Below are positions 1 through 64,000 of a DNA stretch of 64,000 nt, piece by piece. Location of the stretch: the NCBI GenBank assembly GCA_028289815.1, contig JAPYNQ010000081.1, positions 24,577 to 88,576 of the forward strand, given 5' to 3'. The notes under the pieces were generated by a model. The model ran no database searches. It was given only the letters and a program-made list of their open reading frames with translations, and was not told the DNA's origin. The translations under genes were made by a program, and so were the position numbers. The DNA is from Gammaproteobacteria bacterium (GTDB lineage: Bacteria; Pseudomonadota; Gammaproteobacteria; JAJDYQ01). Each line of letters starts with the position of its first letter. The first letter of the stretch is position 1.

Positions 1-2959
1 TAGACAGACCCAGTCCGGCACCTTCGCTGGCTTCATCAAGCTGTTGGAATTCTTCAAAGATAATGTCGGCTTTTTGTGCCGGAATGCCAGCGCCGGAGTC
101 TCGTATTTCAATACGGATTGCGTCACCGTTACGGCGGCAGACCGCCATAACCGAACCTGCCTTGGTATAGCGAATCGCATTGCTGACAAAGTTTTGCAGG
201 ATGCTGTGCAGCAGGGTGCTGTCGCTTTCGGTTCCATGCGGAGTGGATACTACTCGCAGTCTCAGGCCCTTTTCGGCGGCCAGAACTTTAAACTCAGTAT
301 CAATGGCAGCCAGCAGCTGTTGCAGCGGAAACTTTTTGATTTCCGGCTTCAGGCTGCCTGAATCCAGTCTGGAGATGTCCAGTAGTGATTTCAGCAGGGA
401 TTCCGCGGTTTTTAGCGCACCCAAGGCATTGCCGGCAAGAATTCTCTTATCTTCTTCATCTGCGAGATCTTCCAGCAGGGCACCCAAATAGAGCTTGGAG
501 GCACCCAGCGGCTGAGTCAGATCATGGCTGGCGGCCGCCAGAAAATGGGTTTTGCTGCGTGTTGCATCTTCTGCCACGGTTTTGGCCTGTTGCAGTTCGG
601 CATTGACACGAGACAGCATCTGAGTGCGCTCATCTACCTTGCGTTCCAGATTTCGATTGGTTTCTTCCAGTTCACGCTCCACCTGTTTCAGGGTTGATAT
701 GTCGGTAAATGTAGTAATAAACCCTCCATCAGGTAGCCTGGCCCCCTGCGTTTGTATGATGCGACCATCGGGCCAATACCGGACATGCGTATAGGCTTTT
801 CCATGTTTTAAGTAGTTGAGCCGCTTGCGAACTTCCTCTTCTCTGGTATTTTTCTCGCTTATTACACCCATACCACGTTTCACGTTGTAGCGGATGACTT
901 CTTCAATGGGTTTGCCGACACTAATAAAATTTTCAGGATAGCTAAACAGTTTAATGTATAGGCGATTCCATGCTACCAACCTGAGATCACTATCGACCAC
1001 GCTGACCCCTTGATTAATATTGTCTATCGTAACCTGTAAAATTTCACGGTTAAACTTTAGTGCCTGGCTGGTTTTGTCCAGCCACAGATCAATATCATCA
1101 TGGGTATAGTTCTCGGGTGCCTGGGTCGCGTGTATCAGCTGCTCTGTGGTAGCGGCACCTATAGTACCCGCCAAGACTTTTTCGGTTTTTCGGATTAGAT
1201 GGGCATCGGCTTTTTCTTTCATGCGATCCCCCAGCTCATAACCGCACTCCAGAAAAAACTGTTCGGCACGGATGGGGCCGGTAATGCGCTTACACAGTTC
1301 GTATAGATCAGCTACCCGAATGTTCCAGTTATGCTTGCGCGTATCGCGTATCAGGTCTTCATCACGACTGACATAGGCGCTGGCCTGCAGCTGGTCGTTA
1401 AAAGAGTGCCTGGCCCTCAGGGAGAAGAGGATATAAGCCGTGATGTTAAATAACATGCTCCAAAAGACACCATGGGTGAGTGGGTCCTCAAAGGCAATGC
1501 CGAACAGTTCATAGGGTTTCAACCAGGCGATACCTAATATATCTGAAACCGCAAATTCGTCAGGTAACCGAGCGGAACCGCTCAGGGAAGGTAGTAGCAG
1601 GGTGTAAAGCCAGATAGTAAATCCGGCGATCAGGCCAGCCATGGCACCATTGCGGTGCCCCTTTTTCCAGTACAGCCCGCCAATGATGGCAGGCGCAAAT
1701 TGCGCGGCGGCAGCGAAGGACAGCAGGCCAATGCTATAAAGTGACTTGCCGCTACCGGCTTGCAGGTAGTAGCCGTAGGCAAGCAACATCAGAACAACGA
1801 TGGTGGAGCGGCGTATCAGTAGCAGAGCGGAGTGAAAGTTGGTTTTACTACTGGCCTTGTTGAAGCGTACCAGCAAGGGAAAAATCAGATCGTTCGATAC
1901 CATGGTACTCAGCGCAATGGTTGATACGATGACCATGCCGGTAGCGGCAGAAAACCCACCGATATAACTCACGATAGTAAGCCAGTCCTGCCCTTGGTGC
2001 ATGGGCAGCGTAAGCACAAACAGATCCGCATTAGCAGGATTTGGAGAGAATTGCAGACCGGCAGTCGTGATGGGAATAACGGCGATACTGAACAGTATCA
2101 GATAAACCGGAAAGCCCCACCTTGCGACTCTCAATTCGTCACCACGGGCCTCAACTGCTGTTACGTGGAACTGGCGTGGCAGGCAGATAATGGCTGCCGC
2201 TGCAAGAATGGTCTTGACGAAAAATGAGCTGGTGATCTCCTTTTCATTGAAGTGTGCCATCATCATCTCGGTCGTAGATATTTCCGTGGTCATGCTGCTT
2301 GTCAGTCTTGTGACCATATCGAAAGCAAGCGCGGCAACGGCCAGAAAAGCCAGTAGTTTGACAGCTGATTCAAAACTGACCGCATGAATCATGCCTCGAT
2401 GGTGCTCGCTGGCATCAATGGTTCTGGCACCAAACAGCATGGAGAAGACCGCCAGTATCAGGCTGAGTGCCAGTGCGGTATCAATTAGGTTGGAATCGGA
2501 TGTGGTCACGCTGTTTGCGCCGGCCAGTAAATCGTAGGCACCCGCGATTGCTTTGATCTGCAAGGAGATATAAGGAAGGATACCCACCAGTGCGATGATG
2601 GTGACTACGGCAGCCAGACTGCTGCTTTTGCCGTAACGAGTGGCAATGAAGTCTGCGATGCTGGTGGTATTATGTCGTTTACTGACATCTACCAGCTTGC
2701 GTAAAAACGGGTAAAAAACGACAAAGACTATTATCGGACCAAGATAGATTGAGAAAAAATCCCAGCCCGACTGGGCGGCATTACCCACCGCACCGAAAAA
2801 TGTCCATGATGTGCAGTAGATCGTAATGGACAGGGTATAGATAAGTGGCTGTTGGGGGGAGAACCGACCAGCCGGTTGTTGGTCGCTTCGATAAGCGATG
2901 TAAAACAGCACTCCAAGATAGAGCGCGGTGCAAAGAATCAACCAGTGGTCGCTAATCAT
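1..2959 (-). CDS. Sensor histidine kinase with N-terminal sodium:solute symporter (SSF/SLC5) membrane domain, STAC-like linker, PAS, HisKA and HATPase domains (CbrA/CrbS type). The C-terminus runs off the window.
   Basis: My manual translation of the minus strand from the ATG at 2959-2957 is open all the way to position 1. It is absent from the ORF track because no stop lies in the window. Multi-TM SSF-like N-terminus (MISDHWLILCTALYLGVLFYIAYR...). PAS-like segment (DNINQGVSVVDSDLRLVAWNRLY). H-box AAASHDLTQPL. G2 box GAGLGLS at the window edge. Confidence 0.8.
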   Translation of the reverse strand, partial: MISDHWLILCTALYLGVLFYIAYRSDQQPAGRFSPQQPLIYTLSITIYCTSWTFFGAVGNAAQSGWDFFSIYLGPIIVFVVFYPFLRKLVDVSKRHNTTSIADFIATRYGKSSSLAAVVTIIALVGILPYISLQIKAIAGAYDLLAGANSVTTSDSNLIDTALALSLILAVFSMLFGARTIDASEHHRGMIHAVSFESAVKLLAFLAVAALAFDMVTRLTSSMTTEISTTEMMMAHFNEKEITSSFFVKTILAAAAIICLPRQFHVTAVEARGDELRVARWGFPVYLILFSIAVIPITTAGLQFSPNPANADLFVLTLPMHQGQDWLTIVSYIGGFSAATGMVIVSTIALSTMVSNDLIFPLLVRFNKASSKTNFHSALLLIRRSTIVVLMLLAYGYYLQAGSGKSLYSIGLLSFAAAAQFAPAIIGGLYWKKGHRNGAMAGLIAGFTIWLYTLLLPSLSGSARLPDEFAVSDILGIAWLKPYELFGIAFEDPLTHGVFWSMLFNITAYILFSLRARHSFNDQLQASAYVSRDEDLIRDTRKHNWNIRVADLYELCKRITGPIRAEQFFLECGYELGDRMKEKADAHLIRKTEKVLAGTIGAATTEQLIHATQAPENYTHDDIDLWLDKTSQALKFNREILQVTIDNINQGVSVVDSDLRLVAWNRLYIKLFSYPENFISVGKPIEEVIRYNVKRGMGVISEKNTREEEVRKRLNYLKHGKAYTHVRYWPDGRIIQTQGARLPDGGFITTFTDISTLKQVERELEETNRNLERKVDERTQMLSRVNAELQQAKTVAEDATRSKTHFLAAASHDLTQPLGASKLYLGALLEDLADEEDKRILAGNALGALKTAESLLKSLLDISRLDSGSLKPEIKKFPLQQLLAAIDTEFKVLAAEKGLRLRVVSTPHGTESDSTLLHSILQNFVSNAIRYTKAGSVMAVCRRNGDAIRIEIRDSGAGIPAQKADIIFEEFQQLDEASEGAGLGLS

Positions 2960-3039
2960 TTCCTGCGGGTCTGCAACGAAGGAACGATTGAATAAAAACA
3001 GAGCCTATATTAAAAGCCACGGATTGTTATCGGAGGGCC

Positions 3040-4983
3040 TTATGTATTGGCCCGGTTCTCAATCAGGTTGTCAACGACTGATGGGTCAGCCAGCGTGGAT
3101 GTGTCGCCTAGCGCATCAATTTCATTGGCTGCAATTTTTCGCAGAATACGGCGCATGATTTTTCCCGACCGTGTTTTTGGTAAACCCGGTGCCCATTGAA
3201 TAATGTTGATCTTGGCTATCGGGCCGATTTCCTTGCGTACCAAGCCAATCAACTGTGCTTCAAGCTCATCATTGCCCTGTTCGCCTTTCATCAAAGTGAC
3301 ATAGGCGTAGATGCCCTGGCCAGTAATTTCATGCGGGTAGCCGACAACGGCGGCCTCTGCAACTTTTTCATGCAGTACCAGCGCCGACTCGATTTCGGCG
3401 GTACCCATACGGTGTCCGGAAACATTAAGCACATCGTCAACACGACCGGTAATCCAGTAGTAGCCATCCTCATCACGACGGGCACCGTCACCGGTAAAGT
3501 AATAGCCAGGGAACATCTGAAAATAGGTCTCGAAAAAACGACGATGATCGCCATAGACGGTGCGCATCTGGGATGGCCAGGGGTGCTTGAGCACCAGATT
3601 ACCTTCCGCAGGTGAGCCTTTGATTTCATTACCCTTATCATCTAGCAGTGCCGGCTGTACACCAAAGAATGGCTTGGTAGTTGAACCGGGCTTCAGCATG
3701 GTGGCACCCGGCATTGGTGTTAGTAGATGGGCACCGGTTTCTGTCTGCCACCAGGTATCAACGACAGGACAACGTCCGTTACCTATCATATTGTAATACC
3801 ACTCCCAGGCTTCCGGGTTGATGGGTTCACCAACTGTCCCGAGCAGGCGCAGGGAGGAACGTGATGTCGCTTTAACAGGCTCATCCCCTTGTGCCATCAG
3901 AGCGCGAATAGCGGTCGGCGCAGTATAGAAGCTGGCAACATGATGCTTGTCCACTACTTGCCAGAAGCGACCGGCATCTGGGTATGTCGGTACGCCTTCA
4001 AACATCAGGGAAACTGCGCCATTGGCTAACGGTCCGTAAACGATATAGCTGTGACCGGTTATCCAGCCAATATCGGCCGTACACCAGTAAACTTCGTCGT
4101 CCTTGTAATCAAACACCAGCTTATGAGTCATGGCTGCCTGTAACAGATAGCCGGCGGTTGAATGCAGCACACCTTTGGGTTTTCCTGTTGAACCGGATGT
4201 GTACAGGATAAACAGAGGCTCTTCAGCATCCATGGGTTCCGGTTCACAAATGTCAGCGGCGGTGGCGATGGCTTGGTGATACCAGACATCGCGACCCTCA
4301 CTGAAATTACAGCTGCCATCGCCACGCTGCACGACAAAGCAGGTATGTACATTCGGACATTGTGCAATCGCCTTGTCGGCATTTGCTTTCAAGGGCAGTG
4401 CCTTGCCGGCACGCACAGAAACATCTGCGGTGACCACGACCCGGCAGTCGGAATCCTGGATACGGCTGGCAAGCGCGTCAGGCGAGAAAGCGCTGAAGAC
4501 GATAGAATGTACGGCACCGATACGAGTGCAAGCCAGCATGGCAACCGCTGCTTCCGGGATCATGGGCATATAGATGGAGACGCGGTCACCTTTGTTGACG
4601 CCTCGTGCCTTTAGTGCGTTGGCGAATTTGTTAACATTCACATGCAGTTCCGAATAGCTCACCGCACGGGACTCATTTGGGTCATCGCCCTCCCAGAGAA
4701 TGGCAGTCTGCTGGCCGCGCTCCGGCAAATGACGGTCCAGACAGTTATATGACACGTTCAGGGTAGCGCCCGCGAACCATTCAATATGAAGATCGTCCTC
4801 ACCATAGGACCAGTTCAGCGTGGTCTCCGGTTTCTTGAAAAAGGACAGGTATTTCTCTGCCTGCTCGGCCCAGAAGCCCGCCGGATCTTCAATAGACTGT
4901 TTGTACATGGATTCGTATTGTTCGGCTGTAATGTTGGCTTGGTCAGCAAAGTCTTCAGGCACAGGATAGCGCTTGTCTGACAT
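3040..4983 (-). CDS. acs: Acetyl-CoA synthetase (AMP-forming)
   Basis: 647-aa ORF with canonical Acs features: [14 protein letters not shown]-binding motif, [19 protein letters not shown]-terminal motif. SD-like AAGGAGAAAACC lies upstream of the ATG. Confidence 0.97.
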
Positions 4984-5159
4984 GGTTTTCTCCTTGAGAT
5001 TGGCTCATGTTTCTATTGGTAATCAGTATAACCTAATGAAAGCCCGCTGTTACAGTACTTGTATGGGTCCACCCAGGACCATCTTAAAGTCACGCAAGTC
5101 GTTGGCATGTTCTGCTGTCTGGTTTGTTCATGGTCAGATCAGAGAGCGATTCGGGATAG

Positions 5160-5486
5160 TATGATGTGGTTTCGATGGGCTGGGTCGCCCCATATGCCGG
5201 GATGATGGTGCTGAAAGCGGTCTTCGGCAGGCAAGTTCGATGCGGGTCAGTTCGAGGCCGGTGCGAACCGATTCGGGGTCAGGTTATTCGGTGTTGAGCA
5301 CTTCATGCGGTACATTGCTCTGTCGGGCAGCGTAATATCGCTGTGCGGGCGATTGATGCTCGAGTGTCCCGGCACACTAGCCATTTGCCATCCGGCGCCA
5401 CAGCCACATGCCTTAGCCCATGACCGAACATGCCCCGGAACCCCAGATAGTAGTTCGCCTCCATGACTTGATCCCACCGGGCGCAC
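5160..5486 (-). mobile_element. Possible 5' fragment of a group II intron RNA (domain I-like). No reverse-transcriptase ORF. Boundaries are approximate.
   Basis: The minus strand reads GTGCGCCCGGTGGGATCAAGTCATGGAGGCGAACTACTATCTGGGG. By eye this resembles the 5' end of bacterial group II introns (GUGCG start; compare my recollection of Ll.LtrB GUGCGCCCAGAUAGGGUGUUAAGUCAAGUAG..GGUACUACU). CUAAG and UAUGG receptor-like motifs lie downstream. No domain V or intron-encoded protein is visible. Confidence 0.2.
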
Positions 5487-5927
5487 TTCAACCGCAGACA
5501 AGGAAAGTCCCCGTGCCGATATGGGGTGTGGCGGTGCTTGTGTGCCCGTTCAGACACGGTTATCAGCATAACCTTTTCTGAAATCAAATTTCTACAACGA
5601 AGGCTTTCAATAGCATCTTAGTGCGTTAGTGATGACTTTAAGGTAGCCTTGCTGAACCCGGACGCAATAGTAGGCGAAATGACCCTAATACGTTACAATT
5701 TTCTGGATGCAGGGGAGCTCATTATTGAGCACACACTGGACTAATTTATCGTTATTCATACGAGTAGTCCGAGTGCCTGAAGAAGGTTCTGCATTTTTTG
5801 TGATGTGCAGGATTCCGGTTGACCTTTTTATGGTATTACCTAGCTGCTTCACCGAACAACACGGGTGAATTTATGTGGTCCGGCACCTGATTACCAAGCA
5901 CTAGCAGTACAGAGAAAGGACAGGTAG

Positions 5928-6869
5928 ATGAGTACGATTGCGTCGTCAATGAATGCCAGAGACTGGGGCAGTCTGCTGGCGCTTTCCATCCTCTGGGGGA
6001 GTTCATTCTTTTTCATTGAACTTGCGATTGTAGAGCTGCCTCCGCTGACTATCGTGTTTGTTCGAGTCGCTCTGGCAGCGGTTATTTTATGGTTGATCGT
6101 ATTGTTCATGAAATTGATGGTTCCCTGGTCAATCACTGTCTGGTGCAGCTTTGCGGTTATGGGGCTGATCAATAATTTATTGCCGTTTTCGCTTATTGTC
6201 TGGGGGCAGATTCATATAACGTCCGGTCTGGCATCAATATTGAATGCAACTACCCCCATTTTCACTGTGCTCATTGCGGGTATGGTGTTGCACGACGAGA
6301 AAATGACTGCAAACAGACTGATCGGTGTCATAGTGGGCTTTTTGGGGACTGCTGTGATGATCGGTCCCACAGCATTATCCGGCATGAGTTTCAATGTTCT
6401 GGCACAGTTCGCGGTTCTGGCTGCTGCGGTATTGTATGCTTTTGCGGGTGTGTTTGGGCGGCGTTTTCGTGAGATGGGCATTAGTTCTGTGGTAACGGCA
6501 GCGGGGCAAGTCACGGCTTCTGCAACTTTCCTGTTACCGTTAGTGTTGATCATTGAGATGCCTCGGATCGGAACACTTCCGGGCTTGCCTGTGATATCGG
6601 CACTGGTTGCATTGGCGGTGCTGTCGACAGCGCTGGCCTATGTGCTCTACTTTCGGATTCTGGCATCTGCAGGTGCAACCAATGTGCTGCTGGTGACGTT
6701 TTTGGTGCCGATTACCGCAATACTCTTGGGGGTAGGGGTTCTCGGCGAAGCCTTGAGCATTGAGCAGATTCTGGGTATGGGTTTGGTGGCTCTGGGTTTG
6801 TTGGTGATAGATGGCCGCATTATGAAATTGAATCGAAGTGACAGGTCAGCCAATACCGGACATATCTGA
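5928..6869 (+). CDS. EamA/DMT-family transporter (10-TM, two EamA repeats)
   Basis: 313-aa highly hydrophobic ORF with the typical DMT pattern (WGSSFFFIELAI..., second repeat FRILASAGATNVLLVTFLVPITAILLG). Confidence 0.85.
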   Translation: MSTIASSMNARDWGSLLALSILWGSSFFFIELAIVELPPLTIVFVRVALAAVILWLIVLFMKLMVPWSITVWCSFAVMGLINNLLPFSLIVWGQIHITSGLASILNATTPIFTVLIAGMVLHDEKMTANRLIGVIVGFLGTAVMIGPTALSGMSFNVLAQFAVLAAAVLYAFAGVFGRRFREMGISSVVTAAGQVTASATFLLPLVLIIEMPRIGTLPGLPVISALVALAVLSTALAYVLYFRILASAGATNVLLVTFLVPITAILLGVGVLGEALSIEQILGMGLVALGLLVIDGRIMKLNRSDRSANTGHI

Positions 6870-7544
6870 TTAGTCGTTGAAAGTGACCGATACTGGTTCT
6901 ATCGGCGCAAATAACAGGTACCTATTAAATCAGTATCTCTCAAGTTCCGATGAAGTTGACAATCTCTCGCCTATGCGCTGCAAAGTCTTCTTAATGCTCC
7001 CGGATACTGATTTTGATAAAACATTTGCTGCGCCTCCACATAATTCGCCGGCATCACCCCGCTAACCGTTACCGAGGCACCAACAGAAGCGACAGACAAT
7101 TTGCCATTGCTGTCTGTTACAACAACCTCAAACCCGATATTGGTTACTCTTGGGCGTGAATCGGATAAAAAACTTATTGAGCAGTGAACTTCAGTTGTGA
7201 GGGTATCCGGCTTAACAAAAACCGTACTGTTTGCTCTAGTGTCTCTTCGAAGACTGCGCGTATGATTCGTCTGACAGAAGTTACAGGTGTATCTCCAAGC
7301 TCAATCGGATATTTGTATGCGGAACAGGCTTGGCCGGATGTACTGATTTCTCGGCTGATATTTTGCATACTTTCGTCTGTCACGATAAACCGGGTACCCG
7401 GTATCTTTTCGTCGTATGACGGATAAATATTGGCTGCCGGTATCAATACCGGTTTGACAGCAGATGAGCACCCTATAGCATCGCCAATATGGCAATGAGG
7501 CCAGACAATCTGTCTGTTGCATTCCCTCTTTTGTGTCTTGCAAT

Positions 7545-7705
7545 TTCCTTATCCGCAACAGATAGCAGTGCCAGTGCGCACCTCACTGTAGTGGTGCCGG
7601 ACCGCCGGTTTTGACTGGGCGCGGGATACTTGTGCCATCAAAAATCTGCAGAAGTACAAAGAGTTCAGGGGCAAGGCGCATACGCGGATCGTATAGCACA
7701 TTTTT
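7545..7705 (-). ncRNA. ssrS: 6S RNA (ssrS) candidate. Ends are approximate.
   Basis: It lies immediately downstream of zapA, the conserved gammaproteobacterial position of ssrS. Minus-strand motifs resemble E. coli 6S RNA: GCCCCUGAAC (E. coli GUCCCCUGAGCC), GGCACAAGUAUCCCGCG (E. coli CCACAAGAAUGUGGCGC), CGGCGGUCCGG (E. coli CUCGGUCCGUCCG). The termini can pair (AUCCGC / GCGGAU; GUAUGCGCC / GGUGCGCAC). Confidence 0.5.
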
Positions 7706-7719
7706 GTTGGTGTACTCAG

Positions 7720-8031
7720 CTACAAATCCAGCTTGCCGTCACGCTCCAGTGAGTTCTCGATTCTTTTACCCAGTGCGGCCAGCCGGTCTTTGACTTCGTT
7801 ATTCAAATGTTCGATGGTCCCCTGAGATCGCAGCATTTCATGTGTAATATTCAGTGCTGCAATAATGGCCAGCCGGTCTGAACCTACCATACCAGCCTCT
7901 GATTTCAGAGATCGCATTTTTTCGTCAAGATAGCGTGCGGATTCCAGCAGATCATCTTTTTCGTTTTCGCTACAGGATACCCGGTATTCTTTGCCCATAA
8001 TGGTGACGGTACAGGGATTTTGCTCACTCAT
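7720..8031 (-). CDS. zapA: Cell division protein ZapA
   Basis: 103-aa ORF. The pattern VTIMGKEYRVSC....LLESARYLDEKM....SDRLAIIAALNITHEML is typical of ZapA. Confidence 0.9.
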   Translation of the reverse strand: MSEQNPCTVTIMGKEYRVSCSENEKDDLLESARYLDEKMRSLKSEAGMVGSDRLAIIAALNITHEMLRSQGTIEHLNNEVKDRLAALGKRIENSLERDGKLDL

Positions 8032-8294
8032 GAGTGGGTCTCCAGAGATTTGAGCCGGGTTATCATGGCCTCAATGCGGGTACGCGCCAGCCGGTTTTTT
8101 TCAACCAAATTGGCACGTTCCGTCACTAGGGTTTCTTGTTGTCGGCGAAGTGATTTATTTTCGTTCACCAGTTTGCTGCAGGTCTGTAGCAAGTCATCCA
8201 CGCGAGTTTCGAGCTTTTGTAATTCGATATTGGTTATTTGTGCCTGAGCCTTACTATCCACTCCGACCTCCAAAAAATCAGATTCACGGGACAT
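8028..8294 (-). CDS. Small coiled-coil protein upstream of zapA (ZapB-like / TIGR02449-like)
   Basis: 88-aa heptad-rich ORF (LQKLETRVDDLLQTCSKLVNENKSLRRQQETLVTERANLVEKNRLARTRIEAMITRLK). Its stop overlaps the zapA start (ATGA), consistent with an operon. Confidence 0.5.
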   Translation of the reverse strand: MSRESDFLEVGVDSKAQAQITNIELQKLETRVDDLLQTCSKLVNENKSLRRQQETLVTERANLVEKNRLARTRIEAMITRLKSLETHS

Positions 8295-8340
8295 TTTCTG
8301 TTATTTTATCAGCCTGCGCAAAACATGCACCCTTTTCTTA

Positions 8341-8916
8341 ATGCAGAAGGCTATGGATAGGTCGCTCGGCAGGTTGTATGCTGATTTGGAACGCTGGTTA
8401 GTGGACTTGAATGCCGAGCTGCTGGCGGCAGAAAGTCACCGTGTACTTTGTGCCCGGTTTTGTGTTGAGCATACGCCGGATGCCGAATCTTGGATGTGTG
8501 AAGTTTTGGGGCCGCGGGGGACTGGAGATCTCCAGCTCAGGGAATCACAGCAGCCCCTGAAACAGGTTTATGTGCAGACCAGTGCGAATTTTCTTGAGGC
8601 TATGGACGGATTTGAGATGTTGTTGCCGGATGATGACAAGGTACTCGCCGAGCGTGTCCGGGCATTGACAGATTGGTGTGGCGCCTTCATTGCAGAATTG
8701 GGCTTGGTTGGATTGCGGGCCGATAACCTCGTTGGGGGGCAAGTTGGGGACGTGTCGCAGGATCTGATTGAGATTACCCGGGTAGACCACGATGTCAAAG
8801 AAAATGAGGGAAATGAAATGGCTTATACCGAAGTTATGGAGTATGTGCGAATGGCGATCACGATGATTGGACTGACGTTACGTGTTCGGAATGATGGACA
8901 GGCTCCGCATCTGTAA
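8341..8916 (+). CDS. ygfB: UPF0149 family protein (YgfB-like)
   Basis: 191-aa acidic ORF. It occupies the position before pepP-ubiH-ubiI, as ygfB does in E. coli. The C-terminal pattern E..EY.R.A is shared with YgfB. The start codon is uncertain. Confidence 0.75.
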   Translation: MQKAMDRSLGRLYADLERWLVDLNAELLAAESHRVLCARFCVEHTPDAESWMCEVLGPRGTGDLQLRESQQPLKQVYVQTSANFLEAMDGFEMLLPDDDKVLAERVRALTDWCGAFIAELGLVGLRADNLVGGQVGDVSQDLIEITRVDHDVKENEGNEMAYTEVMEYVRMAITMIGLTLRVRNDGQAPHL

Positions 8917-8920
8917 ATTT

Positions 8921-10234
8921 ATGAATAGAGCTGCGCAAAAAGAATATACTGCCCGGCGCAAGCAGTTCATGCGTATGATGGGAGAGGACAGCATTGCCAT
9001 ACTGCCTGCGTCGCCGGAGCGTACCCGTAACCGGGATGTTGATTATCCGTACCGGGTTGATAGTGATTTTTACTATTTGAGTGGTTTCAGAGAGCCTGAT
9101 GCCGTTATTGTGCTTATGCCGGGGCGCATTCATGGAGAGTTTATCCTGTTTTGTCGGGCAAAAGAACCTGAGCAGGAAAGATGGAACGGCAGACGTTCCG
9201 GTCAGGAAGGTGCCTTGGCGGATTATGGGGCGGATGATTCGTTCCCTATATCGGATATCGATGACATTCTGCCTAGCCTGCTGGAGCAATGTGAAAGGGT
9301 TTACTACACCATAGGCTGTAACCCGGAATTTGACAGTCGTTTGCTGGAGTGGTTGAAGATTATTCGCCAGAATGCCCGTTCGGGGGTGCGCATACCGGAT
9401 AAATTCGTATCCCTTGAGCATTTGCTGCATGATATGCGGCTCTTCAAGAGCAGTTATGAACTCAGGCAGCTGCAGACGGCTATCAATATTTCTATCAAGG
9501 CACATGAGCGCGCCATGCGTATGTGCAGGCCGGGTATGATGGAATATGAAATTGAGGCTGAACTGTTATATGAATTTAATAAGGCTGGTTGTGGTTCTGC
9601 CTATCCTTCGATTGTCGGTGGCGGGGCTAATGGTTGTATCCTGCATTATACGAGCAACAGCGACGAGCTGAAAAATGGGGACCTTCTGCTCATTGATGCC
9701 GGTGCCGAATATGACTGTTATGCGGCGGATATTACGCGAACCTTCCCGGTGAATGGCAGGTTTTCCGGTGAGCAAAAGGCAGTTTATGAAGTCGTTCTTG
9801 AGGCCCAGCTGGCTGCTGTCAAAGCGACGAAGCCGGGCGCGCAATGGCAGGACCCGCACCATGTGGCGGTTAAGGTACTGGCTGATGGTATGTCCCATCT
9901 CAGGATTCTCAAAGGGTCGGTAGATTATCTGATCGAAACCGGGAAATATCGTCAGCTTTATATGCACCGTACCGGTCACTGGTTGGGTATGGATGTACAT
10001 GATGTGGGTGATTACAAGGTAGGTGGAGAGTGGCGAGAACTGGAACCCGACATGGTGCTGACGGTTGAACCGGGGATATATATCGCCGAGGGGTTGCCCG
10101 ATGTTGATGAGCGCTGGTGGAATATCGGCGTTCGTATTGAAGATGATGTGTTGGTGACTGATCAGGGTAATAAGGTACTGACACGTAATATGCCGAAGAA
10201 AGTCAGGGATATTGAGGATCTCATGGCGGCATAG
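8921..10234 (+). CDS. pepP: Xaa-Pro aminopeptidase
   Basis: M24B peptidase motifs are present (ILHYTSNSDELKNGDLLLIDAGAEYDCYAADITRTFP, HRTGHWLGMDVHD, VEPGIY, IRIEDD). I moved the start to the ATG at 8921, just after the ygfB stop. The ORF-track start at 8882 overlaps ygfB. Confidence 0.92.
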   Translation: MNRAAQKEYTARRKQFMRMMGEDSIAILPASPERTRNRDVDYPYRVDSDFYYLSGFREPDAVIVLMPGRIHGEFILFCRAKEPEQERWNGRRSGQEGALADYGADDSFPISDIDDILPSLLEQCERVYYTIGCNPEFDSRLLEWLKIIRQNARSGVRIPDKFVSLEHLLHDMRLFKSSYELRQLQTAINISIKAHERAMRMCRPGMMEYEIEAELLYEFNKAGCGSAYPSIVGGGANGCILHYTSNSDELKNGDLLLIDAGAEYDCYAADITRTFPVNGRFSGEQKAVYEVVLEAQLAAVKATKPGAQWQDPHHVAVKVLADGMSHLRILKGSVDYLIETGKYRQLYMHRTGHWLGMDVHDVGDYKVGGEWRELEPDMVLTVEPGIYIAEGLPDVDERWWNIGVRIEDDVLVTDQGNKVLTRNMPKKVRDIEDLMAA

Positions 10235-10239
10235 CTTCT

Positions 10240-11481
10240 GTGGAGGACCGGTTTGACATAGCAGTCGTTGGAGCTGGAGCCGTGGGGAGTATTCTGGCCT
10301 GTGGCCTGTCTGATCTTGGTCTGTCAGTGGTTTTAATCGAAAAAGTACCGGTCAGCACAAGCCGCCAGCCGGCATTTGATGAGCGCCATCTGGGATTTTC
10401 ACGCAGTACGATGATGGTACTCAGAGGGTTGGGGCTTTGGTCGGCAATGTCAGAAGGGGCTGTTGACATCTCCCGTATCCATGTATCGTCCCGCGGCCGC
10501 TTTGGCTCGGTGGTGATAGCGGCGGAGGATGAGGGGCTGCAATCATTGGGATACGTTTTGCCGGCACGGGTGATGGGGCGAGTTCTGTACGAAACTGTTG
10601 CGGAGCGTGACAATATCGAAGTGATTGCTCCGGCTACGCTTATCTGTGCCGATGTCACGGAAGAGGCCGCCATCGTGGTGTTGGAAACAGAACAGGCGAC
10701 CCGAACGATTAAGGCCGACCTGCTTATTGGTGCAGATGGTGCCGACTCGCAGGTACGCCGGCTGTTTCATATTGGGCAAAGCCGGCAGAAGTATGACCAG
10801 AGTGCGGTGATTGCTAATCTGGGCGTTCAGGAACTGGATACCGGGTTGGCTTATGAACGTTTTATTGAGGGTGGTGCGATTGCCTTATTGCCTCGCTCTG
10901 AAACCGGATATGCCGCGATATGTTCAGTGGACAGTGTTGAGGCTGGTCATTTAATGATCATGAGTAATACGGAGTTTGGTGTGTATATCCAGGAGAATTT
11001 CGGCGGTTATATTTCCAGGGTGACCGAAGTCGGCGAACGATTTTGTCTGCCGCTGGCGCTGGTGCGCTCTCGCGAGGTTGTTCGTGATCGATTGGCACTG
11101 ATTGGTAATGCCGCACACTGCATTCACCCAGTAGCCGCGCAGGGATTTAATCTCAGTATGCGCGATGTGGCTGCCTTGCTGGAGATACTGGGCAAGGCAC
11201 GGAAGCAGGGATTACATCCCGGGACACTATCGGTTTTGCAGCGGTATGCTGACTGGCGAAAACAGGATGAACGTATCGTGGTGGCCTTTACCGATAGTTT
11301 GATACGGATATTTACGAACCCGCTGCTGCCGGTCGCCCTTATGCGTCAAAAGGGGCTGCTGGCATTACGTTATCTGCCTGGTCTGCGCAAGTTATTCACG
11401 CGGATGGTTACCGGACGACTAGGCAGGCAGGCGGCGCTGGTGCAGGGTGTTTCTGTCACGTCGAGTGATATTTATGGATAA
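10240..11481 (+). CDS. ubiH: FAD-dependent ubiquinone biosynthesis hydroxylase (UbiH-type)
   Basis: GTG start. The N-terminal DIAVVGAGAVGS dinucleotide fold and the GADGADSQVR and LIGNAAHCIHPVAAQGFN motifs are present. Position after pepP matches E. coli. Confidence 0.85.
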   Translation: MEDRFDIAVVGAGAVGSILACGLSDLGLSVVLIEKVPVSTSRQPAFDERHLGFSRSTMMVLRGLGLWSAMSEGAVDISRIHVSSRGRFGSVVIAAEDEGLQSLGYVLPARVMGRVLYETVAERDNIEVIAPATLICADVTEEAAIVVLETEQATRTIKADLLIGADGADSQVRRLFHIGQSRQKYDQSAVIANLGVQELDTGLAYERFIEGGAIALLPRSETGYAAICSVDSVEAGHLMIMSNTEFGVYIQENFGGYISRVTEVGERFCLPLALVRSREVVRDRLALIGNAAHCIHPVAAQGFNLSMRDVAALLEILGKARKQGLHPGTLSVLQRYADWRKQDERIVVAFTDSLIRIFTNPLLPVALMRQKGLLALRYLPGLRKLFTRMVTGRLGRQAALVQGVSVTSSDIYG

Positions 11482-12682
11482 ACAATACGACATTATCATT
11501 CATGGAGCGGGTATCTCCGGTCTGGTTCTGGCCCTGTCACTGGTAAGAGGGAGTACTTCGTGCAAGGTATCGGTATTACTGTTGGACAGGAATATGCCGA
11601 AGTTGCAGCCGCAAATCCATGAATCACCCTGTTCTGTAAATGACTTTGACAACCGGGTATTTGCATTGAACGAGGCTAGTAAAAAGCTGCTGGAAAATAT
11701 TGTTGTGTGGCCCGGAAAAGATAATGATCGGATTTTTCCCTATAAACATATGCATGTCTGGGATGCAGGAGGAAAAGGTCAGATACATTTTGATGCGCTT
11801 GAAGCTGGTACAGCGTTTCTCGGATATATTGTCGAAGGCAGAGTGATGCGTGACTGGTTGGTAAGAGCTGTCGGCGAGGAGCCCATGATTGATATGAGAG
11901 GCGATGTTGCCCTCAATCAATATGAAACAGTTGATGGAGGATTACGTTTACATTTGAGCTCTGGCGATAGCCTGACCACGCGATTACTGGTAGCTGCCGA
12001 TGGTGCGCAATCTCCTGTCAGGCAGTTGGTCGGTATTGATGCCGTTGGTTGGAGTTATCATCAACAGGCCGTAGTTGCTATTGTCGAAACCGGAATTCAT
12101 CATGCTGATACCGCTTGGCAGCGATTCCTGCCAGAGGGGCCGCTGGCTTTTTTGCCTGTGCAGCAACCGTGGTGTTCCATTGTCTGGTCAGTACCGGAGC
12201 AGCAAGCAGAGCATTTGTGCAGTATGCCGGAACAAGAGTTTGCAGAGCATCTGATGGCTGCCTTTCAGCGGCGCCTTGGTCGAATTAAAGTGGTAGGGCC
12301 TCGTGCAAAATTTCCATTAAAGCTTTTGCATGCACGCCGCTACACTGCAAACAGGTCTGCCTTGATAGCTGATGCCGCACATACAGTTCATCCGCTTGCG
12401 GGCCAAGGGTTGAACCTGGGCCTGCTTGACGTATCGGCACTCTCGCGGCGGATAGCCGAAGCCACCGCAAAAGGGCAGGATATCGGCGGTCGGCGCGTAC
12501 TGAGAGCCTATGAACGATCACGCAAGGGTAATAATTATCTAATGCAGGGCTCATTCGATCTGCTTGAACGTCTGTTCAGTAATGATCAATTGGTGCTTGC
12601 GTATTTGCGTAATACCGGGTTGAATATTGTCAATGGGCTTGTGCCAGTCAAAAATGCCTTTGTCCGTGAAGCCATGGGATAG
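11474..12682 (+). CDS. ubiI: FAD-dependent ubiquinone biosynthesis hydroxylase (UbiI/VisC-type paralog)
   Basis: DIIIHGAGISG, AADGAQSPVR and LIADAAHTVHPLAGQGLNLG motifs. The ATG at 11474 overlaps the ubiH stop. It is the second hydroxylase after ubiH, as in the E. coli ubiH-ubiI pair. Confidence 0.75.
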   Translation: MDKQYDIIIHGAGISGLVLALSLVRGSTSCKVSVLLLDRNMPKLQPQIHESPCSVNDFDNRVFALNEASKKLLENIVVWPGKDNDRIFPYKHMHVWDAGGKGQIHFDALEAGTAFLGYIVEGRVMRDWLVRAVGEEPMIDMRGDVALNQYETVDGGLRLHLSSGDSLTTRLLVAADGAQSPVRQLVGIDAVGWSYHQQAVVAIVETGIHHADTAWQRFLPEGPLAFLPVQQPWCSIVWSVPEQQAEHLCSMPEQEFAEHLMAAFQRRLGRIKVVGPRAKFPLKLLHARRYTANRSALIADAAHTVHPLAGQGLNLGLLDVSALSRRIAEATAKGQDIGGRRVLRAYERSRKGNNYLMQGSFDLLERLFSNDQLVLAYLRNTGLNIVNGLVPVKNAFVREAMG

Positions 12683-12814
12683 CGATGCAGTGCTGTTTTG
12701 TCATGGTTTCGGAATGCCGGGGTAGACTTTTGGGAAAATCCTGAACAAGTTGATCTCGGATTTGTCTGAGCACGGGAGATAAACAATGCGGTTTTTGCTT
12801 TACAGAAGCTGGTA

Positions 12815-13900
12815 ATGATGCAACAAACTGAGCTTAATCAGATTCATCGTGATGCCGACGGCAAGATGGTGGATTTTGCCGGCTGGGATATGCCGCTGCA
12901 TTACGGTTCCCAAAGAGATGAGCACCATTTTGTGCGCCAAGACGCGGGTATGTTTGATGTTTCACACATGACCGTTATTGACTTGCGGGGTAAGGCTGTT
13001 CGGAGGTTCCTTCGCCACCTGCTGGCTAATGATGTCCTCAGGCTGAAGGCGCCGGGCAAAGCACTCTACAGCTGCATGTTACGGGAAGACGGTGGTGTCA
13101 TTGATGATCTGATTGTTTATTTTATCGACGAACAGTATTACCGCATGGTAGTCAATGCTGGTACTACTGAGAAAGATGTGGCTTGGATAGAATCGCGGCT
13201 TGTTGACGGTATTGATATGCGGGTGCGTGATGATCTTGCCATGCTGGCAATTCAGGGTCCGAATGCACGTCAAAAAGCCATGCAGGCCATGTCTGAGGAG
13301 ATGGCGTGGATTGCCGATGAGATCGCGGTCTTTGTTGGTGCATTTTGTGATGACTGGTTCATTGCACGCACAGGTTATACCGGCGAAGATGGTTTTGAGA
13401 TTACACTGCCGGAAACCGAAGTCGCTGATTTTTGGAGTGCCCTGGTCAGAGAAAGTGTAAAGCCTTGTGGCTTGGGAGCTCGTGATACCCTGCGCCTTGA
13501 GGCGGGTATGAACCTGTATGGTATGGATATGGACGAATCAACCAGCCCGCTGGAATCGGGGTTGGGGCGGACGGTTGCTTGGGAGCCGGCGGAGCGCGGT
13601 TTTATAGGTCGCGAAGCTCTTGAACAGCAGGAAGCCAAGGGCGTGGAGAGACGCTTTGCAGGGATACTGTTGGAAGACAAGGGAGTGATGCGCGCCCATC
13701 AAAAGGTGTTGACGACCGAGGGTCATGGCGAGTTGACCAGCGGAGGATTTTCCCCCACCCTTAACCGATCAATCGGTTTTGCACGAATTCCAAAGGGAGA
13801 TAGTGTAGCCTGTGATGTCGAGGTCAGAGGCAAACGTTTGAAAGCAAGAATTGTAAAGCTGCCATTCGTCAGAAATGGCAAAATCTGCATAGAACTATAA
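12815..13900 (+). CDS. gcvT: Glycine cleavage system aminomethyltransferase (T protein)
   Basis: 361-aa ORF. The stretch GWDMPLHYGSQRDEHHFVRQDAGMFDVSHM is typical of GcvT, and gcvH follows. Confidence 0.95.
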   Translation: MMQQTELNQIHRDADGKMVDFAGWDMPLHYGSQRDEHHFVRQDAGMFDVSHMTVIDLRGKAVRRFLRHLLANDVLRLKAPGKALYSCMLREDGGVIDDLIVYFIDEQYYRMVVNAGTTEKDVAWIESRLVDGIDMRVRDDLAMLAIQGPNARQKAMQAMSEEMAWIADEIAVFVGAFCDDWFIARTGYTGEDGFEITLPETEVADFWSALVRESVKPCGLGARDTLRLEAGMNLYGMDMDESTSPLESGLGRTVAWEPAERGFIGREALEQQEAKGVERRFAGILLEDKGVMRAHQKVLTTEGHGELTSGGFSPTLNRSIGFARIPKGDSVACDVEVRGKRLKARIVKLPFVRNGKICIEL

Positions 13901-13909
13901 TTTCGGAGA

Positions 13910-14302
13910 TTGACAATGAGTGAAATCCCTGCCGATTTAAGGTACAGCAAGAGCCACGAATGGGTCAGAGCTGAGGGTGATCTGGTTATCGTTGGTATTA
14001 CTGACCATGCACAGGCCGCCCTTGGTGATATGGTGTATGTTGAAACACCCGAAACAGGTGATCGGCTGAAGGCTGAAGAGGCCTGTGCTGTTGTTGAGTC
14101 TGTTAAAGCGGCCTCTGATATATACAGCCCGACCAGCGGCGAGATTGTGGATAGCAACAGCAACTTGGTCGATAATCCTGAGCTGGTCAATGATGATCCC
14201 TATGGAGATGGTTGGATATTTCAGATGCGCACTGATAACGCGAGTGCGCTCGAGGAATTGATGGATGCGGAGGCCTACGAGACTTTTTGCGAGGAAGAGT
14301 AG
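13910..14302 (+). CDS. gcvH: Glycine cleavage system H protein (lipoyl carrier)
   Basis: 130-aa ORF with the lipoyl-lysine motif VESVKAASD and the N-terminal YSKSHEWV pattern. The start may be the ATG at 13916. Confidence 0.95.
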   Translation: MTMSEIPADLRYSKSHEWVRAEGDLVIVGITDHAQAALGDMVYVETPETGDRLKAEEACAVVESVKAASDIYSPTSGEIVDSNSNLVDNPELVNDDPYGDGWIFQMRTDNASALEELMDAEAYETFCEEE

Positions 14303-14332
14303 TACGGTTAAGGCCACTCACGGAAAATTGAT

Positions 14333-15733
14333 ATGCCCTTTATTCCACACACCGAAGAAGATGTCCGGCAAATGCTTGAGGTCATTGGGGCCAGCAGTAT
14401 TGATAACCTGTTTGATGAAATCCCGGCCGAGCTGCGTATAGACGGGTTGCAGAAGGTGCCCTCGGGTATTGGCGAGATGGAGGTATCGCGTATCATGCAG
14501 GAACGTGCGGTGCAAGACGGGGGGGCACTGAATTTTATTGGCGCGGGTGCGTATGAACACCACATCCCGGCTGCGGTATGGGAAGTGGCTACGCGCGGTG
14601 AATTTTACAGCGCCTATACACCATACCAAGCTGAGGCAAGCCAGGGAACACTGCAATTACTGTATGAGTATCAAACCATGATGGCCTCTCTCATGGGTAT
14701 GGACGTATCGAATGCTTCTTTGTATGACGGAGCAAGTGCACTGGCTGAAGCCATACTCATGGCAGTCCGGGCAAACCGCGGGTCCAAGTTTCGCAGAGTA
14801 CTTGTGCCGGGTGCCTTGCATCCAGTCTATCGTAAAGTGGCGCATGCGCTGACACACCGGCAGGATATTGAGTTAATTGAAATTCCGTTCGATGGAGGAA
14901 CCGGGCTTACCAATATCGCGGCACTGGATCAGTATCAGGGTGAAGGTATTACCGCAGTAGTGATTAACCAGCCCAATTTTTTCGGCCAGCTGGAGGCTAC
15001 GGACACAATAACCGACTGGGCTCATGCCAGCAAAGCACTGGTGATTGCTGTAGTAAATCCGCTGGCCATGTCACTATTGAAGCCGCCAGGCCAATGGGGC
15101 AAACAGGGAGCTGACATTGCCTGCGGTGAAGGACAACCTCTTGGTGCGCCACTTTCCTCCGGGGGACCCTACTACGGCTTTATGACCTGCAAACAGGCCA
15201 CTATTCGCCAGATGCCCGGCAGGATAGTCGGCAGAACCGTGGATATGGATGGAAAGCTTGGTTATGCGCTTACCTTACAGGCAAGAGAACAACATATTCG
15301 CCGCTCCAAGGCGACCTCCAACATCTGTACTAATCAGGGGCTTGTGGTTACCGCTTCGACAATTTATATGTCAATCATGGGAGCAAAGGGGTTGCAGCAG
15401 GTAGCCTCGGCCTGTCATAGTAATTTACGCAAGCTGATTGCTGGGGTACAAAAGATTTCTGGCGTGCGTGTAAGATTTGCCGGGCCGGCGTTTCACGAAG
15501 TTGTACTGGAGCTGGATTGCGAGGTCGCGGGCATATCGCGCAGTATGTCGGCACATGGCATTCAGGCGGGTTATGACTTGGTGGATGAATATCCTGGATT
15601 GCAAAGATGTTTGCTGGTGTGCGTGACAGAAACAAAGACCGATACGGATATCAATAAATATATTGAGTTGCTTGAACGAGTTGTTAGGCTGCAATCTGAG
15701 ATACCTTGCCCGGTCAAGCCCAAATTCGCATAG
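14333..15733 (+). CDS. gcvPA: Glycine dehydrogenase (decarboxylating) subunit 1
   Basis: 466-aa [18 protein letters not shown]...[26 protein letters not shown] is typical of the split P-protein alpha subunit. Confidence 0.95.
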
Positions 15734-15798
15734 TGTTCTGGTGCGTAGATAGCTCAAAATCCGGGCCGATTAAATTTATATCCTGAAAGGAGAAAAAG

Positions 15799-16326
15799 AT
15801 GGCGACAGTGACACTACAGGGAAATGAATTACACACCAATGGTGATTTGCCGGCTGTGGGTACACAGTCCCCTGATTTTATTTTGGTGGACGGCGACCTT
15901 GCCAACAAAAAGCTGTCTGATTTTGCCGGCAAGAAAATTGTTATGAATATCGTTCCGAGCCTAGATACACCGACTTGTGCGGCATCCACCAGAAAATTTA
16001 ATGAACTTGCTGCCGCGCACAAGGATACCGTGATTCTCATCATCTCCGCGGACCTGCCCTTTGCTCAAGGCCGTTTTTGTAGTGCGGAAGGCTTGGCGGA
16101 TGTGGTTTCCCTGTCGATGATGCGCTCCCGGGACTTTGCCAGAGACTATGGCGTATTGATAGAGGATGGCCCGCTGGCTGGTATTACCGCACGTGGCGTG
16201 GTTGTTCTGAATCCCGGTGGGGAAGTAATTTACACGCAGTTAGTCAAAGAGATCGCCGATGAGCCGGATTATGATGCGGCGCTGGCGGCACTTGGTTTTG
16301 AAAGTGGTGATACACCCGAAGAGTAA
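15799..16326 (+). CDS. tpx: Thiol peroxidase (atypical 2-Cys peroxiredoxin, Tpx family)
   Basis: 175-aa ORF with the peroxidatic PSLDTPTC motif and the resolving-Cys context DLPFAQGRFCSAEG. The SD GGAGAAAAAG lies upstream. Confidence 0.92.
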   Translation: MATVTLQGNELHTNGDLPAVGTQSPDFILVDGDLANKKLSDFAGKKIVMNIVPSLDTPTCAASTRKFNELAAAHKDTVILIISADLPFAQGRFCSAEGLADVVSLSMMRSRDFARDYGVLIEDGPLAGITARGVVVLNPGGEVIYTQLVKEIADEPDYDAALAALGFESGDTPEE

Positions 16327-16329
16327 GTC

Positions 16330-17811
16330 ATGTTGATATTTGAAAAATCATCTGCCGGTCGTCAGGCTGGTGGTCAGGCACCTGTCAATCAGATAGAGAC
16401 AGGCGATATTCCCGTGTCTATGCTGCGCCAAGATAAACCAACACTGCCAGAGGTCTCTGAATTACAGGCAGTTCGTCACTATACACAGCTATCGCAGAAG
16501 AATTTCTCAATTGATACACACCTTTATCCGCTGGGTTCTTGTACCATGAAATATAATCCCCGGGCGTGTAACAGCCTTGCCATGCTGCCGGGTTTTTTGG
16601 GGCGTCATCCCTTAAGCCAGAATAATGTTTCTCAGGGGTATCTAAGCTGTCTGTATGAGCTACAGGAAATGCTGGCTGACGTAACCGGTATGCGGAAAAT
16701 ATCGCTGGCCGGTATGGCGGGTGCCCAAGGTGAATTTGCCGGTATGGCGATGATACGGGCATATCATCAGGTGCGTGGTGATAATAATCGCACTGAAGTA
16801 TTGGTTCCCGATGCGGCACACGGCACCAATCCGGCAACGGCGATCATGTGTGGTATGAAGGTCAGGGAAATTTCAACAAATGAAGAAGGTGATGTTGACT
16901 TGGAGGCCTTGCGGGCGATGGTTGGGCCGCAGACTGCCGGGCTGATGCTGACGAACCCCTCCACCCTTGGTGTATTTGAGCGCCGCATTATGGAGATATC
17001 AAAGATGGTTCACGCGGCGGGTGGTCTGCTGTATTACGATGGCGCCAATCTCAACGCGATCCTTGGTAAAGCCCGTCCCGGAGATATGGGATTTGACGCA
17101 ATTCATTTGAACCTGCATAAAACCTTCTCTACCCCTCACGGCGGTGGTGGGCCAGGGGCGGCAGCGGTCGGCGTTAGCGAGCGACTGGTGCCGTATTTGC
17201 CGGTTCCCCATGCCATACAAGAAGGAGACCGCTATCGCTGGGCCGATGAAAATGACATACCTGATACGATTGGCCGGCTGTCCGCTTTTGGTGGAAACGC
17301 TGGTGTTTTGTTACGTGCCTATGTGTACATTCGTATGTTAGGCAGAGAAGGTATGCAGCGTGTTGCGGAATTTGCTGCCTTGAATGCGAACTATCTTATG
17401 AAATGTATGAAGGACAATGGCTTTGACCTAGCATTTGATGGTCGCAGGGCGACACACGAATTTATTGTGACCCTTAAGCGTCAGGCAAAGGAATATGATG
17501 CAACTGCAATGGACTACGCAAAGCGGTTACTGGACTATGGTCACCATGCGCCGACGATGTATTTTCCATTACGGGTACCGGAGTGCCTGTTGATTGAGCC
17601 TACGGAAACGGAAGATAAGGACACATTGGATGCCTTTGCTGAGGCTATGCGGTTGATTGATGAAGAGGCCCGAACTAATGTTGAAACACTAAAGATGGCA
17701 CCGGTGAGTACACCGATAAGACGTGTGGATGACGTCAAGGCTGCCCGAGAGCTGGACCTAGTCTGGAAGCCGGTTCAGGTGAGTCAGCAAGTCGATAATA
17801 AGGTCGCTTAG
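16330..17811 (+). CDS. gcvPB: Glycine dehydrogenase (decarboxylating) subunit 2 (PLP-binding)
   Basis: 493-aa ORF with the [19 protein letters not shown]-lysine motif typical of GcvPB. Confidence 0.95.
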
Positions 17812-17819
17812 ACAGGAAA

Positions 17820-18191
17820 GTGGTCAAACCTGGAAGTACAGGTCTTGTCCGCATCATTCACGCCTTTGGTTATGCCCTGCTTGGACTCAGAGCCGCTATT
17901 CGGCACGAAGCGGCTTTCCGGCAAGAGTTATTGTTGGCAACTTTTATGATTCCCGCAGGAATTTATTTAGGGTCTGGCGCATTGGAGAAGATATTGCTCG
18001 TTGCTGTGGTACTTCTGGTACTGATTGTTGAGCTGCTTAATTCAGCAATTGAGGCCGCTATAGACCGCGTCGGGGATGAGCACCATGAGCTGGCGGGCCG
18101 CGCAAAAGATATGGGGGCCGCTGCCGTATTGATCTCGTTGATACTGGCTATCTCTGTCTGGTTTTTGATTCTTTGTTCCAACTGTTTTTAG
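17820..18191 (+). CDS. dgkA: Diacylglycerol kinase
   Basis: 123-aa 3-TM ORF with the conserved AFRQEL and ELLNSAIEAAIDRVG..HHELAGRAKDMGAAAV pattern. GTG start. Confidence 0.85.
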   Translation: MVKPGSTGLVRIIHAFGYALLGLRAAIRHEAAFRQELLLATFMIPAGIYLGSGALEKILLVAVVLLVLIVELLNSAIEAAIDRVGDEHHELAGRAKDMGAAAVLISLILAISVWFLILCSNCF

Positions 18192-18201
18192 CAGATTTTT
18201 C

Positions 18202-19143
18202 ATGTCTGTGCTGATTTGCGGTTCTTTTGCCTACGACACCATTATGGTGTTTCACGATAAGTTCAAAAACCATATCCTGCCCGACAAAGTACACATGCTG
18301 AATGTGTCTTTTCTGGTGCCGGGTATGAGAAAGGAATTTGGTGGTTGTGCCGGAAATATCTCATATAACCTTAATCTGCTATGCGACGATGCGTTACCGA
18401 TGGGGACGGTCGGCCATGACTTCCGGCCTTATGCAGACTGGATGGACCGCTGCGGCATAAGCCGGCAATATCTTACGGTTGTTGAAGATAACTATACTGG
18501 TCAGGCATTTATCACGACAGATGAAGACGATAATCAGATCACAGCCTTTCATCCCGGCGCCATGAACGAATCACATATGAATCAAGTGCCTCGGGATGCT
18601 GGTATCAGAATAGGCATTATCTCTCCTGATGGTCGCTGTGGCATGATTGAACATGCCTGTCAGTTTGTCGATGCGGGCATACCTTTCATATTTGATCCTG
18701 GTCAGGGGACACCCATGTTCAGTGGAGAAGAGCTTAAGGTGTTTATCGGGCAGGCGACATGGGTTGCAGTTAATGATTATGAACTACATCTGATACGGCA
18801 GCGTACCGGCTATTCGTTACAGGGCATTGCCGCGCAAGTTAATGCCCTGATCGTAACTAAAGGCGGAGAGGGTTCGACCATCTACAGCAGTGGCACTGAA
18901 ATCCGCATTCCAAGTGTCCGGATTGCTGAAATCAGGGACCCGACCGGATGCGGCGATGCCTATCGTGGTGGGCTATTGTACGGGCTTTCGCATAATTTGG
19001 ACTGGGAAACAACCGGACGGATTGCCTCGCTGATGGCCGGTATGAAAATAGAGCATGAGGGTACCCAGAATCATCATCCGACAAGATGGGATATTAGTGC
19101 ACGTTACAAGGTCTCTTTTGGGGGCAGACTGGAGTTCGGTTGA
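18202..19143 (+). CDS. PfkB-family carbohydrate/nucleoside kinase
   Basis: 313-aa ORF with the N-terminal GG motif (EFGGCAGNISYNL) and the C-terminal anion-hole motif DPTGCGDAYRGG. Confidence 0.8.
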   Translation: MSVLICGSFAYDTIMVFHDKFKNHILPDKVHMLNVSFLVPGMRKEFGGCAGNISYNLNLLCDDALPMGTVGHDFRPYADWMDRCGISRQYLTVVEDNYTGQAFITTDEDDNQITAFHPGAMNESHMNQVPRDAGIRIGIISPDGRCGMIEHACQFVDAGIPFIFDPGQGTPMFSGEELKVFIGQATWVAVNDYELHLIRQRTGYSLQGIAAQVNALIVTKGGEGSTIYSSGTEIRIPSVRIAEIRDPTGCGDAYRGGLLYGLSHNLDWETTGRIASLMAGMKIEHEGTQNHHPTRWDISARYKVSFGGRLEFG

Positions 19144-19150
19144 AATAGAC

Positions 19151-19179
19151 CCCACGATGCGTGGTTATCACATCGTGGG
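19151..19179. terminator. Bidirectional hairpin between the convergent PfkB-family kinase and comEA genes
   Basis: Perfect 9-bp inverted repeat CCCACGATG-N11-CATCGTGGG. It sits 8 nt after the PfkB-family kinase stop and 8 nt before the comEA (restored frame) stop. Confidence 0.6.
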
Positions 19180-19186
19180 ATGCGAG

Positions 19187-19485
19187 TCACTCGGCAGCGG
19201 GCTTGTCAATCTGCCCAGGATCTTCCAGTATCAGATTATCCCGATTGGCTTCTAGGGCTTTAGAACCAATCCCCTTGACGTTAATCAGGTCATCAATAGA
19301 TTAAACATACCGTTTTGTTTCCGGTAAGTAACGATAGCCTGAGCGCGTTTCATACCCACGCCTGTCATGCCGTCTGCAAGCATTTGTGCGTCTGCAGTGT
19401 TGATATTGAGTTTTTCTGCATAGACCGCCGGACATACCAGACAGAATAACAGCATAAAGCCTCCAATCAATCTTGATATATTCAT
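19187..19485 (-). pseudogene. comEA: ComEA-family helix-hairpin-helix DNA receptor, disrupted by a 1-nt frameshift near 19300-19305
   Basis: The ORF 19285-19485 encodes a signal peptide plus the first HhH (LNINTADAQMLADGMTGVGMKRAQAIVTYRKQNGMF) and then stops. The -1 frame continues directly with SIDDLINVKGIGSKALEANRDNLILEDPGQIDKPAAE*, the expected second HhH of ComEA. The junction is at TTTAAT. Confidence 0.75.
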
Positions 19486-19562
19486 AATTTTCTCCTTAAA
19501 GATTTTTAATGGGAAAAGAATTATGTGGGAATAATTTTTCTGACGTAACTATATATTTATAT

Positions 19563-19582
19563 AGCTGTATAATACTACAGTA
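19563..19582. promoter_or_regulatory. LexA (SOS) box-like palindrome CTGT-N8-ACAG
   Basis: AGCTGTATAATACTACAGTA matches the gammaproteobacterial consensus TACTGTATATATATACAGTA at 14 of 20 positions, including the whole CTGT/ACAG core. It lies about 80-95 nt upstream of the comEA ATG and overlaps a TATAAT hexamer. Confidence 0.4.
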
Positions 19583-19837
19583 TAAAATAATTGGCTTTTG
19601 GGCTTGGTATTGATGGCTTTCCCATAGCTATTCGGGCTGGCTATGAAGCTGTTCCGGTTACTATCTGAATGATTACGGGTTATTCCCATTAGGAGTTGGC
19701 AATCAGATTATCTTGATAAGACCAACGACAATTCCATGAAGCACAATAATGTTGGCAGGTTTTTTTGTGTTTTTGCAGCGAATTACTTTAGTGGAACCTG
19801 CAATGGGTGGTCAGGTGTTATAGTATTGGCTCTCCCT

Positions 19838-19863
19838 AAAAAACGGGGCTGTGAAGCCCCGTT
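19838..19863 (-). terminator. Rho-independent terminator of the porin gene
   Basis: On the minus strand: AACGGGGCT-TCAC-AGCCCCGTT followed by TTTTTT, 30 nt after the porin stop. Confidence 0.7.
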
Positions 19864-19892
19864 TTCGTCGTCCGTCAGATGAAAAATCAACC

Positions 19893-21230
19893 TCAGAACT
19901 TGTGGCGTGTGCCGATTACCCAACCGGTGATTTCATCATTCCTACTATTGGAGTAATCGTAGTCATTGTCCATGTAGCCGCCGTAGACATGGGTGCGCTT
20001 GGAAAAGTCATGCTTCACGCCAATGGCCCAATGTCTGCCATCAACATTGTATTCATCCTGGCCACTGTTAACATCTTCCCATTCGGTGTCCGCAAAGTGA
20101 CCCATAAGGCTGGTGCTACCCATGACTTTGTAGGTCATGCTGACATACAGCGATTTGTATCTTTCAGCGCTGTTTCCGCCTTCCAAACCAACAAGTGTGC
20201 TGGCACCATCGCCTCGCCGCGCGGTAATATCCTCTGCATCGGCCTTGATTCGCTCATACTGCGCACGGAGAGAGAAATCACCGACATTGTATTTGCCGTG
20301 CAGTTTGAGCGCACTGAGATCGCCATCATTTTTTTGAGGTTCAGAACCCGTCGTGTTGACCGTTATGTTCCCTGTTGTTGTTAGGGTAGTGGTAACGCCA
20401 GGACTAAGCGTCACAGATCCTCCATCGGGTACTGTGACTGTAGGAGTTGGACCACGGTTAACCGGAGCAAAAACATCAGTAGTACCGCCATTTGTGATAG
20501 TAGTGACCCTGCGGTCCGGGGTATATTGGTGGTAAGAGAAATCCATATAAGCCAGACCCACTTCCCAGTCTTTCTCACCGTATTTGACGTTGCCTGTCCA
20601 AGAACCGCTATCAACCGTATTCAGCCCTCTTGTATCGCCACCGGATTGAGGGGTATCTTCGCTGAAAGCATCTTCCCACTTGACCTCAATACCCGCGCTC
20701 AGGCCGCCAGAGTTGAAGCCGACACGTGCCACATCGTTGATAAAGCCGTTATGGCCACCGGATGTGCCGCCGTTGGCACGCGATTGCAGACCTGTGGCAA
20801 GGAAGGGGTCATAGCGGAGTGAGGCGGTCTTGTACAGGGCATTCATGCGACCGAATTGTACATGCCAGCCATCGCCCTTGAAGCCTACATAGCGGTCCCG
20901 TGCGGTAATGGCACCCGAACTTTCTCCGCCTCTGCTGGCAAGGGTATCACCGTCAAAGGTGGAAAAGGCGTTGTTGAACATGAAATAGGCAGTCAGGCCA
21001 TTCCCCAGTTTTTCATCGCCCTTGAGGCCGAAGGCATTGGGACCACCGCCCTTGATGGAACCAAGGACATTATCGGTACGTACATAGTCAACATCGGTAT
21101 TGGTATTGCCACTCCTTTCTAGACCACCGGTTTCGGCTTGGATGGCACCAAAGACTTTGATGTCTGCCGCGGCCAGTCCCGGTGCCATCAGGCCCGTGGC
21201 AATCGCTGTTGCCAGAATTTGCTTGTTCAT
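19893..21230 (-). CDS. Outer-membrane general porin (Gram-negative porin family)
   Basis: 445-aa ORF with a signal peptide (MNKQILATAIATGLMAPGLAAA), alternating beta-strand pattern, abundant G/Y/D/N, and a C-terminal aromatic residue (GTRHKF). Confidence 0.85.
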   Translation of the reverse strand: MNKQILATAIATGLMAPGLAAADIKVFGAIQAETGGLERSGNTNTDVDYVRTDNVLGSIKGGGPNAFGLKGDEKLGNGLTAYFMFNNAFSTFDGDTLASRGGESSGAITARDRYVGFKGDGWHVQFGRMNALYKTASLRYDPFLATGLQSRANGGTSGGHNGFINDVARVGFNSGGLSAGIEVKWEDAFSEDTPQSGGDTRGLNTVDSGSWTGNVKYGEKDWEVGLAYMDFSYHQYTPDRRVTTITNGGTTDVFAPVNRGPTPTVTVPDGGSVTLSPGVTTTLTTTGNITVNTTGSEPQKNDGDLSALKLHGKYNVGDFSLRAQYERIKADAEDITARRGDGASTLVGLEGGNSAERYKSLYVSMTYKVMGSTSLMGHFADTEWEDVNSGQDEYNVDGRHWAIGVKHDFSKRTHVYGGYMDNDYDYSNSRNDEITGWVIGTRHKF

Positions 21231-21295
21231 TACTTTCTTCCCCGAAAGAAACAGTTAAAAAAGGTAGGTTACATAGTCTTGTTGGTAACCTATTT

Positions 21296-21317
21296 AAAGC
21301 CATGCTCTCATGGCTTT
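21296..21317 (-). terminator. Hairpin downstream of the 21469-22215 ORF, within the porin upstream region
   Basis: Perfect 9-bp stem AAAGCCATG-N4-CATGGCTTT followed by an A/T-rich tract. A second long inverted repeat, GCAACATTTTT...AAAAATGTTGC, lies at 21327-21385. Confidence 0.35.
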
Positions 21318-21468
21318 AACTAAAAGGCAACATTTTTTTGAGCTTGCTTGTGAGAAAAACAACGTTATTTTGAGAAAAATGTTGCAGCAAAACGACATTA
21401 AAGGCGATTTAAGTCAGAATTTCTTCTGAATCAGAATACCAATCTTCTCCTGCCGCTGTGCATATGAT

Positions 21469-22215
21469 TTATTGCCGTTTGCTGATGTGGTACTCGACTT
21501 CGCTCATCGCAGCCTGATCATTCAGGCGGAATCGATGACCATCAATGAGAGGTAGCTCTATGGTGCCTCTGGGTTCCATGGACTGTATTTCCTTCACTTT
21601 TATGGTTGTGCGGTTACTTTCTACTGCCACTGTGGCGCCTAGGCGTTTGGCGCGCTCAAGCGCAGACAGCTTGCCTCGTTCCAGCCAGACATCGGCAAGT
21701 TGGTGGGTTGTACTGCATTCATATATCATGGCAATAAAGTTGCCGATATATTCGATGCCGGGTTCTAGGGTGATATGGTTATTGATAACTTTTCCGGCAA
21801 CGGGAAAGCCTTCATAACGCATATGCGGCGTTTCCATGATGTTGAGTCCGCGATCCAGATAGCTGCCTTTGAGCATTTTACAGGAGAACATCTGTTCCGG
21901 TCTGGAGTAGGGTTCGGGCGGACCGAGCAGCTTGCCTTTTCCGCTGCCGACATCAAACTGGCCTCCCCTGATATGTATTTCCATATCAATTTCCCAGCGT
22001 TGTTTCAGCCCGGCTGTCAATGTGCGTGTGCCATAAAAAAAGAGATTGGTGCCGGTTATTTTGATATGCCACTCACCGTCGGCAGATGTGGCAGACGCGA
22101 TTGAGGTAAACAGTAGCTGTCCTAGGCAAACAGCGAGGCCTAAAAAAAGCCGGTACCGATCACTGCATGATCGATATCGATTGGTGCTACTTTGTAAAAA
22201 TCTATATGACACCAT
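21469..22215 (-). CDS. Hypothetical secreted protein
   Basis: Long ORF. I trimmed the start to Met41 (22215) because the track ORF overlaps the trxB stop. A signal-peptide-like segment is present (RLFLGLAVCLGQLLFTSIASATSA). I recognise no family motif. Confidence 0.5.
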   Translation of the reverse strand: MVSYRFLQSSTNRYRSCSDRYRLFLGLAVCLGQLLFTSIASATSADGEWHIKITGTNLFFYGTRTLTAGLKQRWEIDMEIHIRGGQFDVGSGKGKLLGPPEPYSRPEQMFSCKMLKGSYLDRGLNIMETPHMRYEGFPVAGKVINNHITLEPGIEYIGNFIAMIYECSTTHQLADVWLERGKLSALERAKRLGATVAVESNRTTIKVKEIQSMEPRGTIELPLIDGHRFRLNDQAAMSEVEYHISKRQ

Positions 22216-22331
22216 GGTAACGTTCCGCGCTGCCCGGCATGCTCGTGTACTATGCACAGGCTGTTCCTGCGTGCTGTGTTCCGGAATCACGTACCATGTT
22301 TTTGAGGTTCCCCTATGTCCATTGGTGCGAA

Positions 22332-23378
<1,047 letters not shown>

Positions 23379-23436
23379 TCAATATGAGGCAAACCAAGGA
23401 CCGAATCAAGGTGGCAATTGTTGAGGATGAGGATTG

Positions 23437-24507
23437 ATGATTATAGGAATACCGAAAGAAATTCGCGCACATGAAGGGCGTGTTGCCCTGACGCCGGCGG
23501 CCTGTGCTAGGCTCGTCAGCGAAGGTAATAAAGTCTGTGTTGAGTCAATGGCAGGCTTGGGTAGCGGCTATCAGGATACTGAATATGCTGATGTCGGCGT
23601 GGATGTTATTCCTAGCGCTGAGGGGCTCTACAAAGCTTCCGATCTGATTGTTAAGGTCAAAGAACCGCAATTTGAGGAGGTACCTCGCCTGCAAAGTGGT
23701 CAGCTACTGTTTTGCTATTTGCATCTGGCTGCCGAGCAGGAGCTAACGAATCATCTACTCAAATCCGGGGTTACCGCAGTTGGCTTTGAAGTCATACAGC
23801 TGGCAGACGGCAGGTTGCCGTTGCTGGCACCGATGAGCATAATCGCAGGGCGGCTTGCGGCGCACATCGGTACTGTTTTGCTGCACGGACATAGCGGCGG
23901 CAAGGGGCTTCTGCTGGGTGCCTTGGGGTTCGACGATAAATACATGGACCGCGGCAATGTTATTGTGCTGGGTGCCGGCAATGCTGGTGAGGTGGCCATG
24001 TCGGAGCTCCTCAGGACAGGTGCCAACGTATATGTGTTCGATATCAATATGGAGCGTTTGCGGGCTCTCAAGGCCACATATCCCGCGATCATTACTTGTG
24101 ATGCCAAATCATCCGATCTTCTCAGAGAGCACCTGCAGTATTGCGATCTGTTGGTAGGGGCTGTTCTGGTGCCGGGCAGACGTTCACCCAAGGTGGTTTC
24201 CCATAAAATGGTGGCTGAAATGCCGAAGAAATCGGTGATAGTAGATATTGCGATAGATCAGGGCGGTTGTGTGGCAACATCATGTCCGACTCATTGGGAT
24301 GATCCCACCTTTGTCGAAGAGGATATACTTCATTTTTGCGTTACCAACATGCCGGGAGCTGTTGCCAGAACCTCAACTCAGGCACTTTCTGTTGCTATCC
24401 TTCCATATGTCTCCGCTATTGCCGCAGGTAGATTAATGCAGGACCCTGTTTTACAGGGGGGTATCTATCTGTCCGGAGGTGAAATAAAATACAGCGGTTT
24501 GAGTTGA
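23437..24507 (+). CDS. ald: Alanine dehydrogenase family protein
   Basis: MIIGIPKEIRAHEGRVALTP N-terminus and VIVLGAGNAGEVA Rossmann motif. The C-terminal HFCVTNMPGAVARTST is typical of Ald. SD GAGGATGAGGA lies upstream. Confidence 0.88.
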   Translation: MIIGIPKEIRAHEGRVALTPAACARLVSEGNKVCVESMAGLGSGYQDTEYADVGVDVIPSAEGLYKASDLIVKVKEPQFEEVPRLQSGQLLFCYLHLAAEQELTNHLLKSGVTAVGFEVIQLADGRLPLLAPMSIIAGRLAAHIGTVLLHGHSGGKGLLLGALGFDDKYMDRGNVIVLGAGNAGEVAMSELLRTGANVYVFDINMERLRALKATYPAIITCDAKSSDLLREHLQYCDLLVGAVLVPGRRSPKVVSHKMVAEMPKKSVIVDIAIDQGGCVATSCPTHWDDPTFVEEDILHFCVTNMPGAVARTSTQALSVAILPYVSAIAAGRLMQDPVLQGGIYLSGGEIKYSGLS

Positions 24508-24546
24508 GTTGTTTTCATAGAGATATTCCCATAAAAACGATTAAGG

Positions 24547-24573
24547 AAGCTCCGCTTAAGTCGGAGTTTCTTT
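24547..24573 (+). terminator. Weak terminator-like hairpin after ald
   Basis: AAGCTCCG-CTTAAGT-CGGAGTTT followed by CTTT. It overlaps the TTG start that the ORF track proposes for ftsK. Confidence 0.4.
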
Positions 24574-26929
24574 GGTATCTATCGGCAATACGTTGGCACA
24601 GACACAGGAAAACAGACAAACGAGCAGCACGGTGCCCGCCTACGTGGTGCGTGTGTTAAAAGAGAGTGTCTTCATGTTGTTGGTAGTTTGCGCCATATAT
24701 GGTTTGGTATCTCTGTCAACCTATGATCGGATGGATCCGGATTGGTGGTCATTTCAGGATAGTGATCCTGATGCAGTCCGCAATTATGGAGGTGTCTTTG
24801 GAGCATGGCTTTCCGATCTGCTGCTGTTTACCTTTGGATTTCTCGCCTACCTGTTTCCTGTCGTGCTTATCTACATTGGCTGGTTGATTCATAACTGGCA
24901 ATTTGATTTCGGGCGGCTGGCTCTGTATGCGTTATTACCGCGTGCGACGGGCTTTTTACTGATTATGCTGACGGGTACAGGTCTGGCCGCCATGCACTTC
25001 TTTGGAGAAGCTCTACCGCAGCAGGCAGGTGGAGTCGCTGGGCAGGTGATTAGTGGTTTTCTGGTCGGTTCCATAGGTTTTCTGGGGGCAACGCTATTGT
25101 TACTGGCGCTCTTCATGACCTCAATAAGCCTGATTACGGCCGTGTCTTGGTTGACAGTTATGGATATTATCGGTTTATACACGCTACGATTTTATGGCTG
25201 GTTACATGGACGATTTGAGATTTGGAAAGACCAACGCGAGGGTGACAGAGTCAGGATTGAACGCTATGAGAAGGTCGAAATTGTAAAAAGGCAGATGCAA
25301 GATAAAAAGCCACCGGAAATCAGATCAAAACCTCCTCCGGCGCAAACCGGTTGCCAAATTGAAAAGGAAAAACAGGTTCGGTTGTTCAAAACTCCGGAAG
25401 ATTCAGGAGAGACGCCGCCTTTCTCTCTGCTGGATGACCCTAAACCTTTTGACGGCGGTTATTCCGAAGAGGCACTTGCGGCGATGTCGCAGCTGGTTGA
25501 GATGAAATTCAGAGACTTCAATATTGAGGTGACTGTTGATGCTGTACTGCCGGGTCCGGTGATTACCCGTTTTGAGCTAATGCCTGCGCCCGGTTTGAAG
25601 GTTAGCAAGGTAACCAATCTGACTAAGGACATCGCGCGTGCGTTATCCGTGCCAAGTGTCCGCGTGGTTGAGGTGATTCCCGGTAAGCCTGTTATTGGGC
25701 TCGAGATACCCAACGAAAACCGGGAAACAGTGGTATTTAGTGCAGTGATCAAGTCCCAGGACTACGAAAAGTCCGGGTCGCCGTTAACGCTTGCCTTGGG
25801 GAAAGACATTTCTGGCCTGCCCGTGATTGCCGACCTTGCTAGGATGCCGCACCTGCTGGTGGCGGGGACCACCGGTTCCGGCAAGTCAGTGGCCGTCAAT
25901 GCCATGGTACTGAGCTTACTTTATAAAAGTATCGCAGCAGATGTGCGCATGATTATGATTGACCCCAAGATGCTCGAGCTATCCATCTATGAGGGTATTC
26001 CGCACTTGTTGACTCCCGTGGTCACCGACATGAAAGATGCTTCCAATGCGTTGCGCTGGTGTGTTGCCGAGATGGAGCGTCGCTACCAGCTCATGGCAGC
26101 GCTGGGTGTGCGCAATATCAGTGGTTACAATCGCAAGGTGAAAGATGCGGTGGCAAAGGGAGAACCGCTCATGACCCCGATCTGGAAGCCAACAGAAGCG
26201 CAACTGGAAATTGAAGAAGCCATGGATGAAGCAAGGCCATATCTTCAGACGCTGCCATTTATTGTTGTGATCGTTGATGAATTTGCCGATATGATGATGA
26301 TCGTCGGCAAAAAAGTGGAGGAATTGATTGCCCGTCTGGCTCAAAAGGCGCGGGCTTCCGGTATCCACTTGATTCTGGCGACACAGCGACCGTCAGTGGA
26401 TGTGATTACCGGTTTGATTAAGGCCAATATTCCATCCCGTATTGCCTTCCAGGTTTCATCCAGAGTGGATTCACGTACTATCCTTGATCAAATGGGTGCT
26501 GACCAGTTACTGGGTCACGGTGACATGCTTTATCTGCCGGGTGGCACATCCATTCCGGTACGGGTGCATGGTGCATTCGTATCTGATGGAGAAGTCCATA
26601 ATGTAGTCGGCCATCTGAAGGCTTCTGGCGATATCGATTATAATGATTCCATTTTGCAGGGAAGCGATGTACTGCTGCCCGGAGAAAAACCCGAGGGTGT
26701 CAGCCTAGATGGAGAAGATGCCGAATCCGACCCGCTCTACGATCAGGCAGTTCAATTTGTCATTGAATCACGTCGGGCATCTATTTCCAGTGTACAGCGT
26801 AAGCTGAAAGTTGGCTATAACCGCGCCGCTCGCATGATTGAGCAAATGGAAGCGGTTGGTTTGGTTGGGCCGCCCGGCTCTAATGGTGCCAGAGAGATAC
26901 TGGTTCCTGAGCAAAATGGCCAGCTATAA
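24572..26929 (+). CDS. ftsK: DNA translocase FtsK
   Basis: 785-aa ORF with N-terminal TM helices, a linker, a Walker A (GTTGSGKSV), [12 protein letters not shown], and a C-terminal gamma winged-helix ([24 protein letters not shown]). The start is uncertain: the GTG at 24632 or the ATG at 24674 are alternatives. Confidence 0.93.
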
Positions 26930-27545
26930 ATATCTGTTTTTATTCGTATTGCTGCTGTTTGTGTCCGGTAGTCAGGCCACCTCCGGTGGCGTTGATGAAT
27001 TGGTAGAAAACTTGGAGGGCTTGAGTTCTTTTTCAGCGGATTTCAGTCAGCGCCTGAGCGGTGCTGAGACTGTCGCTGGAGAACCATCTCAAGGACGCAT
27101 GATCTTTAAGCGACCCGGAAAGTTTCGCTGGATTTATGAGGCACCATATGAGCAGGAAATTGTTTCAGACGGAGAAACCCTGTGGGTTTTTGACAGGGAC
27201 CTAGAACAGGTCACTATACACCCTATTGATAGGGAGTCGGTCCGCTCCCCGCTAACCATCTTTGATAACCCTGCTTCAATCCCGGCACTCTATGAAGTTG
27301 AACTGCTTGCTGGCAAAGCTGGAGAGCGGCCCGTCAAGCTGATACCAAAGTATAGCGATGCCGGCTTTAAGTATGTGGTACTGATTTTTTCCGGGCAAAA
27401 ACCGGTTGCGATGGAGATTTTTGATAACTTTGAACAGCAAAACAGCCTTTCATTTCATAACATTAAAATGAACTTCAATCCCGACGAAGCCCAATTCAAT
27501 TTTATCCTGCCCGCTGGCATTGATGTGATTCATGCAACAGAATAG
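26916..27545 (+). CDS. lolA: Outer-membrane lipoprotein carrier protein LolA
   Basis: Signal peptide [21 protein letters not shown], followed by a LolA-like FSADFSQ...[13 protein letters not shown]...LWVFD pattern. Position after ftsK matches E. coli. Confidence 0.88.
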
Positions 27546-28911
27546 CCTGATTGACGAGCCTGAGTCGGTCACACATCAGCAATCGGGGCTAGATACACGA
27601 CCGCTGGCTGACCGTCTTCGCCCGGAACGTCTGGAGCACGTATATGGGCAGCAGCATCTGCTTGCCGAGGGCAAGCCTCTTCGGCAGGCTATAGAAGAGG
27701 AAAAGCTACACTCCATGGTATTGTGGGGGCCGCCCGGCACCGGCAAGACAACGCTGGCGCGTCTCATGGCAAACCATGGTAACGCCCGATTTGTGTCAAT
27801 CTCTGCGGTACTTGATGGCATTAAGGAAATACGCCGTGCGGTGGAACAGGCACAACAGGCACTGACACACCTGCAAAGCACCGTAGTCTTCGTTGACGAG
27901 GTGCACCGATTTAATAAAGCGCAACAGGACGCATTCCTACCACACGTTGAGAATGGTCTGATTTACTTTATAGGAGCAACAACTGAAAATCCATCCTTTC
28001 AATTGAACAACGCTTTGCTGTCACGCACCCGCACCTACGTACTTAAGACACTGGATGACCATGCCGTCGAGCATGTTATACGGCGTGCCCTCAAGGACGA
28101 AAAAGGGCTACTGGATTTGGATATTGAGATATCCGAAGACCAAATTGTACAGCTGGCCGGATTTGCTGACGGAGACGCAAGAAGGGCGCTCAACCTGCTT
28201 GAATTGGCTGTCGATATTTGCCGTTTGAATGAAGAAGAAAAATATATTATTTCCGATGAAGTCCTAGGCAACGTTATATCAGGCAGTCTCAGGAGGTTCG
28301 ATAAAGGCAGCGATGCCTTTTATGACCAGATATCTGCCCTGCATAAGTCCGTGCGCGGTTCCAGCCCGGATGCCGCGCTATACTGGTTTACCCGTATGAT
28401 TGACGGTGGTTGCGACCCGCTCTACATCATGCGTCGCGCTGTACGCATGGCCAGTGAAGATGTTGGTAATGCCGACCCCCGCGCCTTGAGAGTGGCGCTG
28501 GATGCCTGGGAGACCTACGAACGATTAGGCAGCCCGGAAGGTGAGCTGGCGATTGCGCAGGCGATTGCTTACATGGCCTGTGCGCCAAAGAGCAATGCGG
28601 TTTATATGGCATATAAAGCCGCCATGCAGGATGTGAAGGCTGGCGGCAGCCTGCCCGTGCCGATTCACCTATGCAATGCCCCGACCGCACTGATGAAAGA
28701 GCTGGGTTATGGTCGGGATTATCGCTATGCGCACGATGAACCTGAAGCTTATGCGGCAGGTGAGCAGTACTTCCCTGATGCCATGTCACCGCGTGAATAC
28801 TATCGGCCGGTAAATCAAGGTCTGGAGATCAGGATCGGGGAAAAACTAAAGCATCTGCGAGAGTTGGATATGCTATATGTAGAGCAAGCAAAGCGGGAAG
28901 CGCAAACATGA
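27532..28911 (+). CDS. rarA: Replication-associated recombination protein A (AAA+ ATPase)
   Basis: 459-aa ORF with Walker A GPPGTGKTT, Walker B VFVDEVHRFNK, and the MgsA C-terminal domain (DAFYDQISALHKSVRGSSPDAALYW). Confidence 0.93.
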   Translation: MQQNSLIDEPESVTHQQSGLDTRPLADRLRPERLEHVYGQQHLLAEGKPLRQAIEEEKLHSMVLWGPPGTGKTTLARLMANHGNARFVSISAVLDGIKEIRRAVEQAQQALTHLQSTVVFVDEVHRFNKAQQDAFLPHVENGLIYFIGATTENPSFQLNNALLSRTRTYVLKTLDDHAVEHVIRRALKDEKGLLDLDIEISEDQIVQLAGFADGDARRALNLLELAVDICRLNEEEKYIISDEVLGNVISGSLRRFDKGSDAFYDQISALHKSVRGSSPDAALYWFTRMIDGGCDPLYIMRRAVRMASEDVGNADPRALRVALDAWETYERLGSPEGELAIAQAIAYMACAPKSNAVYMAYKAAMQDVKAGGSLPVPIHLCNAPTALMKELGYGRDYRYAHDEPEAYAAGEQYFPDAMSPREYYRPVNQGLEIRIGEKLKHLRELDMLYVEQAKREAQT

Positions 28912-29282
28912 TGCAGATACTGACCATGGCAGGTGGTGGTGCGCTCGGTACACTGCTGCGCTTCTACCTGTCAGCTGGTATCCACACCTTATTGGGTAAG
29001 GCATTTCCCTATGGTACATTATTTGTCAATGTCAGCGGCAGCCTGCTTATGGGGTTATGCTATGTCCTATTTATGGAGCGGATACAGGTTAATCCGGAAC
29101 TGCGTTTGGCCGTTCTGACCGGTGTGCTCGGTGCATTCACTACTTTTTCCACCTTTTCCATGGAAACATTAAGCTTGATTGAAAGTGGTGAGCTGCCAAA
29201 AGCTGTGCTCAATATCCTGTTTAGCATTGTCTTGTGCGTCGCTGGGGCATGGGCAGGTACCATTCTCGGCAGACAGTTTTGA
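28908..29282 (+). CDS. crcB: Fluoride ion channel CrcB/FluC
   Basis: 124-aa 4-TM ORF with GGALGTLLRF and GAFTTFSTFS motifs. The start overlaps the rarA stop (ATGA). Confidence 0.9.
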   Translation: MMQILTMAGGGALGTLLRFYLSAGIHTLLGKAFPYGTLFVNVSGSLLMGLCYVLFMERIQVNPELRLAVLTGVLGAFTTFSTFSMETLSLIESGELPKAVLNILFSIVLCVAGAWAGTILGRQF

Positions 29283-29406
29283 GCCTGACTGCCGGTACCA
29301 CTGCTGGAATTTTTTGATTTGACTGACTAGAATCGCCGCCGTCGTCTTTGAGTGTCTGTCGGGTTTGGTCAGGGCATATCCCAGTCTGAGATGACATACG
29401 CAATAA

Positions 29407-30699
<1,293 letters not shown>

Positions 30700-30719
30700 G
30701 TGCCACAGAGATGTCCTTG

Positions 30720-30905
30720 CTATTGTACCGACATAATCAGCAGTGATACAAAAAGCACAACCAGCCCGAGCACAAAGACGACATTTGCCCAATCGCCTTT
30801 ATTCGCCTTGGGCCCGTTTTGCGACCAGTATTTATAGGCTGGCCACATGGCAAATAGCATCATGCCAATAGCAATAGCCGCCATAACTTTTAACGCTGTT
30901 TCCAT
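30720..30905 (-). CDS. Small two-TM membrane protein (hypothetical)
   Basis: 61-aa ORF with two clear hydrophobic helices. SD-like GGAGGAAC lies before the ATG. I recognise no family. Confidence 0.4.
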   Translation of the reverse strand: METALKVMAAIAIGMMLFAMWPAYKYWSQNGPKANKGDWANVVFVLGLVVLFVSLLIMSVQ

Positions 30906-31236
30906 TCAGTTCCTCCAATAAACAGAAAATTATCCCGCATATACAAGGATGTATTGCCAGAGTTAATGATTCCGAAATTAAAAAATAAAATCCTTACAAT
31001 CCAAGGTATAAGTAAAAATAGCAGGCCTGAAAATATGCCTGCTGAAATCTGGCGGGAAGGCCAAATCATACTTAAATTTCATCTTGGCAGATATTCTGCT
31101 TTACCATCCCGGTATGATCCCTTAGAAAAACGAATTATACTGCTGACTCCAAGTGCTTCTGTTTATTAAGTTTGGAGACCTGTTGTATTATTGAAGTCAA
31201 CGGTATAACTCCCTATCAATTTTGACCTGAGAATTT

Positions 31237-33411
31237 TCAGCTCTCATGTTTGCTTGCCTTTAGCTCCAGCCGACGCTTGTGTAGCGGTGGTTCGGTATAA
31301 CCATTGGATGTCTCACGCCCCATGAAAATCAAATCTTTTGCGGCCTCAAATGCCTTACCTGCAAAGCTCGGGGCCATGTCGATATAATTGGAATCGTCGC
31401 TGTTCTGACCATCAACCACCTGCGCCATCCGCTGCAGGGTTTCAATGACCTGATCTGCTGATACGATTTCATGGTGTAGCCAATTTGCTATATGCTGACT
31501 GGAAATACGGCAGGTTGCACGGTCTTCCATCAAACCGATGTTGTTAATATCCGGCACCTTGGAGCAACCAACGCCCTGCTCAACCCAGCGCACGACATAG
31601 CCAAGGATGCCTTGGCAGTTGTTATCCAGCTCCTGCTGGATCTCTTCTGCAGACCAGGATGGTTCCAGTTCGACAGGAATGGTGAGTATATCATCAAGGT
31701 TTGCCCGTTTGCGTGATTTAAGTTCTTCCTGTCGTGCAGGCACATCAACCTCATGATAATGCAGGGAGTGCAATGTCGCGGCAGTGGGAGAGGGTACCCA
31801 AGCGCAGTTGGCACCGGCATTTGGATGCGCCAGCTTGGTTGCCATCATCTGAGCCATCTCATCCGGCATGGGCCACATGCCCTTGCCGATTTGTGCGTGT
31901 CCCGGCAGTCCGCAGGCCAGGCCTATATCGACATTCCAGTCTTCATAGGCGTTAATCCATGTCTGGGACTTCATGTCTGCCTTACGCACCATGGCACCGG
32001 CTTCCATGGATGTATGGATTTCATCCCCTGTGCGATCAAGGAAGCCGGTATTGATAAAAATTATGCGCTCGCTGGCCTGACGGATACACTCCTTTAAATT
32101 GACTGTGGTGCGGCGCTCCTCATCCATGATGCCTATTTTGATAGTGCTGGGCTGCATGTCCAGAAGTTGTTCAACACGGCTAAACAATGTAACGGCAAAG
32201 GCAGCTTCATCCGGGCCGTGCATCTTGGGCTTGACCACATACATAGAACCGCAGCGCGAATTATTGAATTGTCCCAGTCCCTTGAGATCGTGTAATGCTA
32301 TCAGTCCGGTAAAAGCGACATCCATCATGCCTTCAAAGACCTCATTACCGTTTGCATCCAGAATGGCCGGATTGGTCATCAGGTGCCCGACATTACGTAC
32401 CAGCATCAATGAGCGTCCTGGCAATGTGAACTGCTGACCACTGGTTGCCGTATAGCCTCTGTCAGGGTTGAGAGAGCGGTCAATCATGGTGCCGCCTTTG
32501 GGGAAACTGGCGCTCAGGTCGCCTTTCATCAGGCCAAGCCAGTTTCGATAGACACCGGTTTTTTCCTCGGCATCCACGGCGGCTACCGAGTCTTCGCAAT
32601 CCTGAATGGTGGTAATCGCCGATTCCAAGACTATATCGCATATGCCGGCCGGATGAGTCGCACCGACCGGATGATTTCTGTCTATCTGAATTTCGATATG
32701 CAGGTGATGGTGTTTGAAGAGCAGAGCGGAGGGTGAAGATGCTTCTCCTTGATAGCCGACAAACTGTGTGCCGTTTACCAGCGTCGTTGCCCTGTCATCA
32801 ATACTAACCTGTAGTTCAGTACCATCTACTGTGTAGCGGGTGGCCTCGCCGTGAAAACCATTGACCAGAGGTAACGCCTTATCCAGAAAATCCATTGCAT
32901 AGCGAATGACTTTCTCACCACGAACGGGGTTATAGCGGCTGCCTTTTTCTGCACCACCGCCCTCGCTTATGACATCAGTTCCATAGAGCGCATCATAGAG
33001 GGAACCCCAGCGTGCATTGGCGGCATTCAATGCGTATCGTGCATTATTCACCGGTACTACGAGTTGCGGGCCGGCGATCATTGATATTTCAGGATCGACA
33101 TTGGCCGTGGTCGCTGCGAAATCATCGCCCTCCGGGACAAGATAACCAATTTCTTGCAGAAACCGCTTATAGGCGACGGCATCATGCGGCTGACCCTTAC
33201 GTTGCAGATGCCATGCGTCAATTTTGGCCTGCAGCTCGTCACGGTGCGCCAATAACTCCCGGTTGCGCGGCGTCAGATCAGCCACAATACCGGCAAAGCC
33301 TGCCCAAAACTGATCGGGTTGTATGCCAGTACCCGGTATTGCTTCCGAGTTGACGAATTGATAAAGCCCGGAATCGACTTGAAGATTGTTGATGTCAATA
33401 TAGTTGTTCAT
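31237..33411 (-). CDS. glcB: Malate synthase G
   Basis: About 725 aa from Met22 ([21 protein letters not shown]...), with typical GlcB length and N-terminus. The track ORF starts 63 nt further upstream. Confidence 0.95.
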
Positions 33412-33751
33412 TGGATTAAAGGGAAAACAGGTGGAGGATGTGAGGATAGTAAAACCGGCGGCAATAGTATACACCAGTCATTGAGAAAATTAAATCGTGG
33501 TAGAGAGGAACACAGCTGGCCTTGCAGGCGGTTGTCCTTGCTTCTGGCGCCAGAATTTCCCTCGATTTCATCCACACCAGAAAATCCGGTGGTTCCATAT
33601 CTGTTTTTTTGGTCAGCTCAGAGTGAATGGTGCTTATCGTGAAGCAGAACATAGCGCTTAATTTGCTCAAGTAGTCTTCATCGGCCTGTAGAGAATGGTT
33701 TAATTGTCATAAGCGATCTCTCGCCGAGTCCAAATTGGAGGCTGTACAGTG

Positions 33752-34651
33752 CTATAACAATATCAAGATCAAGGCAATAACCACTAAGCCAATCAATGCA
33801 CCGATCATCATCCGCCTCAAATTCAGAAGATCCGCCTTCACCGAGGCGATGTCAGCCTTTGTTGCCAGTGAGTGTGACGGGGTTTTCATGCTGGCCTGAT
33901 CCTTTGCAGTTTTGACTTTTGTTTCCAATGGCAGAGCTTCTTTTTCATCAGTCGGTCCTTCAAGAGGGAGTGCATCCTGCGCTTCAGGCTGAGTATCGTG
34001 GTCGCGATATATTTCTTTGAAATTCTCCGGAGATTCCAAGGCATCGCGTAGTTTGTCTGCGTGCCTTAAAGATACATACAGGGCGGCAGAACGGGCTTGG
34101 CAGCTGAATGATTTTTTCGGATTGAACTCGATATCGGTAAATCCATGATACTTCATCTCCATCAATTCATCGGATAAATGTTTGTTTTGATCTAGGGCAT
34201 TAACATATACCCAGTCGTAGAAAAAAGTTTCAGGCTGGAGGGGGAACTCTTTCCCAAAAAACAAGAAGGCAACAAGCCTTCCCGATTCTTTTAGCCGCTT
34301 ATCCTTTTTGGCATCGCGTGATGTCTTATTCAGTAGATCAGTAAATGGCCCTCCGTTCTCAAATTTCTTGCTGCTTTGAAATGCAGTCTCGACAGAAAAC
34401 TTTTCTCCCTTTCGTTGAGTTGTAATCATCAGATTAAATGCACTTAATTTAATACCCAGCTCATCTTTTGATTTGCTTGATATTTCGAGGATGGGAGAAA
34501 TTTTTTGCTCTGCTGCCGCGTCATGCAGTGATTGAACAGATTTTTGTTTTTGGATTTTTGCTATTCCGGGAAACCATTCAAAATTAATCGTGACTTCATC
34601 GACGCCAGCCTCGGGAGCAGTCTTCGGTACAAATATGGGACGGCTGGCCAT
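33752..34651 (-). CDS. Uncharacterised partner of the DarT-like enzyme: about 200-aa globular domain, acidic P/E/A linker, short coiled coil, and a C-terminal TM anchor
   Basis: 299-aa ORF. Its ATG lies 6 nt after the upstream gene's stop, and a GAGGAA SD sits inside the upstream gene's last codons. The C-terminus RRMMIGALIGLVVIALILILL* is a terminal hydrophobic helix. No macrodomain motifs are present. There is a weak SxExxFQxxKKF motif (FSVETAFQSSKKF). Confidence 0.7.
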   Translation of the reverse strand: MASRPIFVPKTAPEAGVDEVTINFEWFPGIAKIQKQKSVQSLHDAAAEQKISPILEISSKSKDELGIKLSAFNLMITTQRKGEKFSVETAFQSSKKFENGGPFTDLLNKTSRDAKKDKRLKESGRLVAFLFFGKEFPLQPETFFYDWVYVNALDQNKHLSDELMEMKYHGFTDIEFNPKKSFSCQARSAALYVSLRHADKLRDALESPENFKEIYRDHDTQPEAQDALPLEGPTDEKEALPLETKVKTAKDQASMKTPSHSLATKADIASVKADLLNLRRMMIGALIGLVVIALILILL

Positions 34652-34657
34652 GCCAGG

Positions 34658-35314
34658 CTAATTCCTCGGGCCAAATACTTTTGTTCCTTCTTTACAATAC
34701 AACGTGCGTAGGCTTGGGTATTTCTTTCGGTATTGCTGCCTAGCCGTCTCGTTATTGAATACAAGTCCAAGTATCTTTTTCGGGCTGATAGTATCAAATA
34801 CCAACACCTCAGCCTGAGGATCGGTGGGGTAGCATGGTTTAAGGCTTCGCCTCTCTCGGGTGTCGTCCTTTGGATCTTCTATTTCATCAAACATCGCATT
34901 AAGAGCATTGTGATTACTTAATTGTTCTTTGGGCAGTTTCCGAATACGGTGGTCAGCCGCATTCTGTTTACAGAAGGCGCATTCAGATTTCCAGAGTATA
35001 CTTTTATGTATAAGAAGTACCACCCATTCAATTTTTTTACCAAGTATCTTCCAGTCAATTTCAGCTTCACATCTGTATTTATAGAACATTTTATCATTTG
35101 GGAAAGTAATGGACAGAGAAATGGAGTCGCGCCACCCGTCTAGTCGCTTATTATCATTTATTTCTGCCTTCAGTTTGCCTTGATCAATATCGCTGCGAGT
35201 GACAATACCATGCTCCAGAATCCCATCAAGATTCTTAAGACGAGTGAAGTGAACAAGATATGAAATCTCTCTGGCTTTGACGATGTCCTTAAGTTTTTCA
35301 GTATCGGATTTCAC
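34658..35314 (-). CDS. DarT-like (DUF4433-type) ADP-ribosyltransferase
   Basis: 218-aa ORF with motifs in DarT order and spacing: YLVHFTRLKNLDGILEHGI (H-x-T NAD site; compare DarT YHITHIDNL), ITFPNDKMFYKY (compare VPFYFCPRSPMLY), FCKQNAAD (compare F.TDGNA), and DPQAEVLVFDTISPKKI (catalytic Glu context; compare KQAEFLV). AT-rich relative to its neighbours. Confidence 0.72.
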   Translation of the reverse strand: MKSDTEKLKDIVKAREISYLVHFTRLKNLDGILEHGIVTRSDIDQGKLKAEINDNKRLDGWRDSISLSITFPNDKMFYKYRCEAEIDWKILGKKIEWVVLLIHKSILWKSECAFCKQNAADHRIRKLPKEQLSNHNALNAMFDEIEDPKDDTRERRSLKPCYPTDPQAEVLVFDTISPKKILGLVFNNETARQQYRKKYPSLRTLYCKEGTKVFGPRN

Positions 35315-35393
35315 GATTAGTATTCTTGGTTATGTAATCACTTCACAGAAGTAATATTTTCTATGTCACTCCAGTCAATAACAGAAGAGATGC

Positions 35394-38300
35394 TCACCGT
35401 TCCCCAACTCTCAATAAACTTGGCAGCAGGATCATGGTAAATATTACACTTACTGACATGCCACCGATAATTACGCCGGCGAGGCCGCGATAGAGCTCGC
35501 TGCCGGCCCCCGGAATCAGTAGCAGAGGTAACATACCGAACAGGCTGGTCAGGGTGCTCATCAAAATCGGGCGCAGCCTGCGGTGTACAGCACGGCTGAC
35601 GGCATCACGACGCGGTATACCTTCGCGTTCCGAGCTGCGTGTTTGATGTACTAGCAGGATGGCATTATTGACAACCAATCCGAGCAGGATGACGAAGCCA
35701 ATCATGGTGAGCAAGTCCATGGGTTGGAAGGAAAACAGGTTGATGACCTGCAGCGCCAGTACGCCGCCAACCGTGGCAAGCGGTATCGCCAGCATGACCA
35801 GCAGGCTGTCTTTGAAGGAACGGAACAGGGCACTCATCAGCAGATACAGGACCACGATGGCGAGGCCAAAGCTGCCGCCCATGCTGGCGAGTGCGGTTTT
35901 CAGCTTGTCGGCGGTGCCGCCATAGGAGATGCTGCCGCCTTCGGGTAGTTGTGTGCGGATAGCCGGTTCTGCCTCAGTACGTAGTTTTTCCAGCGCCACT
36001 TCCAGTGCCAGGTCACTGGGCGGGGTAACCTGCAGAGTAATGGTTCGGCGGCGGTCCAGGCGCCTTATTTCATCCGGCCCGGCGGTGCGCTGCATGGCGA
36101 CCAGCTCGCTGAGCGGTACAGTGCCGGCATTGGGTGTGGTGACCGGTGTGCTCATAAGCTGTTCCGGCGTATCCCAAGGTGTGCCACGCAGGATGATGTT
36201 CAGTTGGTCTTCGCCGTCGAAGTAATCTCCGACATAGAGGCCGTCTCCCAAGGCGCGGACGATGCCGGCTATGTCTCCGCGGTTCCAGCCGACTTCGGCG
36301 ATACGCCGTTCATCGGGGAGCAGGCGCAGTTCCGGTTCTCCCAGTTGCAGGCCGGGCAGGGGGCGTATACGTGAGCCGGGCATAACCTGTGAAATAACGC
36401 CATAGCCGGTTTGTGCTGCCTGCAAAATCGACTCAATATCGCGACCATGAATATTGACATTAATGCTGCGGCCTTCACCAAAGCCCCGGAATAATCCGGC
36501 CTGCCTAGCGATGCCGAAGGTGTCTGGAAATCTTGATACCATGTTCTGAATAATGGGTTCCAGCTCACGAATACGATGATCCTCAACCGCACGTGCGCCC
36601 ATAAAGACCCCGAAGGGGAAGGCGACGAAGAAGTAATGCTTGACCTGTGGTTGTTGCTCGCCGGATAGATAAGGCTTCATTTCCTTGGCAATAACATTGC
36701 CCATTTCATTTTGTATCTGGTCAATGTTACTGCCGGGTGGTGGCAGGATAAAGGCAAATACCAGATTGCGGTTGCCGGTAGGCAGGTAGTCCGCCTTGGG
36801 CAGGGCAATAAACGTTGCCGCCAGTGGTATAGTCAGCAGCAGTGCGATCCAGCTGGTACGTCTTGCAGGCGTATCCGTGATACGCATAATGCCGTTACTG
36901 ATGTGTTTCCACCAGCCATGATGCGGATCGCTGAGGTCGATGTTCTTGAACCAAACCTTGGCAGCAGTCGGGATGATGGTCACCGCAACGATTAACGAGG
37001 CAATCACGGCTACTGAAATGGTCATAGCTAGGTCGGCGAATAACTGTCCGGCCTCGTTTTCCAGAAAGATGATAGGCAGAAATATGGCAACCGTGGTGGC
37101 CGTTGAGGCGAGCAGGGCACCCCAGACTTGGCCGGTACCTTTGATGGAGGCACTGTCGCTGTCTGCTCCCTGTTCCCGCAGACGTACAATATTCTCCAGT
37201 ACGATAATGCAGGCATCCAGTACCATGCCAACAGCAAATGCCAGGCCGGCAAGTGAAATAACGTTGAGAGTACGACCGAAGAAGTACATGGTCACAAATG
37301 CCACCAGCATACAGATCGGTATGGCAACAGCGACCATGAAGGTGGCGCGCAGCCTTCGGAGGAACCACCATAGAACGGCTACTGCCAGGATAATGCCGAG
37401 GCTGAGGCTGTTACGCAGCAGGCTGATGGCGCGTTCAATATAAATGGTTTCGTCATAGACCTGTTCGATAGTCAGCCCCTCATCCTTGAAGGGTCCTTCT
37501 TCAAGTGTCCTGACAGCCTCCTGCAGGCCACCCATGACATCAAGTACATTGACACCGGTTTCGCGCAAGGCATTGACTGCCACCACCAGATCACCCCCGG
37601 CAATAACAAAGCTGTCACGGTCCTGCAGTGCGATATCGACCTCAGCCACATCTCTGAGCATGATCGGCCTGCCGTTGCGCCATTCGATGATGAGTTCGCC
37701 CAATTTATCGGCATCATAGGCGCCGGCGAATCGCAGCGTGTAGCGCCGCTTACCGACTTCATTAAAGCCGCCGGATATGTCTTCCCCCGAACCTGCCAGC
37801 ATGGAGGCGACCGGCAGCTGAATGCCTTTGGAGGCGGCTTTCCAGGGATCAAAGGTGATACGGACTTCGCGTGTACGCGCACCGCGTATCTGTGATTCGG
37901 CAACGCCAGGGACCTGTTCAAAACGGGACTGGATGGTTTCTTCCAGATAGTCATAATAGCTGTCAACGGGCTTATCGTTGCCTGGTGCGGTACGCAGGAT
38001 AAACCAGGCGATCGGGCTGGCATCGCCGCCGACACTTCTGATGACCGGCTCATCGGCATCGGCCGGATAGCTCGGTACCCGGTTCAGACGGTTCATCACT
38101 TCCAGCAGGATACGGTCCAGGCTCGTGCCAACCTCTAGGGTAATGGTAATTTCACCTTCGCCACGTCGAACTCTGGAAAGCATTTTGGTCATGCCGGGCA
38201 TGCCACGCAGTACGCGCTCCTGGGGTTCAATAATTTCCTGCTCAACCTCTTCGGGTGCGGCGGCACGCCAACTGGTTCTGATAGTAATTTCGGGTTCGTC

Positions 38301-38420
38301 AACTTCAGGTGTGAGCTGAATAGGCAGGCGGTCCAAGCCTATCAGACCAAAAATGCCGACTAGCAGCGCAGCCACCAGTACAGCAACCGGATTTCCCAGT
38401 GAGGTTTGGGTGAGATTCAT
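35394..38420 (-). CDS. RND efflux transporter permease (AcrB/HAE-type, 12 TM)
   Basis: 1008-aa ORF with two large periplasmic loops and conserved RND TM4/TM10-like segments (LAFAVGMVLDACIIVLENI; GFVILLGLVVNNAILLV). Confidence 0.93.
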   Translation of the reverse strand: MNLTQTSLGNPVAVLVAALLVGIFGLIGLDRLPIQLTPEVDEPEITIRTSWRAAAPEEVEQEIIEPQERVLRGMPGMTKMLSRVRRGEGEITITLEVGTSLDRILLEVMNRLNRVPSYPADADEPVIRSVGGDASPIAWFILRTAPGNDKPVDSYYDYLEETIQSRFEQVPGVAESQIRGARTREVRITFDPWKAASKGIQLPVASMLAGSGEDISGGFNEVGKRRYTLRFAGAYDADKLGELIIEWRNGRPIMLRDVAEVDIALQDRDSFVIAGGDLVVAVNALRETGVNVLDVMGGLQEAVRTLEEGPFKDEGLTIEQVYDETIYIERAISLLRNSLSLGIILAVAVLWWFLRRLRATFMVAVAIPICMLVAFVTMYFFGRTLNVISLAGLAFAVGMVLDACIIVLENIVRLREQGADSDSASIKGTGQVWGALLASTATTVAIFLPIIFLENEAGQLFADLAMTISVAVIASLIVAVTIIPTAAKVWFKNIDLSDPHHGWWKHISNGIMRITDTPARRTSWIALLLTIPLAATFIALPKADYLPTGNRNLVFAFILPPPGSNIDQIQNEMGNVIAKEMKPYLSGEQQPQVKHYFFVAFPFGVFMGARAVEDHRIRELEPIIQNMVSRFPDTFGIARQAGLFRGFGEGRSINVNIHGRDIESILQAAQTGYGVISQVMPGSRIRPLPGLQLGEPELRLLPDERRIAEVGWNRGDIAGIVRALGDGLYVGDYFDGEDQLNIILRGTPWDTPEQLMSTPVTTPNAGTVPLSELVAMQRTAGPDEIRRLDRRRTITLQVTPPSDLALEVALEKLRTEAEPAIRTQLPEGGSISYGGTADKLKTALASMGGSFGLAIVVLYLLMSALFRSFKDSLLVMLAIPLATVGGVLALQVINLFSFQPMDLLTMIGFVILLGLVVNNAILLVHQTRSSEREGIPRRDAVSRAVHRRLRPILMSTLTSLFGMLPLLLIPGAGSELYRGLAGVIIGGMSVSVIFTMILLPSLLRVGER

Positions 38421-38429
38421 TTGGCAGGA

Positions 38430-39479
38430 TTAGCGGGCGGGTTTGATCTGAACATCCTGTCCGGGCCGTAGCCGTTCGTTGCCGCGTATGACAAGCTGGT
38501 CACCATCACTCAGGTCGCCGATGGCTTCAATCAGATCGCCGCTGGCGATACCAGTCTGAATGTCAATTTTCTCCGACTTATTGTCAGCGATACGAAATAC
38601 CGAGATGCCATCGCGGCGGATGACCAGCGCGTCGCGTGGGATAGCCAGCGCACTGCGTGCCGCCTGTGTGGGGAGTGAGACTCTTAGTGACTGGCCCGCA
38701 TACCAGATAGCGCTGTCCGGTTGCAGAATGATATCGTATAGGCCGGATTCGGTATCACCCACATTAACGATGGAGACAATTTTGGCGGTGCTATTTTGAT
38801 TTGCATCTCTGATTTTGATAATTTGCCCGATACTCAGATGTGGCAAATTCAGTGCCGAGGCACGGGCACGGATTTCCAGCCTTGTCGGGTCGGCGACAGC
38901 AATAATATCATCTCCTGCAGCAACCCACTCCCCGGGGCGTTTGATACGCTCGGTGACAATGCCGGCAAATGGTGCCTTTATGCTGAGACGCTCAAGGTTA
39001 AAATATGCGCGGCTGAGACGAACCTTGCCGGCTTGCAGTTCCTGTTGGCTGACGTTACGTTCTGAACGGGTTCGTTCAAGCTGTGTTTTGGAGACATGAT
39101 CGGATTCCGAAAGGCGGGCTAAACGATCAGTCTCCCTTTCCAGATACTCCAAGCGGGCCTGTTCCCGGCTGACGACTACTTCGGCCTCCCGGAGACTGAT
39201 TGTGTAGTCCTCATCGTCAAGTTGCACCAGTTCATCACCCGGATTAAATATGCTACCGGTTTTCAGCACTTCCAGTAGCCGGCCATCCAGCTCAGCCGCG
39301 ATATGTGCGCGATTGACGCTGTAAACCGTTGCCGGGACATCCTGAAACGGTGCGATGGAAATCGTTTTTGCCGGCGCGACCTGTACCAAGGCAGGTGGTA
39401 TCTGGGCCATGCCCGCTGTTAGTGTCAGCAGCCCGGAGGCCAGGAGAGCTGCCTTAAAATTACTTAAATCCATATTCAT
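38430..39479 (-). CDS. RND efflux periplasmic adaptor (membrane fusion protein, HlyD family)
   Basis: 349-aa ORF with a signal/anchor, a coiled-coil hairpin (EVVVSREQARLEYLERETDRLARLSE), and lipoyl/beta-barrel segments. It sits directly upstream of the RND permease. Confidence 0.88.
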   Translation of the reverse strand: MNMDLSNFKAALLASGLLTLTAGMAQIPPALVQVAPAKTISIAPFQDVPATVYSVNRAHIAAELDGRLLEVLKTGSIFNPGDELVQLDDEDYTISLREAEVVVSREQARLEYLERETDRLARLSESDHVSKTQLERTRSERNVSQQELQAGKVRLSRAYFNLERLSIKAPFAGIVTERIKRPGEWVAAGDDIIAVADPTRLEIRARASALNLPHLSIGQIIKIRDANQNSTAKIVSIVNVGDTESGLYDIILQPDSAIWYAGQSLRVSLPTQAARSALAIPRDALVIRRDGISVFRIADNKSEKIDIQTGIASGDLIEAIGDLSDGDQLVIRGNERLRPGQDVQIKPAR

Positions 39480-39881
39480 TTTGGTGTGTATATCATCAGA
39501 GCATAACTGCTTTTAGAGGTAGCCGGACAGGACCATACAGGAATCACTCAGAATTCGCTTGGCCCAAGATCCTCCTAATAATACAATAGAACCGTCTGGA
39601 AATCTAGGTTAAGCGGCTGGCTAGGCTAAAATCAGTGTGTACAATGCAAAACGGTTCCGTAAGCCGTTTCAATCTTTACGTGGACTATTACCACGGATGG
39701 CGGGATCGAATACGGTAAAAGTGCCATGCTTGTGGTATTGGTGAGGAATCTCGAAAAACCATATGGCGTTATACAGCAGTTCGTCGAAGGTTCCCTGTAT
39801 CCTGATGGTCGGGATAGTTTCGTTCTTTGGGATATGAGGGAGTGTCGTCGAGTCAGTTATGAATTTTAATGAGGAATGAAC

Positions 39882-40175
39882 ATGCAAATTCGTAATCACG
39901 TTTATACCGCCCTCGCTGGTGTCATGGTGATGGGGATGATAATGGGCCATGCCGCGGCACAGATTTCGCCGCCGCTGGTGCCATACGCCCAGCAGATGCC
40001 GGGTGTGGTTCCTCCGTTGATGCAGAGGCCTTATGCCCCATACGGTGCACCTCTTCCATCAGACTACTATCCACCGGAAGCCAAGGGTAACTACCTGTTT
40101 CCAAGTTACGGGTTGCCTCGCGGATACCCGCTAGCGAGCAACGGCAACCGGTTTGGTAGCCATAACATGCCCTAG
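39882..40175 (+). CDS. Secreted low-complexity P/Y/G-rich protein (hypothetical)
   Basis: Signal peptide (IRNHVYTALAGVMVMGMIMGHAAAQ) followed by PPLVPYAQQMPGVVPPLMQRPYAPYGAPLPSDYYPP.... SD GAGGAA lies 7 nt before the ATG at 39882. It ends at TAG 40173-40175. Confidence 0.45.
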   Translation: MQIRNHVYTALAGVMVMGMIMGHAAAQISPPLVPYAQQMPGVVPPLMQRPYAPYGAPLPSDYYPPEAKGNYLFPSYGLPRGYPLASNGNRFGSHNMP

Positions 40176-40199
40176 TCAGGTAACTGGAACAGTAATGAC

Positions 40200-40424
40200 A
40201 TGACATGGTCTGGTAATGAGCGATACTGGGGCAGGGGTGGTACGACCATGCCGTGGCAGGGCTGGCACAAAGACCGTTACCCTTGGAACAGGGAAGAGAA
40301 TTACGAAATTCTTCCTTGGAACTGGAACATTAACAACGGTCCGTGGAATGGTTGGGCGGAGCGCCATCGTAAATTCAAAACTAGGAAATACGATAGTGGT
40401 AGCAGCAGTGTCGATATTAACTAA
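40200..40424 (+). CDS. W/N/G-rich low-complexity ORF, in the same frame as the preceding ORF (possible downstream half of one interrupted gene)
   Basis: Same reading frame as 39876-40175, and the only stop between them is the TAG at 40173. The codons right after the TAG (SGNWNSND) already have the W/N-rich composition. The ORF has no signal peptide or SD of its own. Confidence 0.25.
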   Translation: MTWSGNERYWGRGGTTMPWQGWHKDRYPWNREENYEILPWNWNINNGPWNGWAERHRKFKTRKYDSGSSSVDIN

Positions 40425-40659
40425 AGCCTGTCTTAAAACTTTTTGAGGGAGTCTTGGACAACTCTATCCCTGAATTATCAGTGTACAAAAAACAATCATG
40501 TAAGCTGATCAGAATTTGATTGCATACAGAACAGATTAGAAATCAGATTATTTTCAGCCGCCTGTTAATGCCGACAAGCGTACCAGAGATTCTGAGTATC
40601 TCTACAGTTCGTAGTCAATCAGCCGAACTGATAGCCAGCAGAAAAAGGAATGAAGAGAA

Positions 40660-41562
40660 ATGCCGTTATTTGAAATTAGTGATGAAAATAAACTCTTGCC
40701 TGTAGCGCAGATAGATTTTTCTCAGGAAAAGGAACTGCGAAAACTGATTGAGGATAATCTGAAGGCAGTATTTAATTGTCGTTTAGTGGCAACTGAGTTC
40801 CCTACAGGAACAGTTCATGCCGGTAGAATTGATTCCTTGGCATTATCGGAAGATGATAACCCCATAATCATTGAGTATAAAAGAGTTGAATCATCAGAAC
40901 TGGTTAATCAAAGTCTCTTCTATTTGGCTTGGATGCGGGACCACAAGGGAGATTTTGAAAGAGCAGTTCAAAAATCTCTGGGTAGTGATATTAAGGTAGA
41001 TTGGTCTCACATCAGAGTTATCTGTATAGCACCTAATTATAAAAAATTCGATCTTTATGCTGTGCAGATGATGGGAGTAAATATTGAACTATGAAGGTAT
41101 CGTTTATTCTCAAATAATCATTTTCATCTGGAGTCGATATTTCATAATTCCAAGCAAAGCCTCAATCAAGAACCTATTAAAAGAAGAGATAACGAGACAA
41201 TAGCTCAACATACATTTGCCGAAATCATTCAAAGCAAGTCGCAAGAAATTCAGAGCTTGGCACAGATTATCCGTGAATTTGTTATCGGATTAGACGAGAT
41301 GATTGAAGAAGTACCCAGAAAACTCTACGTGGCTTATAGATCATCTCAGAATATTGTGTGTATGGAAGTCAAAGCTAAACATATCAAGTTATGGTTGAAA
41401 TTAAGCTCTCTTGATATTAAAGAATCACTAGAAGGCTATAGAGATGTTAGTAATATCGGGCACTATGGAACAGGGAATGTGGAGTTTACTGTTTCATCCG
41501 AACCGGAATTTGGTAAAGTCAAAAAATATATTGAAATGGCATATCATAAGATCGGTAGTTAA
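40660..41562 (+). pseudogene. PD-(D/E)xK nuclease (NucS/DUF91-like) fused to a DUF5655-like C-terminal domain, interrupted by a single in-frame TGA at 41092-41094
   Basis: ORFs 40660-41094 and 41257-41562 are in the same frame. My translation of the gap contains no other stop (IEL*RYRLFSNNHFHLESIF...QSLAQIIREFV). Nuclease core GRIDSLALSEDDNPIIIEYKR. My recollection is that the TGA sits where homologues have Trp (TGG). Confidence 0.72.
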
Positions 41563-41852
41563 TAGCTGACAATAAATCATTCTGACGAGTGTTCCTTGAA
41601 TGAGGTTCTAATGATCGCCTTCTTTGGCGACAACGAAAGTGCTACTTCCTTGTCATTCTGCGTTTCGCTGCTGGTGATGTAAGGTATCAGATTTTATCTA
41701 TCAGGAGATATGAGCTACCTTGGGAAAGCAAATGTGCAACCGATCCCGGGTTTGCGGATAAATGCTTTTGGCAGGTTTTTCGGGACCGTCAATACGGGTG
41801 ACCAAGGTGCTTCATGCCTTGCGATTCTTGAGCTAGGCCGGCGGCCTGAAAA

Positions 41853-41939
41853 TGGTGCCGAGGAGAGGACTTGAACCTCCACGGGGTTTCCCCCACTAGC
41901 ACCTGAAGCTAGCGTGTCTACCAATTTCACCACCTCGGC
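41853..41939 (-). tRNA. tRNA-Leu (anticodon CAG), type II with long variable arm, CCA encoded
   Basis: The minus strand reads GCCGAGGTGGTGAAATTGGTAGACACGCTAGCTTCAGGTGCTAGTGGGGGAAACCCCGTGGAGGTTCAAGTCCTCTCCTCGGCACCA. Anticodon loop TTCAGGT. T-arm GGTTCAAGTCC. Confidence 0.95.
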
Positions 41940-42016
41940 AAGCGCGAAAACTGAGGAACTTAACGGTGTTAGCCGGAATTGTCAATGCGTTGCGACAGTA
42001 AATTCATAACTTCTGT

Positions 42017-44275
42017 ATGATGCAGGTCATGCTAAGGAAACCTAGTAAAGATCCGTTTGCGGAGCGGGAGGCGAGTAACTATGAGCGGCCCATTGCTTCG
42101 CGTGAATTTATTCTTCAGTGTTTTGATGAGGCGCTTGGTCCCCTGCCGTTTGAGCGCCTCGCCCATATTCTTGAATACCGGGGTGCTGAACAGAAAACAG
42201 CGCTACAGCGTCGTCTCAATGCCATGGTGCGGGGTGGGCAGTTGTTTCGTAATCGCAGGGGGCAGTATGCCGTTGTGGCCCAGGCAGACCTCGTAGCCGG
42301 AGAGGTCGTTGCCCATAGCGATGGTTTTGGCTTCCTGCAGTCGGATGCCGGTGGAACCGACCTGTATTTGTCGGCAAAGCAGATGCGTACCCTGATGCAC
42401 GGTGACCGTGCCATTGTGCGGCCGGCCGGATTGAATCGCAAGGGCAAGCCGGAAGGTAAGTTGGTAGAGATTCTGGAGCGGCGGGTCACTACGGTTTCAG
42501 GGCATTTTTTTCAGGAATCAGGCCTAGGATTTGTGCGTCCGGAAAACCGCCGTCTTACACAGGATATTTTGATCCCTCCGGGTGCTGAAGCCGGTGCGTG
42601 TCATGGTGATATTGTCAGTGCGCGGATTACCGCTTATGCCACCGTTAAATCCCATACGCTTGGTGAAATAATCGAGATTTTGGGAAATGTTTTGACCGCG
42701 GATATGTACATTGAACTGGCGACCAGGAGATTTGGTTTGCCGCATGTCTGGCCAGAGGCGGTGCAGCGGGAGGTGGCCTCGCTGAGTGAGATATTGCCGT
42801 CGGCAGAGGTCAGGAGGCGCCGGGATATACGTGGTCTGCCCTTGGTTACCATTGACGGCGAGAGTGCGCATGATTTTGATGATGCGGTTTATTGCCGACC
42901 GACCGCAAAAGGCTGGAAGCTGTTTGTGGCGATCGCCGATGTGTCCTGGTATGTCAGGCCCGGCACGGCGCTGGACGCTCAGGCATACGAGCGTAGTACC
43001 TCGGCCTATTTCCCCGGTCGTGTGATACCGATGTTACCCGAAGCGCTTTCCAATGGTTTGTGTTCAATTAATCCTGATGTTGAACGTTTTTGCATGCTTT
43101 GTGAAATGGATATCAGTGATAAGGGCAGGTTGGTGCGGACCCGCTTTAATTCTGCCGTGATGCGTTCCCGTGCCCGTCTCACCTATACGGAGGTGGCGAC
43201 CATGCTGCTTGAGAGGCAGACGGCACCATGTGCCAAATACGCTGATTTACTGTCCCATCTGGAGGATTTGTATGGACTTTACAAAGTGCTGGTCGGCGCC
43301 CGCCGCCGCCGTGGTGCGATTGAGTTTGACAGGGAGGAGACCGGTTTTGTGTTCGATGATCAGGGGCAGGTATGCGGAATTAAGCCGCTGGTGCGTAATG
43401 ACGCGCACAGGTTGATAGAGGAGTGCATGATTGTGGCTAATATTGCCGCGGCACGTTATTTGGAAAAGCACAGGTTGCCCGCTTTATACCGGGTTCATGC
43501 TGGACCTGGCGAGGATGATCTGGTTTCGCTGAGGGAGTTTTTGGATGGATTGGGTTTGTCGCTCGGCGGGGGGGAGGAACCGCAGCCAAAAGATTATGGT
43601 AAGTTACTTGGTGAAACCAGGCAGCGCCCCGATGCGCATGTCATCCAAGCCGTCATGCTGAGGTCCCTGAAGCAGGCCATATATCAGCGAGACAATGAGG
43701 GGCACTTTGGCTTGTCGCTGGAATCCTATACCCACTTCACCTCGCCAATAAGGCGTTACCCCGATTTGTTGGTGCATCGCGCCATATGTCATCTTATGGA
43801 AGGCGGAAACATTGGTGATTACCGATATACCAAACACGATATGGAAAAGTTCGGTCATCAGTGTTCGACCCATGAGCGTCGTGCGGATGAGGCCAGCTGG
43901 GATGTTGCCGAGGCATTGAAGTGTCAATACCTGCAGGATCATCTGGAAGGGGAGTTCAATGGTGTCATTGTTGCTGTCAACAACTTCGGATTATTTGTTG
44001 AAATGGAAAACCTCGGTATTTCCGGTTTGGTTCATGTGACAGCACTGGGACATGATTATTTTCACCATGACCCGGTGCATCATCGGCTGCGGGGGGAACA
44101 TACGGGTGTATCGTTCCGGCTGGGTGAGGCCATGAGGGTCAGGTTGATACGGGTTGATGTTGAAGATCGCAAGGTTGATCTGGAGCCGGTGCAGCTGCCT
44201 GAAAGCCTGTCGGATATTCCTCCCGGTAAAGGCAAGCGGCGCATACGTAGGCCGCGAAGGCGACAGCGCCGATGA
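42017..44275 (+). CDS. rnr: Ribonuclease R
   Basis: 752-aa ORF with an N-terminal DPFAEREASNYERPIASREFIL pattern, an RNB domain (ITIDGESAHDFDDAVY; HFGLSLESYTHFTSPIRRYPDL), an S1 domain, and a basic tail (KGKRRIRRPRRRQRR). Confidence 0.95.
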   Translation: MMQVMLRKPSKDPFAEREASNYERPIASREFILQCFDEALGPLPFERLAHILEYRGAEQKTALQRRLNAMVRGGQLFRNRRGQYAVVAQADLVAGEVVAHSDGFGFLQSDAGGTDLYLSAKQMRTLMHGDRAIVRPAGLNRKGKPEGKLVEILERRVTTVSGHFFQESGLGFVRPENRRLTQDILIPPGAEAGACHGDIVSARITAYATVKSHTLGEIIEILGNVLTADMYIELATRRFGLPHVWPEAVQREVASLSEILPSAEVRRRRDIRGLPLVTIDGESAHDFDDAVYCRPTAKGWKLFVAIADVSWYVRPGTALDAQAYERSTSAYFPGRVIPMLPEALSNGLCSINPDVERFCMLCEMDISDKGRLVRTRFNSAVMRSRARLTYTEVATMLLERQTAPCAKYADLLSHLEDLYGLYKVLVGARRRRGAIEFDREETGFVFDDQGQVCGIKPLVRNDAHRLIEECMIVANIAAARYLEKHRLPALYRVHAGPGEDDLVSLREFLDGLGLSLGGGEEPQPKDYGKLLGETRQRPDAHVIQAVMLRSLKQAIYQRDNEGHFGLSLESYTHFTSPIRRYPDLLVHRAICHLMEGGNIGDYRYTKHDMEKFGHQCSTHERRADEASWDVAEALKCQYLQDHLEGEFNGVIVAVNNFGLFVEMENLGISGLVHVTALGHDYFHHDPVHHRLRGEHTGVSFRLGEAMRVRLIRVDVEDRKVDLEPVQLPESLSDIPPGKGKRRIRRPRRRQRR

Positions 44276-45027
44276 GTGGAGCCACGGCTATTTGCGGCTT
44301 TCATGCTGTTAGTTCGGCAATAGACTTTGCGCCGGATAAGGCTTTGACATTGTGGTTGAGTCGGAGACGTCGAGATAAACGCATACAATCAATTATTGAT
44401 AAAGCAAAGCAATATGGTATTGTGGTTAAGTACGTCGGTCGCGATGAACTCGATGGGTATGCTGAGGGGCAGGCGCATCAGGGCGTGGTTTTGCTGACAC
44501 GTGCCACGAGTATTGTGAGTGAGCGGGATTTATCCCGGCTTGTGGCGGCGATAGACGGTGTTCCATTGGTGTTGGTGCTTGATGGGATAACAGACCCGCA
44601 TAATCTGGGAGCCTGTCTTCGCACCGCCAGTGCCGTCGGTGTTCATATCGTGATTGCACCCAGAGACAGAGCAGCTGGACTCAATGCTACTGTTCGCAGG
44701 GCAGCCAGCGGAGCAGCTGAACATTTGCCGTTTATACAGGTCACTAATCTGGTACGAACACTTAAGCAATTACAGGATAACGGTTTATGGGTTACAGGAA
44801 CGGCTATGGAAGGTAATAATATCTACCAGTCAGATCTGACGGGTCCACAGGTTATTGTGATGGGTGGCGAAGGCAGAGGTATGCGTCGCCTGACCCGGGA
44901 GCATTGTGATCAGCTCGTTTATATACCTGTGTCTAGGGATGTTGGCAGCTTGAATGTTTCTGTTGCCGCAGGTGTGATGTTATACGAAACCATGCGGCAG
45001 AGGCTGGCGATAGAGCAAGAGCCATGA
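44272..45027 (+). CDS. rlmB: 23S rRNA (guanosine-2'-O-)-methyltransferase RlmB (SpoU/TrmH family)
   Basis: 251-aa ORF with SpoU motifs (LVLDGITDPHNLGACLRTA; VMGGEGRGMRRLT; IPVSRDVGSLNVSVAAGVMLYE). Position after rnr matches E. coli. Confidence 0.92.
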   Translation: MSGATAICGFHAVSSAIDFAPDKALTLWLSRRRRDKRIQSIIDKAKQYGIVVKYVGRDELDGYAEGQAHQGVVLLTRATSIVSERDLSRLVAAIDGVPLVLVLDGITDPHNLGACLRTASAVGVHIVIAPRDRAAGLNATVRRAASGAAEHLPFIQVTNLVRTLKQLQDNGLWVTGTAMEGNNIYQSDLTGPQVIVMGGEGRGMRRLTREHCDQLVYIPVSRDVGSLNVSVAAGVMLYETMRQRLAIEQEP

Positions 45028-45398
45028 AATTTAATGGTATGAATATCCACTCCAGTGATGTGGTTAGTGATCGGGAGCGTATCTATGCAACCTGTATACA
45101 TCTTGCAGGTCTTTGCATTCCTTTGGGGAACTTTCTGCTGCCGCTGATTCTTTGGACTATCAAACGAGGAGAGTCTCACTATATTGACCAGCAGGGTCGT
45201 GAGGTAATGAATTTCCAGCTCACGATCACCTTTTATGCTATTTTCGCCATGATTCTGATGGTGACGCCGGTCGGCTGGATATTCGTTCCGGTCGTTCTGT
45301 TGCTACATTTGGTTGGTACGATCACGGGCACGTTAAAGACTTGGAGAGGCAGGGTGTTTCGTTATCCGGTTACTTTTCGGGTGATTCGGTCTGCCTGA
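45024..45398 (+). CDS. DUF4870-like small membrane protein
   Basis: 124-aa ORF with the pattern ERIYATCIHLAGLCIPLGNFLLPLILW..K......IDQQGREVMNFQLT, typical of the DUF4870 family. Confidence 0.7.
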   Translation: MKFNGMNIHSSDVVSDRERIYATCIHLAGLCIPLGNFLLPLILWTIKRGESHYIDQQGREVMNFQLTITFYAIFAMILMVTPVGWIFVPVVLLLHLVGTITGTLKTWRGRVFRYPVTFRVIRSA

Positions 45399-45456
45399 TC
45401 TCATATTTTACGATTAGACGAATGTTGCGCGTATCTGGAAATAGAGCTCTTTATTA

Positions 45457-46044
45457 ATGCACATCGCTCGCTATATCAAGCTTAGGTTAGCATTATTTAG
45501 GCCAGCATTACGCTGCATTGGTTACAATTTTCGGCTTTATTATCCGAAAGTTAACGTGCCCAATCTGATTATCTCCTCAGGTGGGGCGAGTTCGACCCTT
45601 ATGATTAAATATCTGTCCCGCTTTATTGAGTGTAATGATCAGGATGACAAGGATGGTCTGAAACACGTTCCATATCCGGCAAAAACCTTAGCCAAGTCCC
45701 GTATTCTTTACTTGTATGACTCCCCTGAAATAGTATGCGAAAGTTTGTGCCGCCGAGGACTTGATTTGGTACAAGCGCTCAAACTGAAGGCAAGCATAAG
45801 CATCCTTTGGGATCGCGGGAGTATTAGAGAAGAACTCTTATTTGCTATCCATGAACAAATCAAGCTGTTTAAAGGGTGCGACTTTGGTACGTTACTCTGT
45901 ATTGAATATAACGATATATGGGAGTGCAAGAGAGACATTGCGAAACACTTTGGTATAGTTGATCCGGCTTTTGTAGAGAATTTTCCTCCGCGTAAACCAC
46001 GGAAAAATGGCAAAGGTTTATTAGGGGAATCGCTGGAAGTGTAG
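45457..46044 (+). CDS. Hypothetical protein with weak sulfotransferase-like P-loop motifs
   Basis: 195-aa AT-rich ORF. IISSGGASSTLMIKYL resembles a 5'-PSB loop, and YLYDSPEIVCESL resembles a 3'-PB motif. This is pattern-level resemblance only. Confidence 0.4.
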   Translation: MHIARYIKLRLALFRPALRCIGYNFRLYYPKVNVPNLIISSGGASSTLMIKYLSRFIECNDQDDKDGLKHVPYPAKTLAKSRILYLYDSPEIVCESLCRRGLDLVQALKLKASISILWDRGSIREELLFAIHEQIKLFKGCDFGTLLCIEYNDIWECKRDIAKHFGIVDPAFVENFPPRKPRKNGKGLLGESLEV

Positions 46045-46256
46045 AGGAGTGGACCTTTTCCGGGAGGTGACCTCCGGAGATATAATAACCATGCAGGATA
46101 AGGGTCGGCTTTGGTGACAGCACCGATATCAAGTGATTATGCAAACCGCGTGGAAAAATTGATGCTTATTCTGTGGGAGCAGCGCCTAGTCTATAATGTG
46201 CTGACACCCGCATCTTTATAAGCCGTATAGTAACCCAATGACGGACTAGCAGAATC

Positions 46257-48740
46257 ATGCAGGAAAAAATTGCTGAAATCTATGACCGATTGATTCTGGA
46301 ATATTCCCGGTTTACCTTGCTGGTTCTTGTGCTTGTTTTGGGGTTTTTTGTTTGGCATACCCAGTATTTCAGGCTGGATGCTTCGGCTGACTCTCTTATT
46401 CTTGAGGGCGATAAAGACTTGGAGGTCCTGCGTCAGGTGGGTGAGCGTTACGGTAGCGAGGAATTTCTTTTTCTGAGTTATACACCGAACGCCGATCTGT
46501 TTTCCGATAAAGCCTTGCTGCCGCTGGCAAATTTAAGAGACGAAATCCGGCAAATCCCTCAGATTTCCAGTGTCACTACTTTGCTGGATGTGCCTTTGTT
46601 GAAAAGTTCCGACGTACCTCTGGCAGCTATGTCGGAGAATGTGCAGACCCTCGAGAAACCGACTGTGGTCAGAGAGCGAGCCCGCCTTGAGTTTCTTAAC
46701 AGTCCGGTCTATCGCGACCTGATTATAAGTGCTGATGGTAAAACGACAGCACTTCAGATCAATTTGCGCGCCAACCTCGAATATCCACGGTTACTCAAGG
46801 AGCGTGACATCTTGCGTGCGAAGTCCCGGGCCGGAGGGCTTGATGCCGATAGCCTGTCGAGATATGAACAGTTACTCAGCAGATATGACAGCCTGACTCG
46901 TGAGATTGATGATGAGCGACATCAGGCCATTCAGGCTATTCGCGTGATCGTTGATAAATATCGTGACCATGGCCAGCTGTCTTTGGGTGGGGTTCCAATG
47001 ATTGCCGACGATATGATCAGCTTTATCAAAAGTGATCTTATTGTTTTTGGCATCGGTGTTTTCCTGTTTCTGATCTTCACTCTTGGTGTCATTTTTCGCA
47101 GACTTCGTTGGATTTTGTTGCCGCTGGCCAGCTGTGCCTATGTGGGCCTATTGATGATTGGAGTACTTGGCTTTCTGGGTTGGCGAGTCACCGTTATTTC
47201 GTCTAATTTTATTTCCCTGATGCTCATACTGACCATGTCGATGAATGTGCATCTGATTGTGCGTTATCGCCAGTTATGTAAAGATCAGCCGGATGCGGGG
47301 CAGCGCAGACTAGTGTTGGAGACTGCCCGTAAAATGGTATGGCCCTGCCTTTATACGGCGTTGACTACCATTTTGGCGTTTGCTTCGCTGATGGTTAGTA
47401 GTATCAAGCCAGTCATTGATTTTGGTTGGATGATGACCGTTGGTCTTTCAGTCACGTTTTTGACAACTTTTACGTTGTTTCCCGCGCTACTGATGCAGAT
47501 GCCACGTTCTTCGGTTTCTCCTGATGAAAAGGACGACTATTCCTTTACCGCGATACTTGCCGGAGTCACCCAGAATTATGGTCAGTATATCCTGGCACTG
47601 ACATTGGTGCTGGTGGTTATTGCGACCATTGGTATCTCCATGCTCAGGGTGGAAAACAGCTTTATCAATTACTTCGACGAGGATACCGAGATTTATCAGG
47701 GCATGAAGCTGATTGATGAAAAACTGGGTGGCACCACGCCGCTGGATATTATTATTGATCTTGGGGAGACCGTTACCGAAGATCCGGCAGACGATCCTTT
47801 CGGTTTTGGTGGCATGATGGACGATCTGAGTGCGGCATTTGGCTTTGAATCCAAAAAGGAAGATACTTGGTTTACGCCTCACAGGATTAACACGATCAAG
47901 GCGGTACATGATTATCTGGAAAGCCAGCCTGAAATTGGCAAGGTACTGTCTCTTGCGGCACCGATACGTGTTGCCGAGGAACTGAATGATGGCCGGCCAT
48001 TGGACAGCCTAGCGCTGGCGATCATGTATCAGCAGGTGCCTGCCGAATTTCGCAGGGCTATGATTGATCCCTACATTGATATAGAGCGAGATGAGGGCCG
48101 TATCAGTGTGCGAGTCAAGGACTCTCTTGAAGACCTGCGAAGGAAAGAGTTTATTGAGCGATTGCACCGTGACCTGAACGAAAAAGTAGGCTTGGAGAAA
48201 GATCGGTATCAGATCACCGGTATGCTGGTGCTATACAGCAATATGCTGCAAAGCCTGTTTTCGTCACAAATCGAGACCTTGGGTACGGTGATGGCCGGTA
48301 TTTTTCTGATGCTGATTGTATTGTTTCGCTCCATACGTCTGGCCGTTATCGGTATCCTGCCGAATATCCTTTCGGCATTGCTGATTCTCGGAATTATTGG
48401 TCTGCTTAGTATTCCGCTGGATATCATGACTATTACAATAGCGGCTATCACCATCGGCATCGCCGTGGATAATGCGATTCACTATATCTACCGTTTTCGG
48501 GAGGAGTTGCCGAAACGAGATCATGATTACCTGCGTACCCTGCACTACTGTCATGCCAATATCGGTAAAGCGATCTTTTATACGGCGGTGACCATTATTG
48601 CCGGCTTTTCTATCCTGATACTGTCCAACTTTATACCCACGATCTACTTTGGCATATTTACTGCTGTGGCGATGGCAATTGCGTTGCTTGCGGCATTAAC
48701 ATTACTGCCTAAACTAATATTGATTGCCCGTCCTTTTTAA
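46257..48740 (+). CDS. RND-superfamily exporter (COG1033 / MMPL-SSD type, 12 TM in two bundles)
   Basis: 827-aa ORF with two 6-TM blocks, each preceded by a large soluble loop. Conserved RND-like segments are present (SNFISLMLILTMSMNVHLIVRY; AITIGIAVDNAIHYIYRF). Confidence 0.85.
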   Translation: MQEKIAEIYDRLILEYSRFTLLVLVLVLGFFVWHTQYFRLDASADSLILEGDKDLEVLRQVGERYGSEEFLFLSYTPNADLFSDKALLPLANLRDEIRQIPQISSVTTLLDVPLLKSSDVPLAAMSENVQTLEKPTVVRERARLEFLNSPVYRDLIISADGKTTALQINLRANLEYPRLLKERDILRAKSRAGGLDADSLSRYEQLLSRYDSLTREIDDERHQAIQAIRVIVDKYRDHGQLSLGGVPMIADDMISFIKSDLIVFGIGVFLFLIFTLGVIFRRLRWILLPLASCAYVGLLMIGVLGFLGWRVTVISSNFISLMLILTMSMNVHLIVRYRQLCKDQPDAGQRRLVLETARKMVWPCLYTALTTILAFASLMVSSIKPVIDFGWMMTVGLSVTFLTTFTLFPALLMQMPRSSVSPDEKDDYSFTAILAGVTQNYGQYILALTLVLVVIATIGISMLRVENSFINYFDEDTEIYQGMKLIDEKLGGTTPLDIIIDLGETVTEDPADDPFGFGGMMDDLSAAFGFESKKEDTWFTPHRINTIKAVHDYLESQPEIGKVLSLAAPIRVAEELNDGRPLDSLALAIMYQQVPAEFRRAMIDPYIDIERDEGRISVRVKDSLEDLRRKEFIERLHRDLNEKVGLEKDRYQITGMLVLYSNMLQSLFSSQIETLGTVMAGIFLMLIVLFRSIRLAVIGILPNILSALLILGIIGLLSIPLDIMTITIAAITIGIAVDNAIHYIYRFREELPKRDHDYLRTLHYCHANIGKAIFYTAVTIIAGFSILILSNFIPTIYFGIFTAVAMAIALLAALTLLPKLILIARPF

Positions 48741-49771
48741 TGCCTTCCGAGTTTGACTTGATTCGCCGGCTGGGCCTGTTTCAGTCTTTGCAACGTGATG
48801 AAGTTGTGCTGGGGATTGGCGATGATGCTGCGATACTGGATGTGCCGGCAGGATGGCAGTTAGCTGTCAGTACAGATACATTTAATCGTGGTGTGCATTT
48901 TCCCGAAGAAACTGCCGCCTGCGACATTGGTTATAAGTCCATGGCGGCCAGCTTGAGTGATGTGGCAGCGATGGGTGCTGAACCGCTGGCGGTCAATCTG
49001 TCACTCTCCATGCCGGTTCACGACGAGGAGTGGCTGGCTGGATTCGCCCGGGGTTTTTTCGAGTCGGCGAATCAATTTCAGGTTCAGCTAATGGGGGGTG
49101 ATACAACTCATGGCCCGCTCAGTATCAGTGTCACTGTTTTTGCCACTGTACCCATAGAGCAGGCACTTCGGCGTAGCGGGGCGCAAGCCGGTGACCTGAT
49201 TTATGTTACCGGGACCCTAGGGGACGCTGGTGCGGCGTTGCTTGTATTGCAGGAGGCACTCAAGCTGCCTGAGCCGCAGCGCAGTATGTTGGTGGGCAGA
49301 CTGAATCGTCCTGCCCCCAGAGTAGAAACCGGTATGCTAATCAGAGATTATGCCAGTGCCTGTATTGATATATCTGACGGATTGGCGGCGGACTTAAGTC
49401 ATATACTCGAACGAAGCGGCATAGCGGCGACACTTTACGTCGATCAGATACCGTTGTCAGCAGAACTAAAGGGTTGTTTTGACGCGGTTGGTGGCTGGAC
49501 AGTGCCCCTGAACTCCGGTGATGATTATGAGTTATGCTTTACGGTGCCTAGTAGTAAACAGGGCGAACTGGAAAACCTGCTGACCGGGAAACAGCCGGCT
49601 ATCCACTGTATTGGTATGACAGAAACGGGCGATAGCCTGAGACTTATAATGCCGGATGGCACAATAAAAGTTATAGAACCGACAGGCTATGACCACTTTA
49701 GGGAAGCCCGAAAAGTCGTAGCGAGAGCGCCGGAGCAAGGTGCACGGAATCGCAGCAACCGTAGTGTGTAG
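48740..49771 (+). CDS. thiL: Thiamine-monophosphate kinase
   Basis: 343-aa ORF with MPSEFDLIRRL, GIGDDAAIL, the AIR-synthase-like fold motif AASLSDVAAMGAEP, and GGDTT. Confidence 0.92.
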   Translation: MPSEFDLIRRLGLFQSLQRDEVVLGIGDDAAILDVPAGWQLAVSTDTFNRGVHFPEETAACDIGYKSMAASLSDVAAMGAEPLAVNLSLSMPVHDEEWLAGFARGFFESANQFQVQLMGGDTTHGPLSISVTVFATVPIEQALRRSGAQAGDLIYVTGTLGDAGAALLVLQEALKLPEPQRSMLVGRLNRPAPRVETGMLIRDYASACIDISDGLAADLSHILERSGIAATLYVDQIPLSAELKGCFDAVGGWTVPLNSGDDYELCFTVPSSKQGELENLLTGKQPAIHCIGMTETGDSLRLIMPDGTIKVIEPTGYDHFREARKVVARAPEQGARNRSNRSV

Positions 49772-49867
49772 TGGACTACATGAGAATTATGGGCATCGCA
49801 CAGCAGGTTTTTGTAGGCTCATTTCAGCTAGTTGCCGGTCTCTGGTATCTCAGCCGAAAGTCTTTGT

Positions 49868-50380
49868 ATGATGATAAAACGTAATCAGGTCCCGGCATCT
49901 GTCTGGCGCGATCCGGTGCATTTCAGTGCCTTTGGCTTTGGGGCAGGTGCGTCGCCTTATGCTCCCGGAACTGTCGGCACGCTACCGGCAGTACTGCTGG
50001 TTTGGCTGATGTCATATATACCGATTATCTGGTATTTGTGTGTTATCTGCTTGCTTTATGTGGCAGGTGTTTGGGTCTGTGCTAAAACCTCCAACGATAT
50101 TGGTGTACATGATCATCCCGGTGTTGTTGTTGACGAGGTGGTAGGTTACCTGATTGCGATGATACTTGTGCCTGTAAATGTTTGGACATTAGCAACCGGT
50201 TTTCTGGTTTTCCGGTTTTTTGATATCGTCAAACCTTGGCCAATCTGCTGGCTGGATAAAAGAGTGGATGGCGGTACCGGAATTATGATTGATGATGTAG
50301 TGGCGGGAGTTTTCTCTTTGATCGTCATGCAATTACTACTGATCTATGTCGGGTTGCCGCCCGCTGGACTCTCCGGTTAA
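49868..50380 (+). CDS. pgpA: Phosphatidylglycerophosphatase A
   Basis: FGFGAGASPYAPGTVGTLPA and DHPGVVVDEVVG..FRFFDIVKPWPI motifs. I placed the start at the ATG at 49868. Position after thiL matches E. coli. Confidence 0.88.
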   Translation: MMIKRNQVPASVWRDPVHFSAFGFGAGASPYAPGTVGTLPAVLLVWLMSYIPIIWYLCVICLLYVAGVWVCAKTSNDIGVHDHPGVVVDEVVGYLIAMILVPVNVWTLATGFLVFRFFDIVKPWPICWLDKRVDGGTGIMIDDVVAGVFSLIVMQLLLIYVGLPPAGLSG

Positions 50381-50665
50381 TGTGGAGTCTTTCCTGAAGT
50401 CTGGAATCTGTTTTTCGATTTGTTCCGAATGAAAATCCGCTCTGGGAAGCTGTAGGAAATATCCCTCGGATTCCAGTTTAGCGATTACCAGTTTGGCATC
50501 GTGTTGTGCCAGTTTGCGGTCCGCTGTCAGGTTAAATGACATACTGAATTCCGGTGTGCCGAATACCCGTAATACGGTTTCCGGTAAATTCTCGAAATCA
50601 TCCTTCTTTGTCGTATAAAGATAGGTATCAGGCTTGCGGCTACTGCGATAAACGTAGCAAATCAT
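50336..50665 (-). CDS. YcgL-domain protein
   Basis: 109-aa ORF. MICYVYRSSRKPDTYLYTTKKDDFENLPETVLRVFG is the hallmark YcgL N-terminus. Its 3' end overlaps the convergent pgpA by 45 nt. Confidence 0.75.
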   Translation of the reverse strand: MICYVYRSSRKPDTYLYTTKKDDFENLPETVLRVFGTPEFSMSFNLTADRKLAQHDAKLVIAKLESEGYFLQLPRADFHSEQIEKQIPDFRKDSTLTGESSGRQPDIDQ

Positions 50666-51369
50666 GGGGCCAGCTTACCGATCCACTGATCATAGATCTG
50701 GTCAGCCAAATGATGCAGTTGAGCAATATGCCTAGCAGTACCCTCCAGTATTTTGTCGCGGGGCTGCACCGTATCGTTCGGAGCTGTCAGCTCGCTTTCA
50801 TAGAGTGTACTCCATTCATGCACCATAGCGTCTGTCATTTCAATATGACATTGAAAGGCATAAACATTTTCATTGTACATGAAAGCCTGATTTTTACAGT
50901 GAGCGCTGGATAACAGCCGTGTGGCACCTGCGGGTAGCTCAAAGGTTTCACCGTGCCAGTGAAACACAGCCTGGGGCTGGTGGAAATTTTGCAGCCATGT
51001 CGGTTGGTTCATTTCTTCAAGGTGCTGTACATCCAGCCAGCCAATTTCTCTTACCGGGTTTTTGCTGACCTTTGCTTTCAATGCCTTGGCAATGAGCTGT
51101 CCGCCCAAGCAGTGACCAAGAACCGGCAGATTTTGATTGATGGCCTGCCTGAGATATCGGACTTCCCGGGCTATCCACGTATCACTGTCATTCACGCTCA
51201 TGGGGCCGCCCATGCTGATTGCCCCGCTGGTATTTCGCGGTGTGTCGGGGATAGTATCCCCCCGGTCGATGGCAATCAGATGCGTGGGGACATCACGACG
51301 CCGAAGAACTGTGTCCAGATATCCCGGCCCTTCGCACTCAATATGCCTGAAAATTGTTACAGGTTTCAT
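50662..51369 (-). CDS. Class I glutamine amidotransferase-like protein
   Basis: 235-aa ORF with the nucleophile elbow LPVLGHCLGGQLIA and a C-terminal H..E-containing segment (FQCHIEMT). Confidence 0.85.
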   Translation of the reverse strand: MKPVTIFRHIECEGPGYLDTVLRRRDVPTHLIAIDRGDTIPDTPRNTSGAISMGGPMSVNDSDTWIAREVRYLRQAINQNLPVLGHCLGGQLIAKALKAKVSKNPVREIGWLDVQHLEEMNQPTWLQNFHQPQAVFHWHGETFELPAGATRLLSSAHCKNQAFMYNENVYAFQCHIEMTDAMVHEWSTLYESELTAPNDTVQPRDKILEGTARHIAQLHHLADQIYDQWIGKLAP

Positions 51370-51430
51370 GATTGATCCGGGAACTGCTGCTAGTATATAT
51401 GGTAATGCCGATGATTATCTCTGTCTGTCC

Positions 51431-52087
51431 ATGAAAATCAAACATCTTCTCTTAATGATACTTTTACTGATGTCGGTCGCTACTTCCTCCGGTGTATATG
51501 CACAGGATGAGCCGCGAGTACAGGCAGTTGCCCTATTTAGCGGCAAGGCCATGCTCAGGATAAATGATCGCCAGCACATGCTGGAGGCCGGAGGGCCAGC
51601 CATAGAGGATGTCCATCTGCTGCATGCTTCCTCTGACAGGGCAATTATCGAAATTAACGGTGTGAAAAAAACCCTGATCCTTGGTTCTGATATCAGTACG
51701 CAATTGACCAAGCCGGAGAAAAAAGTTGTCAGAATACCGAACCGCGGAGGCATGTATTTTGCCGCCGGGCAAATTAACGGTCGAAGTGTGGATTTTCTGG
51801 TGGATACAGGTGCTACACTCGTGGCAATGAGCCGACCAACGGCTGACCGTCTGCAGATTCAATACGTAGAGCGAGGAGTCCCGACTACGGTACAGACGGC
51901 ATCCGGACTGGAAAATGCCTGGAGAGTCATGCTCGAGTCTGTCACCGTTGGTGGCATTACCATACCGAGTGTCCGGGGGGTTGTGATTAATACGAACCAT
52001 GACCAAGATATATTGTTGGGGATGTCATTTTTGAATAGATTGAAATTTTTCCAAGAACAAGGCATGGTTGTGCTTGAATGTTGTTAA
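51431..52087 (+). CDS. Secreted retropepsin-like (clan AA) aspartic protease, TIGR02281-like
   Basis: Signal peptide MKIKHLLLMILLLMSVATSSGVYA and the catalytic FLVDTGATLVAMS motif. The long N-terminal extension in the ORF track (from 51137) overlaps the opposite-strand amidotransferase gene, so I rejected it. Confidence 0.75.
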   Translation: MKIKHLLLMILLLMSVATSSGVYAQDEPRVQAVALFSGKAMLRINDRQHMLEAGGPAIEDVHLLHASSDRAIIEINGVKKTLILGSDISTQLTKPEKKVVRIPNRGGMYFAAGQINGRSVDFLVDTGATLVAMSRPTADRLQIQYVERGVPTTVQTASGLENAWRVMLESVTVGGITIPSVRGVVINTNHDQDILLGMSFLNRLKFFQEQGMVVLECC

Positions 52088-52220
52088 GTTCAATTTGAGC
52101 CTGTATCCGTATTGGTTCCGGTTGATGCGGACGAAAGTGGCAGGTTGCCCTCTGTAGACCGGAAAAACGGGTCTCCGGCTGTGCTTTTATACAGGCCACC
52201 CTAATATAGGAAGTTATTTT

Positions 52221-52661
52221 ATGGACAAGCTTATAATGTCAGCTCTGTTGCTCATATTTGCCGGTGGCGCATACGCACAGTGGAATTTTGGGCAGGGTAT
52301 TTACAGGTGGGTGGATAGCGCCGGAGAAGTGCATTATTCACGATATCCTCCGGCCCACATTACCGATTACGAAGAAATAGAGCAGACTTGGCCGGTGGTA
52401 TCCGCACCCGCCGGCGATCCACAGAACAGCAATAAGCAGGCTGATACAGGTGATAATCGACAGGCGGTATCCGGTTCGGATGTGGAGGCCGCAATCAGGC
52501 AGAACTGCCTCACTGCGAGGCAAAATAAAGCGTTGTTGGAGAACCAGGCCATCAGCATAACATTTACAAATGAGGCCGGAGAAACATCTGATATGGACGA
52601 AGAGCAACGCCGCAAACAATTATCCGAAGCGGAAGGTCATATCAAGCAGTATTGCCAATAA
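52221..52661 (+). CDS. DUF4124-domain secreted protein
   Basis: Signal peptide followed by IYRWVDSAGEVHYSRYPP, the DUF4124 signature. Confidence 0.7.
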   Translation: MDKLIMSALLLIFAGGAYAQWNFGQGIYRWVDSAGEVHYSRYPPAHITDYEEIEQTWPVVSAPAGDPQNSNKQADTGDNRQAVSGSDVEAAIRQNCLTARQNKALLENQAISITFTNEAGETSDMDEEQRRKQLSEAEGHIKQYCQ

Positions 52662-52889
52662 CGACTATTGGCCACCTTCCTGCTGTCGCTACACATAGAG
52701 ACCGTTAAAAAATCACCGTGTGGCTATATGCTGCTCCAGAGCGTATACCAAGGGCGTCAAGATTCCTTGTAGAGGATTCCACGCCCTAGGGAAGTTGCTG
52801 GCGTGGACAGCCGTTTATCGGGAAAAATGCCTGCTTGATACCTTAACAGGCTAGGTCCGGGACCGTTTTATGCTAAAGAATTTAGTGTT

Positions 52890-53378
52890 ATGAAAGGTTA
52901 TTTGCATTCGGGATTTACGATTGTGGAGTTGATGATCGGCATTGCGGTACTGGCGATTCTCATGAGTTTTGCCGCACCGTCATACCAGGCGTTCATCAAA
53001 AATAACTGCATGACCACCATCTCTGCATCACTGGTAGCGGCTTTCCAAGTGGCGCGTTCCGAGGCAGTCAAGCGCCGGGAAGGCGTCAGCATTCGCGCAA
53101 GCAGCGGGTCATGGAATAATGGCTGGGAAGTGTCTCACAGTAATGTGGTGCTGCGGAGATTTTCCAAGGGCAGTTGTGACCTGACCACAATAACCGAGGC
53201 AAACATGGATACGGAGTTTATTTACGATCCGACCGGATTCATTGATGCCCGCGCTACCCTTACCATATGTGATGATCGTGACAATAATAATGCCGTTAGC
53301 CCAGGTCGTCAGGTGTCCGTATCTGTCACAGGTCGTCCGCATACCCAATCCAGATATACCGGTGGTGCCTGCACATGA
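52890..53378 (+). CDS. fimU: Type IV pilus minor pilin, GspH/FimT/FimU family
   Basis: Prepilin N-terminus GFTIVELMIGIAVLAILMSFAAPSY. First gene of a fimU-pilVWXY1E-like cluster. Confidence 0.8.
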   Translation: MKGYLHSGFTIVELMIGIAVLAILMSFAAPSYQAFIKNNCMTTISASLVAAFQVARSEAVKRREGVSIRASSGSWNNGWEVSHSNVVLRRFSKGSCDLTTITEANMDTEFIYDPTGFIDARATLTICDDRDNNNAVSPGRQVSVSVTGRPHTQSRYTGGACT

Positions 53379-53851
53379 AACAAAACCTTCCTGATGGTTC
53401 GGCGCGTGGAGTAGCCTTGGGTTTCACCCTGATTGAGATACTGGTGACGATGCTGGTTCTCGCTGTCGGTCTACTCGGCATTGCCGCTTTACAGCTTAAG
53501 GGACTACAGTTTAATCACGATGCCCATTTGCGCAGCCAGATCAGTATCCTAGCCTATAATATTGCCGACAGGATGCGCCTGAGCGAACGTGCCCAGGACG
53601 GCTTGGCGGCAGCATATGTTAATAATTACACCGTTGCCACTAACAGACCCACCTGTATGCTGACGACATTCCCTACGGATACCAGCTCGGCACAAGCTGA
53701 TCTGGCTTGTTGGCAACAGGAAGTCTATGATGCCCTGCCGCAACGCAGTACGGCTAATATCTCCGCCGGTACCGACACATACACAGTGACGCTTGGCTGG
53801 ACCGACCGCGGTGGAGAAACCCACAACATAACCTATACTTTTGTCTTGTGA
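53375..53851 (+). CDS. pilV: Type IV pilus minor pilin PilV
   Basis: GFTLIEILVTMLVLAVGLLGIAALQ is the typical PilV N-terminus. The start overlaps the fimU stop. Confidence 0.85.
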   Translation: MKQNLPDGSARGVALGFTLIEILVTMLVLAVGLLGIAALQLKGLQFNHDAHLRSQISILAYNIADRMRLSERAQDGLAAAYVNNYTVATNRPTCMLTTFPTDTSSAQADLACWQQEVYDALPQRSTANISAGTDTYTVTLGWTDRGGETHNITYTFVL

Positions 53852-54879
53852 GCAGCCGCATGTATTCCGGATTCAATGGTAGTCAGCGTGGCTTTACGAT
53901 TGTCGAAATCATGGTTGCCATGCTGCTTGGCCTCATCCTGATGGCGGGTGTAGTTTCTCTCATGGTGGGTAACAAGCGCTCATTCAATGAACAGACCGAG
54001 ATGAGCCGATTACAGGAAAATGCCCGGTTTGCCATGCAGTTTTTGAGCAGCAGTATTCGCATGGCCGGTTACGCAGGTTGCCCCGGTGATATGGCGGTGG
54101 TTGCCAGTCATCTCGATATAAATGATAAAAACCTGTTGAATATGGTTATCCCGATTGACGGGTACGACGCGAACTCAATTTCCGGGCGGTGGGAGGCGTC
54201 GGGTAGCGCAGAGGCGGTAAGTGATATGGTTGCAGGTAATGATGCCGTCGCTGTCCGGTTTTTCACCCCCCCGAGCCATGATCTTCAGAGTGCCATGTCA
54301 TTGGTTTCCGATAACCTCGTTGCGACCAGCGCGGACGGCATTGCCGAGAGGCAGATTCTTGCGGTGAGTGATTGCAAGAGTGCTGATATATTCCAGGTAA
54401 CAGGGCTTACAGGTACCGCTACCATAAGCCATTCAACTGCTGCTACAACATCAGGAGGTGATGTCTTGGTGCCGGGTAATGGTGTGGCAGACTTGGCTAG
54501 GCTGTATGATGTGGGGGCGAAGCTTCACCATCTTTATGCCGCCCGTTACTATATCCGGAACAATACTCAGGGTATCCCCGCACTTTATCGCCTCATCCAT
54601 GCCGATGGTGTTTATACCTCGCAGGAGTTGGTTGCCGGTGTAGAAAATATGCAGATCATGTATGGCGATGGCAGTTCGTTTGTTCCTGCCAATAATGTGA
54701 GTGATTGGGAGAAAGTCAATAGCGTCAAGGTCGGGTTGCTGGTGCGTACCGAGGATGAAATGGGCATAGATATCGACAACAGAACATACAATGTGCTCGA
54801 CCAAGCGATTACGGCAGCGGGCGACCGCTACCGCCGCAAGGTCTTTACGACGACGATAGAGCTGCGGAATCGGATCTGA
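53848..54879 (+). CDS. pilW: Type IV pilus assembly protein PilW
   Basis: Prepilin-like GFTIVEIMVAMLLGLILMAGV followed by ..EQTEMSRLQENARFAMQFL. Size and position are typical of PilW. Confidence 0.85.
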   Translation: MSSRMYSGFNGSQRGFTIVEIMVAMLLGLILMAGVVSLMVGNKRSFNEQTEMSRLQENARFAMQFLSSSIRMAGYAGCPGDMAVVASHLDINDKNLLNMVIPIDGYDANSISGRWEASGSAEAVSDMVAGNDAVAVRFFTPPSHDLQSAMSLVSDNLVATSADGIAERQILAVSDCKSADIFQVTGLTGTATISHSTAATTSGGDVLVPGNGVADLARLYDVGAKLHHLYAARYYIRNNTQGIPALYRLIHADGVYTSQELVAGVENMQIMYGDGSSFVPANNVSDWEKVNSVKVGLLVRTEDEMGIDIDNRTYNVLDQAITAAGDRYRRKVFTTTIELRNRI

Positions 54880-54888
54880 CCTTCTTAA

Positions 54889-55353
54889 ATGAAACGATAT
54901 ATCAACATGGCAGGTAATCAGCGTGGTGCGGTGCTGGTAACCGCCCTGGTTTTTCTGGTGATATTGACGCTGCTCGGGATCACATCCATGAGCACCAATA
55001 CCCTTGAAGAGCGTATGGCAGGCAACTTCCAGGATGCGAACAGGGCGTTTCAGGCGGCAGAGTCCGGTCTGAGTGCGGCATTCAATAGTGATGTGGCTTT
55101 TGCCGGTACCACGGAGGGCTATTATGCCGAGCAGGAAGAACTGAATCTGGGAGACTACGGCGCAGACTGGAGATTTGAGGTGAATTTCAGGGGCGGTGAG
55201 GATATCGTCGGATTTCAGGATATTGGTGAGGCTACTGCTGCCGGTGGCGGTAGCCGGTTCCGTTGGTATTATTCGGATATTCAAAGCGACGGTTCGACCG
55301 AAATCGGCGCAATAGCCCGGATTGTAGCCGGGGCAAAGGTGCTCGGACAATGA
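54889..55353 (+). CDS. pilX: Type IV pilus minor pilin PilX
   Basis: QRGAVLVTALVFLVILTLLGITSMSTNTLEERMAGN is the typical PilX N-terminal domain. Confidence 0.8.
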   Translation: MKRYINMAGNQRGAVLVTALVFLVILTLLGITSMSTNTLEERMAGNFQDANRAFQAAESGLSAAFNSDVAFAGTTEGYYAEQEELNLGDYGADWRFEVNFRGGEDIVGFQDIGEATAAGGGSRFRWYYSDIQSDGSTEIGAIARIVAGAKVLGQ

Positions 55354-55423
55354 TTATGCGATTCGTGATGATTACCTCGGAGATGATGCCGGGCAACGGT
55401 GGGCAGATGGCAGAGGCAGGCAA

Positions 55424-58400
55424 GTGAATATTCAGAGCAGAGTTTTTGTACAGTTTCTATCAGGCATTTTGACATTCTGGATGCCGGCTGTTTTTACATT
55501 TCTGGTTGCTGACGATACGGAGATCTACTTTTCTGGTACGGGCACGGCAGGTGACAAGCCGAAGGTCCTGTTTGTGCTGGATACCTCGGACAGTATGGCA
55601 TATAAGGTGCCGAGGGATGAAGATGGTGATGGTAATCTGGATGATGATGGCAATGGAGATATTATTGATCCAACCGATCCGAGTCGTATTGAAGTTCTTG
55701 GTAATGCGATGGAAAACCTGCTGACGAGTCTGGACAATGTGCGGGTCGGCATCATGCGTATGAATGGGGCACAGGAACCCTCATCCGGAGGGACATCGCT
55801 CGCCTGCGGCCTTCCGATGCAGCGTGCTGCCAATGGCGAGACTTATGATAGACGTATGCGTGATACTAGTCATCAGGGCAATACCGGCAGGACATCGGCC
55901 AATTCCCGTAATGCCTGTTATATCCCGACGGGGGGCACAGTGTTGTTTCCGGTGGCGGACCTGGATGAGAGCGTGGCTGGCATGTCCGGTGGGACTCCGA
56001 CGGTGTCCTCCATTTTGGTGCCGATCTCTGAAAGCAATGATGATGTTGCGCATATTCCCGGCGAGAATATTCAATTTAACAATCGTTTACTGCAAATCGC
56101 CCATCAGCAGTGCGGTGCCGGCACAGCATCTTATCAATCAGAGGTATTGACAATTGCTGATGATGCGGATGATGTCGGGCAGCGACCCGGGCAATCGCTA
56201 CTGGAAGAGGTGGATGTTGGTGGTATTGGTGAGCTCTTTACCGGTTTTCGTTTTCAGAATCTCAGCCAGATTCCGATAGGTGCCTATATTGAAGAAGCCT
56301 ATATGGTATTCCTTTCGGAGGGCGCGCAAACCGATGCGGTGAGCGTCACCATATATGGTGATATCAGCAACAATCATAATCCACCGCCGTATACTCCTGC
56401 GAACGGCCCTCAAAATCGCATTAACGGCAATCCGAATAATTTGGCATCGGCCCGGGTAAACTGGTCGGATATCGTTTCGGTAGCAGATAACGTGGGGTTT
56501 CGGTCACCGGACATCACGCCCATTATCCAAGAGATTGTCCGTTCCGGTAACTGGACACCGTCACGCCCTATATCCCTCTTGATGGATATTGATAGTGGGG
56601 GCGGCAACCGAAATATTGCTGATCGGCCTTCTGGTGGTCCCCCTCTGGGGGCTGCTCAACTGATTGTCAGTTATTGTGTGCCTGGGTCGCCGGAGGATGC
56701 GGATATCGGATTGCGTTTTCAGAATGTTCGTATTCCGCAGGGTGCGACCATTACCGATGCGGATATTGTATTTACTGCCGGCAATCAACCGACAAATCCG
56801 GGTTTCGGTAATTTGCGGATATGGGTCGATGTCAACGGCAATGCCGATCCTTTTAGTGCCGCCGTACCACCGGGGCATGTAAGCCGGGGTCTTGCGATTT
56901 CTGCGCAGTGGCCCATGCCAAATCTGGTTGGCGATAGATACATCACCCCTTCATTGACTTCATTGGTACAAGCCGTGGTGAACAATCCCGGTGACTGGTG
57001 TGGCGGCAACGACATGGCGTTTGTCATCACCGGTGATGCCGGTAGCGATCTGGTCCGGGTAGTCAGCAGCTATGACGATGACCCTGCCCGAGCGCCGGTA
57101 CTAAGAGTGACGTATGATACCAGTGGGATCAGTGGTAGTGATACCGGGTGTAACAAGGTTGATTACAATATCCCGGTGGGCAGTCGTTTTCATGATGCCG
57201 AGCAACGCCAGAATAACAGTGTTCTAGTGTCATCAGGGACATTTAACCTCGGGAATGCGAGTGAGTACGGACTCATCTTTTCGCTGCCGGTTGAACAGGG
57301 TATTACGGTGGACGAGGCACTTTTGCAATTCACGGTGAATCAGGTGAACAACAATGGTCCGGCCGATTTCTTTGTGAATGCCCAGAATACTGGTAATGCC
57401 CCGGACTTTTCAACCATGTCCGATGATATTGGCAGTGGTCGCCCCCGAGTGAGAGGGGGCAACGGTGATAATGTTGAAGAAGTTCCGCGCCGCACATCAG
57501 TTGTTGTTGATGATGAGTTTACGTTGGATGTAACTTCTCTGGTCCAAGATGTTATCTATCGTTCAGACTGGACCCGGGATAACCAGGTTGCCCTGTTTGT
57601 CAGAGGTGATAATGGGATTCGACGCCGGGTTCATTCCTATGATGGTGATGCGGTCAAGGCACCCCGCCTGCTACTGAGGGTAGAAGAGGAGCAAAGTACG
57701 CTTAGCACTACCACGGTGCGCCGCCGCTTGCTGGAGATCAATGACTCAATTGATATCAGCAGTCTGCTGGTATGGACTCCGAGTGTGGAAACCTTGTATG
57801 AGTCGGCACTGTACTGGCGAGGCAAGGGGGTTCATTTTGGCAGACAGCGGGGTGCGGCCAGATTGGGTACGCTGACGGTCCCGCTGCATAACGGTTCAAT
57901 GGAGATCATTGATTATACCGACAGCATGCACAAGACCGTTACAAGCCATCCGGATTCCTGGACCGGTGGTACCTATGATGGTGGAGTTGGCGGCACAAAC
58001 TGTCAATTCTCTAATGCCCCGAACTGCGCACAGGATCAGATCACCGGTAATCCGGTCTATACCTCGCCGATCAGCGTGGATGAGTGTGCCTCCAACTACA
58101 CCATCTTCCTGACGGATGGTGCACCAACCCTGACCAACCAGGACACCGAAGATCGGATCATTGCCGAGTTTCCTGAAATCAGTGCCTGTGAAGCCAATGA
58201 TCCGAGCATCAATGCGCAAGATCAAAACGGACGCTGTGCCGTCGAGATGGCCCGCGCCATGGCGAATAACGACCAGGACGGCGATGCCACCAATGGCGAG
58301 CAGACCGTTAGAACCTATACGGTGGCTTTTAACCTTCAGGATAATGATGCCACGAACTGGTTGGCCCAGATCGCCAATGCGGGTGGCGGGCAGTTTTACA

Positions 58401-60763
58401 ACGCCTCTGATGCATCGCAGCTGGCCAATGTGTTTGACCGGATATTCGGTGAGGTGTTGTCTTCGTCGACCACTTTTTCATCGCCGGCAATTACGACCAA
58501 TTTCTTTAACCGTACCCGCAGTCGGGACGAGATTTACTTCGGTTTGTTTACCCCCAAACTGGAAAAGAGATGGGACGGCAATGTCAAGCGATTCCGGGTT
58601 TGTGTCGATGACAATACGATCGATCCTGTATCCGGCCAGTCTTGCACTGCCGCCCAAGTGGAAGAAACCGCTATTCTGGATCAGCGCGGCAATGATGCGG
58701 TGGATCCGGCCACACTGCTGTTTGTCGATAGCTCCGAGAGCTATTGGAGCTCCGGACCGGATGGCAGCAGTACGGTGGCTGGCGGTGCCGGTGCTGAGGT
58801 GACGGACTATACTGCCCGAACCTTCTACACAGATGAGGATAGTTCAGGCTTTCCGTCCACACTACCGGTAGCACTCAATGTCACCGGTTTCACCTTCGAC
58901 AGTACGAATTGGAATTCCACCGATATCGACCATGTTCGTGCTCTGGTTTGTAATGATCCGACCCTGCTCAATCCCGGTGACGAGTGCTACAACAAGATGC
59001 TCTGGCTTCTGGGTCGGGATATCACCGATGAGGACAGCGATGGGGATACTATCGAGACGCGCTGGGGCATGGGCGATATTGTGCATGCCAGCCCGGTGGT
59101 CATTACCTACGGCTTTTCCGATACGGTGGTTGCTAACGGTCAGGTCGATCCCGGTGAAAGCCTGATTGACAAGTTGATTGTCAATACCAACGACGGCGGG
59201 ATGCGGATGGTCAATCCGGACGATGGTACCGAAGACTGGGTGTTCATGCCGACCGCTACCCTGCTCAATGTCGGCGAGCTCTACGATAATGACCAGGGGC
59301 AGCATTTGTACGGTCTGGATGCCACACCAGTGCTGCATCAGATGGATGTCAATAATGATGGGATTATTACCCCATCCGAGGGCGATTTTGTCCGTATTTA
59401 TCAGGTGATGCGCCGGGGCGGTCGGTTTGTGTATGCGCTTGATTTAACGCCCACAGCCCCGTTATCGGCATCATCGGATCCGATTACACCGAAGCTGTTA
59501 TGGCGCATCCAGGGCGGCACCGGTGATTATACCCGCATGGGTGATACCTGGTCTCGTCCGGTACTGGCCACCATCAACGTCCGAGATAATTTCGGCGACC
59601 TGAGTCCAAAGGACGTGCTCATCATGGGCGGCGGCTATGACAATGACCTGGATAATAACTTCGGAACCAGCAATGCCAATCCCAATCTCGGTAATGCCCT
59701 TTATATCATTGACCCGGATAACGGTGAGAAACTGCTCTCAATCAGTCATGCCCCATCTGGCGGTATTGCGTCGAGCGGTGCCGATATTCAGGTTCGGACA
59801 CCGCTGTTTCGGAACTCGATTACCGCCGGTATCAGCGTACTCAACAGTGACGGAGATCTGGGCAACATTGATGACCGGCTGTATTTTCCGGATACCGGCG
59901 GCAATGTCTGGCGAGTGGACCTTGGTGATGATATCCTGGCAGACGGTTCGGGGCTTTATACCGGCCCGTTGGCAGCAGGTGAAAACAAGACCATTATCGG
60001 TCGTGTGGCGGCATTGTCTGGCAATATGCCGGCGGGCGAGCGGCGTTTTTATCATGATCTGACGGCGGTACAGGTGATTGATACAGAGTATACCGACACG
60101 ACCACCGCCACCGATAATAACGAAGGCAGGCTGACCTATCTGCTGATGAGCAGTGGTTATCGTGCTCATCCGCTTGATGGTGTCGTGGAAGACCGTTTTT
60201 ATGCCCTCAGAGACAAGGTCATCGGTCATCTGATGGATAATCAGGGCAATGATCGTCTGGCCGATGGCGTAGGCTTTCGGTTTCCGATACAGGAAGCAGG
60301 CCTAGAATCGGTGACCACCCAGACACTCGATGATAGCACCCGAAATGCCGCAAGCCAGGCGCGTGTCCGTCGGGCTCGGGGCTGGTATCTGGATTTCCCC
60401 GACAGGGGAGAAAAAGGTTTAAGTACCATCACGGTACTGAGGGGGCAGGTCTTTTTTACCACATATGTCCCCGCAGATATGTCCATGCCGGGAAGCAATA
60501 TGCGTTGCTCGGCTGATATTGGCGAATCATTCGGCTATTCTATAAGTCTGGCGACCGGCGGTGCGGTGATTGACTGGGATCAGCTCGGTGGTCTGGATAT
60601 TACAGATCGAAGACGCTATCTCGGTGCCGGTCTGACCTCCGATCCCTTGCCGATTTTTACCGATGCCGGGGTTAAAATTATTACCGGTCTGCAGCAAAGC
60701 GTACAGGCACTGAGCGGATTTTTCAGTTCAAACGAACGTACATACTGGTATCAGGACAATTAA
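55424..60763 (+). CDS. pilY1: Type IV pilus tip adhesin/biogenesis factor PilY1. Oversized at 1779 aa, with an N-terminal vWA domain split by a roughly 830-aa insertion (three tandem modules plus flanking sequence) and a C-terminal PilY1 propeller.
   Basis: GTG start and a signal peptide. MIDAS VLFVLDTSDSM (aa 48-58), with the vWA fold resuming at NYTIFLTDGAPT (aa 891). The C-terminal domain has Ca-site-like loops (DVNNDGIITPSEGD; NSDGDLGNIDDRLYFPDTGGNVWRVD). Position between pilX and pilE. Confidence 0.88.
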   Translation: MNIQSRVFVQFLSGILTFWMPAVFTFLVADDTEIYFSGTGTAGDKPKVLFVLDTSDSMAYKVPRDEDGDGNLDDDGNGDIIDPTDPSRIEVLGNAMENLLTSLDNVRVGIMRMNGAQEPSSGGTSLACGLPMQRAANGETYDRRMRDTSHQGNTGRTSANSRNACYIPTGGTVLFPVADLDESVAGMSGGTPTVSSILVPISESNDDVAHIPGENIQFNNRLLQIAHQQCGAGTASYQSEVLTIADDADDVGQRPGQSLLEEVDVGGIGELFTGFRFQNLSQIPIGAYIEEAYMVFLSEGAQTDAVSVTIYGDISNNHNPPPYTPANGPQNRINGNPNNLASARVNWSDIVSVADNVGFRSPDITPIIQEIVRSGNWTPSRPISLLMDIDSGGGNRNIADRPSGGPPLGAAQLIVSYCVPGSPEDADIGLRFQNVRIPQGATITDADIVFTAGNQPTNPGFGNLRIWVDVNGNADPFSAAVPPGHVSRGLAISAQWPMPNLVGDRYITPSLTSLVQAVVNNPGDWCGGNDMAFVITGDAGSDLVRVVSSYDDDPARAPVLRVTYDTSGISGSDTGCNKVDYNIPVGSRFHDAEQRQNNSVLVSSGTFNLGNASEYGLIFSLPVEQGITVDEALLQFTVNQVNNNGPADFFVNAQNTGNAPDFSTMSDDIGSGRPRVRGGNGDNVEEVPRRTSVVVDDEFTLDVTSLVQDVIYRSDWTRDNQVALFVRGDNGIRRRVHSYDGDAVKAPRLLLRVEEEQSTLSTTTVRRRLLEINDSIDISSLLVWTPSVETLYESALYWRGKGVHFGRQRGAARLGTLTVPLHNGSMEIIDYTDSMHKTVTSHPDSWTGGTYDGGVGGTNCQFSNAPNCAQDQITGNPVYTSPISVDECASNYTIFLTDGAPTLTNQDTEDRIIAEFPEISACEANDPSINAQDQNGRCAVEMARAMANNDQDGDATNGEQTVRTYTVAFNLQDNDATNWLAQIANAGGGQFYNASDASQLANVFDRIFGEVLSSSTTFSSPAITTNFFNRTRSRDEIYFGLFTPKLEKRWDGNVKRFRVCVDDNTIDPVSGQSCTAAQVEETAILDQRGNDAVDPATLLFVDSSESYWSSGPDGSSTVAGGAGAEVTDYTARTFYTDEDSSGFPSTLPVALNVTGFTFDSTNWNSTDIDHVRALVCNDPTLLNPGDECYNKMLWLLGRDITDEDSDGDTIETRWGMGDIVHASPVVITYGFSDTVVANGQVDPGESLIDKLIVNTNDGGMRMVNPDDGTEDWVFMPTATLLNVGELYDNDQGQHLYGLDATPVLHQMDVNNDGIITPSEGDFVRIYQVMRRGGRFVYALDLTPTAPLSASSDPITPKLLWRIQGGTGDYTRMGDTWSRPVLATINVRDNFGDLSPKDVLIMGGGYDNDLDNNFGTSNANPNLGNALYIIDPDNGEKLLSISHAPSGGIASSGADIQVRTPLFRNSITAGISVLNSDGDLGNIDDRLYFPDTGGNVWRVDLGDDILADGSGLYTGPLAAGENKTIIGRVAALSGNMPAGERRFYHDLTAVQVIDTEYTDTTTATDNNEGRLTYLLMSSGYRAHPLDGVVEDRFYALRDKVIGHLMDNQGNDRLADGVGFRFPIQEAGLESVTTQTLDDSTRNAASQARVRRARGWYLDFPDRGEKGLSTITVLRGQVFFTTYVPADMSMPGSNMRCSADIGESFGYSISLATGGAVIDWDQLGGLDITDRRRYLGAGLTSDPLPIFTDAGVKIITGLQQSVQALSGFFSSNERTYWYQDN
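56024..57682 (+). repeat. Three tandem, divergent protein modules of about 145-215 aa inside the PilY1 vWA domain (protein-level repeat)
   Basis: The pattern recurs three times:
- (1) FTGFRFQNLSQIPIGAYIEEAYMVFLS ... SPDITPIIQEIVRSGNWTPSRPISLLM ... AQLIVSY
- (2) IGLRFQNVRIPQGATITDADIVFTA ... TPSLTSLVQAVVNNPGDWCGGNDMAFVITGD ... APVLRVTY
- (3) YGLIFSLPVEQGITVDEALLQFTV ... LDVTSLVQDVIYRSDWTRDNQVALFVRGD ... APRLLLRV. Confidence 0.55.
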
Positions 60764-60790
60764 ATTTATTCTTGAGAGAGGATATCCCGA

Positions 60791-61261
60791 GTGAAAGCCA
60801 TATTTCCCTTTGAATCGATCTGTATCAATCGTAGTCGCGGCTTTACCCTGGTTGAGCTGATGATTGTGATGGTTGTTATCGGCCTGCTGACCGCAATCGG
60901 CTATCCAAGTTACACTGCCTATCTTGATCGCAGCAAAAGGGCAGAAGGCAAGGCGTTTCTTTTAGAGACCGCCCATCGTATGGAGCGTTTTTATTCCGAT
61001 TGTAACAAGTATCCACTCAGGCTCGGGACGGCGAATAATTGTACCACTAACACAATCAATGCCCCGTCCAAAAGTCCAAACGGTCACTATCGCGTGTTTG
61101 TGACCCAAAATGCTGGTCTTGGTTTTCCTAATTTTACTTTGTCGGGGAGGCCGAATAATTGGACAGATAATGATTGTAGAGTATTGACTCTTGACAGCCA
61201 GGGAGAACGTGGTCGTCGAGGTACGGGAGGCAAGACAGCAGAAGAATGTTGGGGTAAATAA
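60791..61261 (+). CDS. pilE: Type IV pilin-like protein PilE (minor pilin)
   Basis: GFTLVELMIVMVVIGLLTAIGYPSYTAYLDRSKRAEGKAFLLE is the typical PilE N-terminus. GTG start, exact position uncertain. Confidence 0.8.
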   Translation: MKAIFPFESICINRSRGFTLVELMIVMVVIGLLTAIGYPSYTAYLDRSKRAEGKAFLLETAHRMERFYSDCNKYPLRLGTANNCTTNTINAPSKSPNGHYRVFVTQNAGLGFPNFTLSGRPNNWTDNDCRVLTLDSQGERGRRGTGGKTAEECWGK

Positions 61262-61307
61262 CATAACAGCCTGCAACCGATTACTTCGTCGACCGTATCG
61301 TTCACTT

Positions 61308-62015
61308 ATGTCCGAAATATTGCTGCAGGTTCGGCGGGTTGGTGCAGCTTGTTTGCGTGCCCTAGCAGCAGCCCTGGTTTTTTCATTCTTCTGGGCTGTG
61401 CCCGTATTATCTCAAAGTACGAGTAATGAGCAGCTTGCACAGGCCGATATTATACTGGCAAAGATCGTCTCCGGGCGGGCATCCTTAAGCGATATCAAGT
61501 CCGGCTTGAGCGTGGGAAAACCCGGTGATACGGCCAATCTTCTGCATGCACTTCATACCATGCGTGATAGCCTGATAGTCACAAAACTTTTGCACGCAAT
61601 CTGGTACCAGAGACACGACCTGCACCCGGATATCCCCTGGGAACGCCTTGAATTACCACTGGTGCGGGTTGCATTGGCTTCTACCCTCAACCGCACCTTC
61701 GGCAGCAATACCGCGGAATTTCTTGACTACATTCGCGAGCAGCGGGACAACGAAATTTTTCTGGTACGTTCACAAGTGGCTGTTGCCCTTGGAATGAATG
61801 GCGACCCGCAGGATATTGATACGCTTGCCGGCTATGTATCGGACAAAAGCGACCATGTTGCCAAGAGTGCTATCACCGGGTTGGCCTTTATGTACAATGC
61901 CAAGGCTAGGGAAGAGCTTATCCATCTGCTTGAGCTGCAAAGCGATAACGATAAAAGGGCGCGCCTGATACGGAAGGCATTGTTACATACCTATAGCTGG
62001 GCGGAAAATCAGTAA
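61308..62015 (+). CDS. Hypothetical secreted protein with HEAT/ARM-like helical repeats
   Basis: I placed the start at the ATG at 61308 (signal peptide AACLRALAAALVFSFFWAVPVLSQ). The C-terminal half has the pattern VRSQVAVALGMNGDPQDIDTLAGYVSDKSDHVAKSAITGLAFMYNAKAREELIHLLE, reminiscent of HEAT repeats. Confidence 0.5.
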   Translation: MSEILLQVRRVGAACLRALAAALVFSFFWAVPVLSQSTSNEQLAQADIILAKIVSGRASLSDIKSGLSVGKPGDTANLLHALHTMRDSLIVTKLLHAIWYQRHDLHPDIPWERLELPLVRVALASTLNRTFGSNTAEFLDYIREQRDNEIFLVRSQVAVALGMNGDPQDIDTLAGYVSDKSDHVAKSAITGLAFMYNAKAREELIHLLELQSDNDKRARLIRKALLHTYSWAENQ

Positions 62016-62055
62016 ATCTACCGATCGCTGAAAATATTGCACACCGGTCACCACG

Positions 62056-62892
62056 TCACGGCTTTTGTCGTTTTCCGTCTCGTCGTTTATCTTTTTCTAT
62101 CAATGCGTAAGCCGAATGGTTGTGGATGGACTCGAAGTTTTCTGACTCGACCACGTATCGAATAACCCGACTATCTCTGTTCAGCCTGGCGGCAACATCG
62201 CGCACCATATCCTCGACAAATTTGGGATTGTCATAGGCGCGCTCGGTGACATGTTTTTCGTCGGGCCGTTTGAGCAGGCCATAGAGCTCGCAGGATGCTT
62301 CCTGTTCGACGATGTCAATGATCTCCTCTATCCAGATAAAGTCCTTCGCGCAGATGTCAACCGTGACATGCGAGCGCTGATTGTGGGCACCGTAGTCAGA
62401 TATTTTTTTTGAGCACGGACACAGGCTGGTCACGGGCACAACGACTTTTACATTGACGCAGATTTCACCGTCCAGCTTGGCGCCGTTGAATGTAACTTCA
62501 TAATCCATGAGGCTTTCCACGCCGGAAACCGGGGCTTTCTTGCTGATGAAATAGGGGAACGTCATCTCGATGTGACCGGATTCTGCCTCCAGCAGATCCG
62601 TCATCTCATGCAGCATGTCTTTGAAGGACCGGACTGTAATCTCACGTTCATGCTGATTAAGTATGCTGACAAAGCGCGACATATGGGTACCTTTGAAATG
62701 CTTTGGCAAGTCAACATACATATTGAAGTTGGCGATGGTATGTTGCTCTCCGCCGGATCGATCTCTAACCCTGACGGGGTGTCGGATGTCCTTGATGCCA
62801 ACCTTGTCAATGGCAATCTGCCGGGTGTCTGCGCTCTGCTGCACATCTGCAATGCTGGGCAGGTCGTCTTGGGCTGTTATGGCACTATCCAT
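62056..62892 (-). CDS. folE2: GTP cyclohydrolase I type 2 (FolE2 / GTP cyclohydrolase IB)
   Basis: 278-aa [36 protein letters not shown] and [16 protein letters not shown] motifs are typical of FolE2. Confidence 0.92.
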
Positions 62893-62970
62893 AAATTACT
62901 GCTCGTTGTGAAGTTTCGGGAAATGTCCTGGTCGCCTGTTAAATGATTAAGCCTCAGGGTTGCCAGCATA

Positions 62971-64000
62971 TTAAAGTGCGGCAGAGTTGGCAATTGGATC
63001 GGCCTGATGCCTTTGCAGGAAGGCTTCTATGCCGTCCGGGTCAAGCTGACACTCAGCCAGCTGCTCTTCCCTCTCCGCGTGTTCAATGTGCCGGTCCGGT
63101 AATCCATGCCGGATGAGCGGGGTATTGATCTCGCTGAGGTTCAGAAATTCAGCCACGCCACTGCCAGCACCACCTGTGATGCTGTTTTCTTCAATAGTAA
63201 CCAGGATATCATGGGTTGTAGCCATGTCACGGATCAGGTCTTCATCAAGCGGCTTGACGAAGCGCATATCGACCAGGGTGGCATCGAAGCGTTCGGCGGC
63301 CTGACGGGCAGCTGCAACCATGGTGCCGAAGGCCAGTATCGCCATACGGTGTCCCTGACGAATGATTTTGGCTCTGCCGATTGGCAAGCTGCCAAGTTTA
63401 GTCTGGATATTAGTGCCTGGTCCTCTGCCACGCGGATAGCGTACAGCCGCAGGGCCTTGGTATCGAAAGCCGGTTGTCAGCATTTTGCGGCATTGATCTT
63501 CATTTGAGGGGGCCATGATAACTATGTTTGGCAAGCAACGCATGAATGAATAATCGAAAGCACCGCCGTGGGTTGGTCCGTCCGGGCCGACGACACCTGC
63601 ACGGTCAATGGCAAGCAGGATATCAAGATTTTGTATGGTCACGTCGTGTACAAGCTGGTCGTAGGCCCTCTGCAGAAAAGTCGAATAGATGGCTACTACA
63701 GGCTTCATGCCGTCACATGCCATGCCGGCAGCAAAAATCAGTGCATGTTGTTCCGCGATGGCGACATCGTAGTAGCGTTCCGGGAAAATTTCAGAGAATT
63801 TCACCAAGCCGGAACCCTCGCGCATTGCCGGTGTAATGCCAATCAGTCTTTTGTCCTGAGCAGCCATATCACAGAGCCATTCGCCAAATATCTGGGTATA
63901 GGTTGGTGACGATGCACCTGCTGATTTTTTTATGCCGGTATCCGGGTCGAATGGTGTAACACCGTGGTAAGTAACCGGGTTTTCTTCAGCCGGTATGTAT
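62971..64000 (-). CDS. dxs: 1-deoxy-D-xylulose-5-phosphate synthase. C-terminal portion only; the 5' end lies beyond the window.
   Basis: The frame stays open upstream of the track's Met to position 64000 (..[18 protein letters not shown]...[50 protein letters not shown]). This is the typical Dxs transketolase-like pyrimidine-binding and C-terminal domains. Confidence 0.95.

Follow-up and report, generated by a model that had tools for sequence, protein, structure and literature searches.

The locus lies within a 64,000-nt stretch of the gammaproteobacterial contig JAPYNQ010000081.1 (assembly GCA_028289815.1), referred to here as the window, and consists of two adjacent genes on the minus strand. 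The upstream gene, darT1 (34658..35314), begins with GTG and encodes a 218-aa DarT1-type toxin, predicted to be an ADP-ribosyltransferase that acts on guanine in single-stranded (ss) DNA. The downstream gene (33752..34651) begins with ATG and encodes a 299-aa partner, whose homologues are NADAR proteins. Both genes are real, and neither open reading frame is interrupted. At the junction between them (34652..34667, minus strand), the sequence reads directly as ...CCGAGGAAT TAG CCTGGC ATG. The TAG stop codon of darT1 (34658-34660) is followed by a 6-nt spacer (34652-34657) and then by the ATG of the NADAR gene, while a GAGGAA Shine-Dalgarno sequence (34662-34667) is located within the final codons of darT1, 10 nt ahead of that ATG. 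Comparable gaps, mostly of -1 to +13 nt, separate the DarT and NADAR genes of relatives, and the 6-nt spacing is thus typical of the family. Furthermore, among 80 NADAR loci taken from named genomes, 72 have a DarT gene directly upstream in the same orientation. A preliminary description of this DNA, made from the sequence alone, had reported two same-strand genes 6 nt apart with a Shine-Dalgarno sequence embedded in the end of the first, and had proposed that they form an operon-type toxin-antitoxin module. The minus-strand sequence and the co-occurrence of the homologues bear out both points.

The genes that flank the pair include serS, the gene for malate synthase G (msG), and the genes for an RND pump and its HlyD-type adaptor, and host-like genes continue on both sides of the cassette for tens of kb. 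These flanks hold no defence or mobile-element genes, and the pair does not lie in a defence island. The GC content of the two cassette genes is 0.41-0.43 versus 0.51-0.56 for the flanking genes; the pair constitutes a two-gene low-GC islet, a sign of the cassette's foreign origin. Between the stop codon of the RND pump gene and the start of darT1 lies a 79-nt spacer (35315..35393, minus strand) that is AT-rich in composition (GC 0.33) and presumably represents the left edge of the inserted cassette together with a putative promoter region. In a promoter/terminator scan, there was no excess of signals over shuffled sequences, and no consensus promoter passed within this spacer. A search for flanking direct or inverted repeats and for a target-site duplication gave only short matches at chance level, so that the left boundary of the insertion is not definable. 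On the other side, the host intergenic region (33475..33751, minus strand) extends from the stop codon of what appears to be a former DUF1640 gene to msG. Part of it aligns, at the DNA level, with the corresponding region of the closest related genome, L082 (msG 83% identical), and positions 6992-7089 of L082 match 33420-33323 of the window by blastn.

The product of the first gene matches the Pfam DarT family PF14487 over residues 22-199 (E=1.9e-20; 73.9 bits, cut-off 22.5) and the PADLOC DarT model (E=3.5e-8), and it scores below the NCBIfam toxin_DarT equivalog (17.8 bits versus a cut-off of 150). A PDB sequence search aligned it with E. coli C7 DarT1 (8baq) across residues 8-203 (E=5.7e-34), and at E<=1 this search returned no other meaningful match to a solved structure. 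A single-sequence AlphaFold2 (AF2) model of the protein is unusable (mean pLDDT 41); its similarity to 8baq suggests an ADP-ribosyltransferase (ART) fold. The motifs from which the protein had originally been recognized as a DarT-family enzyme with a catalytic Glu at position 169 are located as described, with VHFT beginning at residue 21 (His22), FYKY at 77, FCKQNAAD at 114, and QAEVLV at 167 (Glu169). The protein carries H22-F23-T24, R57, D59, M76-F77-Y78-K79-Y80, N118, Q167, and E169, and retains 17 of the 18 active-site residues named in PMC11543638, including Glu169. R57, D59, M76, N118, E169, K79, and Y80 are equivalent to R52, D54, M71, N104, E152, K74, and Y75 of the E. coli C7 enzyme, in which the first five are essential for catalysis and the last two contact guanine (PMC11543638). 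Profile, 8baq match, and residues thus uphold the original assignment. The protein is also nearer to characterized DarT1 than to DarT2, and its target base is predicted to be guanine, not thymine.

The partner contains a NADAR domain (aa 1-229; 33965..34651, minus strand), as seen in the Pfam, PDB, Foldseek, and homologue-alignment results. Its match to PF22397, "DarT1-associated NADAR antitoxin," is end to end (all 212 model positions are covered, by residues 2-215; E=5.6e-90; 300.9 bits, cut-off 27), and its sequence aligns from residue 1 with that of the DarT1-associated NADAR of Geobacter lovleyi, for which a crystal structure is available (PDB 8bat; E=2.6e-72). A Foldseek search of the PDB with an AF2 model of the partner, which is of moderate quality (mean pLDDT 68), returned 8bat (E=5.2e-21; TM score on the target 0.77; 219 aligned columns; 56% identity) and nothing else at E<=0.001. 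At its N terminus, the modelled protein forms two strands (residues 2-9 and 17-24) and two helices (32-35 and 39-48), which correspond to the DarT1-type N-terminal extension. E88, K95, K115, and D173 are all present and are invariant in a 13-sequence alignment; in the E. coli C7 NADAR, E88, K95, K115, and D171 are needed for guanine de-ADP-ribosylation and for rescue (PMC11543638). In addition, an alignment with 12 homologues shows that Q225 and L228 are invariant at the C-terminal end of the family, and the NADAR domain is complete to the canonical C terminus. As had been noted, the partner has no macrodomain: none was present among its Pfam hits at E<=1 or in the PDB sequence and Foldseek searches. 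Other parts of the preliminary description fared less well. The SxExxFQxxKKF motif that it had called weakly NADAR-like is present at residues 86-97, but it is the catalytic E88/K95 motif of a very strong full-length NADAR match. Likewise, the proposal that the partner is of an undescribed type, and the pair a candidate new module, is not compatible with the end-to-end PF22397 match, the conserved catalytic residues, and the resemblance of the modelled fold to that of 8bat: the partner is an antitoxin of a known kind.

The described system closest to this pair is DarT1-NADAR, or DarTG1, of E. coli C7 and G. lovleyi (Schuller et al. 2023, PMC11543638; structures 8BAQ, 8BAR, and 8BAS for DarT1 and 8BAT for NADAR). 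The likeness extends to the toxin-first order of the two genes, their tight spacing, and both Pfam families. As compared with DarTG1, the window DarT1 keeps H-F-T, R, D, M-F-Y-K-Y, N, and Q-x-E, including the predicted guanine-reading residues, and the window NADAR keeps the DarT1-specific N-terminal extension and the equivalents of E88, K95, K115, and D171. The toxin differs from that of E. coli C7 by a 9-residue insertion after the YKYRC segment and by a Gly in place of S26. The antitoxin differs in having ~70 extra C-terminal residues, whereas the DarT1-associated NADARs described so far each consist of one free-standing domain of ~231 aa, a feature that is typical of this group rather than defining and from which the 299-aa protein departs. 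DarTG2 of Thermus and Mycobacterium, in which DarT2 is paired with the macrodomain protein DarG, is alike in combining an ADP-ribosyltransferase of ssDNA bases with an ADP-ribosyl-hydrolase antitoxin and in its anti-phage role. However, the window pair has neither a macrodomain nor a DarT2-binding domain, and its predicted base is guanine rather than the thymine of DarTG2. The NADAR fold of the partner, and presumably its DNA ADP-ribosylglycohydrolase chemistry, recur in phage AdfN and other NADARs that stand alone (PMC11825919, PMC11125620), but in the literature these are described as having no DarT1-type N-terminal extension and no neighbouring DarT gene, whereas the window protein has the extension and lies next to a DarT gene.

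The extra residues form a chimeric tail (aa 230-299 plus the stop codon; 33752..33964, minus strand), recognized by BLASTP and blastn matches to L082, the AF2 model, and hydropathy. Canonical NADARs end in ...YRDHDAELKVQGVLV followed by a stop codon; the window protein has YRDHDTQPEAQDAL and then runs on. Residues 219-263, which include a Pro/acidic linker, are modelled with low confidence and are followed by a single confident helix at 265-298. The last 19 residues (281-299; nt 33755-33811) are a transmembrane (TM) segment with a Kyte-Doolittle mean of 3.17, in agreement with the earlier reading of a C-terminal helix and TM anchor. NADAR homologues are 211-249 aa long in all 119 proteins listed and 215-258 aa long in 78 of the 80 genome loci, and the ~70-aa tail is absent from all 199 of these relatives.

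Searches with the tail alone gave no origin for it. Against Pfam, only sub-threshold matches to XhlA and RIFIN were obtained and none to PF07798. A word-indexed search of 5.8 billion proteins and a metagenome DNA scan found no homologues. When 1.84 billion representatives were searched exhaustively with HMMER, the sole matches were the tail's own protein and P0241, a repeat protein of 1675 aa (E=1.4e-8). Neither protein nor metagenome searches revealed tail-like homologues attached to other NADARs. The origin of the tail becomes clear only through synteny with the msG region of the related genome. In L082, a PF07798 (DUF1640/CCDC90-like) gene lies ~200 nt upstream of msG, and the tail is found beside msG in exactly this position. 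By BLASTP, the tail is 53% identical over 75 aa (E=5e-13) to the 123-aa product of that gene, in which residues 55-123 are the part matched. At the DNA level, positions 33926-33741 of the window match L082 by blastn (E=4e-14), and the stop codon and the bases downstream of it are common to both. Synonymous divergence (pS) from L082 is 0.56 for the tail and 0.55 for msG, as expected for vertically inherited host DNA. Members of PF07798 are small tail-anchored coiled-coil proteins, and the tail shares their LATKAD repeat helix and C-terminal TM segment. However, it has only a C-terminal fragment, without the N-terminal part that Pfam recognizes, and its repeats have gained prolines. As judged from this homology, which is to the C-terminal part only, the tail is a PF07798 fragment rather than a family member, and the TM anchor is most probably what remains of the 3' end of a DUF1640/CCDC90-like host gene, not the trait of a new antitoxin class.

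Two other accounts of the C-terminal region were considered. The first was a frameshift, but the other two frames past codon 195 are full of stops and contain no canonical NADAR C terminus; since the NADAR part is complete in the alignment, loss of its stop codon with fusion is preferred. The second came from tblastn, which stretched the DUF1640 match into NADAR residues 196-225. This was judged to be over-extension, as the stretch is clearly NADAR-homologous. It should also be noted that L082 is the only related genome with an intact DUF1640-msG arrangement and that it is itself rearranged upstream, with IS fragments and a duplicated msG fragment. The contig P0123 begins at msG, and relatives whose msG is 75% identical have different genes upstream of it, which adds no support for the ancestral state.

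Taken together, these results lead to the interpretation, to which a probability of roughly 0.87 is assigned, that the locus is an ordinary member of the known DarT1-NADAR (DarTG1) toxin-antitoxin and anti-phage system that gained its anchor by insertion into a host membrane-protein gene. By homology, DarT1 would use NAD+ to place ADP-ribose on the N2 amino group of guanine in ssDNA and thereby block replication. The NADAR hydrolase, translated together with DarT1, would strip off the modification in the manner of a type IV-like enzymatic antitoxin and keep the uninfected cell alive, while during phage infection, modification of phage DNA by DarT1 would win out. As for the chimera, a low-GC cassette of ~1.6 kb would have entered beside msG, inside the resident gene for a DUF1640/CCDC90-like tail-anchored membrane protein, whose 5' half was then presumably lost. 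With the NADAR stop codon also lost, translation would run from the complete NADAR domain, without a change of frame, into what had been the final ~70 codons of the host gene. In the predicted product, the NADAR domain is followed by a disordered linker of ~45 aa and by a helix that ends in the C-terminal TM anchor; from the arginines that precede the TM segment, a cytoplasmic location is predicted for the NADAR domain.

One consideration against this interpretation is that tethering to the membrane might limit the access of NADAR to chromosomal DNA, in which case an active DarT1 would be hard to account for unless the long linker gives enough reach. In favour of the interpretation, DarG1 has been described as an enzymatic antitoxin whose binding to DarT1 was not detected (PMC11825919). 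Should the chimera prove to work while tethered, it would offer a means of asking whether free access to the nucleoid is required by a type IV antitoxin that repairs DNA. As a system, the pair is textbook DarTG1, and the membrane-tethered chimera is a single-lineage curiosity from one metagenome. It offers a clean natural example in which a minimal two-gene defence cassette lands in a host gene and gains a membrane anchor by in-frame fusion.

A different view, which is considered unlikely, is that the tail-anchored NADAR works and is under selection, as part of a DarTG1 variant that holds its antitoxin at the inner membrane by a flexible linker of ~45 residues. The tether could tune the balance of toxin and antitoxin, or it could make the release or loss of the antitoxin depend on what happens to the membrane in phage infection. 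Although its synonymous divergence from the orthologue is 0.56, the 70-codon tail still reads through without a stop; each of the four indels that separate it from L082 has a length divisible by three, and in the aligned DNA the membrane-proximal LATKADIASVKADLL is identical at 15 of 15 residues, with synonymous differences only. The TM segment is still strongly hydrophobic, and pN/pS is 0.35 there versus 0.51 in the linker, while the former coiled-coil part has gained prolines and is modelled as disordered. This contrast between the two parts would point to some time having elapsed since the fusion, during which selection retained the anchor. Furthermore, other C-terminal fusions of DarT1-type NADARs exist (to DUF5655 and to a DNA methylase). 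However, the chimera is a singleton, with no TM tail in the 119 listed protein homologues or the 80 genome loci and no NADAR-attached homologues of its tail. If the fusion were recent, the conservation could be explained with no selection on the chimera, a pN/pS of 0.45 fits one constrained and one neutral branch, and an in-frame fusion arises by chance 1 time in 3. When metagenomes were scanned for DUF1640 orthologues, only a single relative was found (36% identity), so that a branch-specific dN/dS is not computable. If the tether is selected, then de-ADP-ribosylation might be confined in space or might cease upon perturbation of the membrane, providing a new way to set the trigger threshold of type IV toxin-antitoxin defence. 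The locus would, in addition, document how a defence gene can acquire a localization signal by insertion into a host gene.

Far less probable is that the long reading frame is an assembly or sequencing artefact at the NADAR stop codon, or that the system is decaying, with an inactivated antitoxin and a disabled toxin. The data are metagenome-derived, and the sequence is a singleton in the 5.8 billion-protein database. Nevertheless, an identical 299-aa reading frame is recorded on contigs from two samples, host DNA flanks the cassette on both sides, and an artefact would require loss of the stop codon together with an in-frame join. Decay, in turn, is difficult to reconcile with the uninterrupted reading frames and with the retention of every known essential residue in both proteins. 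The least credible of the alternatives is the original view of a new toxin-antitoxin or defence module, in which a DarT toxin is paired with a membrane-anchored antitoxin of a new class, neither macrodomain nor NADAR: the partner does lack a macrodomain and does have a TM anchor, but this view is already refuted by the full-length PF22397 match and the 56% identity to 8bat, the catalytic residues are kept, and the anchor is accounted for as what is left of a host gene. A false lead is thus removed, the supposed new antitoxin class being the published NADAR antitoxin of DarT1. This NADAR subgroup is the one that the preliminary description itself had listed as described.

Two open reading frames lie on the minus strand, a darT1-type toxin gene of 218 aa with a GTG start (34658..35314) and a NADAR antitoxin gene of 299 aa with an ATG start (33752..34651). 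On the coding strand their junction reads ...CCGAGGAAT-TAG-CCTGGC-ATG; therefore, the intergenic distance is 6 nt. A Shine-Dalgarno sequence, GAGGAA, can be read within the final codons of darT1, so this arrangement is as the preliminary description gave it, and the toxin motifs that it listed are also in place: VHFT (His22), FYKY at 77, FCKQNAAD at 114, and QAEVLV (Glu169). The 218-aa protein matches Pfam DarT (PF14487, E=1.9e-20) and the PADLOC DarT model, and its sole meaningful match among solved structures is E. coli C7 DarT1 (8BAQ/8BAR/8BAS; E=5.7e-34, residues 8-203). It does not reach the NCBIfam toxin_DarT equivalog (17.8 bits versus a cut-off of 150). When the DarT1 residues of Schuller et al. 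2023 (PMC11543638) were mapped onto it by alignment, 17 of the 18 were found to be kept (H22/F23/T24, R40, N53/D54, R57, D59, S68, M76/F77/Y78/K79/Y80, N118, Q167, and E169). This set takes in every residue whose alanine substitution abolished DarT1 toxicity, as well as the guanine-reading residues. The earlier identification of the first product as a DarT toxin is upheld.

The partner had been postulated to be of an undescribed type. This is refuted by an end-to-end match to Pfam PF22397, "DarT1-associated NADAR antitoxin" (E=5.6e-90, 300.9 bits, cut-off 27; residues 2-215 of the protein cover model positions 1-212 of 212), and by the crystal structure of Geobacter lovleyi NADAR, 8BAT, which matches residues 1-217 (E=2.6e-72). 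Furthermore, in the Foldseek comparison proposed earlier, the only significant PDB neighbor of an AlphaFold2 model built from a 13-sequence alignment (mean pLDDT 68) was again 8BAT (E=5.2e-21, TM 0.77 on the target). In E. coli C7 NADAR, guanine-ADPr hydrolysis or rescue requires E88, K95, K115, and D171 (PMC11543638). E88, K95, K115, and D173 are all found in the 299-aa protein and are invariant across the 13 sequences. Thus, the SxExxFQxxKKF motif is indeed present, but it is the E88/K95 catalytic motif of NADAR rather than the weak motif it had been taken for.

In DarT1-NADAR pairs, the toxin attaches ADP-ribose to guanine in ssDNA, and the antitoxin undoes the modification (PMC11543638); an anti-phage role has been reported for DarT1-NADAR (PMC11825919). 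Given the PF14487/8BAQ and PF22397/8BAT matches and the retained key residues, the pair is, as judged from sequence, a DarT1-NADAR (DarTG1) toxin-antitoxin system in membership and predicted function; it is not DarTG2, because it has no macrodomain. It differs from characterized DarTG1 in a chimeric C-terminal tail on the antitoxin, a 9-residue insertion after YKYRC in DarT1, and Gly in place of S26. A survey with one genome per GTDB species gave 566 NADAR-DarT1 relatives, and in the best 80 of these loci DarT was sought by BLASTP and then with an HMM built from the first matches. The adjacency expected earlier was borne out: 72 of these loci contain a DarT gene. The hosts belong to Pseudomonadota, Bacillota, Planctomycetota, Acidobacteriota, and Chloroflexota, and include a Methanosarcina. 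Wherever its position was tabulated or printed, DarT ends immediately upstream of NADAR on the same strand, with gaps that are mostly -1 to +13 nt; the 6-nt gap seen here is typical. The present locus does not lie in a defence island; it is flanked by serS, malate synthase G (msG), an RND pump gene, and the gene for the pump's adaptor. Between serS and msG lies a 61-aa ORF (30720-30905, minus strand) with two hydrophobic stretches and no Pfam match; the annotation of the 101,645-bp source contig, from a JGI metagenome, lists it among the genes.

Protein homologues of the antitoxin are 211-249 aa long and reach at most 78% query coverage (119 among the matches listed). Among the best 80 of the 566 loci, all but two have a NADAR ORF of 215-258 aa, and a hydrophobic tail is absent from all 80. 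In alignment, canonical NADARs stop at ...YRDHDAELKVQGVLV*, with Gln and Leu invariant. The 299-aa protein reaches this end at YRDHDTQPEAQDAL (Q225, L228) and continues for 71 residues; therefore, the NADAR domain is complete and the extension starts at the family's usual stop. A frameshift as its source was excluded. Other C-terminal fusions of NADAR-DarT1 are a 415-aa protein with DUF5655 in Methanosarcina hadiensis TD41E1-1 (NZ_CP136241.1, L080:3968-5215) and a 901-aa protein with an N6/N4 DNA methylase in a Salinispira sp. MAG (L081:3989-6694), each with a DarT match just upstream. The methylase fusion seems of greater interest than the present tail.

No relatives of the tail were detectable by direct protein, Pfam, or metagenome DNA search; its origin was resolved by synteny. 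On the coding strand, msG is the next gene downstream of NADAR, and the closest msG in the databases (P0122, 83% identical) lies on a 2.57-Mb contig. A 123-aa gene that exceeds the Pfam threshold for PF07798 (CCDC90-like/DUF1640) precedes this msG by about 200 nt in the same orientation. Residues 55-123 of its product align with residues 226-298 of the 299-aa protein (53% identity, E=5e-13), window 33926-33741 matches the gene by blastn (E=4e-14), and the DNA alignment extends across the common stop codon and the following bases (TATAGCACTGTACAGC versus TATAGCGCTGTACGGC). Relative to this gene and to msG in L082, the closest related genome, synonymous divergence (pS) is 0.56 for the tail and 0.55 for msG; similar values would be predicted for a tail made of host DNA that was passed down together with msG. 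GC content is 0.41-0.43 (GC3 0.41) in darT1 and the NADAR body versus 0.51-0.56 in the flanking genes. Taken together, these results indicate that the tail descends from a DUF1640/CCDC90-like host gene. In the simplest history, a low-GC DarT1-NADAR cassette would have inserted into the resident gene, whose 5' half would have been lost, and the NADAR ORF would have become joined in frame to its final ~70 codons. No remnant of the 5' half was found in the window.

In L082 (L082:4900-6425), IS fragments (HTH_Tnp_1, rve) lie upstream of the DUF1640 gene, followed by a 345-nt piece that shares 90% identity with the 5' portion of the msG of L082 itself; thus, the relative also has a rearrangement hot spot upstream of msG. 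Further upstream is a DUF4011 and AAA_11/AAA_12/MTES_1575 helicase pair. In an exhaustive search, the only non-self match of the tail was P0241 (E=1.4e-8), a 1675-aa and probably repeat-rich coiled-coil or low-complexity protein, in which 12 repeated stretches match tail residues 7-60.

In the AlphaFold2 model, the NADAR domain (residues 1-217) is followed by a low-confidence stretch (219-263, pLDDT about 31) and a single confident helix (265-298, pLDDT 87-95), whose C-terminal 19 residues form a TM segment. The last 19 residues of the protein (281-299) are very hydrophobic (mean Kyte-Doolittle 3.17), with two arginines before the segment and nothing after it. By the positive-inside rule of membrane topology, the NADAR domain is predicted to face the cytoplasm and to be held by a tail anchor. 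The membrane anchor noticed earlier is genuine; it is, however, a by-product of the insertion, through a fusion specific to this lineage, and not the hallmark of a new type of partner. An in-frame ATG at codon 257 (Met257, window 33881-33883) has AAGGA ~10 nt upstream as read from the sequence, and separate expression of a 43-aa helix-TM remnant could in principle occur; the L082 orthologue has GTG at this codon.

It might be argued instead that the tail is a functional tether with a mechanistically meaningful role. Its ORF is open, the four indels that set it apart from the orthologue all have lengths divisible by three, LATKADIASVKADLL is identical to the orthologue with synonymous differences only in the aligned DNA, and the TM segment has retained its hydrophobicity even as the former coiled-coil repeats have gained prolines. 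However, pN/pS for the tail, a value to which both a constrained branch and the branch in question contribute, is 0.45 (linker 0.51; helix and TM 0.35) versus 0.16 for msG, and we consider such a role improbable. No relatives closer than L082 that could date the fusion were found in the databases searched. The chimeric NADAR most likely still neutralizes DarT1, because the essential DarT1 residues are all kept and at least one sample yielded an assembly of the organism of >100 kb.

Another region of low GC content (0.38-0.44; 40200-41939) adjoins the window's only tRNA gene, tRNA-Leu(CAG) (41853-41939, minus strand), and may be another small island. Its ORFs have no Pfam matches, save for a 101-aa ORF (41257-41562, plus strand) that barely attains the threshold for DUF5655 (24.2 bits versus 24), the same domain as in the Methanosarcina fusion.
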